Shown here piece by piece: positions 1-64,000 of a stretch of 64,000 nucleotides of DNA (position 1 is its first letter; the number at the start of each line of letters is the position of its first letter). The notes under the pieces are model-generated. The model ran no database searches, was not told where the DNA came from, and saw only the letters and a program-made list of their open reading frames with translations. Source of the DNA: a virus; the IMG/VR virus record IMGVR_UViG_3300043436_002834, positions 1 to 64,000 of that record; one strand, given 5' to 3'. The position numbers were made by a program, and so were the translations under genes.

Positions 1-147
1 TATCTGTGTTCTTGTTTGCCGAGGCTTAACATCTTGTTTCATAGCACAGGATTGACATAGCTTATAACGGATGCCATCAACAGTTACATTCTTGTAAATG
101 TATTTCTCTTGATGACACCCATTACATTCTTTCTTTTTTAAGATCAT
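1..147 (-). CDS. Partial CxxC...CxxC zinc-finger protein (runs off window)
   Basis: Read by eye: MILKKKECNGCHQEKY...LCQSCAMK; ATGA overlap with stop of 144..602. Confidence 0.6.
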   Translation of the reverse strand, partial: MILKKKECNGCHQEKYIYKNVTVDGIRYKLCQSCAMKQDVKPRQTRTQI

Positions 148-602
148 ATTGTTGCAAAATTCTGAGGCAAAATATTTTCTTGAATCAATTTGTTAATGAT
201 CATTACTTTATTAATGCCTAATTCCTTAAAGGTAAGAGTATTAATGTAATTCTTATTAACCGAGTTGTCACTTGTTAGTTCTTTAATCAATTTAGATTTA
301 GGAAATAAACTTGATAAGATGTTATTAGTGATCTTATTAGTTAACTCCTGCTTCCAAAGATTAAGTGTTGTTTGTGCAAGTTTGTGACGCTTCATGATCT
401 TTGCTTTCTTAGAGCTATTCATGGCATATAATTCTTGCGGTGTGTACATATCTAACCCAACCATAGCATGTTTAAATAACTTTTGTTGAGTAGGTGTAAG
501 TCTTGTGTAGTCTGTAAAAGACTGTTGTGGAAACTGTTTCATTTCCATCTGGCCGGAATACATCAATTCCTGTAAGCCATCAAAGCTAGTAACTGTTTGC
601 AT
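144..602 (-). CDS. Hypothetical early/middle phage protein
   Basis: 152-aa ORF in tightly packed minus-strand operon. Confidence 0.7.
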   Translation of the reverse strand: MQTVTSFDGLQELMYSGQMEMKQFPQQSFTDYTRLTPTQQKLFKHAMVGLDMYTPQELYAMNSSKKAKIMKRHKLAQTTLNLWKQELTNKITNNILSSLFPKSKLIKELTSDNSVNKNYINTLTFKELGINKVMIINKLIQENILPQNFATI

Positions 603-623
603 AATAAAATTTGTTAGGGGAAT

Positions 624-854
624 TTAATCTAAATCATCACTGATATCAAGATCATCAGCAATTTCATCAAGAGGTACATCATCTATGATGTATATGTCAT
701 CTTGATCTTCATTGATAGCAAAAGGATTGCCATCATCATAACTACATCCGATGTTATTTGACTCATTTAAATAGCGCAGGTCATCATCTGACATTCTAAG
801 GAATGCTTCAACACTAATGTTGATTGTCTTGCCATTGGGGAGTTGATATAACAT
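624..854 (-). CDS. Small acidic protein with Asp-rich C-terminus
   Basis: MLYQLPNGKTI... with very acidic tail. Confidence 0.7.
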   Translation of the reverse strand: MLYQLPNGKTINISVEAFLRMSDDDLRYLNESNNIGCSYDDGNPFAINEDQDDIYIIDDVPLDEIADDLDISDDLD

Positions 855-862
855 CTATATAA

Positions 863-1267
863 TTACATAATTAATTCTGGGTTTTGTTCAGGAATGTAAC
901 CGGTATAGATATCTACCACTTCAAGTTTATTTTTTTCAGTGTAAATTTCAATTCCAACATATCCTGTCACAGGATTAATATAGCTAACTAGAACACGAAT
1001 ATACAAATCATTTACAATTAAGCTGTTAGATTCATAATATTTTTTATTTAATTTAGGATAACAACTTACATCGTGTTTGATGTAAATCATATCTCCTTCT
1101 TTAAAATTCTTGTCCTCATTAGTAATTTTCTTGCCATTTAAAAAGTCTACTATTGTATCTTGATTACCAATTGTTTCTAATAAATACTGCAATAACTTTT
1201 TTTGTTTACTCTTATCTGAGTTAATGAATTTGGTATACATTAAGTCAGCTATGTTTTCTCTGGTCAT
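863..1267 (-). CDS. Hypothetical protein
   Basis: 134-aa ORF, operon packing. Confidence 0.7.
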   Translation of the reverse strand: MTRENIADLMYTKFINSDKSKQKKLLQYLLETIGNQDTIVDFLNGKKITNEDKNFKEGDMIYIKHDVSCYPKLNKKYYESNSLIVNDLYIRVLVSYINPVTGYVGIEIYTEKNKLEVVDIYTGYIPEQNPELIM

Positions 1268-1416
1268 GCTTCAGCAATTGCTTGTACATATAAGATGTCT
1301 TGATCACCATGTTTTTTGGTGAATTCTCTAAGAGCTTCCATGTAAGTCTTAGCCTTTACATTAACTCCAGTACAAAGTTTTTCGCATAAAGCAAAACAGA
1401 TGTGGTAAGTTTTCAT
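1264..1416 (-). CDS. Small hypothetical protein (50 aa, not in ORF track)
   Basis: MKTYHICFALCEKLCTG...QAIAEA*; ATGA overlap with next gene, A-rich leader. Confidence 0.6.
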   Translation of the reverse strand: MKTYHICFALCEKLCTGVNVKAKTYMEALREFTKKHGDQDILYVQAIAEA

Positions 1417-1440
1417 ACTTTAAAAATTAGTTTTGACAAT

Positions 1441-1478
1441 AAAAATAAAGGGTAGGAAATGTCACTAACCTACCCTTT
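1441..1478 (-). terminator. Rho-independent terminator-like hairpin
   Basis: aaagggtagg/cctacccttt stem with T-rich tail on minus strand. Confidence 0.55.
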
Positions 1479-1579
1479 GTACAACCAGTGCAAGTCTATC
1501 CCTGCTGTCTTAGCATCTTTAGAATAAAGAACCACCGCGAGTCAGACTACAACGGTGGTTCATTTATTCCCCCTAATGT

Positions 1580-2185
1580 TTATGACTTGCTATAAATTGT
1601 TTCTCCATTACTGAATGAAGCCTCAACTTTAAGCGGCATTGAATGCTCTTTAAAGATATTCTCAATGATTTCAATCAGCTCATCTGTTGCTTTAGTAGCC
1701 CATTTCTCTGCTGATTTAGTTTGTATTTTGATCATACCTGGATTCATCTCAGAATAGTGTGTAACACAATCGTAGAAATTAATTTCTTCAAGAGTATCTC
1801 CATCTAATTCATAAGTCATAAACCAATCAAGAACACCGCCTTCATAATATCCCCAGCGTATTACACAATTAATGTTTACTGTAAGATCAATATCACCGAA
1901 AGACTTTCTTCTATAAAATTGAAATAATGATCTAGCAGGATATGATCTTAATTCATAAGGATCTTCTGATGTTGTTTGATTATAAAAGACTTTTAATTGA
2001 TCTGATTTTTCTTTAGCATCTTCTTGGATGCAATAAACAAAATCATTTGTGTCTTCAACATCTGGTACATGATATTCTAATTCTGGTGATTCGCTGCCAT
2101 CTTCAAGAATAACAGGAGACTCAAAATGCATCAGTACGGCATAATACTGACTAGCATTTACTTTGTGAAAGTTACTTGCGCCCAT
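1580..2185 (-). CDS. Hypothetical acidic early protein
   Basis: 201-aa ORF. Confidence 0.7.
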   Translation of the reverse strand: MGASNFHKVNASQYYAVLMHFESPVILEDGSESPELEYHVPDVEDTNDFVYCIQEDAKEKSDQLKVFYNQTTSEDPYELRSYPARSLFQFYRRKSFGDIDLTVNINCVIRWGYYEGGVLDWFMTYELDGDTLEEINFYDCVTHYSEMNPGMIKIQTKSAEKWATKATDELIEIIENIFKEHSMPLKVEASFSNGETIYSKS

Positions 2186-2186
2186 G

Positions 2187-2381
2187 TTAATAATTTTTTA
2201 GGGTTGGTAATAATTTAATTCTTTGTTCAAGCTCTAAGCGGAGCTCGGTACCACTTTTGTGGTAAAATTTGCGGGTTAGTTTTCTTAATATACCTTGTTC
2301 AGGCATTACATTTTCACGTCCAGGTAGACAACAGACTAGTGGATATGGTTCTACTACAACTGATTTTCTTTTTCTTTCCAT
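2187..2381 (-). CDS. Small hypothetical protein
   Basis: Fills gap between neighbours; start uncertain. Confidence 0.4.
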   Translation of the reverse strand: MERKRKSVVVEPYPLVCCLPGRENVMPEQGILRKLTRKFYHKSGTELRLELEQRIKLLPTLKNY

Positions 2382-2719
2382 AGTTTTATAGTTTCCTCTT
2401 GTTTGTATAACTCATCATAATGAATTAAGATTTCAGCAAGATATTCTTTGCCTCCGTATAAGTCTATCAGATCTTCAAGAATATACGGGCACATAGCAAA
2501 AAGCTGGTTTATAGTATACTCATGACTATTGTTAAGCTTAATATTTAGATGAGGTGCATGTCGGTGTATAAGAAAAGCCAGTTCTTCATTTTCTGTAATG
2601 GTCATATCACAGCCGTCTAATTGAAAAGACATTCCTTTCTCTACTGCTTCTGCAATTGGAATACTAAGTACTTGGATCTGGTCATCTTTATCACGACCTA
2701 AGTATCTGATTTTACGCAT
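2354..2719 (-). CDS. Hypothetical protein
   Basis: 121-aa ORF with ATG and A-rich leader. Confidence 0.65.
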   Translation of the reverse strand: MRKIRYLGRDKDDQIQVLSIPIAEAVEKGMSFQLDGCDMTITENEELAFLIHRHAPHLNIKLNNSHEYTINQLFAMCPYILEDLIDLYGGKEYLAEILIHYDELYKQEETIKLWKEKENQL

Positions 2720-2803
2720 GGTTTTAGATTTTGAGTAGTGCCGTTGAAGTTATCTCTAGCACTAACCCTGTGTGAATAATAAATTGAATGATTGTGTTGA
2801 CAG

Positions 2804-3493
2804 TTAGACTGCTGATGATAGTAACTGAATGTGCTTATCCGGAGGAGGATTGCTGTGAAATAGATTGAGAAAGTTTGGATACAATCTGATGTGACATCTC
2901 TTGCCGTCAATGATTTCTCTCTCTACATTATTCATTGCAAACCTTACACGCTTTTCTGTGAGTACTTCATCTTTGTATGAATACATACCTATTAAGGCTA
3001 TGTTGTTCTCATGCTGTATGTAGTAACCCCAAGCAAAAGCTTTGTATGATGTTCCGTGTATGGATCTGTAGGAACTCTCAAGGTCTTCTGGATCCGCCTT
3101 AAATGTAGGCGAGAAATAAAACTTAACCGTGTTACCTACACCTGATAGAACAATGTACAACTTGAGTGATGTATTCTTACCCATGCGATTGACACCAGGC
3201 TCTCTATATTTTTCATCATAGACTTCCTTGCTTTCTTTACGCATGACTATAGCATCTTTATGAGCTTCATCAGCCTTCATATATTTAATAATGGAATGCT
3301 TATCTCTATATGCTATATCATTAGCAATGCGCATCCATGTATTAAACAATTTCTTGGGATAGTATGTACCGTTGTCTAAGTATGTATACTTAGTAGTAAT
3401 TTGAGTAACTGTTCTAATCCCTGTTTCTATTACAAATCTGTCACCTATTGATGCTTTGTTTTTACTAAGCGATTGAAGAGTTTCAAATTTCAT
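2804..3493 (-). CDS. Hypothetical protein
   Basis: 229-aa ORF coupled (ATGA) to thyX. Confidence 0.7.
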   Translation of the reverse strand: MKFETLQSLSKNKASIGDRFVIETGIRTVTQITTKYTYLDNGTYYPKKLFNTWMRIANDIAYRDKHSIIKYMKADEAHKDAIVMRKESKEVYDEKYREPGVNRMGKNTSLKLYIVLSGVGNTVKFYFSPTFKADPEDLESSYRSIHGTSYKAFAWGYYIQHENNIALIGMYSYKDEVLTEKRVRFAMNNVEREIIDGKRCHIRLYPNFLNLFHSNPPPDKHIQLLSSAV

Positions 3494-4110
3494 AAGTTAA
3501 ATGCTTCTAAAGTATCATTGAATGGATTCCCTTCAATGTTCTTGACAAGGTCAAGCATCTGTTGGGCTAACTCACGTACTTCTACTTGTGCATGCTCACT
3601 ATTGCGTAGCTGTTGGAAATGATAAAAGCTGCGCCAGTTAAACATAACATCCATAGTAATCTGTGAGTTCATTAGCTTAAAGAATCTAGCTGTTTCTTTA
3701 GCTCTCTTGCGACCTAACTTAGGTGTAAGTTTCTCAAGAGCCTCATGATACCAATGATTAGATTCCTTAGTGAACCATTCAAGATGTTCAAGCCAATCTG
3801 TTGGCCAATCCTGTGGTATGTAAGCCTTATCTTCTTTCAACTCTTTGTAGCGGGCAGACTCACCGTTGATACTCACACCGATCCGGTGCTTTAGAAGATG
3901 AATGTGTGTTGCCTGATCTACTGTTACAAGAAAGTGTAAAGAAGATTTCTCAAATGGTGTGTGATGTCCCTCACTTGCTAACATCTTTAGCAATGCAGGT
4001 ATACGTTCAAATTTATCAGGAGATAAATCCCTTGATGTACTAGTCCATGCTGACAATGCATGAATGATATCTGATCCGTAGTATCCAATAAGTTCTGCTT
4101 TATTCTTCAT
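3490..4110 (-). CDS. thyX: FAD-dependent thymidylate synthase
   Basis: GHHTPFE, KHR...SARY ThyX signature, NWRS...LR...HAQxEVR C-terminal motif. Confidence 0.93.
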   Translation of the reverse strand: MKNKAELIGYYGSDIIHALSAWTSTSRDLSPDKFERIPALLKMLASEGHHTPFEKSSLHFLVTVDQATHIHLLKHRIGVSINGESARYKELKEDKAYIPQDWPTDWLEHLEWFTKESNHWYHEALEKLTPKLGRKRAKETARFFKLMNSQITMDVMFNWRSFYHFQQLRNSEHAQVEVRELAQQMLDLVKNIEGNPFNDTLEAFNL

Positions 4111-4337
4111 ATTAATCTTAATAAGTGTGCTTTTGCTATGCCCGAATCTTCTGGTTCACTGGCTAATCCAAGTGAAATAGATTCACCGTAACAATGACAA
4201 TCTAATTCACCATCTTTATTTGTGTAGAACTTAATGAAGCCTGCACTTACAGGACTTCGATGCATAAAGGTGCTGTGTAGTATTGATTCACTGAACACAA
4301 TCATTTCACCATCTTTTGTTTTGATATACTTAGCCAT
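4107..4337 (-). CDS. Conserved small phage protein
   Basis: SAGF...CYGESISLGL motif recurrent in phage proteins. Confidence 0.7.
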   Translation of the reverse strand: MAKYIKTKDGEMIVFSESILHSTFMHRSPVSAGFIKFYTNKDGELDCHCYGESISLGLASEPEDSGIAKAHLLRLI

Positions 4338-4339
4338 GA

Positions 4340-4537
4340 TTACTTGTCTTCAAGATTCATGTATCCGATAAAAATACCCAGACCTGTAAAGGCACCTGTT
4401 GTATAGATGATTTCAGCCTTACCGATTGGATCCCAATTACAGGTAATAGCTTTGTAAATGCAGCGTACTTCTCCGAAGATAACTGCAGCAACTAGTAGTA
4501 CAGTTAAGACTACTCCTAATGATTCACTTTTTTTCAT
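4340..4537 (-). CDS. Small two-TM membrane protein
   Basis: Two hydrophobic segments. Confidence 0.65.
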   Translation of the reverse strand: MKKSESLGVVLTVLLVAAVIFGEVRCIYKAITCNWDPIGKAEIIYTTGAFTGLGIFIGYMNLEDK

Positions 4538-4538
4538 G

Positions 4539-4721
4539 TTACTTGGTATTATATAGGTGATTTAAATATTTTAATTGATTGCCTTTCTTGGTAACAGACC
4601 AATCAGGTACGCTTTTAAAGCTGTAATGTTTTACAACTTTCTTTTTAACAGGGTCTTTATGTTTAGCCATGACTATAACCGTAAGCCCTAAGATAATAGA
4701 TATTAATTTAATCTTCCGCAT
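4539..4721 (-). CDS. Small membrane-anchored basic protein
   Basis: N-terminal hydrophobic segment. Confidence 0.55.
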   Translation of the reverse strand: MRKIKLISIILGLTVIVMAKHKDPVKKKVVKHYSFKSVPDWSVTKKGNQLKYLNHLYNTK

Positions 4722-4748
4722 ACTATAGTTATTTTAATAAATAAATAG

Positions 4749-4854
4749 AACTCTCACAAGGTTGCAACCCTTGACATCTTTACCATATTCTAATGAGTTA
4801 GCCTAATGGGACTCTGTAGCGGAAAGAACTATAGTACCTGCTTGGATGAGAGTT
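4749..4854 (-). ncRNA. Putative tRNA-like structured RNA (acceptor stem plus T-arm-like hairpin)
   Basis: Terminal 8-bp stem AACTCTCA/TGAGAGTT directly stacked on CAAGG-GTTGCAA-CCTTG hairpin; internal hairpins; no ORF. Confidence 0.45.
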
Positions 4855-5010
4855 AAATGACTGTAAGAGCACGTTGTTCTTTGCTTCTCTTTGATATTCA
4901 CCGCGGTTAGTCAGACCGGATAGAGCGTTTCCCTATCAGAAGTTCCATGTAGGTAATCAGCCTACTTCTCATCATATTGGACATACTATTCAGTGATGAA
5001 CTGAAACGTG

Positions 5011-5095
5011 TAACCCTAGTCAGATTCGAACTGACACTAGCCCTGGCATACACCATATTAAATTAGGACCGTGTTACCAATTACACCATAGGGTT
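5011..5095 (-). tRNA. tRNA-like gene with 20-nt anticodon loop (isotype undetermined)
   Basis: AACCCTA/TAGGGTT acceptor, GTGT-AATTGGTA-ACAC D arm, GTCCT/AGGGC anticodon stem, GTCAG-TTCGAAT-CTGAC T arm; no encoded CCA. Confidence 0.75.
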
Positions 5096-5409
5096 AAAAG
5101 GAGAGGTTTCTTTCGGTACTCTCCCATTCTACCTGCTGACTAAGCGTTAGGTTGGCTCTCACATCTCAAAGTCATTAAGAGAACGGCACATATTCAGTTT
5201 GCATAATAAACGGGTAACTCACATCCCTAGGTTGGGCGACACTAAGAGTCATGATCGTGTCTTGTTAAATAAATGAGGACTTTCCTCTAATAAAACTGTG
5301 TGTGTAGGTGGCCGTTTTCAACTCCTAATTGACACACAGTTTTTAAAATAGAAATGGAGGAGCATATAATGCATCATCTCCTCCAGTATACTGAGCCTAG
5401 ATGCTTAGA

Positions 5410-5592
5410 CTATTCAGTTGGATAATCAGGTTGATCCCGTGGATCTTCCAGCTTTTGCATGAATATGTTAGCATTAACACAATCCCTGTTACGGAATACT
5501 GCTACATGTAACATGTTCTCTGCTTGATCTACTGTTAGGTCTGAATGTATTTGTACATGACCTCTGCCGAAGTGTAAGATAACTGTCCACAT
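5410..5592 (-). CDS. Small hypothetical protein
   Basis: 60-aa ORF, operon packing. Confidence 0.6.
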   Translation of the reverse strand: MWTVILHFGRGHVQIHSDLTVDQAENMLHVAVFRNRDCVNANIFMQKLEDPRDQPDYPTE

Positions 5593-5594
5593 AG

Positions 5595-5849
5595 TTAGAT
5601 TCTTTCTGTGTATGTGTTATCCTCGTCTGCTATGGCTGTACTCCTAGATTTGCTTGGTCCTACAGCTGTTCTTTGTGCATCTACTATAGAAGAGAATACA
5701 ATAGAGAGTATAAAGAGTGATTCAAAGAATAGAGTGGTTGAAGACCATTCTGTGAAATCAATCCATTTGTTGTAGTAGATCCCGTATAGGAGCTGTTGAG
5801 CTGCTAATGCTAAGGTTAGCCTTGTTGTTATGGCGCTAAGTGTTTTCAT
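5595..5849 (-). CDS. Small membrane protein
   Basis: Two hydrophobic segments. Confidence 0.6.
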   Translation of the reverse strand: MKTLSAITTRLTLALAAQQLLYGIYYNKWIDFTEWSSTTLFFESLFILSIVFSSIVDAQRTAVGPSKSRSTAIADEDNTYTERI

Positions 5850-6080
5850 AGATATAACTATATAATGGGAACTTAAACCCGATTTAACTGATTGGTTGAA
5901 ATTGATTAATTGTTGGACCGTTGATTCTTATTACACACAAAGAACCCCATAATACCGTTAAATAACCCTAATGAGAGTTTATTAATGCAATTAAGATGCC
6001 TATATACATAGTAAATTGCATCACAGAATTAACATTAGGGCTAAGTAACTGTATTTAAAGGCCTTATAGAGCCCTTATAA

Positions 6081-6278
6081 TCAAAAGTCAACACCTTGAG
6101 TGTAACCACAGGCTGCAAGGAAAGGAGCTTCAGTTGTTACAATACAATATGTGGTTTCCCACACGACTGTGAACTGGACTCTCTTCTCTAAAGCTAGTAG
6201 GCGGAAATCATAGTATTCTCTTGCAGACATTTTGCATTCTACCATGAAGGTTTTTGTGTAATCTACTGATTGTGACAT
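6081..6278 (-). CDS. Small hypothetical protein
   Basis: Likely start MSQSVDY (ATG 6278) after A-rich leader. Confidence 0.55.
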   Translation of the reverse strand: MSQSVDYTKTFMVECKMSAREYYDFRLLALEKRVQFTVVWETTYCIVTTEAPFLAACGYTQGVDF

Positions 6279-6361
6279 TTTTGTGAGTATTTGTGATAGT
6301 AAATGAATTACTCCACACACGCTCTCTCTGATGATAGTAACTGCTAGGGGAAGCCCCTACC

Positions 6362-6583
6362 ATGGGACGGTAACTAAAACATGTAGCACCGCAATGCATA
6401 CTATGGGACTGTAACTATGCGGGAGTTTGAACCGAAGAGGTTCAACCCACGGAGTGTCAGGGATTTAGCCCAGGCGGCTTAAACCGAAGGTTTGAATGAG
6501 CCGACACATAGCACCACAATGGGCCTGTTACTTAAACACCTTGGGACTGTTACTAAAACACGATGGGACCTCATTTCTTAACA
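6362..6583. repeat. Five imperfect ~20-bp direct repeats (WTGGGACTGTWACTAAAACA), three at 22-bp period
   Basis: Copies start at 6362, 6403, 6519, 6541, 6563. Confidence 0.75.
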
Positions 6584-6628
6584 CCTTGATTTTCAGGGTG
6601 TGAGTCTACTTGGTCCACGCGGTGGAGA

Positions 6629-6666
6629 CAAACAAAACCTATGCCACACCGAAGTGTAGCACAGGT
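6629..6666 (-). terminator. C(UUCG)G-capped terminator
   Basis: Minus strand acctgtgctacaCTTCGGtgtggcataggt plus T-rich tail directly after 6677 stop. Confidence 0.7.
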
Positions 6667-6676
6667 CTGAGGACTA

Positions 6677-7339
6677 TTAGCCGAGCTTAGCTTTCATGCG
6701 CTCTGCAATATCAGTAGCAAGATTAGCATTCATCACTTGTCTAATCTTACGAGTAGTAGTGCCGAGCTCATCTGCAATTTCCATGGTAGCAACAGTTCTC
6801 TTCATACGCATCTCTTCTTTCTGAAGAAGGCGCACAGCAAAGATATCATTGCAAGACTTGGAAAGAGTACCGCGATAACGGTTGTCTGCATTGTTATTGG
6901 CAACAAGCAAATCTCCTGTGAGTGTCTTGAAAGTTTCAGGACCCTCGTAGTTGAAGTGCATCACAGTACCAATAGCAATAGGACTTTCCTTGTGAATCTT
7001 ATATAAATCCACATCATTAGCTACCAACACAATTTTATCATTGTGCTTGAAGCGGAAAGTGAGACCATTTGTTTCAACCAATTCAAGACCGATGGTATAA
7101 TATGGTTCCCCTTTAGCAGTAACGCGGGCAACAACATTAGTAACATCTTCTACAGTTTCAGTTGAAACAACTTGAGGTACATCAGCTAAAGGTGCATTAT
7201 TATAATACATCTCAAGCTCTGCATCTGTGAGGTTCTTCACATCAGCATTTTTACCCTCGTAACCATTATCAGCACGGTTAGCCCAAATGTGTTTAACTAC
7301 TTGGGACTTTGTCAAAGTTGTGAATGGAATAGTATTCAT
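6677..7339 (-). CDS. Early protein of unknown function (own promoter and terminator)
   Basis: Likely ATG at 7339 (MNTIPF...); flanked by promoter module and terminator. Confidence 0.7.
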   Translation of the reverse strand: MNTIPFTTLTKSQVVKHIWANRADNGYEGKNADVKNLTDAELEMYYNNAPLADVPQVVSTETVEDVTNVVARVTAKGEPYYTIGLELVETNGLTFRFKHNDKIVLVANDVDLYKIHKESPIAIGTVMHFNYEGPETFKTLTGDLLVANNNADNRYRGTLSKSCNDIFAVRLLQKEEMRMKRTVATMEIADELGTTTRKIRQVMNANLATDIAERMKAKLG

Positions 7340-7472
7340 AACTGTTTTGGCGGTATTTATTAGTGTTGCCTGCACTTTAAGAAATAGATTGTGGGACACT
7401 TATCTGTAGGTAGTCCCGTATAACACCTGCCTATTAATATGCAACGCTTTGACAGCGCGAAAGCGAAAAAAT

Positions 7473-7515
7473 AAGGCTTGCCGTTTAAATTTATGTATAA
7501 GGCTGAGTGTTCTGT
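7473..7515 (-). promoter_or_regulatory. Early hairpin promoter/leader module, copy A
   Basis: Aligns with copies at 8199 and 9170. Confidence 0.55.
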
Positions 7516-7624
7516 TAAGAGAGAAAGATAGAAAGAGCGCGCGCAGCGCACAGATTGAGTGAATGATTGGGTGTGTGGTGTTATGTATGAGGCGGGTGTG
7601 CTGTTGTGTGGTTGGAGTGATAGT

Positions 7625-7656
7625 AAAAAACCAAAGGTATCCCCGAAGGGACACCT
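7625..7656 (-). terminator. C(UUCG)G-capped terminator
   Basis: aggtgtccCTTCGGggatacct plus T-tract after 7658 stop. Confidence 0.75.
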
Positions 7657-7657
7657 G

Positions 7658-7834
7658 TTAGTTCCAATCTTGAAGACCTGATGTATCATCGTGCCAATAG
7701 CTTGGTACATCAGTATCTTCTTCTTCCAATGATGCTGGCATTTTCCAATTATCAGTGGTTGATGGCGTAGCTTTAAACTCTTGACAGATTTCTTCTTGCC
7801 AAAGGTCCATTTCTAAATTAATGTTGACTCTCAT
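7658..7834 (-). CDS. Small acidic early protein
   Basis: Likely ATG 7834 (MRVNINLEM...); Asp/Glu-rich. Confidence 0.55.
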   Translation of the reverse strand: MRVNINLEMDLWQEEICQEFKATPSTTDNWKMPASLEEEDTDVPSYWHDDTSGLQDWN

Positions 7835-7838
7835 GGTA

Positions 7839-8174
7839 TTAACTGTTGAGGTGGTCAATTAACCTTTGTGTTACGGCTCTGTGTACCATTGCATGAACAG
7901 GTTGTTCCACATTGTTGTTAATCATTACAAGAAACTCAAATTTCATTGAACCATCAGTAAGATGTGTTTGCTTGAATGTAGATACAGCAACATTTATGTT
8001 GAACTTTTTTCCTAATTCTTGTTCAACATAATCCAGTGGTCCATTGTTGTATTCCTCATACCTTTCTAAGTTACACATTAACTTATACATGTCAGAGGCA
8101 GTTGTTACTTTTGTAGCAAGGTTTAGAAGTCTTGATGTATCTGACTTACTTACATTTGTTGTAATAAAATTCAT
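7839..8174 (-). CDS. Early hypothetical protein
   Basis: 111-aa ORF immediately downstream of module copy B. Confidence 0.7.
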   Translation of the reverse strand: MNFITTNVSKSDTSRLLNLATKVTTASDMYKLMCNLERYEEYNNGPLDYVEQELGKKFNINVAVSTFKQTHLTDGSMKFEFLVMINNNVEQPVHAMVHRAVTQRLIDHLNS

Positions 8175-8198
8175 AATTAAGGGGTTTAGTGAATAAAA

Positions 8199-8243
8199 AA
8201 ATGACTTGTCATTTGCATTTATGTTTTAAGAAGGGTGTGCTGT
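8199..8243 (-). promoter_or_regulatory. Early hairpin promoter/leader module, copy B
   Basis: AAATGAC-AA-GTCATTT palindrome plus conserved upstream block, 25 nt before ATG. Confidence 0.6.
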
Positions 8244-8350
8244 GTCATTGAAAGAAAGATAGATAAAAGTGAACGCAGTGAACACATTAAGATTGAATGA
8301 TTGAAGCATAGTCTGAGCGGTTGAGCGAAGGCTTGCTGAGAGTGATAGTA

Positions 8351-8386
8351 AACAACAAACAAAAAGGTAAGGGCCGAAGCCCTACC
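8351..8386 (-). terminator. C(UUCG)G-capped terminator
   Basis: ggtagggCTTCGGcccttacc plus T-tract after 8388 stop. Confidence 0.75.
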
Positions 8387-8387
8387 C

Positions 8388-8522
8388 TTAATGTGCGTGA
8401 GGCTTTGCTTGTGCCTTCTTAATAGACTTGGACACATAGTATCCCTTAGTGTGGCAAGACTTGGCTGTACCACAAGATGCTAAGAAGATAAGTGCCGTAA
8501 TGATTAGCAATGTCTTTTTCAT
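8388..8522 (-). CDS. Small lipoprotein (44 aa, not in ORF track)
   Basis: MKKTLLIITALIFLASC with lipobox LAS-C. Confidence 0.65.
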   Translation of the reverse strand: MKKTLLIITALIFLASCGTAKSCHTKGYYVSKSIKKAQAKPHAH

Positions 8523-8524
8523 AA

Positions 8525-8740
8525 CTATAAGTTATCTTTGATTAATACTGATGGAATACTGTCAATAGGGCAGAAGTATGTATGTCTGTCTAATCCCTCA
8601 ATGATTGCTGAATTACCTTTCAACTCAATGAAGTATTCAGTGTCCACGTGTCTTGTGCGGTGTTGTGTAGTTGATCCAATTAATAATCCAACTACTACAC
8701 CTAATGTGATATAACTCACAGCTGTTAAAACTTTTTTCAT
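8525..8740 (-). CDS. Small membrane-anchored protein
   Basis: N-terminal TM helix. Confidence 0.65.
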   Translation of the reverse strand: MKKVLTAVSYITLGVVVGLLIGSTTQHRTRHVDTEYFIELKGNSAIIEGLDRHTYFCPIDSIPSVLIKDNL

Positions 8741-8811
8741 TTCTTTTGATTTAAAAGGTGTTGACTGTAGAATAGAGCCATAGCCAACACCGTAATTAAT
8801 AATGCATTCAT
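8737..8811 (-). CDS. 24-aa hydrophobic peptide (not in ORF track)
   Basis: MNALLITVLAMALFYSQHLLNQKK*; ATGA overlaps at both ends. Confidence 0.55.
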   Translation of the reverse strand: MNALLITVLAMALFYSQHLLNQKK

Positions 8812-8966
8812 TTCTCTAATTCAATTTTTGCTAATCCCCACACTGTCATTACAAATGCAAAGATGAAGGTGAATACTGCAAAGCTTGAATTGGTGAGACC
8901 AATCATTGGAATTGATACACCAACTAAGAGTGTACCACTGATTGTCAACTTTGTTCCTTTGTCCAT
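8808..8966 (-). CDS. Small two-TM membrane protein
   Basis: Likely start MDKGTK; two hydrophobic helices. Confidence 0.6.
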   Translation of the reverse strand: MDKGTKLTISGTLLVGVSIPMIGLTNSSFAVFTFIFAFVMTVWGLAKIELEK

Positions 8967-8973
8967 AGCGCAA

Positions 8974-9147
8974 TTAGTTATTGTCTTTGAACAAAGGATG
9001 AACCAAGTTGAGAGCGAAGATAGCACCACTCAATAGAAACAAATACAAGCCTAAGATAAGCTGATCATTGTTGTTTGAGATAACTACTTGGTAAGCGCTT
9101 GCTGCTGCCATGAGAACAAGCAATAATGTAAACAAATTGTTTTTCAT
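8974..9147 (-). CDS. Small two-TM membrane protein, first early gene
   Basis: Likely start MKNNLF at 9147, downstream of module copy C. Confidence 0.6.
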   Translation of the reverse strand: MKNNLFTLLLVLMAAASAYQVVISNNNDQLILGLYLFLLSGAIFALNLVHPLFKDNN

Positions 9148-9169
9148 GATAATTAGTTTAAGGGTTTTA

Positions 9170-9213
9170 AAATGACTTGTCATTTAAATTTATGTTTTAG
9201 ATGAGCGTGCTGT
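9170..9213 (-). promoter_or_regulatory. Early hairpin promoter/leader module, copy C
   Basis: Identical 16-bp palindrome to copy B plus conserved upstream block. Confidence 0.6.
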
Positions 9214-9239
9214 ATTAACACCCAATATACATCTAACAC

Positions 9240-9570
9240 ACTGTGCTCTGCTCTCCTCCCTGCTCTCTCCTTCTCTGTGTCTGGTGCTCCGTGTCCTGTG
9301 CTCCGGTTGTGGGTGAGAGTGCTGTCTGTTGAGCAACACCTTCTCCCCAGAGATATTTCTTTGGATCCTGCCCAGGATTTTTTCTACCCAAACTTTTTAC
9401 CTAGGGGGTACACCACTCGCAGTCCGAGGGCGGGGGGTCCGGAATGGTAGGGTACCACCACACCCTTATATTGTCCAGTTTTAATTTACCCAAAAAGTTC
9501 TTACCTTTACAATGCTACAGATTGATTGCCCTGGGGGTTGTTCTTTCATTCTTACCCCTGGGGGGATCTA
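9240..9570. other. GC-rich divergent junction; candidate genome terminus / terminal repeat region
   Basis: Non-coding, pyrimidine-skewed then G-run-rich; separates divergent gene blocks. Confidence 0.4.
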
Positions 9571-9621
9571 AATAATGGTAATGTAGTTTAGATTTTTATT
9601 TTAACCTGTGGAACAAACTGC

Positions 9622-10101
9622 ATGAGTACAATTATAATTGACTCTATTCCTTTAGAGCCCTATAGCTATGACAGACTAATTGTAGTCAGTGGGCATAATG
9701 CTGATGAAGTCATAGCTTGGTTTAAAGAAAACTATGGAAGCATAGATACCAGGGATCTTAAAAAAATCAAAAAGCATCACGAGTGGGTTAGAGAAATAGT
9801 GGCAGAAATTAATGATCTGCGTAAAGATTTAGAAGAACTGGATCAGTATGGAACATCTGCTTCTAATGGAATGTATACATGGCAAGATCTTAAAAGCTAT
9901 CCTAATTCTAAATTTAGAATGATTATTCTCAAATACGGGTTTGATCCAACTAATCCACATAACATGGGTACATTAGCTCATGAGACATTACACCTGTGTC
10001 AAGAGTTCTTGCCTATTTTCCTAGACCGCAATAAGGAAATGGAAGCCGAGGCTTATTTTCACTCACACATAATGGAGAAAATTTACTCTCTGTTCTTATA
10101 A
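9622..10101 (+). CDS. HExxH metallopeptidase-like phage protein
   Basis: LAHETLH...EAEAY motif. Confidence 0.6.
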   Translation: MSTIIIDSIPLEPYSYDRLIVVSGHNADEVIAWFKENYGSIDTRDLKKIKKHHEWVREIVAEINDLRKDLEELDQYGTSASNGMYTWQDLKSYPNSKFRMIILKYGFDPTNPHNMGTLAHETLHLCQEFLPIFLDRNKEMEAEAYFHSHIMEKIYSLFL

Positions 10102-10112
10102 AAAATAATTTA

Positions 10113-10120
10113 TACATTTG
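10113..10120 (+). promoter_or_regulatory. Bacteroidota sigmaA-type -7 element
   Basis: TACATTTG (TAnnTTTG) upstream of 10143 ORF; also TATCTTTG 10430, TATATTTG 26585 and 37870. Confidence 0.55.
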
Positions 10121-10142
10121 CTCAAATCAAAATCAAGATAAA

Positions 10143-10283
10143 ATGGCAAAGGTTAACACTAGTTCTGTAGGAAAAAGAATTACTTCTAAAGTAAGTAGGC
10201 CAGGTGTCCATGCGAAGACTAAAACGTCTAAGTCTAAAGGCTCCAAAAACTACAAGAAAGCCTACAAAGGGCAAGGGAAATAA
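10143..10283 (+). CDS. Small basic protein (46 aa, not in ORF track)
   Basis: MAKVNTSS...KKAYKGQGK*; K/S-rich. Confidence 0.65.
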   Translation: MAKVNTSSVGKRITSKVSRPGVHAKTKTSKSKGSKNYKKAYKGQGK

Positions 10284-10352
10284 TACTCCCTAATATATAA
10301 TATAGAGAGACTACCATAACTCTCTAGTTTTGACCTACTTATAAAGATATAC

Positions 10353-10412
10353 TGCACCCAAAAAGGTGCAAATTTCTCAAAAAACGGCATTTTTTGCACC
10401 TAAAAGGGTGCA
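10353..10412. promoter_or_regulatory. Tandem palindromic operators TGCACC-N6-GGTGCA
   Basis: Copies at 10353-10370 and 10395-10412 (42-bp spacing). Confidence 0.65.
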
Positions 10413-10440
10413 TTGTTGGAAAATAGTGCTATCTTTGGGT

Positions 10441-10932
10441 ATGGTTAAATCAGTTATCAGAAAGACTAGGCTTACAGAAGGCATTGTAGATGTTAGCACA
10501 GGAGAGATTCTCCCGGCTTCTACTACAGTTAATGTTGTTGACAAAGACTTGGTTATCATTCACAGCGAAGAGTATGTTATAATTGATAGTTCTGCCCTTC
10601 AGTACATCTTACAGAACTTTAGTCCTGTAGATTATGGAAGAATCTTAAAGATGGCAGACATGACTAACGGTCCATATAACATTCTTTATCATGAACGCTC
10701 AGTTCCACATAGTGATAATTCACTTATGAGTGAATTAAAGTACACCAGAAACAAGTATGCTGATTTTATGAAGAGACTCTACCGTAAGAGTGTGATTAGT
10801 TACATCCATACGGTAAAGGATGGGAAGGAGTACAAGTATATTATGCTCAATCCTAACCTAGCAAGGAAAAGAAAGACAATTGACAAACAGTGTTTGACAT
10901 ATTTTGATGAATTAGGAACTAAAAAGTTGTAA
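10441..10932 (+). CDS. RepL-like winged-helix DNA-binding protein
   Basis: VDVSTGEI N-terminal motif; HTH followed by Y..MLNPNLARK wing typical of RepL family. Confidence 0.5.
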   Translation: MVKSVIRKTRLTEGIVDVSTGEILPASTTVNVVDKDLVIIHSEEYVIIDSSALQYILQNFSPVDYGRILKMADMTNGPYNILYHERSVPHSDNSLMSELKYTRNKYADFMKRLYRKSVISYIHTVKDGKEYKYIMLNPNLARKRKTIDKQCLTYFDELGTKKL

Positions 10933-10933
10933 G

Positions 10934-11125
10934 ATGGTACGAGTATTCTATAGGGTGTTCAATGGGTATAAGATTAAATTTTGCAGAGCTTACTTCTGTA
11001 TTGGAATTGGAATGGATCAACTAACCCCTGCTTACTATAAGTACTCAACTGGAAGATCAATGGGTCCTGTCAAGAAAGAAGTTAAAGCGTGTCCAACTAA
11101 AACTAAGTTAAATGTGGGTATTTGA
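10934..11125 (+). CDS. Small hypothetical protein
   Basis: Fills operon gap. Confidence 0.4.
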   Translation: MVRVFYRVFNGYKIKFCRAYFCIGIGMDQLTPAYYKYSTGRSMGPVKKEVKACPTKTKLNVGI

Positions 11126-11528
11126 AGGTAAGGAGTTTACTGAAGACATGATTCCGGAAGGAGCTGTTGGATTTGTTTATGAGATGTTGGCAATTATTGA
11201 TGGCAAATCTGTGCGCTACATTGGTAAGAAGAATTTCTATGCCGATGTCAAAACCAAATTGGCTAAGAAAGATCTTCCTACAGATAAAAGGTTAAAGAGT
11301 TATAAGCGTGTACGCAAGACTACATATCAGAACTACTACAGTAGTAATGAGGTTTTGAAAAAAGCTAAGAAAGATGGAATTCCAATCAGAAGAGAAATTC
11401 TAGAGATCTGTTTTAGCAAATTAAAGCTGTCTTATGCAGAATGCAAATACCAATTCACATTAGCTGTATTGGAAAAAGATGAATTCCTTAATGGAAACAT
11501 ACTTGGTAAATTCTATAAACAACAATGA
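11112..11528 (+). CDS. GIY-YIG family endonuclease
   Basis: GFVY...RYIGKK, YYSS, REIL and C-terminal LNGNI motifs. Confidence 0.75.
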   Translation: MWVFEGKEFTEDMIPEGAVGFVYEMLAIIDGKSVRYIGKKNFYADVKTKLAKKDLPTDKRLKSYKRVRKTTYQNYYSSNEVLKKAKKDGIPIRREILEICFSKLKLSYAECKYQFTLAVLEKDEFLNGNILGKFYKQQ

Positions 11529-11529
11529 T

Positions 11530-12042
11530 ATGCAAGTTAAAGTAATGCATGGCTCTTCAGAGTCAAAGGGACAAATGATTTTTAATGAATTCTTAGATGA
11601 AAATGGAAGCCAGTATCAGTTGCAGTTTCCAGAAGGACCGTTTTGGATTTCTAAAGATGCTGTTTGGGTAAGAAGAAATGAAAATTATAATTGGGAATCT
11701 GGTAGCAAATACAAATATGATGAACAAGGGTCAATTCAGGCAAATGTATTGTTGGATGATATTCATCAAACATTTCAAAACTGTATGGAAACAGCTATTA
11801 GAAAAAACAATGACTATGGGGGATCTAACAATAACCCATTTGCCAATTTTGAAAATTCAACAGTTGCAGGTGTACCTGTAGAAAGAGGTATCTTAGTTCG
11901 CTTGATGGATAAGATGTCGCGTATATCCACTTTGTTGGATAAAGAAGCTATGGTAAAAGATGAAGCAATCACAGATACAATTGAAGATGCTATCAATTAC
12001 TTGGCAATTTTGAAATCGTATATTAACCAAAAAAACAAATAA
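11530..12042 (+). CDS. Protein with C-terminal DUF1599/Nmad1 (MazG-like nucleotide-modification-associated) domain
   Basis: RKNNDYG...GILVRLMDKMSRI...DTIEDAINY motif. Confidence 0.7.
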   Translation: MQVKVMHGSSESKGQMIFNEFLDENGSQYQLQFPEGPFWISKDAVWVRRNENYNWESGSKYKYDEQGSIQANVLLDDIHQTFQNCMETAIRKNNDYGGSNNNPFANFENSTVAGVPVERGILVRLMDKMSRISTLLDKEAMVKDEAITDTIEDAINYLAILKSYINQKNK

Positions 12043-12043
12043 C

Positions 12044-12151
12044 ATGAATGTTTTAGTAATTGCAACAGGTGTATGCCTAGGAGTATTGGCATCAGTAGGT
12101 TTAGTTTATCTAGGCGAGTATTTAATTGAAGTATACAAAAACCGAGATTAA
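12044..12151 (+). CDS. 35-aa single-TM peptide (not in ORF track)
   Basis: MNVLVIATGVCLGVLASVGLVYLGEYLIEVYKNRD*, tightly packed. Confidence 0.55.
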   Translation: MNVLVIATGVCLGVLASVGLVYLGEYLIEVYKNRD

Positions 12152-12152
12152 C

Positions 12153-12740
12153 ATGAAATATGTTAAAAGAATTGTAGCTATTGATGCGGTCCAATTTACG
12201 GACCCATCATTAGCAACTATGGATAAAATTGCAGAATTCATGGATGGATCACAAAGTGTATTACATACTTCTGGTGAACCAAAAATTGAAATTCCTACTC
12301 TTGAAGGAACTATGACTGCATCTCTTGGTGATTATATCATAAAGGGAGTCAATGGTGAATTCTATCCATGTAAGCCAGATATTTTTGAAAAAACCTATGT
12401 TTCTGCTGATGAAACTGGAAGTTTATCTGACGGGTACCATACATTTGATGAGTTGTATGAATTCAGAAAAATGTACAATGCCGTTGCATTTAATGCATGG
12501 GCAAAAGAAGGATTATATGATGTGCATAAATCCAAACATCACAGCGATGGCACAAAATGCTTTGGTGGTGGATGGTTTATTGTAATGGCAATCCTTCCTA
12601 CAGGACAAATCTCCAATCACTATAAGATGGAAGATTGGGATTTATTTCAATGTCCGGAAGAACTAATTGTAAAACAAGCATATGATGGACATACCGCTCA
12701 GGATGTGCTGAACAGATTAGAAGATGTCGCGAAAAACTAA
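12153..12740 (+). CDS. Two-domain phage protein (PGDYG-like domain plus WDGH-like domain)
   Basis: IPTLEG...GDYIIKG..GEFYPCKPDIFEKTY fused to SDGYHTFDELY...GQISNHY...YDGHT. Confidence 0.65.
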   Translation: MKYVKRIVAIDAVQFTDPSLATMDKIAEFMDGSQSVLHTSGEPKIEIPTLEGTMTASLGDYIIKGVNGEFYPCKPDIFEKTYVSADETGSLSDGYHTFDELYEFRKMYNAVAFNAWAKEGLYDVHKSKHHSDGTKCFGGGWFIVMAILPTGQISNHYKMEDWDLFQCPEELIVKQAYDGHTAQDVLNRLEDVAKN

Positions 12741-12870
12741 AAAAGAAATGCCTGATTATGGTTACAAAGGAAGATCAAACTATGAGGCTTCTATGTCTGC
12801 TATTTCCCTTTGTATAGTATTAATTGTATTAGGGGCATTTGTTTATATGACAGCGAGTTTAATTTTTTAA
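12724..12870 (+). CDS. 48-aa membrane peptide (not in ORF track)
   Basis: C-terminal TM helix. Confidence 0.5.
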   Translation: MSRKTKKEMPDYGYKGRSNYEASMSAISLCIVLIVLGAFVYMTASLIF

Positions 12871-12892
12871 ATAATAATATTAATTTTACACC

Positions 12893-13174
12893 ATGAAATA
12901 TCAAGGAAAACTAGTCATCTTAGACAAACCAACTTATGAGCCTAAAATTGCCGGCTTAGAACTCAGTCCAGAAGCGCAAGCATCAATGGAAGCAGACTTA
13001 GTAAAACACTACACTAAACTTAAAGTACATGCTGTAGGAGAAGAAGTCACATTCTGCAAAGCCGGAGATGAAGTGCTTGTAACACCACGTCAACTTTCTT
13101 ACTGTGATGCAGTAGAAATTGATGGAAAAACAAAATTCATTGCTCAAGAATCACACATTGTAGCAATTTATTAA
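12893..13174 (+). CDS. GroES-like co-chaperonin
   Basis: V.AVG...KAGDEVL...EIDGK...ESHIVAI GroES pattern. Confidence 0.7.
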   Translation: MKYQGKLVILDKPTYEPKIAGLELSPEAQASMEADLVKHYTKLKVHAVGEEVTFCKAGDEVLVTPRQLSYCDAVEIDGKTKFIAQESHIVAIY

Positions 13175-13194
13175 GCTTGTTGTTTGTAAACTTA

Positions 13195-13230
13195 AAAGCC
13201 TTGTTAAATTTTAGCAGGGCTTTTTTGTTT
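13195..13230 (+). terminator. Rho-independent terminator
   Basis: aaagccttgtta/tagcagggcttt stem plus T-tract. Confidence 0.7.
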
Positions 13231-13255
13231 TTTAAAGATATTTTTTGTATATTAT
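13224..13255 (+). promoter_or_regulatory. Late promoter TTTG-N20-TATATTAT
   Basis: Same bipartite motif at 14349, 18638, 23389, 40940, 49981. Confidence 0.7.
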
Positions 13256-13279
13256 ACTATACACTTAATAATACTAGAC

Positions 13280-14302
13280 ATGTTAAATAATAGCATTAAC
13301 TTCTTTAATCTGATTAAAACAAAAATGATCAGAAAATCTGTTCAGCCAAATGATTTAATTTATTATGGCGAAAAAGATTCTAAATATAATGGTGGCTACA
13401 AACCTGTAGCTATTTCAGGTGAAGACCTTAAAGCATCTTTAACTGGACTACAAGGTGCGGTAGGTCCACAAGGTCCAATTGGCCCACAGGGTGTACCCGG
13501 TCCAGTTGGTCCTGCAGGTTTAACTTGGCAAGGAGCTTGGACATCAGGAGCAACTTATGCAATTGATGATGCTGTTGGATACAATGGCGCATCTTGGTTT
13601 TGTATTGCTCCAACAAGTGCCACAACACCTCCAAACTTAGCCACAACTGAATGGGCTTTACTTGCTGCTCAAGGCGCTACAGGTCCACAGGGTCCACAGG
13701 GTATTGCTGGTCCTGCCGGTCCATCTGGATCAGGATTATCCGGTACTGCTTATGGTCAAACTACATACTGGAATTCATTTACAGCTCAATGGACACCGAC
13801 AGGTGGTCTAATGACTAATCCAGGCACAGGTGCTCAAGGAACAGCAAGAGTTGCAATTGGTACAACTTCAATTAACCAAACAGGTTATGCGTTAAGAATG
13901 TTTACCAATAATGCAGGTTTGCGAATTGACCAAATTACTCCAGGTTTTGGTATTGCTAATTGGTTAGCCAATAATGCAACTGCATCTCAATATGGATTAA
14001 ATGGTAGCAATGCTGATCCCCTATCTAACTATGCATTTTATTTTACTAATTTTAATAATTATGCAATTAAATTTGCTACAAACACTAATGGTGGCGGTGG
14101 TGACAGATTCCTTATTCAAGGTAATGGTCAGGTAACAGTAGGTTCTGCTTTGGCAACAAACACAGAAGCTAATTTAGTTGTAAAAACAAAAGACATTGAA
14201 GTAGAAGAAATTGGCAAAGGCCTTATTCTTACTTCTCCTGATGGAACTCGTTACAGAATTAGAGTAAGTAACGGTGGTGTTATTGCAGCTACTGCTGTTT
14301 AA
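13280..14302 (+). CDS. Collagen-repeat fibre protein
   Basis: G-X-Y repeats, WQGAW...Y...DAV.YNG.SW module, C-terminal LTSPDGTRYRI. Confidence 0.8.
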   Translation: MLNNSINFFNLIKTKMIRKSVQPNDLIYYGEKDSKYNGGYKPVAISGEDLKASLTGLQGAVGPQGPIGPQGVPGPVGPAGLTWQGAWTSGATYAIDDAVGYNGASWFCIAPTSATTPPNLATTEWALLAAQGATGPQGPQGIAGPAGPSGSGLSGTAYGQTTYWNSFTAQWTPTGGLMTNPGTGAQGTARVAIGTTSINQTGYALRMFTNNAGLRIDQITPGFGIANWLANNATASQYGLNGSNADPLSNYAFYFTNFNNYAIKFATNTNGGGGDRFLIQGNGQVTVGSALATNTEANLVVKTKDIEVEEIGKGLILTSPDGTRYRIRVSNGGVIAATAV

Positions 14303-14322
14303 TTAAAAGAATTAAAACAATT

Positions 14323-14352
14323 AAAGTCCTAAGCAGTTAGGACTTTTTTTTG
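14323..14352 (+). terminator. Rho-independent terminator
   Basis: aaagtcctaa/ttaggacttt stem plus T-tract. Confidence 0.8.
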
Positions 14353-14408
14353 CTTTTTAAATATATTTTTTGTATATTATAGGATATTGTTTATTAAACA
14401 CACACACC

Positions 14409-14792
14409 ATGTCAATTATAAATTCAGATCAGTTTAATACTGATTGGCAACTAAGAGTATTAAAAGGACTACAATCTGTAAGCGATAAAATAGCTGCATT
14501 AGGCGGAGGTGGTAGTTCAATAACTCCAGTTCTAGTTATTCCTACAGTTCGCAAAGAATTAAACACACAGGGTTTACTTGATGAAGTTGTTAAATCAATT
14601 TCATTCGCAAGTATTGGTACAGCAAATGCATATGTTTCTTTTGATGGTGGTGCTACTAATGTAACTTTAAAACCAGGAGAAGTAGTAAACATGGATGCAG
14701 GAGCAGTTAACAATTTTTATGCGTCTAATACATTTGGTTGGGATACTACATTTAATCCTGGTGCAGAATTATTGATTTCATACAACAAATAA
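14409..14792 (+). CDS. Virion/fibre-associated protein
   Basis: ATG 14409; the TTG start in the track lies inside the promoter. Confidence 0.65.
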   Translation: MSIINSDQFNTDWQLRVLKGLQSVSDKIAALGGGGSSITPVLVIPTVRKELNTQGLLDEVVKSISFASIGTANAYVSFDGGATNVTLKPGEVVNMDAGAVNNFYASNTFGWDTTFNPGAELLISYNK

Positions 14793-14797
14793 GTTGA

Positions 14798-15535
14798 GTG
14801 CCTGCCAACTTCCAAATACCCGCTGATGCTACTAAGGTTGTAGTAATAGGAAAAAATTTAAGTTCTTCATTCCTATATAGGGGGACTATTGTTTATTTAA
14901 CAAGTGATGGAAGTAAAAGACCAGTCTTTGTTAAGGCTCAAGCCAATACTGAATTAAGTTCAGAACACACTTTTGGTGTAATTGATAATGACATTCCACC
15001 TAATACTGAAGGACCTTGTGTTACTATAGGAACACTTGATGCATTAGATACCAGATCTACAGCAGCACATCCTTTTACAACGGATACTTTGGTGGATGGA
15101 GATACCCTCTACCTTTCTCCTACAGTTGCCGGTTATGTAACAAATGTACAACCAGCATATCCGAATCAAATAGTCAAAGTAGGACAGGTAATAAAAACAA
15201 CTCCTCAAACAGGGGTTATTATTTATAGAATTCAGGAGGCAGAAACACAGGTAGTAAGTCCAGGTAGTATAGTAATAGTTACTGTATCGCCATTTACACC
15301 GGCTGTAGGGCAATATTATATCTATGTTGATATGTTGACACCATGCGTCATTAATCTGCCGGCTATAGCGCTATCTAACCCTAATGGGTATAATATAAAA
15401 AACATTGGAGAAAATACAGTGAAAATTGTACCTTTATCTCCGGAACTCATTGATGAGCAGACTGAAATAAACATTAAGAATGCCTATACATCACTTGAGT
15501 TAGTACACACAACAACTAATTGGTATATAGTATGA
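14798..15535 (+). CDS. Decoration/fibre-associated structural protein
   Basis: GD.LYLS...AG.VT..P cement-like domain plus C-terminal LP...IKN...ID beta domain. Confidence 0.65.
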   Translation: MPANFQIPADATKVVVIGKNLSSSFLYRGTIVYLTSDGSKRPVFVKAQANTELSSEHTFGVIDNDIPPNTEGPCVTIGTLDALDTRSTAAHPFTTDTLVDGDTLYLSPTVAGYVTNVQPAYPNQIVKVGQVIKTTPQTGVIIYRIQEAETQVVSPGSIVIVTVSPFTPAVGQYYIYVDMLTPCVINLPAIALSNPNGYNIKNIGENTVKIVPLSPELIDEQTEINIKNAYTSLELVHTTTNWYIV

Positions 15536-15813
15536 GTTATATTGATGTAAAAGAGGTAAACCTCGTAGATGAAAATGGTCAGGTAATTAATCCAGCACAG
15601 GATGAAACTATCATTTTGCTTAGAAGAATTGCAAAACTTTTGGAACCTATAGGTACACAAGATATTAACCAGAGACAAAGGATTACGATTAGTTCTGCTG
15701 AAACAGGTTTTACTACGTCATTTTATGGAGGTGTAGATGCAAGATTTCAATTAATTGATTGGGCAAAAACAAACTATAATACAGGTATTAGAGCAAACTT
15801 AATTTTCTCATAA
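15532..15813 (+). CDS. Small structural protein
   Basis: Likely start MSYIDVK; coupled to next gene. Confidence 0.6.
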   Translation: MSYIDVKEVNLVDENGQVINPAQDETIILLRRIAKLLEPIGTQDINQRQRITISSAETGFTTSFYGGVDARFQLIDWAKTNYNTGIRANLIFS

Positions 15814-18632
15814 TGGCACTTACAAATAATCTTAAAGTACAAGTTGATCAACCAGTATGGGAGTGGACAAGATTTGCTCCACAAACATTTAACAACGCTG
15901 CTTCTGGTTTTGCAACAGCTATTGATGGATCAGATAGATATATTTATTATCAGCTTACCAGTGTAATGTATAGATATGATACTTGGAGTGATAGTTGGGC
16001 GCAGTTAATTTCTCCTACCTACAACACCACTTCAAATGTGCAATCAATGGTATATTCTAAATCCCAAGGTAACAGAGGTAAAGTATTAGCTGTACCATCA
16101 AGTTCTCAGTTAACTATACCTTCACTTATATCAGGAGCTAAATTAGTAGGCCAGAAAATTAGAATTACTTCAGGTACAGGAGCAGAACAAACAAGGACTA
16201 TTACTGCAGCAACAGATCCTATTACTGTAGAGTCTGGCGTTAACAGCTCTGGATCTTCAGCACAGCTTACAGATGTTACCAAAAGATGGCAAATTAATCA
16301 ATGGGTTGGTTACTCAGTTAGAATTACTTTTAGTAATAACTTTTCATTTCAAAGAACAGTATTATATAATACAGTTGATACACTAGTTTTTAATGATGGT
16401 AACTATTATGGTTATGAACCTTGGGATAACCAAAACTTTATTTCAACATTTTCAGGTACATTTTCAACATATGAAATTGCAAGTCAGACAATAACCGTTG
16501 ATACACCGTTTACTGTAACTCCTGCTGCAAATAGTAGGTTCATGATTATGTCAGGTGTAATATGGTTGTTGTCTTCACAAGGGGGTGCACCGTTTTTAAC
16601 ATGGCAAATGTATGATGTTCTTACAGATGTATGGTACCAAAAAACAATGTCTAATAACATCTTTTCCGCAGGTATTGGTACTGAAATAGCAATAACACCA
16701 ATGGATGAAGTTGAGGCTGCTTATGTAGCTAGTACTGCAACATCAGCAACTACAAGAAGACTTACTGACACAACTTTAACTCTTACAACAGACATATACC
16801 GTAATTACCAAATTAGATTAGTTGGAGGAGTAGGGGCAGGTCAAAGAAGGAGAATTGTATCAAACTCATCTAACACATTTGAAGTAGATAGTAAATGGGA
16901 TGTTACTCCTAATGCTACTACACAATATGAAATCTGGCCAGATACAGATTTAATTTACTTTGTAGGAAACGGTCAAGCATTAACATTAGCATATGATATT
17001 GAATCAGATTTATGGATAACAGGTCCTAAGTTTGATGATGGAATTGCTTGTAACGTTACTGCAACTAAAGTAGGAGATTTACCTTATGGTATTGCATCAG
17101 CAACAGACAACGGGACAGGTTCTGTACTTTCAGTAGCAGTAAATGCTGCTGGAGCTAACTATGCAGTTAATGATATTATTCAAATCAGTGGAGGTGGTGC
17201 TAACTGTCGTTTATATGTAACTTCAACAACACCTACTGGTGGCGTGACTGGAGTTTCTTTTAAATTTAATGGTAGTGGTTATGCTACATCTACAGGAACA
17301 GTAACAACTACTGTATCTGGTGTAGGCTCAGGTTGCACTATAAATGTATTAACTATTGGTAGAACAGGTAACGTTAACACAACCATTAGTCACCCGTTTA
17401 AAGTAGGTGATACTGTAACAATTGCAGGTTCATCTGTAGCAGGATGGAACGGCACCTATACAATATTAGGAGTAGATAGTAATACTGCATTTGTTGTAGC
17501 AAGTACTGCTACTGCATCTTTAGCTGCTACGTCTTCAACTAGTACATCTCTTATAGTTGACGCATCAAGAAACTGGGATGTAAATGAACATGTTGGAAAA
17601 TTTTTAATGGTTATTCAAAATACTACAATTACACCAACTACACAAATAAGAAGGATTACTTCTAATACCGCTAATACAATTACAATACCTGCTTATACTT
17701 CTTTTACTCCTGCAACAGGTAGTACAAGATATATAATAATGGATCCTGCATCCTACGGTAGAGATAGAAAGTTTTGGGCAGATGCTCAAGTAGCATATGG
17801 TTATCCAACAAGCGGAACAACAACATCTATTACAGATACAACCAAAAACTGGATAAGAGGTACTTGGATTGGTCATACTGTAAGAATTACCGCAGGTACA
17901 GGCCTTGGAAATGAGTTAGTTATCACAGCTAATAATAATAATACATTTACATTCGCTGCCGCTACATTTACGCCAGACACCACAACAAGGTATGAAATCA
18001 TGGATACTTTTGGTACAGCAACATCAGGATCCACAACAACTCTTGTTGATACAGGTAAAAACTGGGTTACTAACCAATGGGTGAACAAACGTCTTAGATT
18101 TATTGGAGGTGGTAGTACTACCAATGAGGTTACTATAACTTCTAATACAGCAACTACATTGACTTTTGGATCAGTTACAGCAATTGATAACTTAACCAAC
18201 TATGTTATTTACGGACCTCCAGCTAAAGGTGCAGGTACTATCCTTAAATGGACATGGGGTAATGGAAACCATAGATGGTTATTTTCTCCAACAGGTGGTT
18301 CCAGACTTGATGTAAATAGAATGGATATCACTACTGGTATATGGGATATTGCATACCAAAACTCTGGTCAAGGTGAAGTCTTTACCGTAGGTTCAATGTG
18401 GGCTTATGATGGTGCAGATAGAGTATATGTGCAAAAAGATCAAACAGGACGTATATTCTATTTTGACATGGTAAAACGCGAAATGGTAAATGCAGGTACA
18501 ATACCTTTTGGTATGTCAACTGCAATAACAGGAAATAGGATGGAGATTATTAAAACAGTAGATGGTCTTAAATATCTTTATGTAGCAAGACACAATGGTA
18601 CTGAAATGTGGAGATGTTTATTATTCTGGTAA
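15813..18632 (+). CDS. Large adhesin/tail-associated protein with tandem beta repeats and Kelch-like blades
   Basis: Repeated D.TKNW..N.W.G..VRI..G.G...R.I.SN units; YRYD...DSW blades. Confidence 0.75.
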   Translation: MALTNNLKVQVDQPVWEWTRFAPQTFNNAASGFATAIDGSDRYIYYQLTSVMYRYDTWSDSWAQLISPTYNTTSNVQSMVYSKSQGNRGKVLAVPSSSQLTIPSLISGAKLVGQKIRITSGTGAEQTRTITAATDPITVESGVNSSGSSAQLTDVTKRWQINQWVGYSVRITFSNNFSFQRTVLYNTVDTLVFNDGNYYGYEPWDNQNFISTFSGTFSTYEIASQTITVDTPFTVTPAANSRFMIMSGVIWLLSSQGGAPFLTWQMYDVLTDVWYQKTMSNNIFSAGIGTEIAITPMDEVEAAYVASTATSATTRRLTDTTLTLTTDIYRNYQIRLVGGVGAGQRRRIVSNSSNTFEVDSKWDVTPNATTQYEIWPDTDLIYFVGNGQALTLAYDIESDLWITGPKFDDGIACNVTATKVGDLPYGIASATDNGTGSVLSVAVNAAGANYAVNDIIQISGGGANCRLYVTSTTPTGGVTGVSFKFNGSGYATSTGTVTTTVSGVGSGCTINVLTIGRTGNVNTTISHPFKVGDTVTIAGSSVAGWNGTYTILGVDSNTAFVVASTATASLAATSSTSTSLIVDASRNWDVNEHVGKFLMVIQNTTITPTTQIRRITSNTANTITIPAYTSFTPATGSTRYIIMDPASYGRDRKFWADAQVAYGYPTSGTTTSITDTTKNWIRGTWIGHTVRITAGTGLGNELVITANNNNTFTFAAATFTPDTTTRYEIMDTFGTATSGSTTTLVDTGKNWVTNQWVNKRLRFIGGGSTTNEVTITSNTATTLTFGSVTAIDNLTNYVIYGPPAKGAGTILKWTWGNGNHRWLFSPTGGSRLDVNRMDITTGIWDIAYQNSGQGEVFTVGSMWAYDGADRVYVQKDQTGRIFYFDMVKREMVNAGTIPFGMSTAITGNRMEIIKTVDGLKYLYVARHNGTEMWRCLLFW

Positions 18633-18708
18633 ACACATTTGCTTGAGTAAATTATTTTTTGTATATTATAGTTAGCTGTGTATCCGCAGTAAAAAAAAAT
18701 TTAGAAAT

Positions 18709-21363
18709 ATGGCGACAAGTATTACATTACCTGGCGGTAAAGAATTAAAAGGACCAGAATATAAATATATATATGCTAACGGCACACCTGTAGAAAACGG
18801 TCAAGCCTTAAAAGATGCTTATGCGACCTTAGCTTCAGGAACAACTGAAAATAATACATTAGTTCTTGGGCCAGGTTCATATAACATGAACGGTCAACCC
18901 TTGTTATTAAATAAAAGAATAGATATAGTAAGCTTAACAGATAACCCTAGAGATGTAAAAATTCAAGCTTATAATGTACCTTATGATCAAAATATTCATT
19001 CTGTAATGGATCAAAATGGTAGCGCTGCTCCTTTTTCAATAACAGGATATAAAATAAATAATTTTAGATCTTATATAACTTTAGATTCAGGAGATAAAAT
19101 AGTATATGGAGACTTTAGTACAACTAATTTAACACCATTTGCTCAAATTTTAAGAATAGCACCTAATGGAACTGTAACGCCTGTTTTTAATCAACCATTA
19201 ATGAATTTGTATGGTTATGTAAATGCTATTGCATATTATAAAAATTATAATGGGGATGAAACAATTATTATAGTAACAAATCAAACTATACATTTGTATA
19301 CAGTAGTTGATAATAATCTAATACCCAATGTTTTTACAACTGACGGGTTTATTGACAAAATAGTTGTTAATGAGCACATTATTGGAAAAGATATTTTAAT
19401 ACAAGGTTATTTTGGCAATGTTACAGGAATCAATGGTACATATGCAGCACCATTTATAGCAAAACTAAATGTTGACTATGGTTCAGTGGATGATGCATTT
19501 TTACAAAATATTGGTACTGCTACAGGAAATCCAGTTAACTCTTTAGCTTATATTGGAAATACCATATTATTAATGGGGTATTTTACTTCTTGGAATGGCG
19601 CATCATGTCCTCAACATATAGTAGCTATTGGAGAAGATGGTATTATTGGATCTTCAAATACTAATATTTTTAATACTAACTTAGGTACTGGTTTTAATCA
19701 AAGTCCACAATCAACAATAATTGATGCTTCTCCACAAGGTCATATTTATTTAGTAACCCGTACATATGGAAATCCTATTCAACTTAATGGATTTACTTAC
19801 AACACCGGCATTATTAAAATTGATTTAGCTGGAAATTATATAGATACTGTAATTGATCCTAATTATTTTGTAGAGAATGCATTTTATAGCCCATCAACTC
19901 AAATTCTTTTTTTAAAAATATCTGGCAATGGTTATTACAATGGTAATTATTTTAAAGCTGGTATTTTACCATATTCTACAATAGATGAGCAACTAATTTA
20001 TTCTTACTTTCAGTCTAATATAACTATCCCTACAAGTGCTACTATATTTCCGCTCATTATTGTAGATCCAAATTCAGATATAATTGAATTTTTCTATTCA
20101 TTAAGTTTTAATACAGATGAATCAGTTTTTATTCCAAGCAGTTCTTGTAAATTAAAAGGTTTGTATTTTGGAACTTTGACTTATCAGTTTAATGCTAGTA
20201 ATTTAGAAATTATAAATTGTAATATAACAACAATAAATGGCGTTAATTCAATGTTTAATGGGTTTTACAATTTAACTGTTAATAGCAGTTACGTCCAGCA
20301 GATTTATGGCATGGAAGTAAGAATTGTTAATAACAGTACAGTTGGAATTATTTCAGAAGCTCCAGGTGCAACAAATGTTGGTGGATCTATTTATGTATCT
20401 AACTCACAAGTGCAACAATTATATCCTGTGAGATATGATAGCTTATTAACTTCTATGTCGTTTGGGTTTATAAGTATTTACAACTCAGACATAGGATCCG
20501 CATTAAATGGACAAAGCCTATTATTAACTCAAAAATCTTGTGTTAGTTTAATAATAACCGACACTGTTTTTAGAAGTCAAGTTTTTAACAATATAGATGT
20601 ATATCAGAACATCAAGCTGTATAATATATCACACAATGAGTCTAGTTTAAATGAGTCATTTAAATTTTTATTTGGTCAAATTAGCCCATATGCATATCCA
20701 GGAACTATAGAAATATTTAATTGTTCTGTACCAAATGGAGGAAATAACTTTCAATTTAGATTTCTTAATTTAATTAATTTAAATACCAGAATAAATATTA
20801 AAAATGTTGAAACTGGTTATAATGGTTTAGCATTTATTTATGAAGGTGTTACATTTAGTAATTATGGATTTAATGTAAAAATTTCAGATTGTGTTGTTCA
20901 TGGAAATGGGTACAATCAAACTTTTAATAATATTCCTTATAGTCCAGATTTATTAAACCGAATTACTTTTTTAAATTGTTTATCTGATACAGAATCAGGT
21001 CCTTCTTTTTGTTGTTATACTAATGCACCAAATACAGGAAATACTTGGAGTTATGGTAATTATATAAATTGTACAAGTTTAATTGGGTTTCCTTTTAACG
21101 GATATGCACAAAATAACGGACCTTATCTGCAACCATATCATATAGGATCATACATTAATTGTTTTGCAGGCAAAAATGACAATAATCAAGACTCATTTAA
21201 AAATATTATTTATTTAAATGAATGCAGCATGACTAATTGCACAGGCTACATTAATGGATCAGGTACAACATTTTTAAAACCTGCTAATTATTCTGCTAAC
21301 GGTCATATTATAAATGGTTCTACTATAACAATTACAGGTGATGTACAAATTGTAAATTATTAA
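18709..21363 (+). CDS. Putative receptor-binding/tailspike protein (beta-propeller plus beta-helix)
   Basis: Asn/Ile-rich beta repeats, own late promoter. Confidence 0.65.
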   Translation: MATSITLPGGKELKGPEYKYIYANGTPVENGQALKDAYATLASGTTENNTLVLGPGSYNMNGQPLLLNKRIDIVSLTDNPRDVKIQAYNVPYDQNIHSVMDQNGSAAPFSITGYKINNFRSYITLDSGDKIVYGDFSTTNLTPFAQILRIAPNGTVTPVFNQPLMNLYGYVNAIAYYKNYNGDETIIIVTNQTIHLYTVVDNNLIPNVFTTDGFIDKIVVNEHIIGKDILIQGYFGNVTGINGTYAAPFIAKLNVDYGSVDDAFLQNIGTATGNPVNSLAYIGNTILLMGYFTSWNGASCPQHIVAIGEDGIIGSSNTNIFNTNLGTGFNQSPQSTIIDASPQGHIYLVTRTYGNPIQLNGFTYNTGIIKIDLAGNYIDTVIDPNYFVENAFYSPSTQILFLKISGNGYYNGNYFKAGILPYSTIDEQLIYSYFQSNITIPTSATIFPLIIVDPNSDIIEFFYSLSFNTDESVFIPSSSCKLKGLYFGTLTYQFNASNLEIINCNITTINGVNSMFNGFYNLTVNSSYVQQIYGMEVRIVNNSTVGIISEAPGATNVGGSIYVSNSQVQQLYPVRYDSLLTSMSFGFISIYNSDIGSALNGQSLLLTQKSCVSLIITDTVFRSQVFNNIDVYQNIKLYNISHNESSLNESFKFLFGQISPYAYPGTIEIFNCSVPNGGNNFQFRFLNLINLNTRINIKNVETGYNGLAFIYEGVTFSNYGFNVKISDCVVHGNGYNQTFNNIPYSPDLLNRITFLNCLSDTESGPSFCCYTNAPNTGNTWSYGNYINCTSLIGFPFNGYAQNNGPYLQPYHIGSYINCFAGKNDNNQDSFKNIIYLNECSMTNCTGYINGSGTTFLKPANYSANGHIINGSTITITGDVQIVNY

Positions 21364-21375
21364 TAAATTAAGAAC

Positions 21376-21708
21376 ATGAAAACATATAATTGGAATACAA
21401 AATGGGTTATTAAAGTACCTGTACAAATTACAAGTTTAGAACAAGCTGTACTTTCTTCTAAAGTTAAAGAAAATGAAGAAGAAAGAAAAAGTGTAGGTGA
21501 TTCTATAATGGCAAGATCTGAGATTGAGATGACAGCAGCAGAAAGAACTAAATTAGAATCTTTTTTGTTAAAAAAATTAGAACTTAAAAGTAAAACAGGT
21601 CTTGAATTTATAAGTTGTTACTTTCAAGCAGATATTGATGAAGATATTATTTTTGGACATGTTATGTTCCGTAAAAATGATAAAACTGAAATTAAAAATT
21701 TTAATTAA
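21376..21708 (+). CDS. Hypothetical (possible spike chaperone)
   Basis: Follows spike gene. Confidence 0.55.
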   Translation: MKTYNWNTKWVIKVPVQITSLEQAVLSSKVKENEEERKSVGDSIMARSEIEMTAAERTKLESFLLKKLELKSKTGLEFISCYFQADIDEDIIFGHVMFRKNDKTEIKNFN

Positions 21709-21714
21709 TCACTC

Positions 21715-22983
21715 ATGGCATCAAATATAGATATTACCGGTCAGTATACTATTAATGGAGTACCTATTGGCGGAGGAGGCGGAGGAGGTCTTCCTCCTTA
21801 TTTAGAAACTGATGATACTACATTATCTGTTTGGAATAATGGTACAGGTAATATTAATACCAATACTGTATTTGGTGAATCTGTATTATCTTTTAATACA
21901 ACAGGATCTCAAAATGGAGGATTTGGTTTCTCTGCTTTAAATTCCAATACTACAGGTTTTTCAAATATAGCCTTTGGACAACTTGCTCTATCATCTAATA
22001 CAGTAGGATATGCCAATGTTGGCATTGGAGATATGTCTTTATTGGCAAATCAAATAGGTAATAATAATATTGCTATTGGAGCCGCAGCATTACAAAATTC
22101 TAGTAATCAAAACGACAATATTGCCATAGGTACTGCAAGTTTAGCTTCATCTAATACGTCAACTAATTTAGCTGTCGGCAATTATGCATTGCAAAATAGT
22201 CAAGCAATTAGAAATTTGGCTATTGGTTACTATGCACTTAATAATCATCGTTTTGGTCCTGATAATCTAGCTATCGGTGCATATGCATTATTAAATAATT
22301 ACGATGGTCAAGAGAATATAGCTATTGGAACTTCTTCTTTAGTTGGTAATACTTCAGGAGATTATAATATAGCTATTGGATTTAATGCTATGAGTAATTC
22401 TAATGATTCTCAATATAATATTGCTATAGGTAGTTTAGCATTATCTCAAGGTGTTACTTTAGGTACTGATAATATTGCAATTGGATACCAGGCTTTGTAT
22501 GTTGGAGCAAATAATTCGTATAATAATATTGCCATTGGTAGAAAAGCATTGCAAGCTGCAAATACATCATCTAATATTGCAATCGGATTGCAAGCTTTAG
22601 AAAAAGCAACTACAGGCGATTCAAATTTAGCTATGGGTACACTCACAGCACAGAATCTTACAACGGGTGCAGCTAATGTAAATCTTGGCGCTTCTGCTAG
22701 TCCTGCTTTAACTACAGGATCTTGGAATGTAGCAGTAGGTGTTGCAGGTATGGGTACAAATGCAACAGGATCAAGCAACGTAGCAATAGGTGCATCGACA
22801 AGTATTCCTAATTATAGTAGTTGTATTGTAATTGGTAGAGGTGCAACTGCAACGGCTAACAACCAATTTGTTGTTGGGTCTGCTACATATACTTCAGGCG
22901 CAGTAACAACAGAGACTGTAGCTAGTACAAGAACATGGTCTGTTGTAATCAACGGTGTAGCAAGAAAAATTTTATTAGCATAA
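21715..22983 (+). CDS. Tail fibre with NIAIG..AL 14-residue beta-solenoid repeats
   Basis: About 20 N(I/L)A(I/V)G..AL repeats, trimeric-adhesin-head like. Confidence 0.8.
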   Translation: MASNIDITGQYTINGVPIGGGGGGGLPPYLETDDTTLSVWNNGTGNINTNTVFGESVLSFNTTGSQNGGFGFSALNSNTTGFSNIAFGQLALSSNTVGYANVGIGDMSLLANQIGNNNIAIGAAALQNSSNQNDNIAIGTASLASSNTSTNLAVGNYALQNSQAIRNLAIGYYALNNHRFGPDNLAIGAYALLNNYDGQENIAIGTSSLVGNTSGDYNIAIGFNAMSNSNDSQYNIAIGSLALSQGVTLGTDNIAIGYQALYVGANNSYNNIAIGRKALQAANTSSNIAIGLQALEKATTGDSNLAMGTLTAQNLTTGAANVNLGASASPALTTGSWNVAVGVAGMGTNATGSSNVAIGASTSIPNYSSCIVIGRGATATANNQFVVGSATYTSGAVTTETVASTRTWSVVINGVARKILLA

Positions 22984-23001
22984 TAATTAATATATTTGAA
23001 C

Positions 23002-23214
23002 ATGGAATATACACAAGAAGAAGTTACAAAATCAATTAATGCTGCATATGATAGCGTGCATTTAATTAATGAACTTAAAGCTAAAGAAACACTTACTGAA
23101 TTAGAAGTGGCTATTTTAGACAGAAATGAAAGACATATTAGAATTATGTTAGAAAAAGAGTGGTTTGTTGAAGGACTAACTGCTGAACAAAAAACTGAAT
23201 TAGAAGCAATATGA
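23002..23214 (+). CDS. Small fibre-associated/chaperone protein
   Basis: RNERHIRIML motif; follows fibre gene. Confidence 0.6.
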   Translation: MEYTQEEVTKSINAAYDSVHLINELKAKETLTELEVAILDRNERHIRIMLEKEWFVEGLTAEQKTELEAI

Positions 23215-23369
23215 ATCCAGAACAAGCACTTACAATTTTAAAACAAGCTATAGATAAAGGATTTACGGCTGGTTTATATTCAATGCAGGATGCTGCTGTA
23301 ATTTTACAAGCATTGACTACATTAAATTCTTCTGCTGCGCCAGAAACAAATTCAAATCAAAAAAGTTAA
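23211..23369 (+). CDS. 52-aa hypothetical protein (not in ORF track)
   Basis: MNPEQALTILKQAIDKGF...; ATGA overlap. Confidence 0.6.
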   Translation: MNPEQALTILKQAIDKGFTAGLYSMQDAAVILQALTTLNSSAAPETNSNQKS

Positions 23370-23433
23370 ATTATCTTTTAAAGATAATTTTGCTTCTTAT
23401 ATATTTTTTTTGTATATTATAGATATAAGATCT

Positions 23434-23928
23434 ATGATTAAAAAAGAAAATATATCAATAATCTTGACCCTTTGTTTAGGGGTAATGTGCTTTATCTTAA
23501 TTCTAAGAGAGCCAAAACAGGTTTACCCTGTATCTACTCAAAAGACAATTGAAAAACGCATAGAAGGCAAAGAAACTATTATTAAAGAAAAAGGTAAGGT
23601 TATTGACAACAGTAACCTTATCATTTCTGAACTTAACAATGGTCTTTTTGATTTACAGTCACAATTAGATGCTGTAAAAAATGCAAAAGATACTTTTAAC
23701 ATAGTACAAATCCAAGATACTATGATCCATGTGTTATATCGCAGGGATAAAGAAAAAGATGTGATTATAGCCGCGCAGGATACAATTATTCAAGCTCAGC
23801 GCTATATTATCAATTCAAAAGACACCATCATTGCTTCTAAAGAACTAGACCTTAAAAAAATTAAGCGACAAAGAAATTTGTCCTTATTGCTCAATGGAAT
23901 ATTAACTGCAGGATTGATTATAAAATGA
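23434..23928 (+). CDS. Membrane coiled-coil protein, spanin-like
   Basis: N- and C-terminal hydrophobic helices, heptad core; lysis cluster. Confidence 0.55.
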   Translation: MIKKENISIILTLCLGVMCFILILREPKQVYPVSTQKTIEKRIEGKETIIKEKGKVIDNSNLIISELNNGLFDLQSQLDAVKNAKDTFNIVQIQDTMIHVLYRRDKEKDVIIAAQDTIIQAQRYIINSKDTIIASKELDLKKIKRQRNLSLLLNGILTAGLIIK

Positions 23929-24188
23929 TGGAAATTACACAACTCATACAATGGGGTCTTATAGCTGTAACAGGAGTTATTGGCTACTTTCTAAGAATGA
24001 TTCACACAGATGTTAGAAACAACACTGAAAGCCTTGGAAAACTAAAAGGAAAAATTGAATTAGTGGAACAAGAATCTCGACTCAAGTACCAGGCTATTCA
24101 AGAACAAACACAGTTAGAGATTAAAAATCTTGCTAGAACTGTAGGAGAACTATCAGATGCAGTTAAACAATTAATTTTACATAAATAA
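23925..24188 (+). CDS. Holin-like single-TM coiled-coil protein
   Basis: N-terminal TM plus coiled coil. Confidence 0.55.
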   Translation: MMEITQLIQWGLIAVTGVIGYFLRMIHTDVRNNTESLGKLKGKIELVEQESRLKYQAIQEQTQLEIKNLARTVGELSDAVKQLILHK

Positions 24189-24379
24189 TGGATACAGTAT
24201 CAACAGCACCGGACTTTGGAGTATTTGCTCAATTAGGCGATTATGGTCCGCTAGGATTAGCCGTATTAGCTCTTGGCTATGTTGCTTGGTTATTTATTAA
24301 GAGATATCTTGATGATAACAAAAGAATGAAAGAGGAGCTTGATGAAAAAAAAACAACAAAAAGAAAACCTAAGAAATAA
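24188..24379 (+). CDS. BhlA-like holin paralog 1
   Basis: FG.F..L..YG.LG.AVLALGY..W.F TM plus charged tail. Confidence 0.55.
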   Translation: MDTVSTAPDFGVFAQLGDYGPLGLAVLALGYVAWLFIKRYLDDNKRMKEELDEKKTTKRKPKK

Positions 24380-24621
24380 TGTCATTTGGTCCCTTTGAAG
24401 TATTAACGCAGTATGGGGTATTAGGCTTTGCTGTCTTAGCACTGGGTTACTTATGCTGGATGTTTTTAAATAAACTACTCAAAAGTGAGGAAGAATTAAA
24501 AGCAAAAGTTGAAGAACTAGAAGGTGATTATAGAGATGACCTAGAAAAAAAGCTTGAAGAAAGCACTGAAAGTTCTAAAAGTTTAAAAGAAACTATACTA
24601 TTGCTTTTTGGTAAAAAATGA
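24379..24621 (+). CDS. BhlA-like holin paralog 2
   Basis: Clearly similar to preceding ORF. Confidence 0.55.
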   Translation: MSFGPFEVLTQYGVLGFAVLALGYLCWMFLNKLLKSEEELKAKVEELEGDYRDDLEKKLEESTESSKSLKETILLLFGKK

Positions 24622-24998
24622 AAACTAGACTATTTCTGATAGCGGGTGGTTTTATTCTACTTGTAGTATTGCAGATATTCTCAAGTGGGCACGGACATGT
24701 TGTAGTTGTAAAAGATAATGTAAAACTTACAGGAGAAAATAAACAACTTTCAGTTGCCAATACTAAATTAACTAAGAGTGTAGGTAAATTAAAAGCTGCA
24801 AATAAAGAGTTGGTGGAAGATAAAGCCAGTTTAGAAGAAATGGTTTCTGAAGTAATAGGAGATCTAGATTCAACCCGCAGTGTAGTTAAAGATATTAAAA
24901 AGGAGTTAGCAAATGAAAAGGATATTGTTCGTAGGCAGTCTACTGGTAAGCAGTTTGAGTTCCAGCCAATCACGCTACCCACTGCAGACGGTAATTGA
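24618..24998 (+). CDS. i-spanin-like membrane coiled-coil protein
   Basis: N-terminal TM plus heptads; overlaps next gene. Confidence 0.5.
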   Translation: MKTRLFLIAGGFILLVVLQIFSSGHGHVVVVKDNVKLTGENKQLSVANTKLTKSVGKLKAANKELVEDKASLEEMVSEVIGDLDSTRSVVKDIKKELANEKDIVRRQSTGKQFEFQPITLPTADGN

Positions 24999-25464
24999 AG
25001 GTGACTCAGTAGTTATACTTACAAAGGGACAGGCTGATACAATTAATGATATTTTTGAAAGCCAAAAAAAGAAACTAGCTGATACTAAAACACAATTGTT
25101 CTTAAAGGATTCTTTGTTAAAAGCTAAAGACTCTTTATTAAGAATTATTTATAGCAGAACATCAGATTATGAACAGTTAAAATCTGATTACCTGTCAGCA
25201 ATGTTTTTTCTTGATTATGTTGAAACTTGGATATATGACAGAGCAGTAGAAGGAGCTTGGATATACTATTCATATGACAGCAACTGGATTGAAGCTATGG
25301 ATCTATCAGAATACAAAGTAAGAAAGAATGATCAAACCGGAGACATATTCTTTTATAGAGCAGAAAATTGTCCTCCGGAAGACAAAAAGAAAAATGACTA
25401 TCCAAAAAGAGGATGGGAAAAAGAAGTAGTATTACCAAACAGACCTAAAATAAATAAGTTATGA
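24913..25464 (+). CDS. Secreted lysis-cluster protein
   Basis: Signal peptide; overlaps 3' end of previous gene. Confidence 0.5.
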   Translation: MKRILFVGSLLVSSLSSSQSRYPLQTVIEGDSVVILTKGQADTINDIFESQKKKLADTKTQLFLKDSLLKAKDSLLRIIYSRTSDYEQLKSDYLSAMFFLDYVETWIYDRAVEGAWIYYSYDSNWIEAMDLSEYKVRKNDQTGDIFFYRAENCPPEDKKKNDYPKRGWEKEVVLPNRPKINKL

Positions 25465-25730
25465 AAAAGTTTTTTAGAGAGTTAATCTCAGACGACAACA
25501 ACATTAATGAGCAAGCCTTTGTAGGGGTTGTATCATTTTTTGCTATGGTATTTGTATTATTGACAGATGTAATTACAGGAATCATTGGTAACGAACTAAT
25601 CATTAAAGAATTTATCTTTGATGGATTTATGTTACTAACTTTAGGAGCATTTGGAATTACCACTGCAGGAAGAATTTTAAAGCTTAAAGAAAAAGCTAAA
25701 AAAGATGAAGAAGTAAACATTGAAGAATAA
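25461..25730 (+). CDS. Two-TM holin-like protein
   Basis: Two TMs, charged C-terminus, directly before endolysin. Confidence 0.6.
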   Translation: MKKFFRELISDDNNINEQAFVGVVSFFAMVFVLLTDVITGIIGNELIIKEFIFDGFMLLTLGAFGITTAGRILKLKEKAKKDEEVNIEE

Positions 25731-25745
25731 TTAAAATAAATAACA

Positions 25746-26210
25746 ATGCAATTAAGTAAAAACCTATCACTTGCAGAAGTAACAAGAAGTGAAACTGCTA
25801 AACGTAGAGGAGTAAGCAACATGCCAACAGAAGCGCATATTGCAAACTTTAAATTATTAGCTGAGAAAGTGTTTCAGCCAATCCGTGAACACTTTGGTGT
25901 TCCAATTCATATTTCATCTGGATACCGCTCTGCAGCGTTAAATAAGGCTATTGGCGGAGCAGCCTCCAGTCAACATTGCACAGGAGAAGCGATTGATATT
26001 GATATGGATGGTACATCAATTACCAATGCGCAAATCTTTAACTACATTAAAGATAATTTAGAGTTTGATCAACTTATTTGGGAGTTTGGTACAGACAAAA
26101 ATCCTGATTGGGTACATGTATCTTATGAGTCAACTGGTAAACAACGCAAGCAAATGCTTAAAGCTGTTAAAACATCAACAGGTACAAAATACTTAGTTTA
26201 CAATGGCTAG
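25746..26210 (+). CDS. Endolysin, peptidase M15 family
   Basis: SSGYRS..LN..IGG...SQH..GEAID...WVHVSY. Confidence 0.9.
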   Translation: MQLSKNLSLAEVTRSETAKRRGVSNMPTEAHIANFKLLAEKVFQPIREHFGVPIHISSGYRSAALNKAIGGAASSQHCTGEAIDIDMDGTSITNAQIFNYIKDNLEFDQLIWEFGTDKNPDWVHVSYESTGKQRKQMLKAVKTSTGTKYLVYNG

Positions 26211-26496
26211 AAATTCATTAGCTGGAAAATCTACTGGCACAAGTAAATCTGCCAAGTATTTTGCTACTCATCCGGAAGCACGCAAGAAGAAGAATGCATA
26301 TAATAAAGAATATCATTCTAGTCCTTCGCGTGTTAACTATAGAGAAGAGTTGAATGCAGCTAATAGAAAGTCAGGTACTTATGGTAACAAAGATGGTAAA
26401 GATAAATCTCATACTAAATCTGGAAAACTAGTAAGTGAAAAAGCTTCTACAAACCGTGCTAGAAATGGTAGAGGCGGTAAACCTAAAAGAAAATAA
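26203..26496 (+). CDS. Small basic protein, degenerate HNH-like
   Basis: DGKDKSH...NRARNG motif. Confidence 0.55.
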   Translation: MARNSLAGKSTGTSKSAKYFATHPEARKKKNAYNKEYHSSPSRVNYREELNAANRKSGTYGNKDGKDKSHTKSGKLVSEKASTNRARNGRGGKPKRK

Positions 26497-26526
26497 CACA
26501 CCCTTTTGAATTTTATTTCATTAGCT

Positions 26527-26552
26527 AAGGCCCTCACATAGAGGGCTTTTTT
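26527..26552 (+). terminator. Rho-independent terminator
   Basis: aggccctc/gagggctt stem plus T-tract. Confidence 0.75.
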
Positions 26553-26613
26553 ATTTAAACATTTATTAGTTAAACATTTATTATTATATTTGACACAATA
26601 AATATTTAAAATT

Positions 26614-26862
26614 ATGTCAGAACAAACCAACCAAGAAACAGACAGAGAATACACTGAAGCTGAGTTAAATGCAATGCGTGAAAAAACCATCAAGTATTAT
26701 GCTCAGCAAAAAAAAGTATTGACTAGTCAATGTGAAGTAGAAGAATTAAAAGCAAGAATTAAGAAAGCACAATTTGAAGCATTTGATTATACAGTTCGCA
26801 TGATGCAGATCAATCAAGCTATAAAAGAAGCAGAAGATGAAGTAGAACAAAAATCTGAATAA
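26614..26862 (+). CDS. Small coiled-coil protein
   Basis: 82-aa ORF behind TATATTTG promoter. Confidence 0.65.
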   Translation: MSEQTNQETDREYTEAELNAMREKTIKYYAQQKKVLTSQCEVEELKARIKKAQFEAFDYTVRMMQINQAIKEAEDEVEQKSE

Positions 26863-26864
26863 TT

Positions 26865-27230
26865 ATGGCCAAGGCATTAGTAGTAAATAAGCAAGTGCCT
26901 TTATCTTTAAAAGAAGTAATTAAGTTTCAAATAAACATGTATTGCTTTATTAATAAGATAAGGCTTAGTCCTGCGCAGTTAGACTGTTTATCATTGCTAG
27001 GACTTTATGGTGACATCAATATGTCTGATTTTTGTGCGGAAGTAGTATCTGAAGAAATTTTTGGAAATGTACAGACTACTAGAAACTTTATAACCAAATG
27101 TGTTAAAGAAGATTTAGTTACGCGCAGTGGATTAGGTAATAAAATTGTATCCATAAATAAGAAATTAGAGTTATTAACAGAAGGCACAATTTTACTTAAC
27201 TTAAAAGTGTATCACGTTGAGACCAACTAA
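26865..27230 (+). CDS. Winged-helix DNA-binding protein
   Basis: LSPAQLDCL...VQTTRNFITKCVKEDLV HTH pattern. Confidence 0.55.
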   Translation: MAKALVVNKQVPLSLKEVIKFQINMYCFINKIRLSPAQLDCLSLLGLYGDINMSDFCAEVVSEEIFGNVQTTRNFITKCVKEDLVTRSGLGNKIVSINKKLELLTEGTILLNLKVYHVETN

Positions 27231-27582
27231 AGCAAAAGAGTTAATTAAAAAAACTGCAGAAGAACTTAACTTAAATGAAGAACTAGTTAAGGATGTTGTA
27301 GATTTTTATTATTCAGTTGTTGTAAAGAAAATTGAAAACTTAGAAACAACTACAATATTCTTACATGGTTTAGGGACTTTAAGACTAAGCAGAAAAAAAT
27401 TAGATTTTCAAATTAGAAATCTTAAAAAACTGCTAGATAGTAACTCTCAAGAAGACTTTAAGAAAGTGGTTAAGTATAACCTTTCTAAAGCTATGCTTGA
27501 TAGCAAAGAAAAGGCATTAGAAATGTGTAATGATTATTATAAGGAATTATATGAAAAGCGTTATAAAGATTTGGAAAAATAA
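27217..27582 (+). CDS. IHF/HU-like DNA-binding protein
   Basis: ELIKKTAEELNL...V..VV...IFLHGLGTL; crAss synteny. Confidence 0.7.
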   Translation: MRPTKAKELIKKTAEELNLNEELVKDVVDFYYSVVVKKIENLETTTIFLHGLGTLRLSRKKLDFQIRNLKKLLDSNSQEDFKKVVKYNLSKAMLDSKEKALEMCNDYYKELYEKRYKDLEK

Positions 27583-27871
27583 AAATCAAATTTTAGAAGG
27601 CATTAAAAACAATATTTTTAAATCTGAAGATGTAGAAATAATTGCTAATGAAAGATGGGTTATTTGTGAGGGTTGTCCTTTATTAGATAAAAAAGGTTCC
27701 AAGTGTTTAGTTCCAGGCACCGGTCCATGCTGTGGATCATGTGGTTGTAGCATGGGTCTTAAATTAAGATCTCTTGGATCAGAATGTCCAGAAGGCAAAT
27801 GGGATGCTGTATTAACACATGAAGAAAATTATTTATTGCAACAAAACTTAAAAAAAGAAGACAATGCCTGA
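27551..27871 (+). CDS. Zinc-binding protein
   Basis: ICEGCP...CCGSCGC...K.R....CPEGKW. Confidence 0.7.
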   Translation: MKSVIKIWKNKNQILEGIKNNIFKSEDVEIIANERWVICEGCPLLDKKGSKCLVPGTGPCCGSCGCSMGLKLRSLGSECPEGKWDAVLTHEENYLLQQNLKKEDNA

Positions 27872-28145
27872 TATTAATTCAATACCAAGTGTAGATTCAA
27901 TGATATGGGGCGGAACATCTACTCATAACGGAAATGGTCTTTTTGCACATAGTGGCGGCAGTACAACTATTCATAGTCTTAATAATCACTTAGAAGAAAT
28001 TGAAATAATTGCTGATTTATTAGCTGCAGGTATAATTACATCTGATTCATATTTTAAATTAAAAACTTTACTTCGCTCAACAGATTTGGAAGTAAGACAA
28101 CTTGGACTAAAATTTATATCAGAAAAATCTAAATTAGAAATATGA
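27864..28145 (+). CDS. Hypothetical protein
   Basis: Overlap-coupled ORF. Confidence 0.6.
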   Translation: MPDINSIPSVDSMIWGGTSTHNGNGLFAHSGGSTTIHSLNNHLEEIEIIADLLAAGIITSDSYFKLKTLLRSTDLEVRQLGLKFISEKSKLEI

Positions 28146-28981
28146 GTTTAAAGTTTTATTCAGAAGAACACAAGTATGTAAGTGATGATGATTCAGAAAA
28201 AATTGACTGGATCAGTGTTACAAGATTGATACATGCTTTTAAAGAACCTTTCAATACTCAGGTAATGGCTGAGGCTTGTTCTAAAGGAAAGAATCCCAAG
28301 TACAATAAAATGACTCCTCAAGAGATTATTGATTTGTGGGAAAAAGAGAATAAGCGAGCAGTTGCTGTTGGGTCATGGTATCATGATCAAAGAGAAAGAG
28401 ATTTGCTTTCATGTAATACCATTACCCGCCAAGGAAGAGAACTTGAAATTATTAATCCTCTTATGGATGGTAATATTAAGTTGGCCCCATCTCAACAACT
28501 TGTAGAGGGTATTTATCCTGAACATCTTGTTTATCTTAAATCTGCAGGTGTTTGTGGACAATCAGATAGAGTAGAAGTAGTTTTTGATCTTGTTGATGTA
28601 TTTGATTACAAAACCAACAAAGAAATTAAAATGGAAGGGTTTAAGGGAAAAGGCGGTAAAACAAAAAAAATGTTGCCTCCTTTGTCTCATTTAGATGATT
28701 GCAATTATAATGATTATGCATTGCAGTTAAGTACTTACATGTATATTATTTTAAAACATAATCATCATTTAAAACCAGGTAAAATTCAATTAGATCATGT
28801 TGAATTTGAAGTTGAAAAATTAGATGAAAATGGATATCCAATAGTATCAACTGATGCTATGGGTGATCCACTAGTAAAAAAAGTAACACCTTATGAATTG
28901 CCATATTTAAAAAAGGAAGTTATTGCAATGTTTAAGTTTTTACAAGAGAATAGAGATAAAGTTTTAAATCATGGCCATTAA
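28142..28981 (+). CDS. PD-(D/E)XK nuclease (crAss-type)
   Basis: E...CGQSD...DYKTNK...Y.LQLSTY. Confidence 0.85.
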   Translation: MSLKFYSEEHKYVSDDDSEKIDWISVTRLIHAFKEPFNTQVMAEACSKGKNPKYNKMTPQEIIDLWEKENKRAVAVGSWYHDQRERDLLSCNTITRQGRELEIINPLMDGNIKLAPSQQLVEGIYPEHLVYLKSAGVCGQSDRVEVVFDLVDVFDYKTNKEIKMEGFKGKGGKTKKMLPPLSHLDDCNYNDYALQLSTYMYIILKHNHHLKPGKIQLDHVEFEVEKLDENGYPIVSTDAMGDPLVKKVTPYELPYLKKEVIAMFKFLQENRDKVLNHGH

Positions 28982-29483
28982 GTTATTTGACATACAGGGA
29001 GGTAAGGTTGTTCCTACAGAACATTGCCATACACTACCCTTTTTAAAAAGAATCATGAACGAGTATGAGGATAACCACTTGGCTATCTTGGCATACCTGT
29101 TTTACATGTCTTGCCGCAGTTCTGAGAACCCTTATTTTAATAGACCGCAAGATGAAGTAGAGGAAGAGATTCTACGGGATCTAGAAGCAAACTTTGATCC
29201 GGAAGACAGATATATCAGAATGGCTCTGGACCGATGTAAAGATATGTATGAAACACCTACCGTTAGAGCATATAATGGTATTGCAAACATGTTAGAGAAA
29301 TTAGCATTGTATATGGAGACGCAAACAATTACTGATGGTAGAGATGGTAACATTACTGCTATTGTAAGTGCTGCCAAAAACTTTGATGCAATTAGAAAAT
29401 CATTTAAAGGTGTTGCTAAAGATCTTGAAGAAGAACAATCATCAAGAGCAAGAGGTGGACAAAAACTAAGCTACGATGATTAG
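28971..29483 (+). CDS. Conserved protein upstream of TerL (candidate small terminase)
   Basis: Synteny; C-terminal RARGG. Confidence 0.55.
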   Translation: MAIKLFDIQGGKVVPTEHCHTLPFLKRIMNEYEDNHLAILAYLFYMSCRSSENPYFNRPQDEVEEEILRDLEANFDPEDRYIRMALDRCKDMYETPTVRAYNGIANMLEKLALYMETQTITDGRDGNITAIVSAAKNFDAIRKSFKGVAKDLEEEQSSRARGGQKLSYDD

Positions 29484-31701
29484 AGATGACTTGGGAGAGG
29501 TTTATGAAGATATTCCTCTCTGGCATAATGGTGTATGGACTACGCATAATTTTTCTAGCCGTGAAGAAATGGCAGATGAATTAGAAACTAATTATTTCAA
29601 AGAACCTGGAGAATACCAATTTGATGAAATAATCAAAGAGTTTCAAAGAGAAGGTATCAAGTTTAAAAAACATGGTTACTTCTGTGATGCTCCTGATGGC
29701 ACCAAAGATTTTATTGATTATTGGAATCATGAAAAACTAAAATCTAGAAAAGGTGTATTATTTTGGAAAGATGACCGCAAGTTTTATTTACCAAGAGACT
29801 ACTATTTTTGGATTAACTTTTTACCTATTATTGATAAGATCAAAAGAAAAACTGATTTACCTGATATTCATGATGCACAGTATCACATGTCATTATATGA
29901 ATGGATTGGTGAGTTAAAATATAGGCATGGGGTTGTACTCAAAAAGCGCCAGTTTGGATCTTCTTTTTACCATGCAGCCAAGCTTATAAATATTCTTTGG
30001 TTTGAATATTCACCTGTACTTAAAATTGGTTCTTCTCTTAGCGCTTATGTTACAGGGGTAAATGGTACTTGGAAAATGTTACAAGAATATCGCATTTTTT
30101 TAAATACTCATACAGCTTGGTATAGACCAATGAACCCAGGAGGAGTTGGAGAATGGCAACAGAAAATTGAATATGTAGAAGGTGGGAGAAAGACTGAAAA
30201 AGGTAGAAAAGGAGTATTGCAAGCCTTATCTTTTGAACAATCAGATACTGCCGGTGTAGGGGGTTTATGTACCTTATTCTTTTATGAAGAAGCAGGTATT
30301 GCTAAAAGTATGGATAAAACATATGAGTTCATGCTTCCTGCATTACAAGCCGGTGAAATTACAACTGGTTATTTTATTGCTTCAGGAACCGTAGGTGATT
30401 TGAAACAATGTGAGCCATTGCGTAAATACATGTATAAAGCCCAAGGTAACGGATTTTATGAAGTACCCAACAAATGGGCTGATGCAAAAGGAACAGTTCT
30501 TAATACAGGTTTGTTTATTCCTGAACAGTGGTCAATGCCTCCATATATTGATGAGTTTGGTAATTCAAAAGTAGATGAGGCTTTAGAAGCGCTAGTTGAA
30601 TTAAAGAAACAGTGGAAGAAAGATTTGGATCCGGAAACATATCAAATTAGATGTTCTCAGCGACCAACAAATATGGAAGAAGCCTTTGCCTTTAGAGGTG
30701 AAAGCATTTTCCCATTAGAACTTGTAAAATCACATAAGCGGGATATTGAAGAAGGAGATTATCCATACCGATGCATTAACCTTGCTTATGATAACAAGGG
30801 TGACATTATTGCTAGTCCAACAACCAAGAAACCAATTCTAACCTTTCCTATAGAAAAGAATGCCGAAGATAAATCAGGTGCTATTCAAGTATGGGAGGAA
30901 CCAGATGAAGAAAAGGAATTTTGCACAACTTACTATGCTTCTGTTGACCCCGTGTCTGAAGGTAAAACAGTAACTTCAGACTCATTATGTTCTATCCATG
31001 TTTATAAGAATCCAGTTCATATACAAAGAGTAATGACCAATGGAGAAGTAGAAACATTTATAGAAGGAGATAAAATTGTATGTGCTTGGACAGGGCGATA
31101 TGATGATATCAATAAAACTCATGAAAGATTAGAACTAATTATTGAATGGTATCAGGCTTGGACTGTAGTAGAGAACAACGTGCCTTTATTTATTCAGTAC
31201 ATGCAGTTTAAAAGAAAACAAAAGTATTTGGTACCATCATCTCAAATTGTATTTTCAAAAGAGATACAAATGTCCAAAACACAATTTCAGCAATATGGTT
31301 GGCGAAATGTTTCTACAATATTTAAAACTGTAATGCTCAGTTATTTAATTGAGTACCTTAGAGAAGAATTAGATGTAGAAACTGATGACTCTGGAAAGAT
31401 ATATAAAAAGCATTATGGTATATCTAGAATACCGGATTACATGTCTATGGTTGAGATGGAACACTATCAGCCTGGAGTCAACGTGGATAGATTAATTTCA
31501 TTAGCAGCCTTAATTACTTTTGTAAAAATACAGGAAGCAAGTAGAGGATTAAAGAAAAGAGTTGAGTATGATAATGAAGAACATTTGGAAAAGTCAGAAA
31601 ATTTGTATAAATTAAATAAGAGTCTCTTTAGGCATATTGGATCAAGCAGTGAATCTTTATCAATGAAGAAGCCGCGCAATCCATTTAAAAATATTAGATA
31701 A
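29476..31701 (+). CDS. terL: Terminase large subunit
   Basis: LKKRQFGSSF Walker A, FYEEAG Walker B, ASVDP and NVDR nuclease motifs, crAss-type. Confidence 0.93.
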   Translation: MIRDDLGEVYEDIPLWHNGVWTTHNFSSREEMADELETNYFKEPGEYQFDEIIKEFQREGIKFKKHGYFCDAPDGTKDFIDYWNHEKLKSRKGVLFWKDDRKFYLPRDYYFWINFLPIIDKIKRKTDLPDIHDAQYHMSLYEWIGELKYRHGVVLKKRQFGSSFYHAAKLINILWFEYSPVLKIGSSLSAYVTGVNGTWKMLQEYRIFLNTHTAWYRPMNPGGVGEWQQKIEYVEGGRKTEKGRKGVLQALSFEQSDTAGVGGLCTLFFYEEAGIAKSMDKTYEFMLPALQAGEITTGYFIASGTVGDLKQCEPLRKYMYKAQGNGFYEVPNKWADAKGTVLNTGLFIPEQWSMPPYIDEFGNSKVDEALEALVELKKQWKKDLDPETYQIRCSQRPTNMEEAFAFRGESIFPLELVKSHKRDIEEGDYPYRCINLAYDNKGDIIASPTTKKPILTFPIEKNAEDKSGAIQVWEEPDEEKEFCTTYYASVDPVSEGKTVTSDSLCSIHVYKNPVHIQRVMTNGEVETFIEGDKIVCAWTGRYDDINKTHERLELIIEWYQAWTVVENNVPLFIQYMQFKRKQKYLVPSSQIVFSKEIQMSKTQFQQYGWRNVSTIFKTVMLSYLIEYLREELDVETDDSGKIYKKHYGISRIPDYMSMVEMEHYQPGVNVDRLISLAALITFVKIQEASRGLKKRVEYDNEEHLEKSENLYKLNKSLFRHIGSSSESLSMKKPRNPFKNIR

Positions 31702-34436
31702 TGGAAATTTTAAATGCAATAGATTTAAAAAAGGGTAAAAGAACCAAAAAAAATAGATTTGGTGTTTTTACTCAACCAATTCAATTTGTTCCTTCTGATG
31801 AAAAAGATGATGAGTGGTCAAAGTGGAATATAGATTGGCTAGAATGGCAAGGGATTAAACAAATTCAAGCTAAGGCAAGACGCATAATGAAGAATTATAA
31901 ACTTGCTAAAGGAACAATTGATAAGACAGATTACCTGCCAGATGTTGAGAATGAAATGACTGAAATGGTTGAGGTTTTAACCGAAGGTCAAAATGAAGCT
32001 TTGGAATTAAAGTTCTATCCTATTATTCCAAATGTTATTAACACAATGGTTTCTGAATTTGCTAAAAGAAATACTAAGATTGACTACCGTGCAATTGATG
32101 AGTATTCTTACAATGAGATCATGGAAAAAAAGACTGAGGAAATAAGCAAAGTGCTTGTTGAATATGCTCAGCAAAAGTTAGTAGCTAAGATGGTAGAAAT
32201 GGGAATGGATCCTAATTCTGAAGAAGCTCAACAACAACTTGATCCAGAAGCATTAAAAAAATTACCAGAGATTGAAGATTTCTATTCTAAGAAATATCAA
32301 ACTATGGCTGAAAGATGGGCAGTTAAACAACATGCAATTGATGTTAACCGCTTTAGAATGGATGAAATGGAAGAACTTGCTTTCAGAGATTCATTAATTA
32401 CTGATAGTGAGTTTTGGCATTTTAAAATGCTTGAAGATGATTATAACATTGAGTTATTAAATCCAGCATTATCATTTTATCATAAATCTCCTAATGTTCA
32501 TTATATTTCACAAGGTAACTGGGCAGGATGGATAGACATGCTTACTATTTCAGATGTAGTAGATAAGTATGGCTACTTGATGACTGCAGAACAGTTAGAA
32601 ACATTAGAATTATTACATCCGGCTAGATCAGCAAGATATATGATTGATGGTATTCCTAATGATGGATCACTATACAACTCAGATGATTCTTATGAATCTA
32701 ATCGTAGATCAGGTGTTGATATGCGCAGGCATCTCTCTTTCCTAGAGAATGCTCATGACCCCCATGATGTTGTATCTTATATTGTTGGACAGAGTGAACA
32801 TGCAGGTAACTTACACACTGTGGAATTACTGCGTGTTTCTACTGTATATTGGAAGACACAACGCAGAGTTGGCCAATTGACTAAGATTGATGAAGATGGA
32901 GCAGTTATTACTGAGATAGTAGATGAAAACTATGTGGTAACTACTAAACCTATTTACAACAAAGTATTTCAGAAAAAAGAAGCTGCTGATAATTTAATCT
33001 TTGGCGATCACATAGATTGGTTTTGGATTAATCAAGTATGGGGTGGTGTAAAAATTGGAAATAACAGAACAATCTTTAATACTGAAACTGATACTGACTT
33101 TGATCCAATCTATGTTGGTATTGACAGACAGAAACCAGGACCGCTTAAATTCCAATTCCGTGGTGATAAAACTATGTATGGTGCCAAACTACCAATTGAA
33201 GGAAAAGTATTCTCTGATAGAAATACTAAATCAACTTCTTTGGTGGATTTAATGAAACCTGCACAAATTGGATATAACATCTGTAATAATCAAATTGCAG
33301 ATATTCTTGTTGATGAATTAGGTTCTGTAATTGTATTAGATCAAAATGCAATTCCTAAACATTCAATGGGTGAAGATTGGGGTAAAAACAATTTGGCTAA
33401 AGCATATGTAGCAATGAAAGACTTTTCAATGTTACCTTTAGATCCAAGTATTGCCAATACTGAAAATGCTACTAACTTTCAGCATTATCAAGTATTAAAC
33501 CTTGAGCAATCAAACCGATTGATGTCTAGAATTCAATTGGCTAATTACTTTAAACAGCAAGCCATGGAAGTTGTGGGATTAAATCCACAACGAATGGGTC
33601 AGCAATTGGGTCAAACAAATACAGCTACTGGTGTAGAACAAGCAGTATCTGGTTCTTATGCACAAACAGAAACTTATTTTATTCAACACAGTGATCATTT
33701 AATGCCTCGTGTGCATCAAATGCGTACTGACTTAGCCCAATACTACCATTCTAATAAATCATCTGTTAGATTGCAAGGAATGATCTCTCCAGATGAGAGA
33801 ACAAACTTTGAAATTAATGGAACAGATTTATTGCTTGTAGATTTAAATGTATTTTGCCAAACAAATGCAACTAATAGAAATATGCTTGAACAACTTAAAC
33901 AAGTGTTCATGAGTAATAATACTACAGGTGCATCAATCTATGACTTAGGTAAAGCAATACAAGCTGACTCAATTGGATCACTTAATGGTATTCTTAAAGA
34001 CATTGAGCAAAAAACTGAAGAGAGACGCAAAGAAGAAATGCAGCATCAAGAACAAATGCAGCAAGAGGAAATCAAAGCTAAACAAGCAGAAAAACAAATG
34101 GTGTTTGACCATGAATCTCGCGAGAAAGAAAAAGACCGCAGATCTAGATTGCTTGAAGCTGAGATTAAAGCTGCCGGTTATGGTGCTATGCAGGATGTTA
34201 ACAAAAATGAGCAATCCGATTTCCAAGATGTTCTCAAAGATGTTAAGCAGTCTGAGCAATATGCTGAAACCATGAACTTTAACAGAGAAAAAGAGTCTGC
34301 AAAAAACAACTTGCATCAACAGAAACTTGACTTAGAGAAACAAAAATTGATGAATGAGTCTCAAAATAAGCAAATTGAGTTTGCTATTGCTAGAGAAAAC
34401 AAGAACCGTTTTGATCAGAAAAAACCTAATAAGTAG
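31701..34436 (+). CDS. Portal protein
   Basis: FYPIIPNVIN...EF, SLVDLMKPAQI.YN, QRMGQ...TATG; follows TerL. Confidence 0.9.
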   Translation: MEILNAIDLKKGKRTKKNRFGVFTQPIQFVPSDEKDDEWSKWNIDWLEWQGIKQIQAKARRIMKNYKLAKGTIDKTDYLPDVENEMTEMVEVLTEGQNEALELKFYPIIPNVINTMVSEFAKRNTKIDYRAIDEYSYNEIMEKKTEEISKVLVEYAQQKLVAKMVEMGMDPNSEEAQQQLDPEALKKLPEIEDFYSKKYQTMAERWAVKQHAIDVNRFRMDEMEELAFRDSLITDSEFWHFKMLEDDYNIELLNPALSFYHKSPNVHYISQGNWAGWIDMLTISDVVDKYGYLMTAEQLETLELLHPARSARYMIDGIPNDGSLYNSDDSYESNRRSGVDMRRHLSFLENAHDPHDVVSYIVGQSEHAGNLHTVELLRVSTVYWKTQRRVGQLTKIDEDGAVITEIVDENYVVTTKPIYNKVFQKKEAADNLIFGDHIDWFWINQVWGGVKIGNNRTIFNTETDTDFDPIYVGIDRQKPGPLKFQFRGDKTMYGAKLPIEGKVFSDRNTKSTSLVDLMKPAQIGYNICNNQIADILVDELGSVIVLDQNAIPKHSMGEDWGKNNLAKAYVAMKDFSMLPLDPSIANTENATNFQHYQVLNLEQSNRLMSRIQLANYFKQQAMEVVGLNPQRMGQQLGQTNTATGVEQAVSGSYAQTETYFIQHSDHLMPRVHQMRTDLAQYYHSNKSSVRLQGMISPDERTNFEINGTDLLLVDLNVFCQTNATNRNMLEQLKQVFMSNNTTGASIYDLGKAIQADSIGSLNGILKDIEQKTEERRKEEMQHQEQMQQEEIKAKQAEKQMVFDHESREKEKDRRSRLLEAEIKAAGYGAMQDVNKNEQSDFQDVLKDVKQSEQYAETMNFNREKESAKNNLHQQKLDLEKQKLMNESQNKQIEFAIARENKNRFDQKKPNK

Positions 34437-34565
34437 AAAATTTATCAATTATAACTATAGTATTGCAAAAACTTTTTTGTGCACCAAAAATAGTTAAACA
34501 TATATTATTTACAATTGAATAAATTTGCTTATATTATATCATAGTCAGTAATTAAACCAACAAAA

Positions 34566-35846
34566 ATGACAGAAGAAGAAAAAGCAGCTCAAGCAGCTGC
34601 ACAAGTCTCTAGCGCAGCGGTGCAAGAGATTGAGTTTGACAACATTGATGATTTGTTAGGAATCCCTTCCGCAAGTTCTGTTATAGCTCCTGCGGATACT
34701 AAACCATCAGTATTGAAATCAAACAAAGTTGACATATCGTTCTTAGATGAGATTAGTGATGATGATACTGAATCTATTCAAGACCCTGATGTAGCAAAAG
34801 CTGTAGTATCTTCAATTGTTGATGCGCCACTTTTAAATACAGATGAAGAAGAAGATGATGATCAAGCGCAAGTCAACAAAGGAGGAAGACCTAAATTAGT
34901 TAAAGATGCAATGGTGGAAGCCGCAACTAGACTAATTGATAAAGGAATTCTACAACCTTTTGATGATGGAAAAGCATTAGCTGATTATACAGTTGATGAT
35001 TTTGAAGAACTCATTCAGGCAAACATTGACTCACAAACAAGTGAAGTTGCACAAAATGCACCAGTTCAGTTGTTTCAACAGTTACCTGAAGAAGTTCAAG
35101 CGGTTGTTCATTATGCTTTAAATGGAGGTCAAGATATTAAATCGGTATTTAATCAATTGGCTAAAGCACAAGAAACCTTTGACTTAGATGTAAAAAAGGA
35201 AGAAGATCAAGAAGTAATTGCTAGACAATACTTAAATCTTACCGGATTTGGATCTGTAGAAGAAATTGAGGATGAGATTAATGTTCTTAAAGATAGAGGG
35301 GACTTAGCTAAATATGCTGAAAGATACAAACCGAAGTTAGATTCACGCCAGGCTGAAGTAATTGAAAAAAGATTACAAGATCAGCAAAGTGCACAGGCGC
35401 GCAAGGTTGAGATGGAAAAGAAATACCATGATGTTGTTTATTCAACATTAAATGCTAAAAACTTAAATGGTATTCCATTAAATAATAAAGTTCAAACAAT
35501 GCTTTATTATGGCTTAACAGATGCAACTAAGTATCAAGACTCAAAAGGAAATCCTACAAATGCATTAGGATATCTACTTGAGCAACATCAATTTGGTCCA
35601 AAAGCTAATCCATCTTTAGTTGCTGAAGCACTTTGGTTGTTAGCTGATCCGGTTGAATACCGCAATTCAGTAAAACAATTAGGTGCAAACACAGCTAATG
35701 CAAATACTGTTCGCCAATTAAGAACTGAAGAAGCTTCAAGAAATGCTTCATCAACTGGAATTGGAGAGCAGGCATCAAATGCTGGAAGAGTTACTGCTAA
35801 AAGAGAGCCCGTTAAAAGGCAAGGCAGATCACTTTTTTCCAGATAA
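34566..35846 (+). CDS. Acidic scaffold-like capsid assembly protein
   Basis: Acidic N-terminus, between portal and MCP. Confidence 0.65.
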   Translation: MTEEEKAAQAAAQVSSAAVQEIEFDNIDDLLGIPSASSVIAPADTKPSVLKSNKVDISFLDEISDDDTESIQDPDVAKAVVSSIVDAPLLNTDEEEDDDQAQVNKGGRPKLVKDAMVEAATRLIDKGILQPFDDGKALADYTVDDFEELIQANIDSQTSEVAQNAPVQLFQQLPEEVQAVVHYALNGGQDIKSVFNQLAKAQETFDLDVKKEEDQEVIARQYLNLTGFGSVEEIEDEINVLKDRGDLAKYAERYKPKLDSRQAEVIEKRLQDQQSAQARKVEMEKKYHDVVYSTLNAKNLNGIPLNNKVQTMLYYGLTDATKYQDSKGNPTNALGYLLEQHQFGPKANPSLVAEALWLLADPVEYRNSVKQLGANTANANTVRQLRTEEASRNASSTGIGEQASNAGRVTAKREPVKRQGRSLFSR

Positions 35847-35878
35847 TTAAATAGTAAACAATTAAATAATAAATAAAA

Positions 35879-37495
35879 ATGAGTACACCAGTTCTAAATA
35901 ATGGTATGTTCCTCCGGGACAACTATTACACAGCAAGCTCTCATGTGGATTCTTACCACTTGATGAATTTGATGAAGGATGCACAACCAGATGACTTAGG
36001 TCCAATTGAACTTTGGGCGCAAGTTAAAAAGTTGGAAATGCCTTTGTATCAAATGTCATCTTTCAATGGTAAGAATGTTATTGAGGTAAACCACCCTCGT
36101 GGTGAATACAAGTGGTCAACACCTGTATCAGAAGAACTTCCTTTCATCATGGAAGATCTTGATCCATCAAATACAGCAAAAGGTATTGATGGTACACCGT
36201 TCAAAATCAAATTGAACAAGCGCGTATTTGGACATGGTGATATCATCACTTATGACAAATTCAATGGTAAAGAACTTTACATTACTGACGAGGATATCCT
36301 TGACATGGGTGATGGCTTTATCTATACTGTTCAGATGCCAAACAATGATTCATCTGCAACATTTGACAACCGTTTCTTGACTAACAACACTTATTTCTTC
36401 CGTGTAGGTTCTGCACGCGGTGAATATGGTGAGCGTTACTCTGATATCTCTATGACTCACACAAGCCGTGAGTTCTACAACTATGTTGGTAATGCTGATG
36501 CTCACGTTCACTACACAATCTCTTCTAAAGTTAAATTGATGGAGAAAGGTGGTATGCAAGCTGATGGTTCTGTACCAGTTGTTGAGATTTGGAAAAACTT
36601 TGATACAACCATGGATCCATCTATCAATACTTTAGAAGGTATGGTTGCAGCAAAAGGTCAAGGTTATGTGAAAAAAGCAATGGACAATGGTAACCTTGTT
36701 CGCTCTTTCATCACTAAACTTGAAGCAGCTCACCTTTCTAAAATTGCTTATGACATTGAAACTTACCTTATGTGGGGTAAAGGTGGTCGCATTAAGCAAG
36801 ATGGTCCAGATGATCTTCGTTTGTCAGTTGGTTTGTGGAAACAATTAGACTTGTCTTACAAGCATGTTTACAACAAATCTGACTTCCGTCTTGATATCTT
36901 CCGCTCTGAGATTTTCAACTTCTACAATGGTAAAGTTGACTTCCAAGGTCCAGATCCAAAACGTGAGTTGATTGTTCAAACCGGTATGGGTGGTATGCGC
37001 ATGATCAATGAGGCAATTAAGCGTGAAGCATTTGCATCAGGTCTTGTATTGAATGCTAAAGAATTGGATGCTGTTAAAGGTTCAGGAATGGACTTGTCTT
37101 ATGGCTTCTCTTTCACAAGCTACACTATTCCATTCTTGGCTAATGTGAAGTTTGTATTGAACCCAGCATTTGATAACCTTCAAAACAATGAGATTGAAAA
37201 CCCAATCATTGATGGTTTCCGTTTGTCTTCTTACTCATTTATCATCTTTGATATTACTGAGAACGGTCAAGACAATATCAAATTGTTGAAGTGTGCTTGG
37301 AACAAAGACCTTGTATGGCGCTATGTAAATGGTACTATGGACTATATGGGTCGTACACAAGGTTTTGCATCTTCAGGTAACTTTAATGGATACCAAATCT
37401 ACATGACTCAGGCAATGCCTGCAATCAAAGTAGAAGATCCAACTAAAGTGTTGAAAATTGTGATGCGTAACCCAATCACAGGAGGATCACTATAA
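35879..37495 (+). CDS. Major capsid protein
   Basis: crAss-type position and size; strong codon bias; followed by terminator. Confidence 0.88.
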   Translation: MSTPVLNNGMFLRDNYYTASSHVDSYHLMNLMKDAQPDDLGPIELWAQVKKLEMPLYQMSSFNGKNVIEVNHPRGEYKWSTPVSEELPFIMEDLDPSNTAKGIDGTPFKIKLNKRVFGHGDIITYDKFNGKELYITDEDILDMGDGFIYTVQMPNNDSSATFDNRFLTNNTYFFRVGSARGEYGERYSDISMTHTSREFYNYVGNADAHVHYTISSKVKLMEKGGMQADGSVPVVEIWKNFDTTMDPSINTLEGMVAAKGQGYVKKAMDNGNLVRSFITKLEAAHLSKIAYDIETYLMWGKGGRIKQDGPDDLRLSVGLWKQLDLSYKHVYNKSDFRLDIFRSEIFNFYNGKVDFQGPDPKRELIVQTGMGGMRMINEAIKREAFASGLVLNAKELDAVKGSGMDLSYGFSFTSYTIPFLANVKFVLNPAFDNLQNNEIENPIIDGFRLSSYSFIIFDITENGQDNIKLLKCAWNKDLVWRYVNGTMDYMGRTQGFASSGNFNGYQIYMTQAMPAIKVEDPTKVLKIVMRNPITGGSL

Positions 37496-37511
37496 TCCTA
37501 CTACTAATACT

Positions 37512-37553
37512 AAAAAGGGAGGTGGATGCCAAGCAACTTCCTCCCTTTTTTTT
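37512..37553 (+). terminator. Rho-independent terminator
   Basis: aaaagggagg/cctccctttt stem plus T-tract. Confidence 0.75.
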
Positions 37554-37566
37554 AAATTAAAAAGTC

Positions 37567-37827
37567 ATGGCAGAAATTAAAGTAAGTGTATCAAGTCCAG
37601 ATCCTGTTTTAGCACGAACACCATATACTGAAGCAGCACCTGCAAGAATTGCTCATGTAAACGAGGCAATGAGATTATTAAAAGAAGAAATTGCTGCAGT
37701 AGGTACACTACCTGCATATACTGCAATTTCTGGTCAGTCTTCTGTTGCTGGATTGCAAGCTGCAACCAATGCAAAACTATTAGAAATTACTAATAAACTT
37801 AATGCTCTAATTACAGCATTATCCTAG
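37567..37827 (+). CDS. Small structural (head fibre-like) protein
   Basis: ARIAHVN motif; KLNALITAL trimerisation-like end. Confidence 0.6.
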   Translation: MAEIKVSVSSPDPVLARTPYTEAAPARIAHVNEAMRLLKEEIAAVGTLPAYTAISGQSSVAGLQAATNAKLLEITNKLNALITALS

Positions 37828-37836
37828 AAAGGTAAA

Positions 37837-37867
37837 TAGAGGCGGATTCAGTGTTCTGCCTCTTTTT
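37837..37867 (+). terminator. Rho-independent terminator
   Basis: agaggcgga/tctgcctct stem plus T-tract. Confidence 0.7.
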
Positions 37868-37903
37868 ATTATATTTGTCAGTCATAAAATAAACCAACAA
37901 AAA

Positions 37904-38896
37904 ATGAGTACAAAATTTGAAACAATCGGTAAGGTTACAGTCAAACCTTACACTGATCCTAATCAGGAAAACATGGGACTAGAAAAGTATAATTATGTGG
38001 TATTTCCAAATACTTTTCAAGTAGAAAGTTTAGCTGCTGTAGAACAAAATGGTAAGACCCGCTATTTAACTGGCCTTAATGAGTTTGCTCCAGAAGTTAA
38101 ACAAATTAAAGACCCAGAAAAAAGAAAAGCGGTTATTAAAGATATCCGTGAAACTGTAGCTACTTTAGAAAGAGAAAGAGCATTTAATCATTTAGATCCT
38201 GAAGACAAAGAGTTTTGGTCTAAAGTAGAAATGTTTAAGCCAGACAATTCAGAAATTTGGGGCAAGGTTAGTATTAAGTTAGGCAACGATGATGTTGTCC
38301 TTGATCCTAAAGAAAATCTTGATCACCTTATCTTAGTTAAAGCAATTGAAAACGGAGGATTTTCATTAGTGGCTTCTAACTTTGAAGAGGCAAAAAGAAC
38401 TAAAGCTAAATGGTACCTAGATAGACAAATTGATTCTGTTGCTTCTAGTGTTAGCATTACTAAGCTTAAAAATAAAGCAGGAGCTATTTTGGAAGAGTTA
38501 TCAGAAGAGCAACCAAGAAAACTATTCTACATTGCTAAAAACATTGATGGAAATAGTCCACAATACTCAAACAAAACTATGCCTGGTATTATCTATAGTA
38601 ATTTAGATAAATACATCAATGGTAAAGCATATGACAATAACTTAAAGCGTTGTGCTACTACATTTATTGAGCATGCAGAAATGAGTGTTGAGGATCTTAA
38701 AATTAAAGCAATTATTAAAGATGCTAGTTTCTATAAGTATATCATTGTTAAGTCTGATGGTATGCTTTATGAGCAAACACAAAATGTAATGCTTGGTAGA
38801 AATGTTTCTGATGTTTTAGAGTATTTAAAGAATCCAACCAATGAAGATATGTTAGATCTTTTAATGGCTAAGGTTGAAGATATTTGGAGTAAATAA
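37904..38896 (+). CDS. Conserved crAss-like protein downstream of MCP
   Basis: FW.....LDP...; LG....V.EYLKNP.N C-terminal motif. Confidence 0.7.
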   Translation: MSTKFETIGKVTVKPYTDPNQENMGLEKYNYVVFPNTFQVESLAAVEQNGKTRYLTGLNEFAPEVKQIKDPEKRKAVIKDIRETVATLERERAFNHLDPEDKEFWSKVEMFKPDNSEIWGKVSIKLGNDDVVLDPKENLDHLILVKAIENGGFSLVASNFEEAKRTKAKWYLDRQIDSVASSVSITKLKNKAGAILEELSEEQPRKLFYIAKNIDGNSPQYSNKTMPGIIYSNLDKYINGKAYDNNLKRCATTFIEHAEMSVEDLKIKAIIKDASFYKYIIVKSDGMLYEQTQNVMLGRNVSDVLEYLKNPTNEDMLDLLMAKVEDIWSK

Positions 38897-38910
38897 TTAA
38901 AATCTAGGAT

Positions 38911-39021
38911 ATGAAAACTACAATGAAAAAAGCAGCAACAAAACCAGTTATGAAAAATGGTGGCAAAGTAGCTGTACCTAAAAAAGCTATGGGTGGCAAA
39001 ATGGGTAAGAAATCTTGCTAA
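38911..39021 (+). CDS. 36-aa Lys-rich peptide (not in ORF track)
   Basis: MKTTMKKAATKPVMKNGGKVAVPKKAMGGKMGKKSC*. Confidence 0.6.
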   Translation: MKTTMKKAATKPVMKNGGKVAVPKKAMGGKMGKKSC

Positions 39022-39170
39022 TGGTTAAGAAAGGGCTTTACGCAAACATCCATGCTAAAAGAGAGCGCATTAAAAATGGTTCCGGGGAAACAATGAAAAA
39101 ACCCGGAACCAAAGGTGCGCCTACTAAAAAGGATTTTGTTAATTCTGCAAAGACAGCAAAAAAGAAATAA
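39021..39170 (+). CDS. 49-aa basic peptide (not in ORF track)
   Basis: MVKKGLYANIHAKRERIKNGSGETMKKPGTKGAPT...; TAATG coupling. Confidence 0.7.
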   Translation: MVKKGLYANIHAKRERIKNGSGETMKKPGTKGAPTKKDFVNSAKTAKKK

Positions 39171-39171
39171 A

Positions 39172-39300
39172 ATGGCTAAAACTACAACTAGTAAAACCAC
39201 AAAAAAATCAGATTGCGCAGTTAAGATTAAAAAATCTTTTCAAGCAGGATTAAATATAGGCCGTAATATGAAAAAGCCTGGTACTAAAAAGAAGAACTAA
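39172..39300 (+). CDS. 42-aa basic peptide
   Basis: MAKTTTSKTTKK...; tight packing. Confidence 0.6.
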   Translation: MAKTTTSKTTKKSDCAVKIKKSFQAGLNIGRNMKKPGTKKKN

Positions 39301-39590
39301 TGGCAAAGACACCTGCTTGGACTCGCAAGGAAGGCAAAAATCCAAATGGAGGATTAAATGCTAAAGGTAGAGCTTCTGCTAAAGCGCAAGGTTCTAATTT
39401 AAAAGCTCCTGTAAAATCAGGAACTAATCCACGAAGAGTGAGTTTTGCTGCTAGATTTGGAGGAATGGCTGGACCAGAAAAGAAACCTAATGGTGAACCT
39501 ACAAGATTAAAGTTAGCTTTAAAAGCTTGGGGCTTTGGTAGTAAAGAAGCGGCCAGAAAATTTGCAAATACACACAAAAAGAAAAGGTAA
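39300..39590 (+). CDS. Basic phage protein (DUF6321-like)
   Basis: PAWTRKEGKNPNGGLNAKGRAS...SFAARFGG...LKAWG. Confidence 0.75.
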   Translation: MAKTPAWTRKEGKNPNGGLNAKGRASAKAQGSNLKAPVKSGTNPRRVSFAARFGGMAGPEKKPNGEPTRLKLALKAWGFGSKEAARKFANTHKKKR

Positions 39591-39757
39591 TGGCAACTGT
39601 TAAAAAAGGTATGGGTTTTAAAGCAGCACAAAAAGGTATTGCTAAAAAACAAGGTTTATCAATGAAAGCTGCAGGAGCCATACTTGCATCTGCTGCTAGA
39701 AAAGCTTCGCCTGCAGCAAAGCGCAAAAACCCAAATCTCAAAAAAGTTAAAGGGTAA
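39590..39757 (+). CDS. 55-aa K/A-rich peptide (not in ORF track)
   Basis: MATVKKGMGFKAAQKGIAKKQG...AGAILAS...NPNLKKVKG*; TAATG coupling at both ends. Confidence 0.7.
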   Translation: MATVKKGMGFKAAQKGIAKKQGLSMKAAGAILASAARKASPAAKRKNPNLKKVKG

Positions 39758-40458
39758 TGACAAATGAAACTATTCAAATAAAGGTTAAGGAGCGTATTAA
39801 TAAGCTTGCTAGTAATGATTATGATAACATCATGCCTTGGCAAATTATTGAAGCTTTTAACAAAGGGATGACTGCTTGGTGCAGAAGAAACCTTATGGGT
39901 ACAAACATGACCAAAACTGGTGATGAGGCAAGTAAAAGAAGAATAGATGACCTTCAGATTTTGCTTACTGAAAAACCTTTAGCTATGGTTAAAAAAGATT
40001 TGTATTATCAATCCCCCAGTTTACCTACTAACTATTTTGAATGGAAGAGACTTTCTGCTAAAGCTAAAAAAGATTGCTGCGATGACAGAAGAATGGTAGT
40101 CTATTTAGCAGAGGAAGCCAATGTAGATGAGTTGTTAAGAGATCATAATAAGAAACCAAGTTTTGAATGGGCAGAAACATTTTCTACTATTCTTGGAAAT
40201 AAGATTAAGGTTTATACTAATAATGATTTTGAAATTGAATCTGCAGTATTGACATATTACAGACAACCCCGCAGAATTCAAATTCAAGGTGTATCTGATC
40301 CTTATACAGGACAAGTATCTACAAGTAATGTAGAATGCGAATTTAAAGATGACTTAGTGGAAGTTTTTATTGATGAGTGTGTCAAAATACTTGCAGGTGA
40401 TCTTGAAGATGTTACAGCAAATCAAATTGCAGATAATTCTGTAGAAACAAATAACTAA
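39757..40458 (+). CDS. Tail ring/adaptor structural protein
   Basis: KRRIDDLQ.L...LTYYRQP..I; crAss synteny. Confidence 0.7.
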   Translation: MTNETIQIKVKERINKLASNDYDNIMPWQIIEAFNKGMTAWCRRNLMGTNMTKTGDEASKRRIDDLQILLTEKPLAMVKKDLYYQSPSLPTNYFEWKRLSAKAKKDCCDDRRMVVYLAEEANVDELLRDHNKKPSFEWAETFSTILGNKIKVYTNNDFEIESAVLTYYRQPRRIQIQGVSDPYTGQVSTSNVECEFKDDLVEVFIDECVKILAGDLEDVTANQIADNSVETNN

Positions 40459-40465
40459 TAATAAA

Positions 40466-40924
40466 ATGAACACTCCACAAAGAGGTCTATTAAAAAGACC
40501 AACGACCCAAGCTCCCGCTGCACCATATAAACAAGGTAACAGTAGTTGTGAAGAACAAACAACAATGTTAATTTGTGAAATGATGAATGCTGCATCTGCT
40601 TTTCATAAACTTCATTTAAAATTAACAGGTGTAGGTTCTTATGCAGCACACAAAGCACTTAACGAGTTGTATGATGCTTTGCCTGGACATGCAGATAGTC
40701 TTGCAGAAGGTTATCAAGGTGCTGCAGAAACAATACTAAACTATGTTGAATGTGCACCAAGAATATTAAATACTGTTGATGATGGCATAGCATATATTAG
40801 AGAAATGTATGACATGATTTGTGCGTTGCAAGAAGTTATGTGTTACTCAGAAATTTCTAATGAATTAGATAATGCAAAGAGTATATTATCTTCTACAAAA
40901 TACAAACTTTTGTTTTTAAAATAA
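40466..40924 (+). CDS. Ferritin/Dps-like protein (DUF5856-like)
   Basis: H..H.....SYAAHKAL..LYD.L....D.LAE.YQG ... KYKL.FL. Confidence 0.75.
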   Translation: MNTPQRGLLKRPTTQAPAAPYKQGNSSCEEQTTMLICEMMNAASAFHKLHLKLTGVGSYAAHKALNELYDALPGHADSLAEGYQGAAETILNYVECAPRILNTVDDGIAYIREMYDMICALQEVMCYSEISNELDNAKSILSSTKYKLLFLK

Positions 40925-41002
40925 AAAAGCGCTGGCAAATTTGCTTTTTCAAAAATAATTTGCTATATTGAATATGTTGTTTATTAATTAAAAAAAAGAA
41001 AA

Positions 41003-42577
41003 ATGAGTTATTTTAATCACGCGTACCGCAAATCATTTGTAGGTACAAAAGCTACCCAATCTGGGTCAGGTACAGCTAAAGCGGTGAATAATGGATTCTT
41101 GCTTGATGCAGGTGTTCCTACTTCTGCTCTTGCTGATACAGCAGCACCATACTCTTTAGGAGTTGGTACTTACGGATTCTTTAATCCAAACACTTATCTA
41201 TCTGTAAACAATGCTTCTGCTGAAGTAATTGCCGGAAAACCTTTGGTTTTTGCTGCTGCGTCATTGTTTCAAAATGATAAGATTGGTCCATTCCACGGTG
41301 GATATAAAGAGTCTAACAAATCTAAGATGATCAATCCGCGATTTGTTCACAAATTTTCTAAAATGACAGGTGCTGGTTCAGAGCAATCAATCTGGCACTT
41401 AGGTAATACTAACTGGAATGCTAATTCAATTGCTACTTTAGGTGCAATTACAGCAGGTACTGGTTATACTAACGGTACTTATACTAATATTGCTTTAGTA
41501 GGTGGTTCAGGTGTTGGTGCATTTGCTACAGTAGTTGTAGCTGGTGGTATTGTAACAGGTATTACTATTACACAACCTGGTCAAGGTTATGCTGCTGGTG
41601 ATGTTCTTACTTTGCCTGCAACAGTTCCTTACACTGCAGGTACAGAGGCATCTGTATTAGTTGCTACTATTAAGTATACAAAAGGTGCAAAATGTGATTT
41701 TGAATTCTTTTGTGGTGAAAACTATAATCTTCGTTTGGACTTGTGGGGTTCACCAGTACTTCGTTACTTAAACCATGACTTGTACAAAACTCTTTCTGTT
41801 AACACAGCTTGTTGTCCTGCAGGTTCAATTGCTCCTACAAATGTAGATTCTACATTGGTAATGATTGACTGGGCTAACCAAATTGTTAATGATGTATGGT
41901 TGCAGTATTTTATTCGCCCAATTGTCTATACACAAACAGGTGTTCCATTGTTTGCTACTGCTGCTGAAGCTGTTGCTGCTGGTTTCCCTGCAGGTAATGT
42001 ATGGTCAACATATGTAAGCCCAGGTCATATTGCAGGTGCAACTGCTGGTATCCGTTTTATTGGTGCTTATGTTGAAACTAAATTTGGTAACTGTTCATTC
42101 CAAAACTCTGATTTCTTTGAGAAAGAAGTAGTTCAAATGAATGTATCATTAACAGATTTGACTGGTGATCCATGTGAGTTTTCTGCTCTTTGTGCTAACA
42201 AAGAATATGCAGGATTTACAGGTCAAGGATTTGGTGAAACTGTATTGCGTGATGTAATTCTTGATGAGTCTTACTTGCAAAATCACTTCTCTAATGATGT
42301 CCGCATTCGCGAGATTACTCAAGGAGATCAGTATTTTTCTGCAATCAACCGTAATGCATTATATACTCGCTATGTAATCCAACACAGTGTTCCACGTTAT
42401 AACAACCCTTCAGGTGTTTATGACGATGATCAATATGCATTGAACATTTATGTTCCTGCTGCTACAGCAACTGCATTTGAAACATTCATGGCAACATGGT
42501 TAGGTGCAGCCGCAGTAGGTGGTGTAGTAACACTACAAACTTACGGTCACACTGCTTACACACCAGCAGTACTTTAA
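41003..42577 (+). CDS. Abundant structural protein (auxiliary capsid-like) with GxGY beta insertion
   Basis: Own promoter and terminator, MCP-like codon bias, GTGYT...GQGY insert. Confidence 0.65.
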   Translation: MSYFNHAYRKSFVGTKATQSGSGTAKAVNNGFLLDAGVPTSALADTAAPYSLGVGTYGFFNPNTYLSVNNASAEVIAGKPLVFAAASLFQNDKIGPFHGGYKESNKSKMINPRFVHKFSKMTGAGSEQSIWHLGNTNWNANSIATLGAITAGTGYTNGTYTNIALVGGSGVGAFATVVVAGGIVTGITITQPGQGYAAGDVLTLPATVPYTAGTEASVLVATIKYTKGAKCDFEFFCGENYNLRLDLWGSPVLRYLNHDLYKTLSVNTACCPAGSIAPTNVDSTLVMIDWANQIVNDVWLQYFIRPIVYTQTGVPLFATAAEAVAAGFPAGNVWSTYVSPGHIAGATAGIRFIGAYVETKFGNCSFQNSDFFEKEVVQMNVSLTDLTGDPCEFSALCANKEYAGFTGQGFGETVLRDVILDESYLQNHFSNDVRIREITQGDQYFSAINRNALYTRYVIQHSVPRYNNPSGVYDDDQYALNIYVPAATATAFETFMATWLGAAAVGGVVTLQTYGHTAYTPAVL

Positions 42578-42597
42578 GATTGTAACAATATCTTCCT

Positions 42598-42638
42598 AAA
42601 ATGGAGAATGGAGGCTTTCTCTATTCTCCATTTTTTTT
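42598..42638 (+). terminator. Rho-independent terminator
   Basis: aatggagaat/attctccatt stem plus T-tract. Confidence 0.75.
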
Positions 42639-42649
42639 AAATAGAAATT

Positions 42650-43210
42650 ATGGCAACAAATTCATTAAGTTTAAACATTCCTAATATTATGACAGATTGT
42701 ATTCTTCGCATTGAAGATACAAGTGTATATGAGCCTTTGTTGCCATATATTTGTCCAACTGTCCAAGTATTAGTTCCAGGCTACCGAGATTGTGTAACCT
42801 TTAATGACACAACTGTTCCTACAGTTGATAAAGGTTTTATATTCAATTTAACAGCCTGCGACCTAAAAGTACAAAGTGCTCATTGTGGAACTGAATTTGA
42901 TGCATTGCCTGATGGCATATATGTGATTAAATATTCTATCTCTCCTAATGACAGAATGTATGTAGAATATAATCATCTGCGAGTTACAGCTTTAAGAGCG
43001 AAACTTAAAGAACAATGGTGTAATTTGAAACTAAGTGCTTGCGAACCAATACCTGAAACCAAAGAGAAATTTTTATCTTTGATGGAGATTACTGGTTATA
43101 TAGATGCTGCTCAAGCTAAAGCAGAATACTGTTTAGATCATGAGCAAGCAATGGTTCTATATAACTATGCTAAAAAATTATTAGACGGTTATTGTTGTAA
43201 ATTATATTAA
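42650..43210 (+). CDS. Tail collar/hub structural protein
   Basis: LPDGIY.IKYS..P motif; crAss synteny. Confidence 0.65.
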   Translation: MATNSLSLNIPNIMTDCILRIEDTSVYEPLLPYICPTVQVLVPGYRDCVTFNDTTVPTVDKGFIFNLTACDLKVQSAHCGTEFDALPDGIYVIKYSISPNDRMYVEYNHLRVTALRAKLKEQWCNLKLSACEPIPETKEKFLSLMEITGYIDAAQAKAEYCLDHEQAMVLYNYAKKLLDGYCCKLY

Positions 43211-43211
43211 T

Positions 43212-43352
43212 ATGGCGAAGAGTTGTCCAAATTGTGGAATCTGCACATGCACAGGAACTTATTTAGTAAATGCCACAAATGGCAAACCATGCTGCACAGC
43301 ATGTGTTAATGTGGTCAATCAGCAAATTGCTGAAGGCCAAAATGTAAAATAA
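43212..43352 (+). CDS. 46-aa Cys-rich peptide (not in ORF track)
   Basis: MAKSCPNCGICTCTG...CCTACVN; 7 Cys. Confidence 0.65.
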   Translation: MAKSCPNCGICTCTGTYLVNATNGKPCCTACVNVVNQQIAEGQNVK

Positions 43353-43355
43353 CTA

Positions 43356-44138
43356 ATGGCTACAATTATACCAGAAGAAAGATATCAGCTTATCTGTTGT
43401 TCTACAGGAACTCCGTTAATGATTAATTCATTACCGGCTGTTTTTGTTTTTAATGGAATTACAAGCAATGATAATCATCCAGATGATTATTTAGAAGTAG
43501 TAATAACTGCAATTAAAGATATCAATGCTAATGTAGTCACTGGTTGTTATAGATTAGTTGAAGCAGATTGCGAACAGGAATGGGAAGAATTGCTTTGGCA
43601 AGACTTTTTTGTGCAAACAGAATGTGTAAATACATGTCAAGAGTGTTTACCTAAACCTGCACCTGTTGTTCCAATTACTAATCACAAAGTTATTTATGCG
43701 GATTATAAAGTTAATAATGCTGATCCGTATAAAGCAGAAAAAATCTTTTGCGCTTTTGGTGATGTTAATTATCAAAAGGTTTTATCATTAAGATATGGCA
43801 TTCAATTCTGTTGTCCTACAGATCTAATGCAATCTACTATAGAGCATGAAATACTAAAGATGGATATAACTACTGACCCGGATGCTTGTAAGTGTATTAC
43901 ACCGCCTCCAGGGACTTGTAAGAAGTACACAGTAACTATACCAAGTTCAGTTGAAGGTTACTTATACTTTAAAGACTGCGATAATGTTAGCAGAACAGTT
44001 CAGTTTTATTCTTCTTCATCTGCACATGATGTTTATGTGTGTGGTATAACAGGACAAACAAATCAAGATATTTATATCTTGGCTAATAATCATGCAGTAA
44101 TGCAAGTTCAGTTTTCTGAAGGAGTTGACTGCAATTGA
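43356..44138 (+). CDS. Cys-rich structural protein
   Basis: LRYGIQFCC motif, many Cys. Confidence 0.65.
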   Translation: MATIIPEERYQLICCSTGTPLMINSLPAVFVFNGITSNDNHPDDYLEVVITAIKDINANVVTGCYRLVEADCEQEWEELLWQDFFVQTECVNTCQECLPKPAPVVPITNHKVIYADYKVNNADPYKAEKIFCAFGDVNYQKVLSLRYGIQFCCPTDLMQSTIEHEILKMDITTDPDACKCITPPPGTCKKYTVTIPSSVEGYLYFKDCDNVSRTVQFYSSSSAHDVYVCGITGQTNQDIYILANNHAVMQVQFSEGVDCN

Positions 44139-44175
44139 TTAGGATAATTAATTTAAATTTTGTATATTATTAGCT

Positions 44176-44688
44176 ATGGGAAAGCCAACAAATACTAAAA
44201 GAGCCGGATGTGCTGTAACAACAAGTAATTGTGTTGTTTGGCAAGGACCTGATTTATGTTGCATTGATTTGTGTCATGGTGATACAATTAGCGATGTAAT
44301 AAATGAAATTGCAAAAAAGATTTGTAAGATCTTTGAAATGTTAAATGTTCAAAGTTATGATCTATCAGAACTTATTACAACTGAATGTCCTCCTGCAAAC
44401 TTTGTAGAATTAATTCAATTATTAATTGATCAAGTTGCAGCAATTAAAAATAATCCTGCATCTGGTGTTGCCGGTGCAAGTGGATGTCCAGATTGTGAAA
44501 TTGCTACTGCTGCTTGTTTTCATGAAAGATACGGAACTGTATTGCAATTAACAGATTATGTTACTGCAATTGGAACTACTTTATGTGAACAGCAAGTAGT
44601 AATTCAAACACAAAATAATGCTATTGCTCAATTGACTATTCAGTTAGCAAACATGCAAACTCAGTTGAACTTATTAATTGGAGGATAA
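44176..44688 (+). CDS. Cys-rich fibre anchor protein
   Basis: SNCVVWQGPDL.C motif plus coiled coil. Confidence 0.65.
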   Translation: MGKPTNTKRAGCAVTTSNCVVWQGPDLCCIDLCHGDTISDVINEIAKKICKIFEMLNVQSYDLSELITTECPPANFVELIQLLIDQVAAIKNNPASGVAGASGCPDCEIATAACFHERYGTVLQLTDYVTAIGTTLCEQQVVIQTQNNAIAQLTIQLANMQTQLNLLIGG

Positions 44689-45428
44689 TGAAAAGAAAAT
44701 GCACCCCAATAAATAATGCAATAACAATTAAAACTCCGGTTACTTGTCCTGCACCAATTGCTCCTATAGTTGATGGTTGTGTAGATCCATTTACATATAC
44801 TTGGAACATGGCGGTTAATCAAGCATTACTTGATAGCACATTTTCTGTAGGAGAATATTTTGATAGGATATTAGATAAAGGTTTAATGGCATCAAGTGCA
44901 ACAAATGTATGTTGCCCTGATTGCATTGAAAATCCAATTTATGTTTTAGCAAGTGTTGAATCATTTTTAAAATTAGCTGATTTTATGGGTTGGCTAAATG
45001 ATGATACAAATCAACCATGTTGTACAAATATTCAAGCAAGTATAGAAACTTATTTAAAATACAATGATGCTTGGCAAGTTGATCAACCAGAATGCTGTAA
45101 AACTGATTTTGAATCATGTTTAAATCAATTTTCAACTATTGTTAATTTAGATAGAATGATTGATAAAGGGATTGTGGAAGCAAATGGTTTTGATGGAAAT
45201 ACTTTGCTTTGCAAAATTTATGAATTGTTTGTTAATACTCCGGAAGATTTACTGCAAGGTGCAACATTATCAGATATATTTGATAGAATTTTAGATAAAG
45301 GTTTTGTTGCTTACTGTTGTGACTGTAATGTAATTATTGGTTCAATTGAAACATTTTTAAAATGGTGGGACGCCACAGGCGGATGTGGAACAGTGGCATT
45401 GCCAGCACCAGCACCAGCACTAGGATAA
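44688..45428 (+). CDS. Cys-rich repeat protein, paralog 1
   Basis: Three DR(I/M)(L/I)DKG...S(V/I)E(S/T)(F/Y)LK units, CCPDC. Confidence 0.65.
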   Translation: MKRKCTPINNAITIKTPVTCPAPIAPIVDGCVDPFTYTWNMAVNQALLDSTFSVGEYFDRILDKGLMASSATNVCCPDCIENPIYVLASVESFLKLADFMGWLNDDTNQPCCTNIQASIETYLKYNDAWQVDQPECCKTDFESCLNQFSTIVNLDRMIDKGIVEANGFDGNTLLCKIYELFVNTPEDLLQGATLSDIFDRILDKGFVAYCCDCNVIIGSIETFLKWWDATGGCGTVALPAPAPALG

Positions 45429-45439
45429 ATTAAAAGAAG

Positions 45440-46105
45440 ATGAGTTGTAAAAAATGTAAAACAAGTAAATGCTCATGTGAAACTACAATTTGCACAAATC
45501 CTTTGATTTATGCAATGAAAAGTGTTTTTTCATTAGTTGATGGTAATGCAAATTTACCTACTGTACTTTCTGATGTTTTAACTGGAGGAATATCTATTTC
45601 AAATAACAAAAATCTTTGTTGTCCAGATTGCAAGAATGGAATTTACTTTTTAGGAGGTGCAGAAAATTTTATAAATTTATACAATACTACAACAACAAGA
45701 ATATGTTGTTTAGAACACGCATCCGCTGTAGAAACTTGGTTAACGGTAATAGAAGCAACAGGAAATAAATACGGATGTTGCAATACTGATTTTAATGAAG
45801 CATTTCAACAATGGTTTGATGCATCAAGTTCGTCAAGTGCTAACTTTTACTTAGATGATTTAGTAGAATTAGGTATTCTTGAATCTTCCTCATTTAATGG
45901 GTACAGCGGGCTAGGTATTTTATTTAACTATCTTCAGCTGAACCATCCGGAACTAACTCCTGAAAATTATTTAAACATTTTAAGCGTTATTGTAAATTTA
46001 GGACTTGTTATTCAATGTAACGGTTGTGAAATTGTAATAGCTTCTGTAGACACATATTTAACATGGGTTGAAGCTATTGGTGGCGGAGGCGGAGTACCTG
46101 CATAA
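45440..46105 (+). CDS. Cys-rich repeat protein, paralog 2
   Basis: CCPDC, CC.TDF, ASVDTYL shared with previous ORF. Confidence 0.65.
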   Translation: MSCKKCKTSKCSCETTICTNPLIYAMKSVFSLVDGNANLPTVLSDVLTGGISISNNKNLCCPDCKNGIYFLGGAENFINLYNTTTTRICCLEHASAVETWLTVIEATGNKYGCCNTDFNEAFQQWFDASSSSSANFYLDDLVELGILESSSFNGYSGLGILFNYLQLNHPELTPENYLNILSVIVNLGLVIQCNGCEIVIASVDTYLTWVEAIGGGGGVPA

Positions 46106-46129
46106 TTATAAAATTAAAAATTACTAGAA

Positions 46130-47164
46130 ATGGGATGTTCATCTTGTCAACAAAATAATCATGTAGTACCAAGTACACATGTACACAATCCAACTGCACA
46201 AACTCATTGTGAATGTGCTTGTGGTTGTGAGGAACCGGTGTGTCCTACACCTCAGCCTTGTACTGAGATTACAGATAGCAAATGTATCATTTATACTGAT
46301 GCTCCTATTAAGTGTGGAAATAACGTTGTTGTAACCACTAATGCTAGTGTTTCTACAGCTCTAAACCAAATTACAAACTTTTTTTGTGGTTTAGCAGGCT
46401 TAGTAACAACAGCGGATATACTTTGCGGGGACACTGTAATTGTACCTGCAGGAAGTTCAATTCAGGCAGCTTTTGAATTAACAGTACAATTTATTTGTAG
46501 TATTCAATTAACCCCGGGTCCACAAGGTCCTGCTGGCGCTCAAGGTCCCGTAGGAGCAACTGGTGCAACTGGTGCTACTGGACAGCAAGGTCCAATTGGT
46601 TTAACTGGCGCAACAGGTCCACAAGGCCCGATAGGATTAACAGGACCCGCTGGAGCAGCAGGTTTATATTCACAAACTAGAAGTTCTACTCCTGTGACTA
46701 ATGCAACAGGAATGGCTTCATTAATTGGTCTTGGTTCAGGAACATTAAGTGTACCAGCAAATGCTTTTCAAGTAGGTGATTCTTTTAAAGCTACATTACA
46801 TGGACAAGTTACATGTGCAAATAACCAACAATTAAGGGTTGTAATTTTTTCTAATGGTAATATATTAGCCACTACACCTTTGATTGTATTGCCGCAAATT
46901 ACAGGAAAACACTGGACATTAGAAATTGATTTTGTTATTCGCGCAATTGGCGGTCCGGCAACTGCAGTTATTATGACAGGAGGTAATTTCATTTACAATA
47001 AAGATTCTAATAATGTCTATGAGGGTGTTGGTTTTAGATTTGAACAAGCTACTTTATTTGATACAACTGTATTAAACACATTGACTATTGAAGCTGAATG
47101 GGGAACGGTTAATGCAGCGAATTCTATCTACAGCGAAATTTTCAATTTATTTAAAACATTCTAA
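46130..47164 (+). CDS. Cys-rich collagen fibre protein
   Basis: Cys-rich N-terminus, G-X-Y repeats, C-terminal beta-sandwich. Confidence 0.75.
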
Positions 47165-47166
47165 GC

Positions 47167-47664
47167 ATGTGTGTAAATTGCGGAAATAATCATTGTGCTG
47201 GAAATTGCCAAGTACTTCCTAAAGGTTTAAGAGGACCTAGAGGATACAAAGGCGATAAAGGAGATAAAGGAGATCAGGGTCCTATTGGATTAACTGGTCC
47301 GCAAGGCCCTGCCGGAAATCCTGGCACTAACGGTGCTTCTGGTCTTCCTGGCGGTGTTGGACCTCAAGGTCCTATTGGACCCATTGGACCACAAGGGTTA
47401 CCTGGACTTCCTGGAGCAAATGGGATTAACGGTACTAATGGTTTAGATGGAGCTCCGGGTCCTGCCGGCAATGCAGGTCCACAAGGAGATCAAGGTTATT
47501 CAGGTAGAGGTGTAGCTGTATTTACACAAGCTAGTCAACCTACCGCAGCTGACTTTAATACGTCTTATGGTTCTGTAGATGGATTTGGTGTTAATTATGT
47601 ACCAGGTTCGGGAAACAATGCTATCCGTCCAGGAGATATCTGGATTCAATCTTGTACACCTTAA
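47167..47664 (+). CDS. Collagen fibre protein
   Basis: About 30 G-X-Y triplets, ends GDIWIQ. Confidence 0.8.
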   Translation: MCVNCGNNHCAGNCQVLPKGLRGPRGYKGDKGDKGDQGPIGLTGPQGPAGNPGTNGASGLPGGVGPQGPIGPIGPQGLPGLPGANGINGTNGLDGAPGPAGNAGPQGDQGYSGRGVAVFTQASQPTAADFNTSYGSVDGFGVNYVPGSGNNAIRPGDIWIQSCTP

Positions 47665-47665
47665 T

Positions 47666-49384
47666 ATGAGCGGATTTAAAATTTTTGATGGTACAAACTG
47701 GGTTGATCCTTGTAATTGCAATATTAGCATCTTAGATGTTGATGGTGTAACTTATAAGTTAATTAATCCGCATAACTGTATTGTTAGTTATTTTGACGGA
47801 ACTAATTGGTGTCCGATAACTTGCCCTTGTGAATGTCCTTCTGGATATACATTTAATGCAAGCACCAATTCATGTGAAGCTGTAGAAATAAGTCCTGCAA
47901 CACCATCAGGCGGAACAACTGCTCCTGTAGTTGCAGGTAATACAAATACAGGTTATTCTGAATTTGGAGCCAGGCTTTATGAAAACATTACAGGTTCTGT
48001 ATATCCTCTTAATGGTTGGCAAAATACAACAATTTGCACTACCTGTTCTACAGGTTACCAAGTTCTTGAAAACGCAGGTACTGGATCTGCATTAGCCATT
48101 CAGCAACTTTCTGCAGTAGATAGCGATATCTTTAATTCACAAGGAACTACAACTTTAGGAAGACTTAATAATACAGGTCTGTGGGCTACAGGATTTCCTA
48201 ATAATCAATGGTTAAATGTAGAATTTTGCATAAACATTGCAGAAACTAAAACATATATATTTGCATTAGCTGGCGATAACCAAGTTAAAGCTGATATTAC
48301 ATCAACTACTTTTAATGGAGGTGGAACATTTAACTTAGTAAATTTATGGGCATCAGACAGTCCAACAGGATTGCCTGCAAGTATAACAACTATGCCACAT
48401 AAGTTATGGCACATGTTTCCTATTACATTGCCTGCGGGATCTCATACATTAAAATTATCAGGATATAACTTTGCTGCAGATAAAGCATTTGGTGCAGAAA
48501 TATATGATATTTCTGAATTAGACATGACTGGTTTGATGACATCATCTACAGCAACAGTTGGTGATCTACAACCTTATATTTTATTTTCAACAGAAAGTTT
48601 AATTACAAGTCCTCCTTTGCTTATTCCGATGCCGGGACAAACAATTACATGGTCTTGTCCTTCAGGTAGCACATACAGTCTTTGTTATGGTGCACCATCT
48701 TGCATTACGGTTGATTCTATTCCATGTGGTAATCAACAACCTTTAACTATCAATACCGAAGTTAATATTTGGTTTGATAATTCAGGATCAATGAATACTA
48801 CAAGATTGGGTCTTGAATTAATGCAAGCACAAGAACTTAAAACTGCGTTGCTTCCTATTTTTAATTATGATGAAACCTTGTACAATAAAAGAGTAAAACT
48901 CTTTGATATGAATGGTTCATCATGGAATTATAATCAGAGATTTATTAAATGTTTGGCAGAAGAAAGAAATTTTCAAAGAACTCCAGACACAGATGTAAAT
49001 CAAGTAATCAATCTTGTTTTTACAGATAGATCCGTTATCTATGGTTATGGTTCTACTGAAGAATTTGATAACACTGCTAGAGAAGAGCAATATGACTTAG
49101 ATGTAGATGATTTAAGAAATGTTATGGCTACTGCAGGTTATGATATTAAAGGAACCGTGTTTAGAATAAATAGTGATCAAAATAGTTATGTTGGGTTTAG
49201 AACATTAGTTCAATCTACTTTTGTAAACAATCAAGCATATACTAAACCTTATAATTTAAATGATTTTTATTCATTAAACTTTAACTGTAATTTAGATACT
49301 ATGGCTGCAGATAAATCATCCTATTATAAGGATCAGGTTGTTGCTGCATTAAGAGCTTTAGATATTGTTGTGCCAGTTGTATAA
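47666..49384 (+). CDS. Putative adhesin with EGF-like Cys motifs and C-terminal vWA-like domain
   Basis: CECPSGY...SC; FDNSGSM (DxSxS MIDAS-like); likely ATG 47666. Confidence 0.6.
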   Translation: MSGFKIFDGTNWVDPCNCNISILDVDGVTYKLINPHNCIVSYFDGTNWCPITCPCECPSGYTFNASTNSCEAVEISPATPSGGTTAPVVAGNTNTGYSEFGARLYENITGSVYPLNGWQNTTICTTCSTGYQVLENAGTGSALAIQQLSAVDSDIFNSQGTTTLGRLNNTGLWATGFPNNQWLNVEFCINIAETKTYIFALAGDNQVKADITSTTFNGGGTFNLVNLWASDSPTGLPASITTMPHKLWHMFPITLPAGSHTLKLSGYNFAADKAFGAEIYDISELDMTGLMTSSTATVGDLQPYILFSTESLITSPPLLIPMPGQTITWSCPSGSTYSLCYGAPSCITVDSIPCGNQQPLTINTEVNIWFDNSGSMNTTRLGLELMQAQELKTALLPIFNYDETLYNKRVKLFDMNGSSWNYNQRFIKCLAEERNFQRTPDTDVNQVINLVFTDRSVIYGYGSTEEFDNTAREEQYDLDVDDLRNVMATAGYDIKGTVFRINSDQNSYVGFRTLVQSTFVNNQAYTKPYNLNDFYSLNFNCNLDTMAADKSSYYKDQVVAALRALDIVVPVV

Positions 49385-49394
49385 AAAATAAGAT

Positions 49395-49895
49395 ATGAGT
49401 TGTAGTTGTAAAGGCGCATGTGAATGCAGTAGTCATGAAGTTAAACTAAGAGGTCCTCGTGGATTTAAAGGAGACAAAGGGGAACCTGGTGTAGCCGGTC
49501 CTCAAGGAATTCAAGGTCTTGTAGGTCCCGTTGGACCCCAAGGACCTGTTGGTCCTCAAGGGCCTTCAGGAATGACAACTAACCAACTTGCTGTAAAAAT
49601 TACACATGTTGGCGGACAACTGAAAGCTAATGTATATGGAGGAATTGGTACCGTTACTTATGCATGGGAAATGGCTGATGTATTGGTAATGAATAATGCA
49701 TATCATTACTTTCAGTTTAATACTCCAATAAATATACAAACAGTTGGCGTTTCTTTAACTAACTTTACACCTGCGTTTAATGGTTGTAATGCAACTAACA
49801 ATGCGCAAATAGGAATGGCCAAGGTAACAGTAACAGATGCAACCGGCAGAAAAGCTATTGATACATTCTTACTTTTGAATGTGAATTGTGCTTAA
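49395..49895 (+). CDS. Cys-rich collagen fibre protein
   Basis: [11 protein letters not shown]...LRGPRG.KGDKG shared with 47167 ORF. Confidence 0.75.
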
Positions 49896-49907
49896 TGCGA
49901 AAAAAAT

Positions 49908-49970
49908 GTCACAGAAGGTTGGTTTATGTGGCTGACTAGGATGAACCCCGGATAATACCGGGGTTTGTTT
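49908..49970 (+). ncRNA. Candidate 3'-UTR sRNA (hairpin plus terminator)
   Basis: gtcaca/tgtggc hairpin exposing GGTTGGTTT, then aaccccgg/ccggggtt terminator; complementary to several late 5' ends. Confidence 0.45.
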
Positions 49971-50012
49971 TATCAATTAATTTGTATTTTTGATTTATAA
50001 TTAGTATATTAT

Positions 50013-50504
50013 ATGAAGGTTGATTTAAATAAACCAAGGGTTACAGAGAAAAAAGGAAAAGTAATTAACTACAAGGAAGTTAGAGATTTTAACAAGCTGT
50101 ATCCTGAACATAATTTAAAGCAATCAGATATTATTAAAATCATGCGTGCATTTAATACTAATCTGGCTGATGAAACAATGAACAATATTTATGGAGTTGT
50201 ACTTCCAGAAAATATTGGAGCCATATTTATTAATAATGCAGGCAAAGCAAAAGGTAAATCAATTGACTATGCCAAATCAAAAGCGGCAGAAAAAATTGTT
50301 TACCATAAAAATTGGCATACGGATAACAATTTGATGAGGATTGTTTATATAAATAGAACAAGAAGGACATTAGTAAAAAATGCCAGCTTGTTTACATTTA
50401 ACCCTCTTCAGCAATTTAAAAGAAGAGCCAGCGCATATTTTAAAAAACATTGGTCTAGATGTTTAACCACAACATATAAACCAACAGTTGACATAAAACT
50501 ATAA
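50013..50504 (+). CDS. IHF-like basic DNA-binding protein
   Basis: GVVLPENIGAIFI...IDY.KSK...VYH.N.HTD; crAss synteny before tail genes. Confidence 0.6.
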   Translation: MKVDLNKPRVTEKKGKVINYKEVRDFNKLYPEHNLKQSDIIKIMRAFNTNLADETMNNIYGVVLPENIGAIFINNAGKAKGKSIDYAKSKAAEKIVYHKNWHTDNNLMRIVYINRTRRTLVKNASLFTFNPLQQFKRRASAYFKKHWSRCLTTTYKPTVDIKL

Positions 50505-50506
50505 AA

Positions 50507-51178
50507 ATGGTTACAATTAGAGAAAGTATTTCTAGAATAAGAAATGTATTCAAATTAGTTAATGAAGATGCTTTTTTAACCGATAGGTTCATTTATAGTC
50601 TTTTAATCAAACATGCTAAAACATTAATCAGAAGACAAGATGTAGAAAACAAGTTGATGCAATATGACAGTTTGTTTGAAACATTACCTTTTGTTGAACT
50701 GATTGAAGTAGATAAAATTGAAGCTGACTGCGCTAGAATTAAAACTGGCTGCAAGATAATGCGAACTAAAAAAAAGCTTCCTAAACTAATGACAGGCAGC
50801 AATGGACCAATTCTAAGAACAGTTGCTCCTATAGATGGAAGTGATGTATTCCAACAATGTTTAGCTGCCGTATATGTAGCTATGTCTCAATCTACAAATT
50901 TTAAATACAATAAGTGTCATTACTTCTGGTATAAAAACGGGTATTTGTATTTTCCAGATATTGTATGGGATGCAGTATCGGTAGAAGGAATGTTTGAAGA
51001 ACCTGTAGATGATTTTTGTAATGAGAATGATTCTGAATGCACATTAGCTCAAGATAGAGATTTAACAATTCCTGATTATCTATTTACTGAAATTGAACAA
51101 TTAACTCAACAAGAGTTAATGACATTAGGTAAAATTCCATCTGATACTGGAGATAATTCACAAAACATATTGAGATAA
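50507..51178 (+). CDS. Tail ring/tubular protein
   Basis: RTKKKLP...YFWYKNGYLYF...EGMFE.P; crAss synteny. Confidence 0.7.
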   Translation: MVTIRESISRIRNVFKLVNEDAFLTDRFIYSLLIKHAKTLIRRQDVENKLMQYDSLFETLPFVELIEVDKIEADCARIKTGCKIMRTKKKLPKLMTGSNGPILRTVAPIDGSDVFQQCLAAVYVAMSQSTNFKYNKCHYFWYKNGYLYFPDIVWDAVSVEGMFEEPVDDFCNENDSECTLAQDRDLTIPDYLFTEIEQLTQQELMTLGKIPSDTGDNSQNILR

Positions 51179-51179
51179 G

Positions 51180-52154
51180 ATGCAAAATACATTTTTGAAT
51201 TATAGAACTTATGATCAGTTATTGGCGGAGATCCAATCTGATTTTAAAAAATACTATCTTGAAGATTTTATTAATCCTCAAGAGTTTATTAAAGTAGCTA
51301 AGCGTTGCAACTATGAATTAGGTCTTAGAATATTTAAGACTAAAGAAATTGTTCTTGATATAGAAAAGGGTAGAGCTAAACTGCCTAATAACTTTCAAGT
51401 ATTAAACTTTGCTTTTATTCTTGCTGATCATTATACAGTTGAACCATTAATATCAGGAACTCATGTTGAAAATGTAAACTTAGGTCCTGTATACAATCCT
51501 GGTAACTGGAATGATGTAGATCTTTGTTCTCCTGCTACTGTTCCTCATCAACCTGAAAACAAACCGTGTAATGTACCTCATCCACATTCTTGTGGTAGTT
51601 GTGGTTCTAAGTTTGAATCATGTACATGCAAACCCGTTGGCGATGTTAAACTAGATTGCAAAGGAAACTTTATGGTGCTTACACAACACTTTAAGTATCA
51701 TACAAGAAGATGGAAGACTATGCATTCTTTAAGAATAATTAATAGTCCTGATGTAGTTGATGCTGATTGTCCAAACAAAACTTGGCAGTCTGCAAATACA
51801 GCTTATATTAAAAATGGTTTTATCTATCCATCATTTAAAACAGGTAAACTATACATCAACTATCAATCAATGATGGAAGATGAAGATGGCAACATCTTAG
51901 TTCCCGATCATGATATGCTAAATGAGTTCTACGAATATGCTATTAAGCAAAGAGTTCTAGAAAACATGATTATGAATGGAGAAGCTGTTAATGGTAATCA
52001 AATTCAAATTATTGAACAACGCCTTAGAGCTGCTAGAAACAATGCATTTAGTTTGGTAAATACTCCAAACTTTAGTGAATTAAGAAGAATTTGGGAAGTT
52101 AACCGTAAAGCTCAATACCACAACTTCTACAATATGTTCTTATCTTATAGATAA
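51180..52154 (+). CDS. Tail tubular protein
   Basis: GRAKLP...YIKNGFI..SF.TG...INY....DEDG...VPD. Confidence 0.75.
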   Translation: MQNTFLNYRTYDQLLAEIQSDFKKYYLEDFINPQEFIKVAKRCNYELGLRIFKTKEIVLDIEKGRAKLPNNFQVLNFAFILADHYTVEPLISGTHVENVNLGPVYNPGNWNDVDLCSPATVPHQPENKPCNVPHPHSCGSCGSKFESCTCKPVGDVKLDCKGNFMVLTQHFKYHTRRWKTMHSLRIINSPDVVDADCPNKTWQSANTAYIKNGFIYPSFKTGKLYINYQSMMEDEDGNILVPDHDMLNEFYEYAIKQRVLENMIMNGEAVNGNQIQIIEQRLRAARNNAFSLVNTPNFSELRRIWEVNRKAQYHNFYNMFLSYR

Positions 52155-52159
52155 TAGTT

Positions 52160-55100
52160 ATGGCAAAGAAATCACCAGCAGGAGGCAATACATTTAAGTC
52201 TCGTGGAACTTTTGATAAGTCACTTGTAACTGATACAAGTGATTTTCATTTACCGGAGAATTCATGGACATATGCAAGAAATGCTATTAACAATACAAGA
52301 AAAGGAGATTTAGGTAAACTTAGTACTGAGCCGGCTAATGCTTTATGTACTTTTGCACCCTACACAATTATTGGAGCAATTCATATTGAACAAGATCAAT
52401 GGTTGTTGTTTTCTACTAATAATACAGATTCTGAAATTGGTATTTTTAAAGAAGGTAGTTGCTCCTACAGCACAGTTGTAAATGATCCTTGTCTTAATTT
52501 TAATACAGATAATCTTATTAAGGGGATTATAAGACCAACATTTAATTGTTCTTTTAATGCTTACTGGGATGACGGCAGAAATGTTTCAAGAGTACTGGAT
52601 ATTAAAAATGTTCCATGGAAACAAGTATGTACAACCACAAATGGCTGCACTACATGCGTTGACACAACAGATCTTGATTGTGATAAGATAAGACTTGAGT
52701 CTTTCATAGAAACACCTTGTATTCAAATAAAAAAAGGTAAAGGTATTGGTAGCATACTTAATGGCACTTACCAAGCGCAGATTGCTTATTTAGTAGATCA
52801 GCAACGAGTAACTGACTACTTTATCCCTTCTAATGCATTAACTTTATTTGATCATACAAATGTTAATAGCTCAATAGAATTAAATCTTAGCAACCTAGAT
52901 ACAAACTTTGAAGATTATGAGTTGGTATTGATATCTACAATTAATGAAAAGACTGTAGCTAGAAAGATGGGTATTTATAGTACCCGTCAAACTCAAATAT
53001 CTTTTGATTACATTGATATTACTTTACCGGTAGTTCCTTTAGCAGATCTTACTATTATTACTCCGGTTCCAGATAAATCAGAAGCCATGTTTACTGTAGG
53101 AAGCTATGCATTGCGTGTAGGTCCTACAACTAAATTTGACTTTAATTACCAACCACTTGCTAATCAGATTTCAACTCTTTGGCAGTGTGTAGAATACAAA
53201 AAAGAGTATTATAAAAATGGGGGAACTAACATTGGATATATGCGAGATGAGGTCTACTCATTTTTTATCCGATGGGTGTATAACACTGGAGACAAATCTA
53301 AAAGTTACCACATTCCAGGAAGAGCAGCTGAACAATTTTATTTGACAAATGATGCGGGAGCTAATGCAGGTTTAATATCTGAAACAGCAATTTGTCCTGC
53401 AACAGTCAATGACATAGAAAGTCCTGACTATACTCCTAAAGTATTTGAAGTTTACAATACAGCTACTATATCATCTACACCAAATACAGTATTGGCTGAT
53501 GGCGGGGTTTTAGTGGCAGAAGGTAAAATGGGTTATTGGGAATCTGTTGAGAACTATGATGACAATAATCCTATTGTTTGGAACTCAAATGTACCTGGTC
53601 ATCCAGAATGGAATCTTTGCGGGCAGCCTATTAGACATCATAAATTTCCAGAGAATACTATTATTTCCGGGGGAGCCATAGATACTATTACCAATCACTA
53701 TGTTGATGGTGGTGAAAAAATTAGAATCATGGGTGTTGCTTTTGATAATATTCAGCCTCCTGTAGATAATAATGGCAACCCAATTACTAATATTGTTGGG
53801 TATGAAATTCTAAGAGGAAATAGAACAGGTACTAAAAGTGTATTGTATAAAGGTATTATCAATAACATGTTTGAATATAATGCTCCTGATTTAATTACAG
53901 GCAAAACAGCATTGTATGCTAACTATCCATTTAATGATTTAAGACCGGATCCATTTATTTCTTCTAATGCTTTACCGACTAGTTATGAACCACTTCAAGG
54001 TGGTTTAATTAACTATACACCTAATGCAGATTATAGCAAGAAACATTTTACATTTCATTCACCAGATACAATGTTTGCAAGACCATTTTTGGTTGATGAT
54101 GAAGTAAAAGTATATGGTACCTCTTATGGCACATCTAATGGTTATTATATTGAACCTGATAATCATCCAAGACATAAATTTATAACTGATATTTCTTTTG
54201 CTACATCAATTATTGTGGGTGTAGGATTTGCCATTTCTAAAATGGTAGGTAGTAGAGATACTAAGTATGTAGGTTATCAAATAGACAGCGATCAAATATT
54301 TGCAGGAACATCTACATCACCGGGTAACGTAGTGCCTGCTGGTGCGGCTTTAACTGCAGCACAAGCTACCGCTCTAAACACATTAGGTATTCAAGGAATG
54401 ACAGATGCATTTACCGGTCAGAATACCGGTTTAGCTTCTGCTACAAGCGGTGCACAAAATGGCGCCATAGCTGCTTCTAAAGTTGCTGCGTCAATTCCTG
54501 CAACAGGTATAACATCAGGTTATGTTGAGATCTCACTTAAAGATCAAGATGCAACACCAGGTATTTTAAAGACGGCCTTGTTGGCTTTAGGAAACCCTAT
54601 GTTCCAATCATATTTAGCTGATGGTACAGATACAACTATTAAGTTAATTCAATCATTAGGATCTTGGAGACAGTATGCTGTGCAGTATCAGTCACTCTGT
54701 AGATATGAAAATTTTGCGGGTCCTGCAGCTAAAAATAGAAGAAGAAGAGTTAATGATGCAAGGTATTTAAATCCAGGTGTACAAGATTACTCAACTAACT
54801 TTATAGTAAATCACATTAACAGGAATGAAACTGTAATGTTTGATACTACTGTAGATATTGAGAATGTACCTTCTGCTTATGCTGATGTATCCCGTCCTCC
54901 GCGTATTTCTCAATTACCAGGAGGAGCTGAGTTTAATACAATTAACAGAAGAGCATCTTCTCACTATGTAGCTTTAAAAACAAGATTGCGTAACCAATAT
55001 GGTCAATTGCAATCTATCAGACAAGTGATGGTTTCTTCTTGTGTGACTCCAATAACATACACTAAGTCACCTACTTTATTTGGAGGAGACATTTATATTG

Positions 55101-57079
55101 GAAAGTATTCAGAAAAAAACACTTTATACTATTTCCAACAGTGGTTAAATGGACAACCAGATGGTGCTGTATTTAATTACAATAAACAAAAGATGTTTGA
55201 GTGGACTGCATTTTGGATGGATACTGATCCATTTGATTTGGCTGAGTTTATTCAAAGTATTCCTACAGCTCTACAGAATGCTATTACAGGAGGTACAGTA
55301 AACTCATTCTTGGCATCATTGGTTACACCAAGCGATAAACACTGCTTAGATAGATTAAATCCGCACAACGGACAAGCAAATGGTATATTCTTGTTAAAGA
55401 GAGCCTTTATGTATTTGTTTAATTCTGGCGTAAGAGATTTCTATGTAGAGTCAGAGTTTAATATTGATATGCGCGATTGGCAAGATAATGTAGCAAAAAA
55501 ACATTATCCAATTCTTGCAGATCTTAAAACAATGTTTGGAATGGATTTAATTAAAGCTGATAACTATTATCAAATAGATAGAAGCTTATCTCATTCATTT
55601 ATGGCAAGTCAAAAAATACCTTGGGGTATAATGCAAGAAAGAGATTATGATCCACAATTATCTGAAACTTGTTATACTAAGTTTCCTCGCAGATTACTAT
55701 ACTCATTACCTCAAGTTGCCGCTCAGCAAAATGTATCACTACTTAAAAAAGATAATTGGAGAGTATTCTTACCAAATAACTTTGCTGATTATGAAAGTGC
55801 AATTACAGCTATAAAACCAATTGATAAAACAGGAGCTCTTATTTTGTTTGAAAATCAAGCTCCTGGTTTTTTACCAGGTGTTGATGAACTACAAACTCAA
55901 GGTGGTGCCGCTGTTACTATTGGTGATGGTAAATTATTTGCAAGAAAACTTCAACAGTTATCTAACTCTGAAACATCTTATGAGTATGCTTCATGCCAAA
56001 GCAGATTGTCTGTATTAAATACCCCGGCAGGTGTCTTTTGGATGAATCTTAATCAGGGTAAGATATTTAATTATGCAGGCGGTCTCAAAGAGATTTCACT
56101 TAAAGGAAACCGCTTTTGGTTAAACAACTATTTACCATACAAATTACTTGAAGATTTTCCTACCTATTCGGTATTAGATAATCCTGTAGCTGGTATTGGT
56201 TGTCAGACAATTTATGATAATGAGTACAGTTTAGTTTATTTCTGTAAGAAGGATTATAAGCTAAAGAAAAATCTTCCTGTTACAGTAGAATATATTGGCG
56301 GATCTAAGTTTTTAATTAATGGCATATTTGTAGCTCAAACAGGAGATCCATTATACTTTGATGATTGCTCTTGGACATTAAGTTATGATCCTAAGATTGA
56401 AGAGTTTGTTTCATTCCATGACTGGCATCCAGATTTATCTTTAGGAGCAAAGAATACTTTCTTGACAACTAAGGATAATAGCATTTGGAATCATAACAAT
56501 ATCTGCAGCAAGTATTGTAATTACTATGGTAAGGATTATCCTTTTGAGGTTGAATTCCAATTAGATAATAAGTTTTCTGTAGCTACAATGCGCAATGTTG
56601 AATACTACATTGAATCATATATTTACAATCCAGAAAACTGCTATGACCGTTTTCATGTATTAGATTATGGATTTGATGAAGCAATTGTATATAACTCAGA
56701 GCAAGTATCCGGTCTTTTAAAACTTCACTTGAGTCCTAAGAATGATATTCCTTTGTTACTTACATTCCCTAAGATTCAGACTAATTACATTGATATTCTC
56801 TTTTCTAAAGAAGAGCAGCAATACAGATTTAATCAGTTCTGGGATGTTACAAACGACAGAGGTGAATATTCAAATGCGCAAGAAACTATATGGCAAACCG
56901 AAGATAATGGCTACATTAGAAACCTGAATCCAAATAACTTAAACTATAATAAGCAGGAGTTTCAAAGAAAAAAATTCCGCCATTATAATAACCGAGTTAT
57001 TTTAAGAAGAAGCAAAAATACTAATGTAGAAATCTTGGTAAGTTTAGCTGCAAGTAACCAGCAACTATCTCACCGATAA
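52160..57079 (+). CDS. Tail stabilization (muzzle) protein
   Basis: GYMRDEVYSF, IRHHKFP, FGGDIYI, WTLSY...SFHDW.P motifs. Confidence 0.85.
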   Translation: MAKKSPAGGNTFKSRGTFDKSLVTDTSDFHLPENSWTYARNAINNTRKGDLGKLSTEPANALCTFAPYTIIGAIHIEQDQWLLFSTNNTDSEIGIFKEGSCSYSTVVNDPCLNFNTDNLIKGIIRPTFNCSFNAYWDDGRNVSRVLDIKNVPWKQVCTTTNGCTTCVDTTDLDCDKIRLESFIETPCIQIKKGKGIGSILNGTYQAQIAYLVDQQRVTDYFIPSNALTLFDHTNVNSSIELNLSNLDTNFEDYELVLISTINEKTVARKMGIYSTRQTQISFDYIDITLPVVPLADLTIITPVPDKSEAMFTVGSYALRVGPTTKFDFNYQPLANQISTLWQCVEYKKEYYKNGGTNIGYMRDEVYSFFIRWVYNTGDKSKSYHIPGRAAEQFYLTNDAGANAGLISETAICPATVNDIESPDYTPKVFEVYNTATISSTPNTVLADGGVLVAEGKMGYWESVENYDDNNPIVWNSNVPGHPEWNLCGQPIRHHKFPENTIISGGAIDTITNHYVDGGEKIRIMGVAFDNIQPPVDNNGNPITNIVGYEILRGNRTGTKSVLYKGIINNMFEYNAPDLITGKTALYANYPFNDLRPDPFISSNALPTSYEPLQGGLINYTPNADYSKKHFTFHSPDTMFARPFLVDDEVKVYGTSYGTSNGYYIEPDNHPRHKFITDISFATSIIVGVGFAISKMVGSRDTKYVGYQIDSDQIFAGTSTSPGNVVPAGAALTAAQATALNTLGIQGMTDAFTGQNTGLASATSGAQNGAIAASKVAASIPATGITSGYVEISLKDQDATPGILKTALLALGNPMFQSYLADGTDTTIKLIQSLGSWRQYAVQYQSLCRYENFAGPAAKNRRRRVNDARYLNPGVQDYSTNFIVNHINRNETVMFDTTVDIENVPSAYADVSRPPRISQLPGGAEFNTINRRASSHYVALKTRLRNQYGQLQSIRQVMVSSCVTPITYTKSPTLFGGDIYIGKYSEKNTLYYFQQWLNGQPDGAVFNYNKQKMFEWTAFWMDTDPFDLAEFIQSIPTALQNAITGGTVNSFLASLVTPSDKHCLDRLNPHNGQANGIFLLKRAFMYLFNSGVRDFYVESEFNIDMRDWQDNVAKKHYPILADLKTMFGMDLIKADNYYQIDRSLSHSFMASQKIPWGIMQERDYDPQLSETCYTKFPRRLLYSLPQVAAQQNVSLLKKDNWRVFLPNNFADYESAITAIKPIDKTGALILFENQAPGFLPGVDELQTQGGAAVTIGDGKLFARKLQQLSNSETSYEYASCQSRLSVLNTPAGVFWMNLNQGKIFNYAGGLKEISLKGNRFWLNNYLPYKLLEDFPTYSVLDNPVAGIGCQTIYDNEYSLVYFCKKDYKLKKNLPVTVEYIGGSKFLINGIFVAQTGDPLYFDDCSWTLSYDPKIEEFVSFHDWHPDLSLGAKNTFLTTKDNSIWNHNNICSKYCNYYGKDYPFEVEFQLDNKFSVATMRNVEYYIESYIYNPENCYDRFHVLDYGFDEAIVYNSEQVSGLLKLHLSPKNDIPLLLTFPKIQTNYIDILFSKEEQQYRFNQFWDVTNDRGEYSNAQETIWQTEDNGYIRNLNPNNLNYNKQEFQRKKFRHYNNRVILRRSKNTNVEILVSLAASNQQLSHR

Positions 57080-57140
57080 ACATTTAATAGTTAAGATAAA
57101 TAAATTTTTTTTTGTATATTACAAGTATAACCAATATAAA

Positions 57141-60100
57141 ATGGAGAATCCGCAAGCACAAATGCCACAAGGGCAACCAGGTCCAGCTCAACAAGGAGGG
57201 GATGATCAAATGCAGCAAATTATGCAATATGTACAGCAATCTGTACAGCAAGGTGCACAACCTGTTGATGTTGCAATACAATTAATTCAACAAGGAGCAC
57301 AGCCTGAAATGATCATGCAAGTGTTTGTTCAAATGGGTATGCCGGAAGATCAAGCGCGTGAGGCTATAGAAACTGCAATGGAAGGTGGGCAACCTATGCC
57401 TGCTACAGGAGAAGGTGATCAATTAGAAGATGCTAGTAATCCGGATGCAGAAATGGCTGAAGAAGGTGATATGCCTGTAGATCAACCAGGTGATTTGGCT
57501 CAACAAATGGCATTTGGAGGTTCTCCCAGACGCGCACTTAAAAAGTATGCAAATGGTGCTGCAGTAGATCCTAATCAAGAATTGCAATCAGTAATGCAGC
57601 AGGTTCAAGAAATGATGGATGGTGGTGCTGATGCTAGACAAGTAATGCAACAAATTCAAGCGGCTGCACAACAAGGACAAATCAGCCCTGAAGTTGCTAC
57701 ATCTGTAATGGAGCAATTACAAGGAATGCAACAAGCAGAAAACCCACAAGGTTCTGATGCGGCAATGATGGCTCAATCACAAGATCCTCAACAAATGGAT
57801 CCTAACATGGCTGTACCAGATTCTCCAATGATGAAGTTTGGTGGGAATCTTAAAAAGCTTATGTCTAAAGCTTATGGAGGTAACATGACTCCACCAAGCA
57901 TTGACTCTAAAACATATGCTCAAGATAGAGCTGCTATGTTTGTAGGAGCTGTAAAGAACAATGCATTTAAATCAACTTTAGATGATGAGTTTCCTAGTCT
58001 TGTTGGAAATAAAATGGCTTACGGTGGAGATATTCCTAAAGCTGTAGATGGCTTTGATGTAACTAAATATAAAACAGCGGATGAAGCTGAATTAGCAGCT
58101 TACCGTTATAGAAATACATTAGCTCCGGAAGAACAAGCTAAGTTTGATGTAGGAGCTACATTAAAGAATTGGAAACAACCAGAGCCTACTTATGAAGCAG
58201 GTAAAAATTATCAATATGATCCTGCTACTAAAAGTTGGAAAGCAGCAGAAACACCCGCTGCTAATACAGTTCAAGCTAACAGCCAATTAAATCCTGTAGG
58301 TTATCCTAATCCTAATATGGGATTGTATGGTAATTTGTATGCAGGTGCATCACCGTTTGCAAGATTACTTGCTAATAGCGGTAATTACAATTTAGATCCA
58401 AGAATTACTGGAGCTAATCTACCTGGAGGAATGAGCGCTCAACAGTTTTTAGGAGCTGCTGGCCCTAATGGTTTAGTACCGGGTATGTCAGGAACAATTG
58501 GTGATCAAACTTGGAGAATCGGTGAAGCAGAAAAATTCAAAGAAGGCAGTATTTGGAAAGGCAACCGTAGAAAAGGTGTGCGCTATCAAATTGATTGGGG
58601 TTCACAAGCGGCAATGAATCCTAATGCACCACAACCTGCAATGGGACCGCAAAATCAACCAGTAGTTGGTCCACAAAATCAACCAGCGCCTGCACCTGCC
58701 GCAGCACCTACTGCTCCAGTTGTACCTTCTGTTCCAACAGCACCTGTTTCTCCTGCAGCAGCAACTCCTGCAGTTTCTTCAACAACTTCGGTTCCTGCTG
58801 CGGCACCTCCAACTAATCCATATTTTCCTGGAGAAAATCCGGCAGATGATGCAGGCTGGGGTTTACCAAGCAATGTACAACCTAATAACTATTTTGCTGG
58901 AGAAAATCCATCTGATGATTCTGGGTGGGGTTTACCAAAAGATCCTAATGCACCGGTTACACAAAGTGTTAATCCATCTATGGTTAATTCAAATCCTGCT
59001 CCTGATAACCCAATGAATGTTAATTCTCAGTTTGCTCAAAATTATATTAATTCGGCATATGGGGATATACGTTCTGATTTAACAGGAACAGATCAACAGG
59101 CTTTAGACCAATTAATTACTAATGGTGCAAATCAGAATCAAATTGATGAAAGTGTAACAGCCATTTTAAATAACCGTAACTTAAATCTTTCTCAAGCCAA
59201 TCAAAATGCTATGCAGCCGCCTGTTGAAGAATTTCCATCTTTAGCAACAGCTCCAACTGCAGTTAATACAGCAGATCAAACATTAGTTAATCCTGCAACT
59301 ACAGATGTAATTAATCCATCTAGTGAAGTAAATCCTGTAGATCAAAATGTTCAGCCTCAAGCTGTTTTGCCACAAGCTACTCAGTTAGCTGCTGCACCAG
59401 CATCTCCTAGGATTACTGTACCTCCAGTTAAACCAAAACCGGTAAGTCAAAATCCCCCAGTTACTCCGCCTACTACTCCTAAAAAAGGAAATAATCCTTG
59501 GGATCAAGATAAATCAAGCAACTGGTATGTTCCTAAAAATGATGACGCTGGTTTTGCTGAATTTAAAAAAACTAATCCTAAAATTCCAAATCCTAATGCT
59601 CCTCGTTGGGGTAAAGGTGGAACTGAGGAACAATTAAAAGCGGCACATTTACAAGCTATTAAAAATGCTCAAACCCGAATGGCCACATTTAATAGTCAAC
59701 AACAAAAGCAACAACAAGCTAATCGTAACTCAAATGCTAATTTAAATAGCTATGGTTATGGTGGAGGAGTTGATCCAGCTGCTTTAGAAAATGCAGTTGC
59801 ATTAATTAATCGTGCATTTGGGGGTATGATTCCAAGAGCTGACAATGGATTAAATCTTGGTACCCAGGATACAGACACCAATAATATTCCAGATTATTTG
59901 CAGTTTAATACTTGGCAAGAGGCTAATCCTGACAAAGGATCTATAGAAGCATCTAATGCCCAAAAATTAAATATTGACTGGAATGCTGCAGGTGACATGT
60001 ATATGAGTGGTGCGGGTAGACTTACTAACTTTATGAATAAAGCTAGAGCAAATGATCCAAATAGGACTAATGCTAAGTATTCTGCATTGAACACTGCTTC

Positions 60101-60326
60101 TAATACTTATGATCAAATGAAGCAAGGTCTTTATGATCAAGCTGGTAATTTTATTCCTAATGATATTGGAAACCAAGTTTTAAATCCTACTAATACTTAC
60201 TATAGTAATCAAAGACCTATTTTTGCATACGGTGGTAAAGTGTATGAAATTGGTGGCGATGTTGAGTTGGATGACAATGAAATGCAAGAACTTGCTGCCG
60301 CAGGATTTAAATTTTCAAGAATTTAA
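57141..60326 (+). CDS. Low-complexity (Q/M/P/N-rich) ejected cargo protein
   Basis: Position after muzzle; disordered composition; repeated x(Y/F)GG motifs. Confidence 0.65.
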   Translation: MENPQAQMPQGQPGPAQQGGDDQMQQIMQYVQQSVQQGAQPVDVAIQLIQQGAQPEMIMQVFVQMGMPEDQAREAIETAMEGGQPMPATGEGDQLEDASNPDAEMAEEGDMPVDQPGDLAQQMAFGGSPRRALKKYANGAAVDPNQELQSVMQQVQEMMDGGADARQVMQQIQAAAQQGQISPEVATSVMEQLQGMQQAENPQGSDAAMMAQSQDPQQMDPNMAVPDSPMMKFGGNLKKLMSKAYGGNMTPPSIDSKTYAQDRAAMFVGAVKNNAFKSTLDDEFPSLVGNKMAYGGDIPKAVDGFDVTKYKTADEAELAAYRYRNTLAPEEQAKFDVGATLKNWKQPEPTYEAGKNYQYDPATKSWKAAETPAANTVQANSQLNPVGYPNPNMGLYGNLYAGASPFARLLANSGNYNLDPRITGANLPGGMSAQQFLGAAGPNGLVPGMSGTIGDQTWRIGEAEKFKEGSIWKGNRRKGVRYQIDWGSQAAMNPNAPQPAMGPQNQPVVGPQNQPAPAPAAAPTAPVVPSVPTAPVSPAAATPAVSSTTSVPAAAPPTNPYFPGENPADDAGWGLPSNVQPNNYFAGENPSDDSGWGLPKDPNAPVTQSVNPSMVNSNPAPDNPMNVNSQFAQNYINSAYGDIRSDLTGTDQQALDQLITNGANQNQIDESVTAILNNRNLNLSQANQNAMQPPVEEFPSLATAPTAVNTADQTLVNPATTDVINPSSEVNPVDQNVQPQAVLPQATQLAAAPASPRITVPPVKPKPVSQNPPVTPPTTPKKGNNPWDQDKSSNWYVPKNDDAGFAEFKKTNPKIPNPNAPRWGKGGTEEQLKAAHLQAIKNAQTRMATFNSQQQKQQQANRNSNANLNSYGYGGGVDPAALENAVALINRAFGGMIPRADNGLNLGTQDTDTNNIPDYLQFNTWQEANPDKGSIEASNAQKLNIDWNAAGDMYMSGAGRLTNFMNKARANDPNRTNAKYSALNTASNTYDQMKQGLYDQAGNFIPNDIGNQVLNPTNTYYSNQRPIFAYGGKVYEIGGDVELDDNEMQELAAAGFKFSRI

Positions 60327-60328
60327 TT

Positions 60329-62656
60329 ATGGCTAGATATACAATAACAGGATTCCCGGAGCAAGCCGTTCCTAAAGTTACTACATCTAAAACACTAGGT
60401 GCAGTAAATAGAAAGGTAGCTAATGTAGAAGCTGAGAAGGGAGAGACCGTAGTAACAAACATGAGTAGAGGATTGAACAACATCTTTGAAATGTATGGTA
60501 TTGGGGGGAAGAAACACAGTCAAGGGGGAACACCTTTGGCATTGCCAACTGATGAAGGAAAGGATACTGACGGCACATCTTTTATCTTTAGTGATAACAA
60601 AAGGATGATAGTAAAAGACCCTGCAATTTTGGAATACTTTGGGGTTGACCCAAAGAAGCCAAAAACATTTGCGGGTATTTCTAAATCATGGTTGGATGCT
60701 ATTAATAAGTCTAAGGAAATTATAATTAGCGACACTGCAGATAAAGTTGCCAAAAAATCTGCTGAGATGAGTATGGACAATGCTGCATTTAAGATTGCAG
60801 CTTTGAAGTTATTGCAAGAATCTAGAAAAGGATTTAAAGAAGGAATTCCTAACGGGTTATCTCCATTCTTTGACAAACTCAAGATTGATCCAAATGAGAT
60901 GTTTGCAATGAATCAACAAGAAGCCGACAACACTAACCAAGCTGTAGCTATGGCTATGGGTGGTGCAGCAAGAGAATTTGCATCTATGCAAGGGGATTAT
61001 CCTTTCCCTTCTCTCTCTATGGGTGGAGAGTTACCTAGGTATGATAAAGCAGGAGCTGTAACACCAGAAAATAATGCTGCAAAAACACCTCCTGCTGAAG
61101 GTACAACACCACCGGCAGAAGGTCCACAGCTTACTTGGGGTACAGCAGATCCAAAATCTAAAAAGCAGTATGATTATATTATTAATGTACTATCTAAGAA
61201 TGATAAATTCAAAGAAGCATTATATAAAGAATATCAGAACGCGGCTAATCAAAAAGAAAACTGGGGTAGAGGTTACAATGCTCAATTTGATAAAGATCCT
61301 AAGAATAAAGAAAAGGTAGTTAGAAAATCACCTGAAGAAGTATTCCAAGATTATCTTGAATTCCAAAAAAGAAACTTAATGTTTAAGTCTCATGGATTAA
61401 ATGTAGCAGGTACTGCACAAAATCCAGAAAGAGATAAAAACGGTAATCTAACTGTATCTAATAAAGATATTAAAGCTTGGGGTGAACAATATGGAGTTCC
61501 GCTTCCTAATATGGATAAAGCAACACAAGAACAGCTTTCGTTTATTGCATTTGAGAACTTGTCTAAAAACAGAGATGTTTATGATCAAGAATTAAAAGAT
61601 GTAATGAAACCATTTGGTACTAACCCTGTTGGTATGGCTGATGAAGTAGTTGCTGGATCAGGAGGTAAAAAAGGAGTTATTTCTAAAGCCGATGGTGCAT
61701 ATACAAATACTACAGCAGGAGAGATATCTTATTTTACAGAACCAGAGCCAACTGAACCATGTCCACCATGTCCTGATGGAACAGTAAGAGAAAGATTAGC
61801 AAGTGGTGTATGTCCGCCTTGTGAGCCTCCTCAAGAAGTTCCTGGTCAGCAAAAACCGCCAGCATACAAAGGTTTGGCTCAAACAACACCTCTTGTTAAT
61901 CCTTATGGCTTTAGAAGAGAAGATATTGCTGCTTTAAACAGAGCAACTCAAGCTAGATTTGAGATTCCTGAATTACATCCTTGGGCTAAGTCTGCAGAAG
62001 CTGTTATGCCGGATCGCGCATACTATTCTCCAGAAAGAACAATTGCAGCTAAGAATGAGCAATTAAATCAAATGATGCAAGGAGTAAGTGCATTTGGTTC
62101 AGCTCAAGGCGCTGGTGCCACTGCTATGGCTTTAAGTGGTCAAGCTTATGGTGATGTAGCAAATGCTATTAGTGATTATGCTGATAAAAATGTTGGAGTC
62201 TTTAATGCTGGAGAAAACTACAATACTCAAATTGCTAATGCAGTAAATGAAAAGAATGCGCAGTTAGCTACAAACATGTATGACAAAGAAAATATCTTAA
62301 AGCAAAGTTTAGCTAATTCAATTAGTGCTGCTAAAGATAAGATTGTACAATTGTCTAACCAAGCATTTACTAATGCATCAAACATTTATAATTTAAATAC
62401 CACTAATGAGAACTTCAAGAAGGATCCATTTACCGGACTTATTTATAAAATGAATGACAAGGCAATTACACCAAATACAGCAACAACTAAAGATTTTGGT
62501 GAAGAGTTTAATGAGTTTGCTAAATCAGTTCCTACAGTTAATCCTGATTTACAAATGAAAGCATTCTTGGCATATAAATCTGGTAAGTATCAAATTGAAC
62601 CGGATGATAATGTGACTAAAGCAGGTGAGCTGGACAACACCAATGTTCGGTCTTAA
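60329..62656 (+). CDS. Cargo/ejection protein
   Basis: VEAEKGE...G..HSQGG...IFSD motif. Confidence 0.7.
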   Translation: MARYTITGFPEQAVPKVTTSKTLGAVNRKVANVEAEKGETVVTNMSRGLNNIFEMYGIGGKKHSQGGTPLALPTDEGKDTDGTSFIFSDNKRMIVKDPAILEYFGVDPKKPKTFAGISKSWLDAINKSKEIIISDTADKVAKKSAEMSMDNAAFKIAALKLLQESRKGFKEGIPNGLSPFFDKLKIDPNEMFAMNQQEADNTNQAVAMAMGGAAREFASMQGDYPFPSLSMGGELPRYDKAGAVTPENNAAKTPPAEGTTPPAEGPQLTWGTADPKSKKQYDYIINVLSKNDKFKEALYKEYQNAANQKENWGRGYNAQFDKDPKNKEKVVRKSPEEVFQDYLEFQKRNLMFKSHGLNVAGTAQNPERDKNGNLTVSNKDIKAWGEQYGVPLPNMDKATQEQLSFIAFENLSKNRDVYDQELKDVMKPFGTNPVGMADEVVAGSGGKKGVISKADGAYTNTTAGEISYFTEPEPTEPCPPCPDGTVRERLASGVCPPCEPPQEVPGQQKPPAYKGLAQTTPLVNPYGFRREDIAALNRATQARFEIPELHPWAKSAEAVMPDRAYYSPERTIAAKNEQLNQMMQGVSAFGSAQGAGATAMALSGQAYGDVANAISDYADKNVGVFNAGENYNTQIANAVNEKNAQLATNMYDKENILKQSLANSISAAKDKIVQLSNQAFTNASNIYNLNTTNENFKKDPFTGLIYKMNDKAITPNTATTKDFGEEFNEFAKSVPTVNPDLQMKAFLAYKSGKYQIEPDDNVTKAGELDNTNVRS

Positions 62657-62703
62657 CTAATTTTTGTTTATCATATATTTAATACATTTACAAATAAAAA
62701 AGA

Positions 62704-64000
62704 ATGGCAACTTATATACAAGGTCAAGCGGATTATATCTCACAGATTCAGCCTACTGAACCTAATTTAGCATTTGATGCGCAAATCCTTCAGACTAAGC
62801 AAGCCAAATATGATGCTAATCACAAAAAAGTAAGTGATCTATATGGCTCATTGCTTAATGCATCTATGACTCGTTCAGATAATATTCAAGCTAGAGATGA
62901 ATTCTTTAAGATTATCAATGATGATATTAAAAGAATGGGGGGTTTGGATTTTTCTTTAGATCAAAATGTACAAGCCGCAGCTAGTGTATTTCAATCTATT
63001 TATACAAACAATAACATTGTTAAGGATATGGTATGGACCAAAAACTTTAACAATGAAGTAAATAGAATGGAAGCCTTTAAAAATTGTACTGATGAAGAAA
63101 AATGCGGAGGTACATATTGGGAAGAAGGTGAAAGATACATGCAGTATAAAAGACAAGAGTTTAAAAATGCTACATCTAATGAAGCACTTGGTATGGGAGA
63201 TGTTAAATATGTTCCCTACAAAAGTGTTATGAAACAAGCTATAAAGCTTGCTAAAGATGCTGGATTAAATGTAACTCTTGATAAAATTTCTGGAGATTAT
63301 AAAGTAACTACTAAAAATGGCGAGTTAATTAAATCACCATTGACTACTTTGTTTTCTGAAACTATTGGTAAAGATCCGGCTTATGCGGAAATGTTTAGAG
63401 CAAAAGCTTATGTTCAAAGAAATGACTGGGCTCAGTCAAAAGTAAACATGGGTGAATATGGAGATTTAAAATCAGCTCAATTGGGTTATTTACAAAATGT
63501 AGATAAGCAAAACAAAGCAAAGATTGATCAGGCTGCTGCGGATTTAAGTATTGATGTAGGTCACTTAGATCAAAAAGTAAAAGACATGGAGCTTGCTTAT
63601 CAACGTGGTGAGTTTCAACAAGGTAGCGATAAGTTTAATGAGTATGCTCAACTAGTACAATTGCAACAAAGTGCTAAACAGGCTCAATCATTTACATCTC
63701 AGGTTCAAGCCATTTCTGAAATGAAAAATAATAAAGCTGCTATTGAAACTATGTCTGACAACATAGACAATCAGAATGCTTATACATTTTTTAATGAGGA
63801 ACTTTCTAAAGCTGTAAACACACTTGCCTATAAAGATGCAGAGCAAACTTTAGAAGCAGATAAGTTTGCAGAAATGAAGTACGCAAACAAATATAAAATG
63901 TCTGAGATGGCTTTGCAACATCAATATGACATGGCAGAAGAACAGCAGTCATTTCAAAATAAACTGGATCTAGAGGCTTATAAGAAAAAGATTGGTCACA
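62704..64000 (+). CDS. Cargo/ejection protein, partial (not in ORF track)
   Basis: MATYIQGQADYISQIQP... appears open to window end. Confidence 0.7.
   Translation, partial: MATYIQGQADYISQIQPTEPNLAFDAQILQTKQAKYDANHKKVSDLYGSLLNASMTRSDNIQARDEFFKIINDDIKRMGGLDFSLDQNVQAAASVFQSIYTNNNIVKDMVWTKNFNNEVNRMEAFKNCTDEEKCGGTYWEEGERYMQYKRQEFKNATSNEALGMGDVKYVPYKSVMKQAIKLAKDAGLNVTLDKISGDYKVTTKNGELIKSPLTTLFSETIGKDPAYAEMFRAKAYVQRNDWAQSKVNMGEYGDLKSAQLGYLQNVDKQNKAKIDQAAADLSIDVGHLDQKVKDMELAYQRGEFQQGSDKFNEYAQLVQLQQSAKQAQSFTSQVQAISEMKNNKAAIETMSDNIDNQNAYTFFNEELSKAVNTLAYKDAEQTLEADKFAEMKYANKYKMSEMALQHQYDMAEEQQSFQNKLDLEAYKKKIGH

Follow-up and report, generated by a model that had tools for sequence, protein, structure and literature searches.

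A conserved hairpin downstream of a tail-fibre-like gene in crAss-like phages, with a loop complementary to the leaders of late operons

The DNA analysed here (the window) comprises the first 64 kb of an 84,842-bp IMG/VR virus record, which originates from an uncultured crAss-like phage of lake water. The order of the genes in the window is typical of crAss-like phages: those encoding the terminase (29476-31701) and the portal (31701-34436) are followed by a gene for a 426-aa protein and by the major capsid protein (MCP) gene (35879-37495), and further 3' lie tail-fibre-like genes, a ring/virion protein gene (50507-51178) and genes of large virion proteins. Judging from the style of the promoters, the host probably belongs to the phylum Bacteroidota. 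Searches against GenBank phages with megablast and blastn revealed no near relative and a single 68-nt match, to cr60_1. The best identity found for the capsid protein with tblastn was 26.7%, and therefore no cultured model with RNA-seq exists for this phage. The sequencing runs listed as holding the sequence were 20 DNA runs, nearly all labelled as lake water or freshwater metagenome, and 0 RNA runs.

The element described below is located on the + strand, in the 3' UTR of a collagen-repeat tail-fibre-like gene (49395-49895; PHROG tail-fibre hits, Pfam Collagen), the stop codon of which (TAA) occupies positions 49893-49895. Its first part is a hairpin (hairpin 1, 49908-49932), apparent in the sequence and in the MFE fold, with a 6-bp stem made of GUCACA (49908-49913) and UGUGGC (49927-49932), including one U.G pair, and a 13-nt loop (49914-49926); written out, it reads GUCACA-[GAAGGUUGGUUUA]-UGUGGC. 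The motif GGTTGGTTTATGTGGCTGACTA (49917-49938) lies within this hairpin region, ahead of a terminator hairpin. It starts with the loop seed GGUUGGUUU (49917-49925), the complement of leaders of the form AAACCAAC(C), whose core GUUGGU(U) is present in all 53 records carrying the element, and ends with a tail box, CUGACUA (49932-49938), which is the complement of (UA)GUCAG in the leaders and is mostly single-stranded between the two hairpins. The linker separating hairpin 1 from the G+C hairpin is UGACUAGGAUGAA. The terminator hairpin predicted by RNAfold (49937-49972, U tract included) has the core CCCCGG (49946-49951) / CCGGGG (49958-49963), after which TTTGTTTT is found, the two together spanning 49946-49970; the G+C hairpin then runs into UUUGUUUU. 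The letters, as well as the coordinates of the motif, the stem and the stop codon reported in a first-pass annotation of this DNA, were confirmed by re-reading the sequence. Downstream, a conserved promoter region (49973-50012, + strand; …AATTTGTATTTTTGA…TAGTATATTAT) directly precedes the ATG at 50013.

RNAfold folds the region into hairpin 1 and a long terminator hairpin with an energy of -26.7 kcal/mol (z -3.63), and 1 of 200 shuffled sequences folds as well. A simple terminator scanner flagged nothing in 49300-50300, despite the G+C hairpin with its U tract obtained with RNAfold, in our opinion because the U tract probably pairs with the A-rich linker. Among relatives the terminator stems covary, differing by compensatory changes. 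Comparison of the whole window with 4,227 Rfam models gave 0 matches at the gathering threshold. Since hairpin 1 starts 5-15 nt past the stop codon of an upstream gene that varies between relatives, a promoter of its own would not fit in between; the element is therefore 3'-UTR-borne, and a discrete sRNA would need to be processed from the transcript. Two other products of this region were considered and rejected. A micro-ORF of 9 codons (ATG 49906 to TGA 49935) is shifted out of frame by 1-nt indels among relatives, one of which has no ATG. A minus-strand transcript would acquire A.C mismatches in the stem, and no promoter-like box was found upstream on that strand.

The first-pass annotation had proposed that this region gives rise to a small RNA antisense to the 5' ends of several late genes, since the reverse complement of its two boxes recurs at distant translation starts. 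The three full sites that it listed are real, and they head three consecutive late transcription units. T1, ATGUCAGAACAAACCAACC (26614-26632, + strand), lies over the start codon of an 82-aa ORF (26614-26862) heading the operon that runs through the terminase and portal genes. T2 (34542-34561, + strand) belongs to the leader of the 426-aa gene preceding the MCP gene and ends 4 nt before the ATG at 34566. T3, GUCAG-ucauaaaa-UAAACCAAC (37877-37898, + strand), is the leader of the 330-aa gene (37904-38896) following the MCP gene and ends 5 nt before its ATG at 37904. As claimed, each of them stands behind a promoter-like box, namely TATATTTG at 26585-26592 (T1), TATATTAT at 34530-34537 (T2) and again TATATTTG at 37870-37877 (T3); on the strength of their letters these boxes may function as promoters. 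A different, T-rich promoter type, TTTTTTGTATATTATA, stands before other + strand genes and has no such leader behind it. The GTCAG of T3 overlaps the end of its TATATTTG box; if this box has the geometry of a -7 promoter box, which we assume, the GUCAG of T3 may lie upstream of the transcription start and so be absent from the RNA. A fourth, partial site (50473-50485), said to precede the ring gene, is present in the window and is kept in 0 of 26 related loci.

The bipartite motif GTCAG-N3-9-AAACCAAC has 4 matches on both strands of the window, whereas 100 dinucleotide-shuffled versions average 0.02 (largest count 1; 0/100 reach 4), so it is indeed commoner than in shuffled sequence. Three matches are on the + strand (26616, 34544 and 37877) and the fourth, on the - strand, is the element itself; the remaining 20.8 kb of the 84,842-bp record contain none. 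For AAACCAAC alone, 9 occurrences were counted in the window versus 3.29 expected (0/100 shuffles reach 9). When the duplex energy of loop plus tail was calculated over -40..+20 of all 62 + strand starts, T2, T1 and T3 took ranks 1-3 (-23.2, -20.5 and -19.4; next -17.1); of 300 runs with shuffled loop/tail queries, 15 matched the best of these values and 7 the third-best. A scan of the whole genome with RNAduplex, in which all 41 nt served as the query, failed to set the targets apart from the background: T2 was at the top (-30.8), unrelated sites reached -30.1, and among the 15 distinct + strand sites listed (all ≤ -26.5) T3 came 11th.

The leader half of this complementarity is a family-wide feature. 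AAACCAAC(A) recurs around the start codons of late genes that lead operons, either about 12 nt ahead of them or 10 nt past them. In nearly all of 80 MCP-relative loci the gene preceding the capsid gene has AACCAAC 2-5 nt before its ATG, and in nearly all of them the motif also precedes the gene that follows the capsid gene, often in tandem. The T1 orthologues retain AACCAAC at +10 to +14, read in one or the other of two frames; the third GTCAG site seen in G015/G016 belongs to a different gene on the other strand and was excluded from the T1 set. A count over 13 whole contigs gave 62 sense-strand sites of AAACCAAC. Of these, 36 fall into the zones from -40 to +30 around called + gene starts, which make up 3-7% of the sequence, and the sites peak at -11 to -13 and at +10. 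In a search that made no assumptions about genes, a contiguous Watson-Crick complement of at least 9 nt to the contig's own loop was found at 167 sites in 22 whole contigs, 73 being near starts, versus 75 sites and 13 near starts for the backwards-loop control in the same contigs. Inside early coding regions the core is read in differing frames (T-N, N-Q, E-P-T), which points to selection acting on nucleotides. One relative, G001 (87% complete), has no element at the syntenic place, and there the leader ACCAAAC replaces the exact AACCAAC. That the element and the exact leader are missing together speaks for a link between the two. In view of this altered leader in an element-less relative, the primary role of the leader is probably independent of the element, and it might be, for example, a translation enhancer in a host without Shine-Dalgarno pairing.

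The proposal that a seed in a conserved hairpin loop is complementary to late-gene starts holds across 53 related IMG/VR phage records, in which the stem of the element occurs in at least 8 versions. A strict DNA pattern retrieved 21 IMG/VR contigs, in which conservation of the boxes is circular and was excluded as evidence. Loci fetched by means of the neighbouring ring protein (62-89% aa identity) were chosen without reference to the motif, and in 13/13 of them the element is located at the corresponding place, although many have an unrelated end of the upstream gene. More generally, the C-terminus of the upstream fibre gene varies among relatives and the hairpin is kept. A protein-profile search added further loci (41-52% identity), 12/13 of which carry the element. 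In nine of these the stem is GUCGCAG/CUGUGGC, the loop is UUUGUUGGUUU, and CUAAC replaces CUGAC; another has the stem GCUACA/UGUAGC, which differs from GUCACA/UGUGAC by two compensatory pairs, and in yet another an unrelated stem, AUCCGG/CCUGGAU, surrounds UGUUGGUUC.

Still more distant elements were recovered with a covariance model of hairpin 1, which detected a true hairpin-plus-terminator in 18 of 41 contigs of capsid relatives (~70% identity), with stems such as GUUACAG/CUGUGAC, GUUGCAG/CUGUAAC and GUCAUAG/CUGUGAC. The model gave 35 hits listed, of which 22 were inspected; the others scored 12-17 bits, and among them that of G005 coincides with an element seen by synteny. Four inspected weak hits (L233-L235 and L244) are leaders on the opposite strand. 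In five distant contigs a search for GGTTGGTT was negative, yet the covariance model finds the element there, with the loop UUUGUUGGUUU. Synteny provided two more elements, with the stems GUUGAAG/CUUaCAAC and AGUCUGG/CUGGACU. A search with the pattern TTGGTT was unspecific, its count being equal to that of the control (the pattern is palindromic in composition).

In the model-fitted alignment, counted without L244 (a leader read backwards) and L217:2652 (a partial hit), the stem positions are paired in 199/199 cells of 34 distinct rows; 4/6 pairs vary, and 32 cells are G.U. Sliding the partner column as a control lowers pairing to 20-51%. As the 32 G.U cells would be A.C on the other strand, an RNA of the + strand is favoured. 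The loop is invariant at 50-70% divergence of the capsid protein, the letters of the linker and the terminator vary freely, and in the relatives examined the element always lies directly ahead of a terminator. This pattern of substitutions marks the element as an RNA-type structure of the + strand, the loop of which is strongly selected.

It could be argued that the complementarity is a chance resemblance, or a by-product of recombination boundaries at exchangeable tail-fibre modules. Relatives have exchanged the upstream fibre gene and retained the intergenic region, and AAACCAAC is expected to appear about three times per window anyway. This explanation seems scarcely credible, given the excess of the bipartite motif over its expectation, a loop that is invariant between varying flanks and a stem with compensatory changes; moreover, the conserved block is not identical over its whole length.

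The first-pass annotation itself raised another alternative, a protein-binding site used in both orientations. In this case a phage regulator would bind double-stranded DNA, its site facing one way at the late promoters and the opposite way in the stretch that separates the fibre gene from the promoter after it. The four sites are indeed the same sequence as DNA, all of them near promoter-like boxes, and the GTCAG of T3 abuts a -7-like box. However, the spacer between the two boxes varies between 2 and 16 nt, at orthologous sites too, and thus no half-site geometry is fixed. A covarying stem with G.U pairs is meaningless for duplex DNA, distant relatives keep the loop alone, on unrelated stems, and the core is also located within coding starts at +10. 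These features argue against the alternative, which we consider very unlikely.

In the MFE fold of the window three weak pairs form inside the loop of hairpin 1, and only 24/42 elements have a seed wholly free of pairs in their MFE fold, versus 96/840 flank-shuffled controls. RNAalifold prefers an alternative helix, GUUGGUU/GGCUGAC, in which the seed is paired with the tail of the element itself, and an alternative of this type is taken in 4/42 single folds. Pairing might also be real while regulation is reversed or occurs in cis: abundant leader RNAs, or the element's own tail, would bind the nascent loop, and the resulting switch of folds would tune termination or read-through into the ring and tail genes. 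Such a switch would accord with the predicted seed-tail pairing, with the partial complementarity of tail and seed, kept in three clades with different letters (CUGAC, CUAAC and CAAC), and with the position of the element immediately upstream of a terminator and of the promoter of the next operon. We nevertheless think it improbable. The helix of the alternative fold either does not vary or is rich in wobble pairs, no compensatory change having been seen in it, and the downstream genes have their own conserved promoter, so that control of read-through is seemingly less needed.

If, as we favour, the loop pairs in trans with the leaders, the two partners might be expected to change together. 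The loop gives contiguous Watson-Crick matches of 8-12 nt to cognate leaders in 33/33 pairs. The longest match is 9.06 nt for cognate versus 8.81 nt for non-cognate combinations, a difference that is not significant (3,939/20,000 permutations were as high). The core is invariant on both sides, and hence it carries no covariation information and pair-by-pair covariation is lacking. At the level of clades, matched changes do exist. CUGAC is present in the element of 11/22 whole contigs, and leaders with GUCAG were found only in those contigs: 23/38 leaders of phages with CUGAC elements have GUCAG within 30 nt upstream of the core, versus 0/47 leaders in the 11 contigs with CUAAC or CAACA elements. 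Similarly, where a G stands 5' of GUUGGU in the loop, 9/38 leaders have the matching C, and where a U stands there, 0/47 do, nearly all having A; within the G-type clade, most T2 and T3 leaders carry A opposite the loop G. GUUAG leaders, predicted for the CUAAC clade, were not found, the leaders of that clade having neither GUCAG nor GUUAG. These correlations amount to roughly one phylogenetic split, and Fisher values computed from them overstate independence. Even so, on the evidence of the letters, it is hard to accept as an accident that the same tail-complementary 5-mer appears in three separate leaders of one clade. The sequences thus weakly suggest covariation of RNA and target, in which the clade-level changes are matched, while the cognate test and the GUUAG prediction failed to support it. 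Of the bipartite pairing originally proposed, the loop half proved to be family-wide and the GUCAG/CUGAC half confined to one clade.

The result of the cognate test leaves some room for a structured 3'-UTR element with another job, such as recognition by an RNA-binding protein of the phage or the host, stabilization of the mRNA or help in termination, in which case the G/U loop and the A/C leader would never pair. Conservation of structure and loop needs no pairing in trans, a slightly altered leader persists in the element-less G001, and the element is always situated right before the terminator. A role of this kind appears rather unlikely to us. This reading would have to regard as accidental that a loop of 8-11 nt exactly matches the one conserved leader motif of these genomes in 22/22 contigs, which is very unlikely, and that the second box (CUGAC/GUCAG) is found both in the element and in three separate leaders in the same clade only.

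Taken together, the earlier interpretation is partly supported, and we consider it somewhat more probable than its opposite that the loop is part of an antisense "anti-leader" RNA, carried by a 3' UTR and pairing in trans with the leaders of late genes, as the complementarity and its conservation suggest. In our model, positions 49896-49972 would form the 3' untranslated end of the tail-fibre transcript and fold into a hairpin presenting GGUUGGUUU, a single-stranded CUGACUA and then an intrinsic terminator. The loop would pair with the A/C-rich leader, AAACCAAC(A/C), which lies 3-5 nt upstream or about 10 nt downstream of the start codon of the gene that opens each of the late operons concerned, those for packaging and capsid and the ones after them. 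In the clade of the source phage the tail box would also pair with GUCAG, located at the leader's 5' end or close to it. The active form might be a processed fragment or part of the whole mRNA. At T2 and T3 the paired region would extend from -13 to -4, and at T1 from +2 to +19. As the 30S subunit occupies the initiation region around the start codon, lowered initiation would be the simplest outcome, and translation initiation of the head-assembly genes would fall as tail-fibre transcripts accumulate. The sign could also be the opposite, with stabilization of the 5' end of the mRNA or its protection via the GUCAG box. We infer the accumulation of the RNA, its pairing and its effect from the features described above.

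As a new RNA family, the element would belong to a known kind, that of base-pairing RNAs borne by 3' UTRs. The bacterial sRNAs CpxQ, DapZ and SroC derive from the 3' ends of mRNAs, share the intrinsic terminator of the gene, and use a short conserved seed to act on the initiation regions of several mRNAs. Our element, known from sequence, resembles them in having a seed complementary to initiation regions and a structure with covariation; it differs from them in that a lytic-type phage encodes it and that its putative targets are late operons of the same phage. Hfq is not known to operate in Bacteroidota. Another relevant case is the c4 antisense RNA of phages P1 and P7, which is phage-encoded and trans-acting: two regions presented by its fold pair with two boxes of the target leader and mask the ribosome-binding region. 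It is cut from the very operon that it controls and governs the immunity/antirepressor switch. Like c4, the element is encoded by a phage, but its candidate targets are morphogenesis genes located 12-23 kb upstream, in three other operons, and its second box is present in the CUGAC clade only. In Listeria, the 3' UTR of hly pairs with the 5' UTR of prsA2, which couples expression of the two genes with no separate sRNA gene; this pairing is stabilizing and involves a single pair of mRNAs, whereas in our case one 3' UTR would address a leader common to 3-6 operons.

In the literature, no such element was found described in crAss-like phages. The accessible part of the study of Drobysheva et al. 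(bioRxiv 10.1101/2020.03.07.982082) reports middle and late promoters used by the host RNAP in phi14:2 and its relatives; no antisense RNA is described in that text, and the supplementary promoter lists of the study may bear on the boxes discussed above. As far as can be judged from the available portion of PMC11512511, sRNAs of jumbo phages (sRNA005 of 201phi2-1 / phiKZ) have a position and fold conserved near tail genes, and a role in morphogenesis was proposed for them. According to the same portion, they were seen by transcriptomics, are derived from 5' UTRs and have no known target, while our element is known from its sequence and has predicted targets. The accessible text of PMC13250501 describes CisR, an sRNA derived from a 3' UTR that acts on the cep mRNA of CTXphi, a phage structural gene; in that account CisR is encoded by the host and the phage is filamentous, whereas here the phage encodes both partners.

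In crAss-like phages and their hosts of the Bacteroidota type, post-transcriptional control has hardly been explored, and the way in which start codons are chosen in such hosts without Shine-Dalgarno pairing is still being worked out. Two things are defined in this study, the leader AAACCAAC(A) at about -12 on operon-leading late genes and a structured RNA with an exactly complementary loop, and together they constitute a small circuit with clear predictions for mutations in seed and leader. In addition, the hairpin-plus-loop signature and the covariance model can be used to annotate the element in metagenomic phage contigs. Should the pairing not be real, the leader alone remains a candidate translation enhancer for such hosts; should it be real, a lytic phage balances the production of heads against that of tails by means of RNA. 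The chances seem to us evenly balanced that, in the full form of this proposal, uncultured crAss-like phages of the environment, forming a large clade, encode an 'anti-leader' riboregulator whose invariant loop recognizes the leader shared by the packaging, scaffold/capsid and neighbouring late operons, and so couples translation of head genes to transcription of the tail-fibre gene, in hosts that probably use neither Shine-Dalgarno pairing nor Hfq. If true, this would be the first riboregulator described in crAss-like phages, and one of the rare instances in which the morphogenesis regulon of a lytic phage is controlled by one trans-acting RNA of its own.

The loop seed of the element, GUUGGUU, can form an alternative helix with the element's own tail (positions 49914-49945 of the window, and in the relatives of alignments A1 and A4), in which its partner is GGCUGAC, CUAAC or CAAC, depending on which of three clades is considered. 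This seed-tail helix is the fold preferred by RNAalifold, and a seed-tail alternative is taken by 4 of the 42 single folds. According to these models, the element might use this pairing to mask its own seed or to switch between folds.

Among the putative targets, the first-pass annotation had listed a fourth, partial site before the tail ring gene. This site, CATATAAACCAAC (50473-50485), lies 29 nt ahead of the ring gene, within the coding end of a 163-aa gene, and is probably fortuitous, because none of the 26 related loci examined has it. In three relatives (G015, position 83416; G009, position 25840; and G016; oriented contigs), one gene, encoded on the other strand from the late genes, begins with ATGTCAGAA(G/C)(T/A)AAACCAAC… (MSEVNQQKNMMIV-like), the same two boxes that are found in the late-gene leaders. 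Therefore, judging from these motifs, the putative target set may extend to a gene outside the late block.

The regions upstream of the promoters of the putative targets T1 and T2 share the box TAGTTAAACAT(A/T)T (26560-26580 and 34494-34512), which is kept in relatives (L021-L025); the late promoter may be tripartite, with this box as its distal part. Several plus-strand genes in the window are preceded by a promoter of a second type, which consists of TTTTTTGTATATTATA and a T-rich run upstream of it (13224-13265, 14350-14395, 18640-18690, 23390-23430, 49985-50012 and 57100-57135); the transcription units behind this promoter type carry no AAACCAAC leader. At 49985-50012 this promoter runs right up to the ATG at 50013, and the gene starting there looks leaderless.

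Two other features of the record were observed. ARAGORN called a tRNA-like gene on the minus strand (5010-5095) as 'tRNA-???', with no anticodon assigned. Past the window, the record's final 10 kb (74600-84842) hold only short ORFs on both strands under table 11, with called genes spaced 0.3-1.7 kb apart, a pattern that could reflect genes for non-coding RNAs, a different genetic code or a large number of very small genes.

G001 (L034, L286), a relative that is 87% complete, is a natural contrast case: it lacks the hairpin at the syntenic position, and the leader of its capsid operon is altered, reading AAAACCAAACAAAT instead of AAACCAAC. In the window, the gene 5' of the hairpin is collagen-repeat fibre-like (49395-49895), whereas relatives (L002-L013) have unrelated C-termini there. 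The hairpin, terminator and promoter are kept despite these swapped gene ends, and the block they form marks a boundary at which fibre modules are exchanged.
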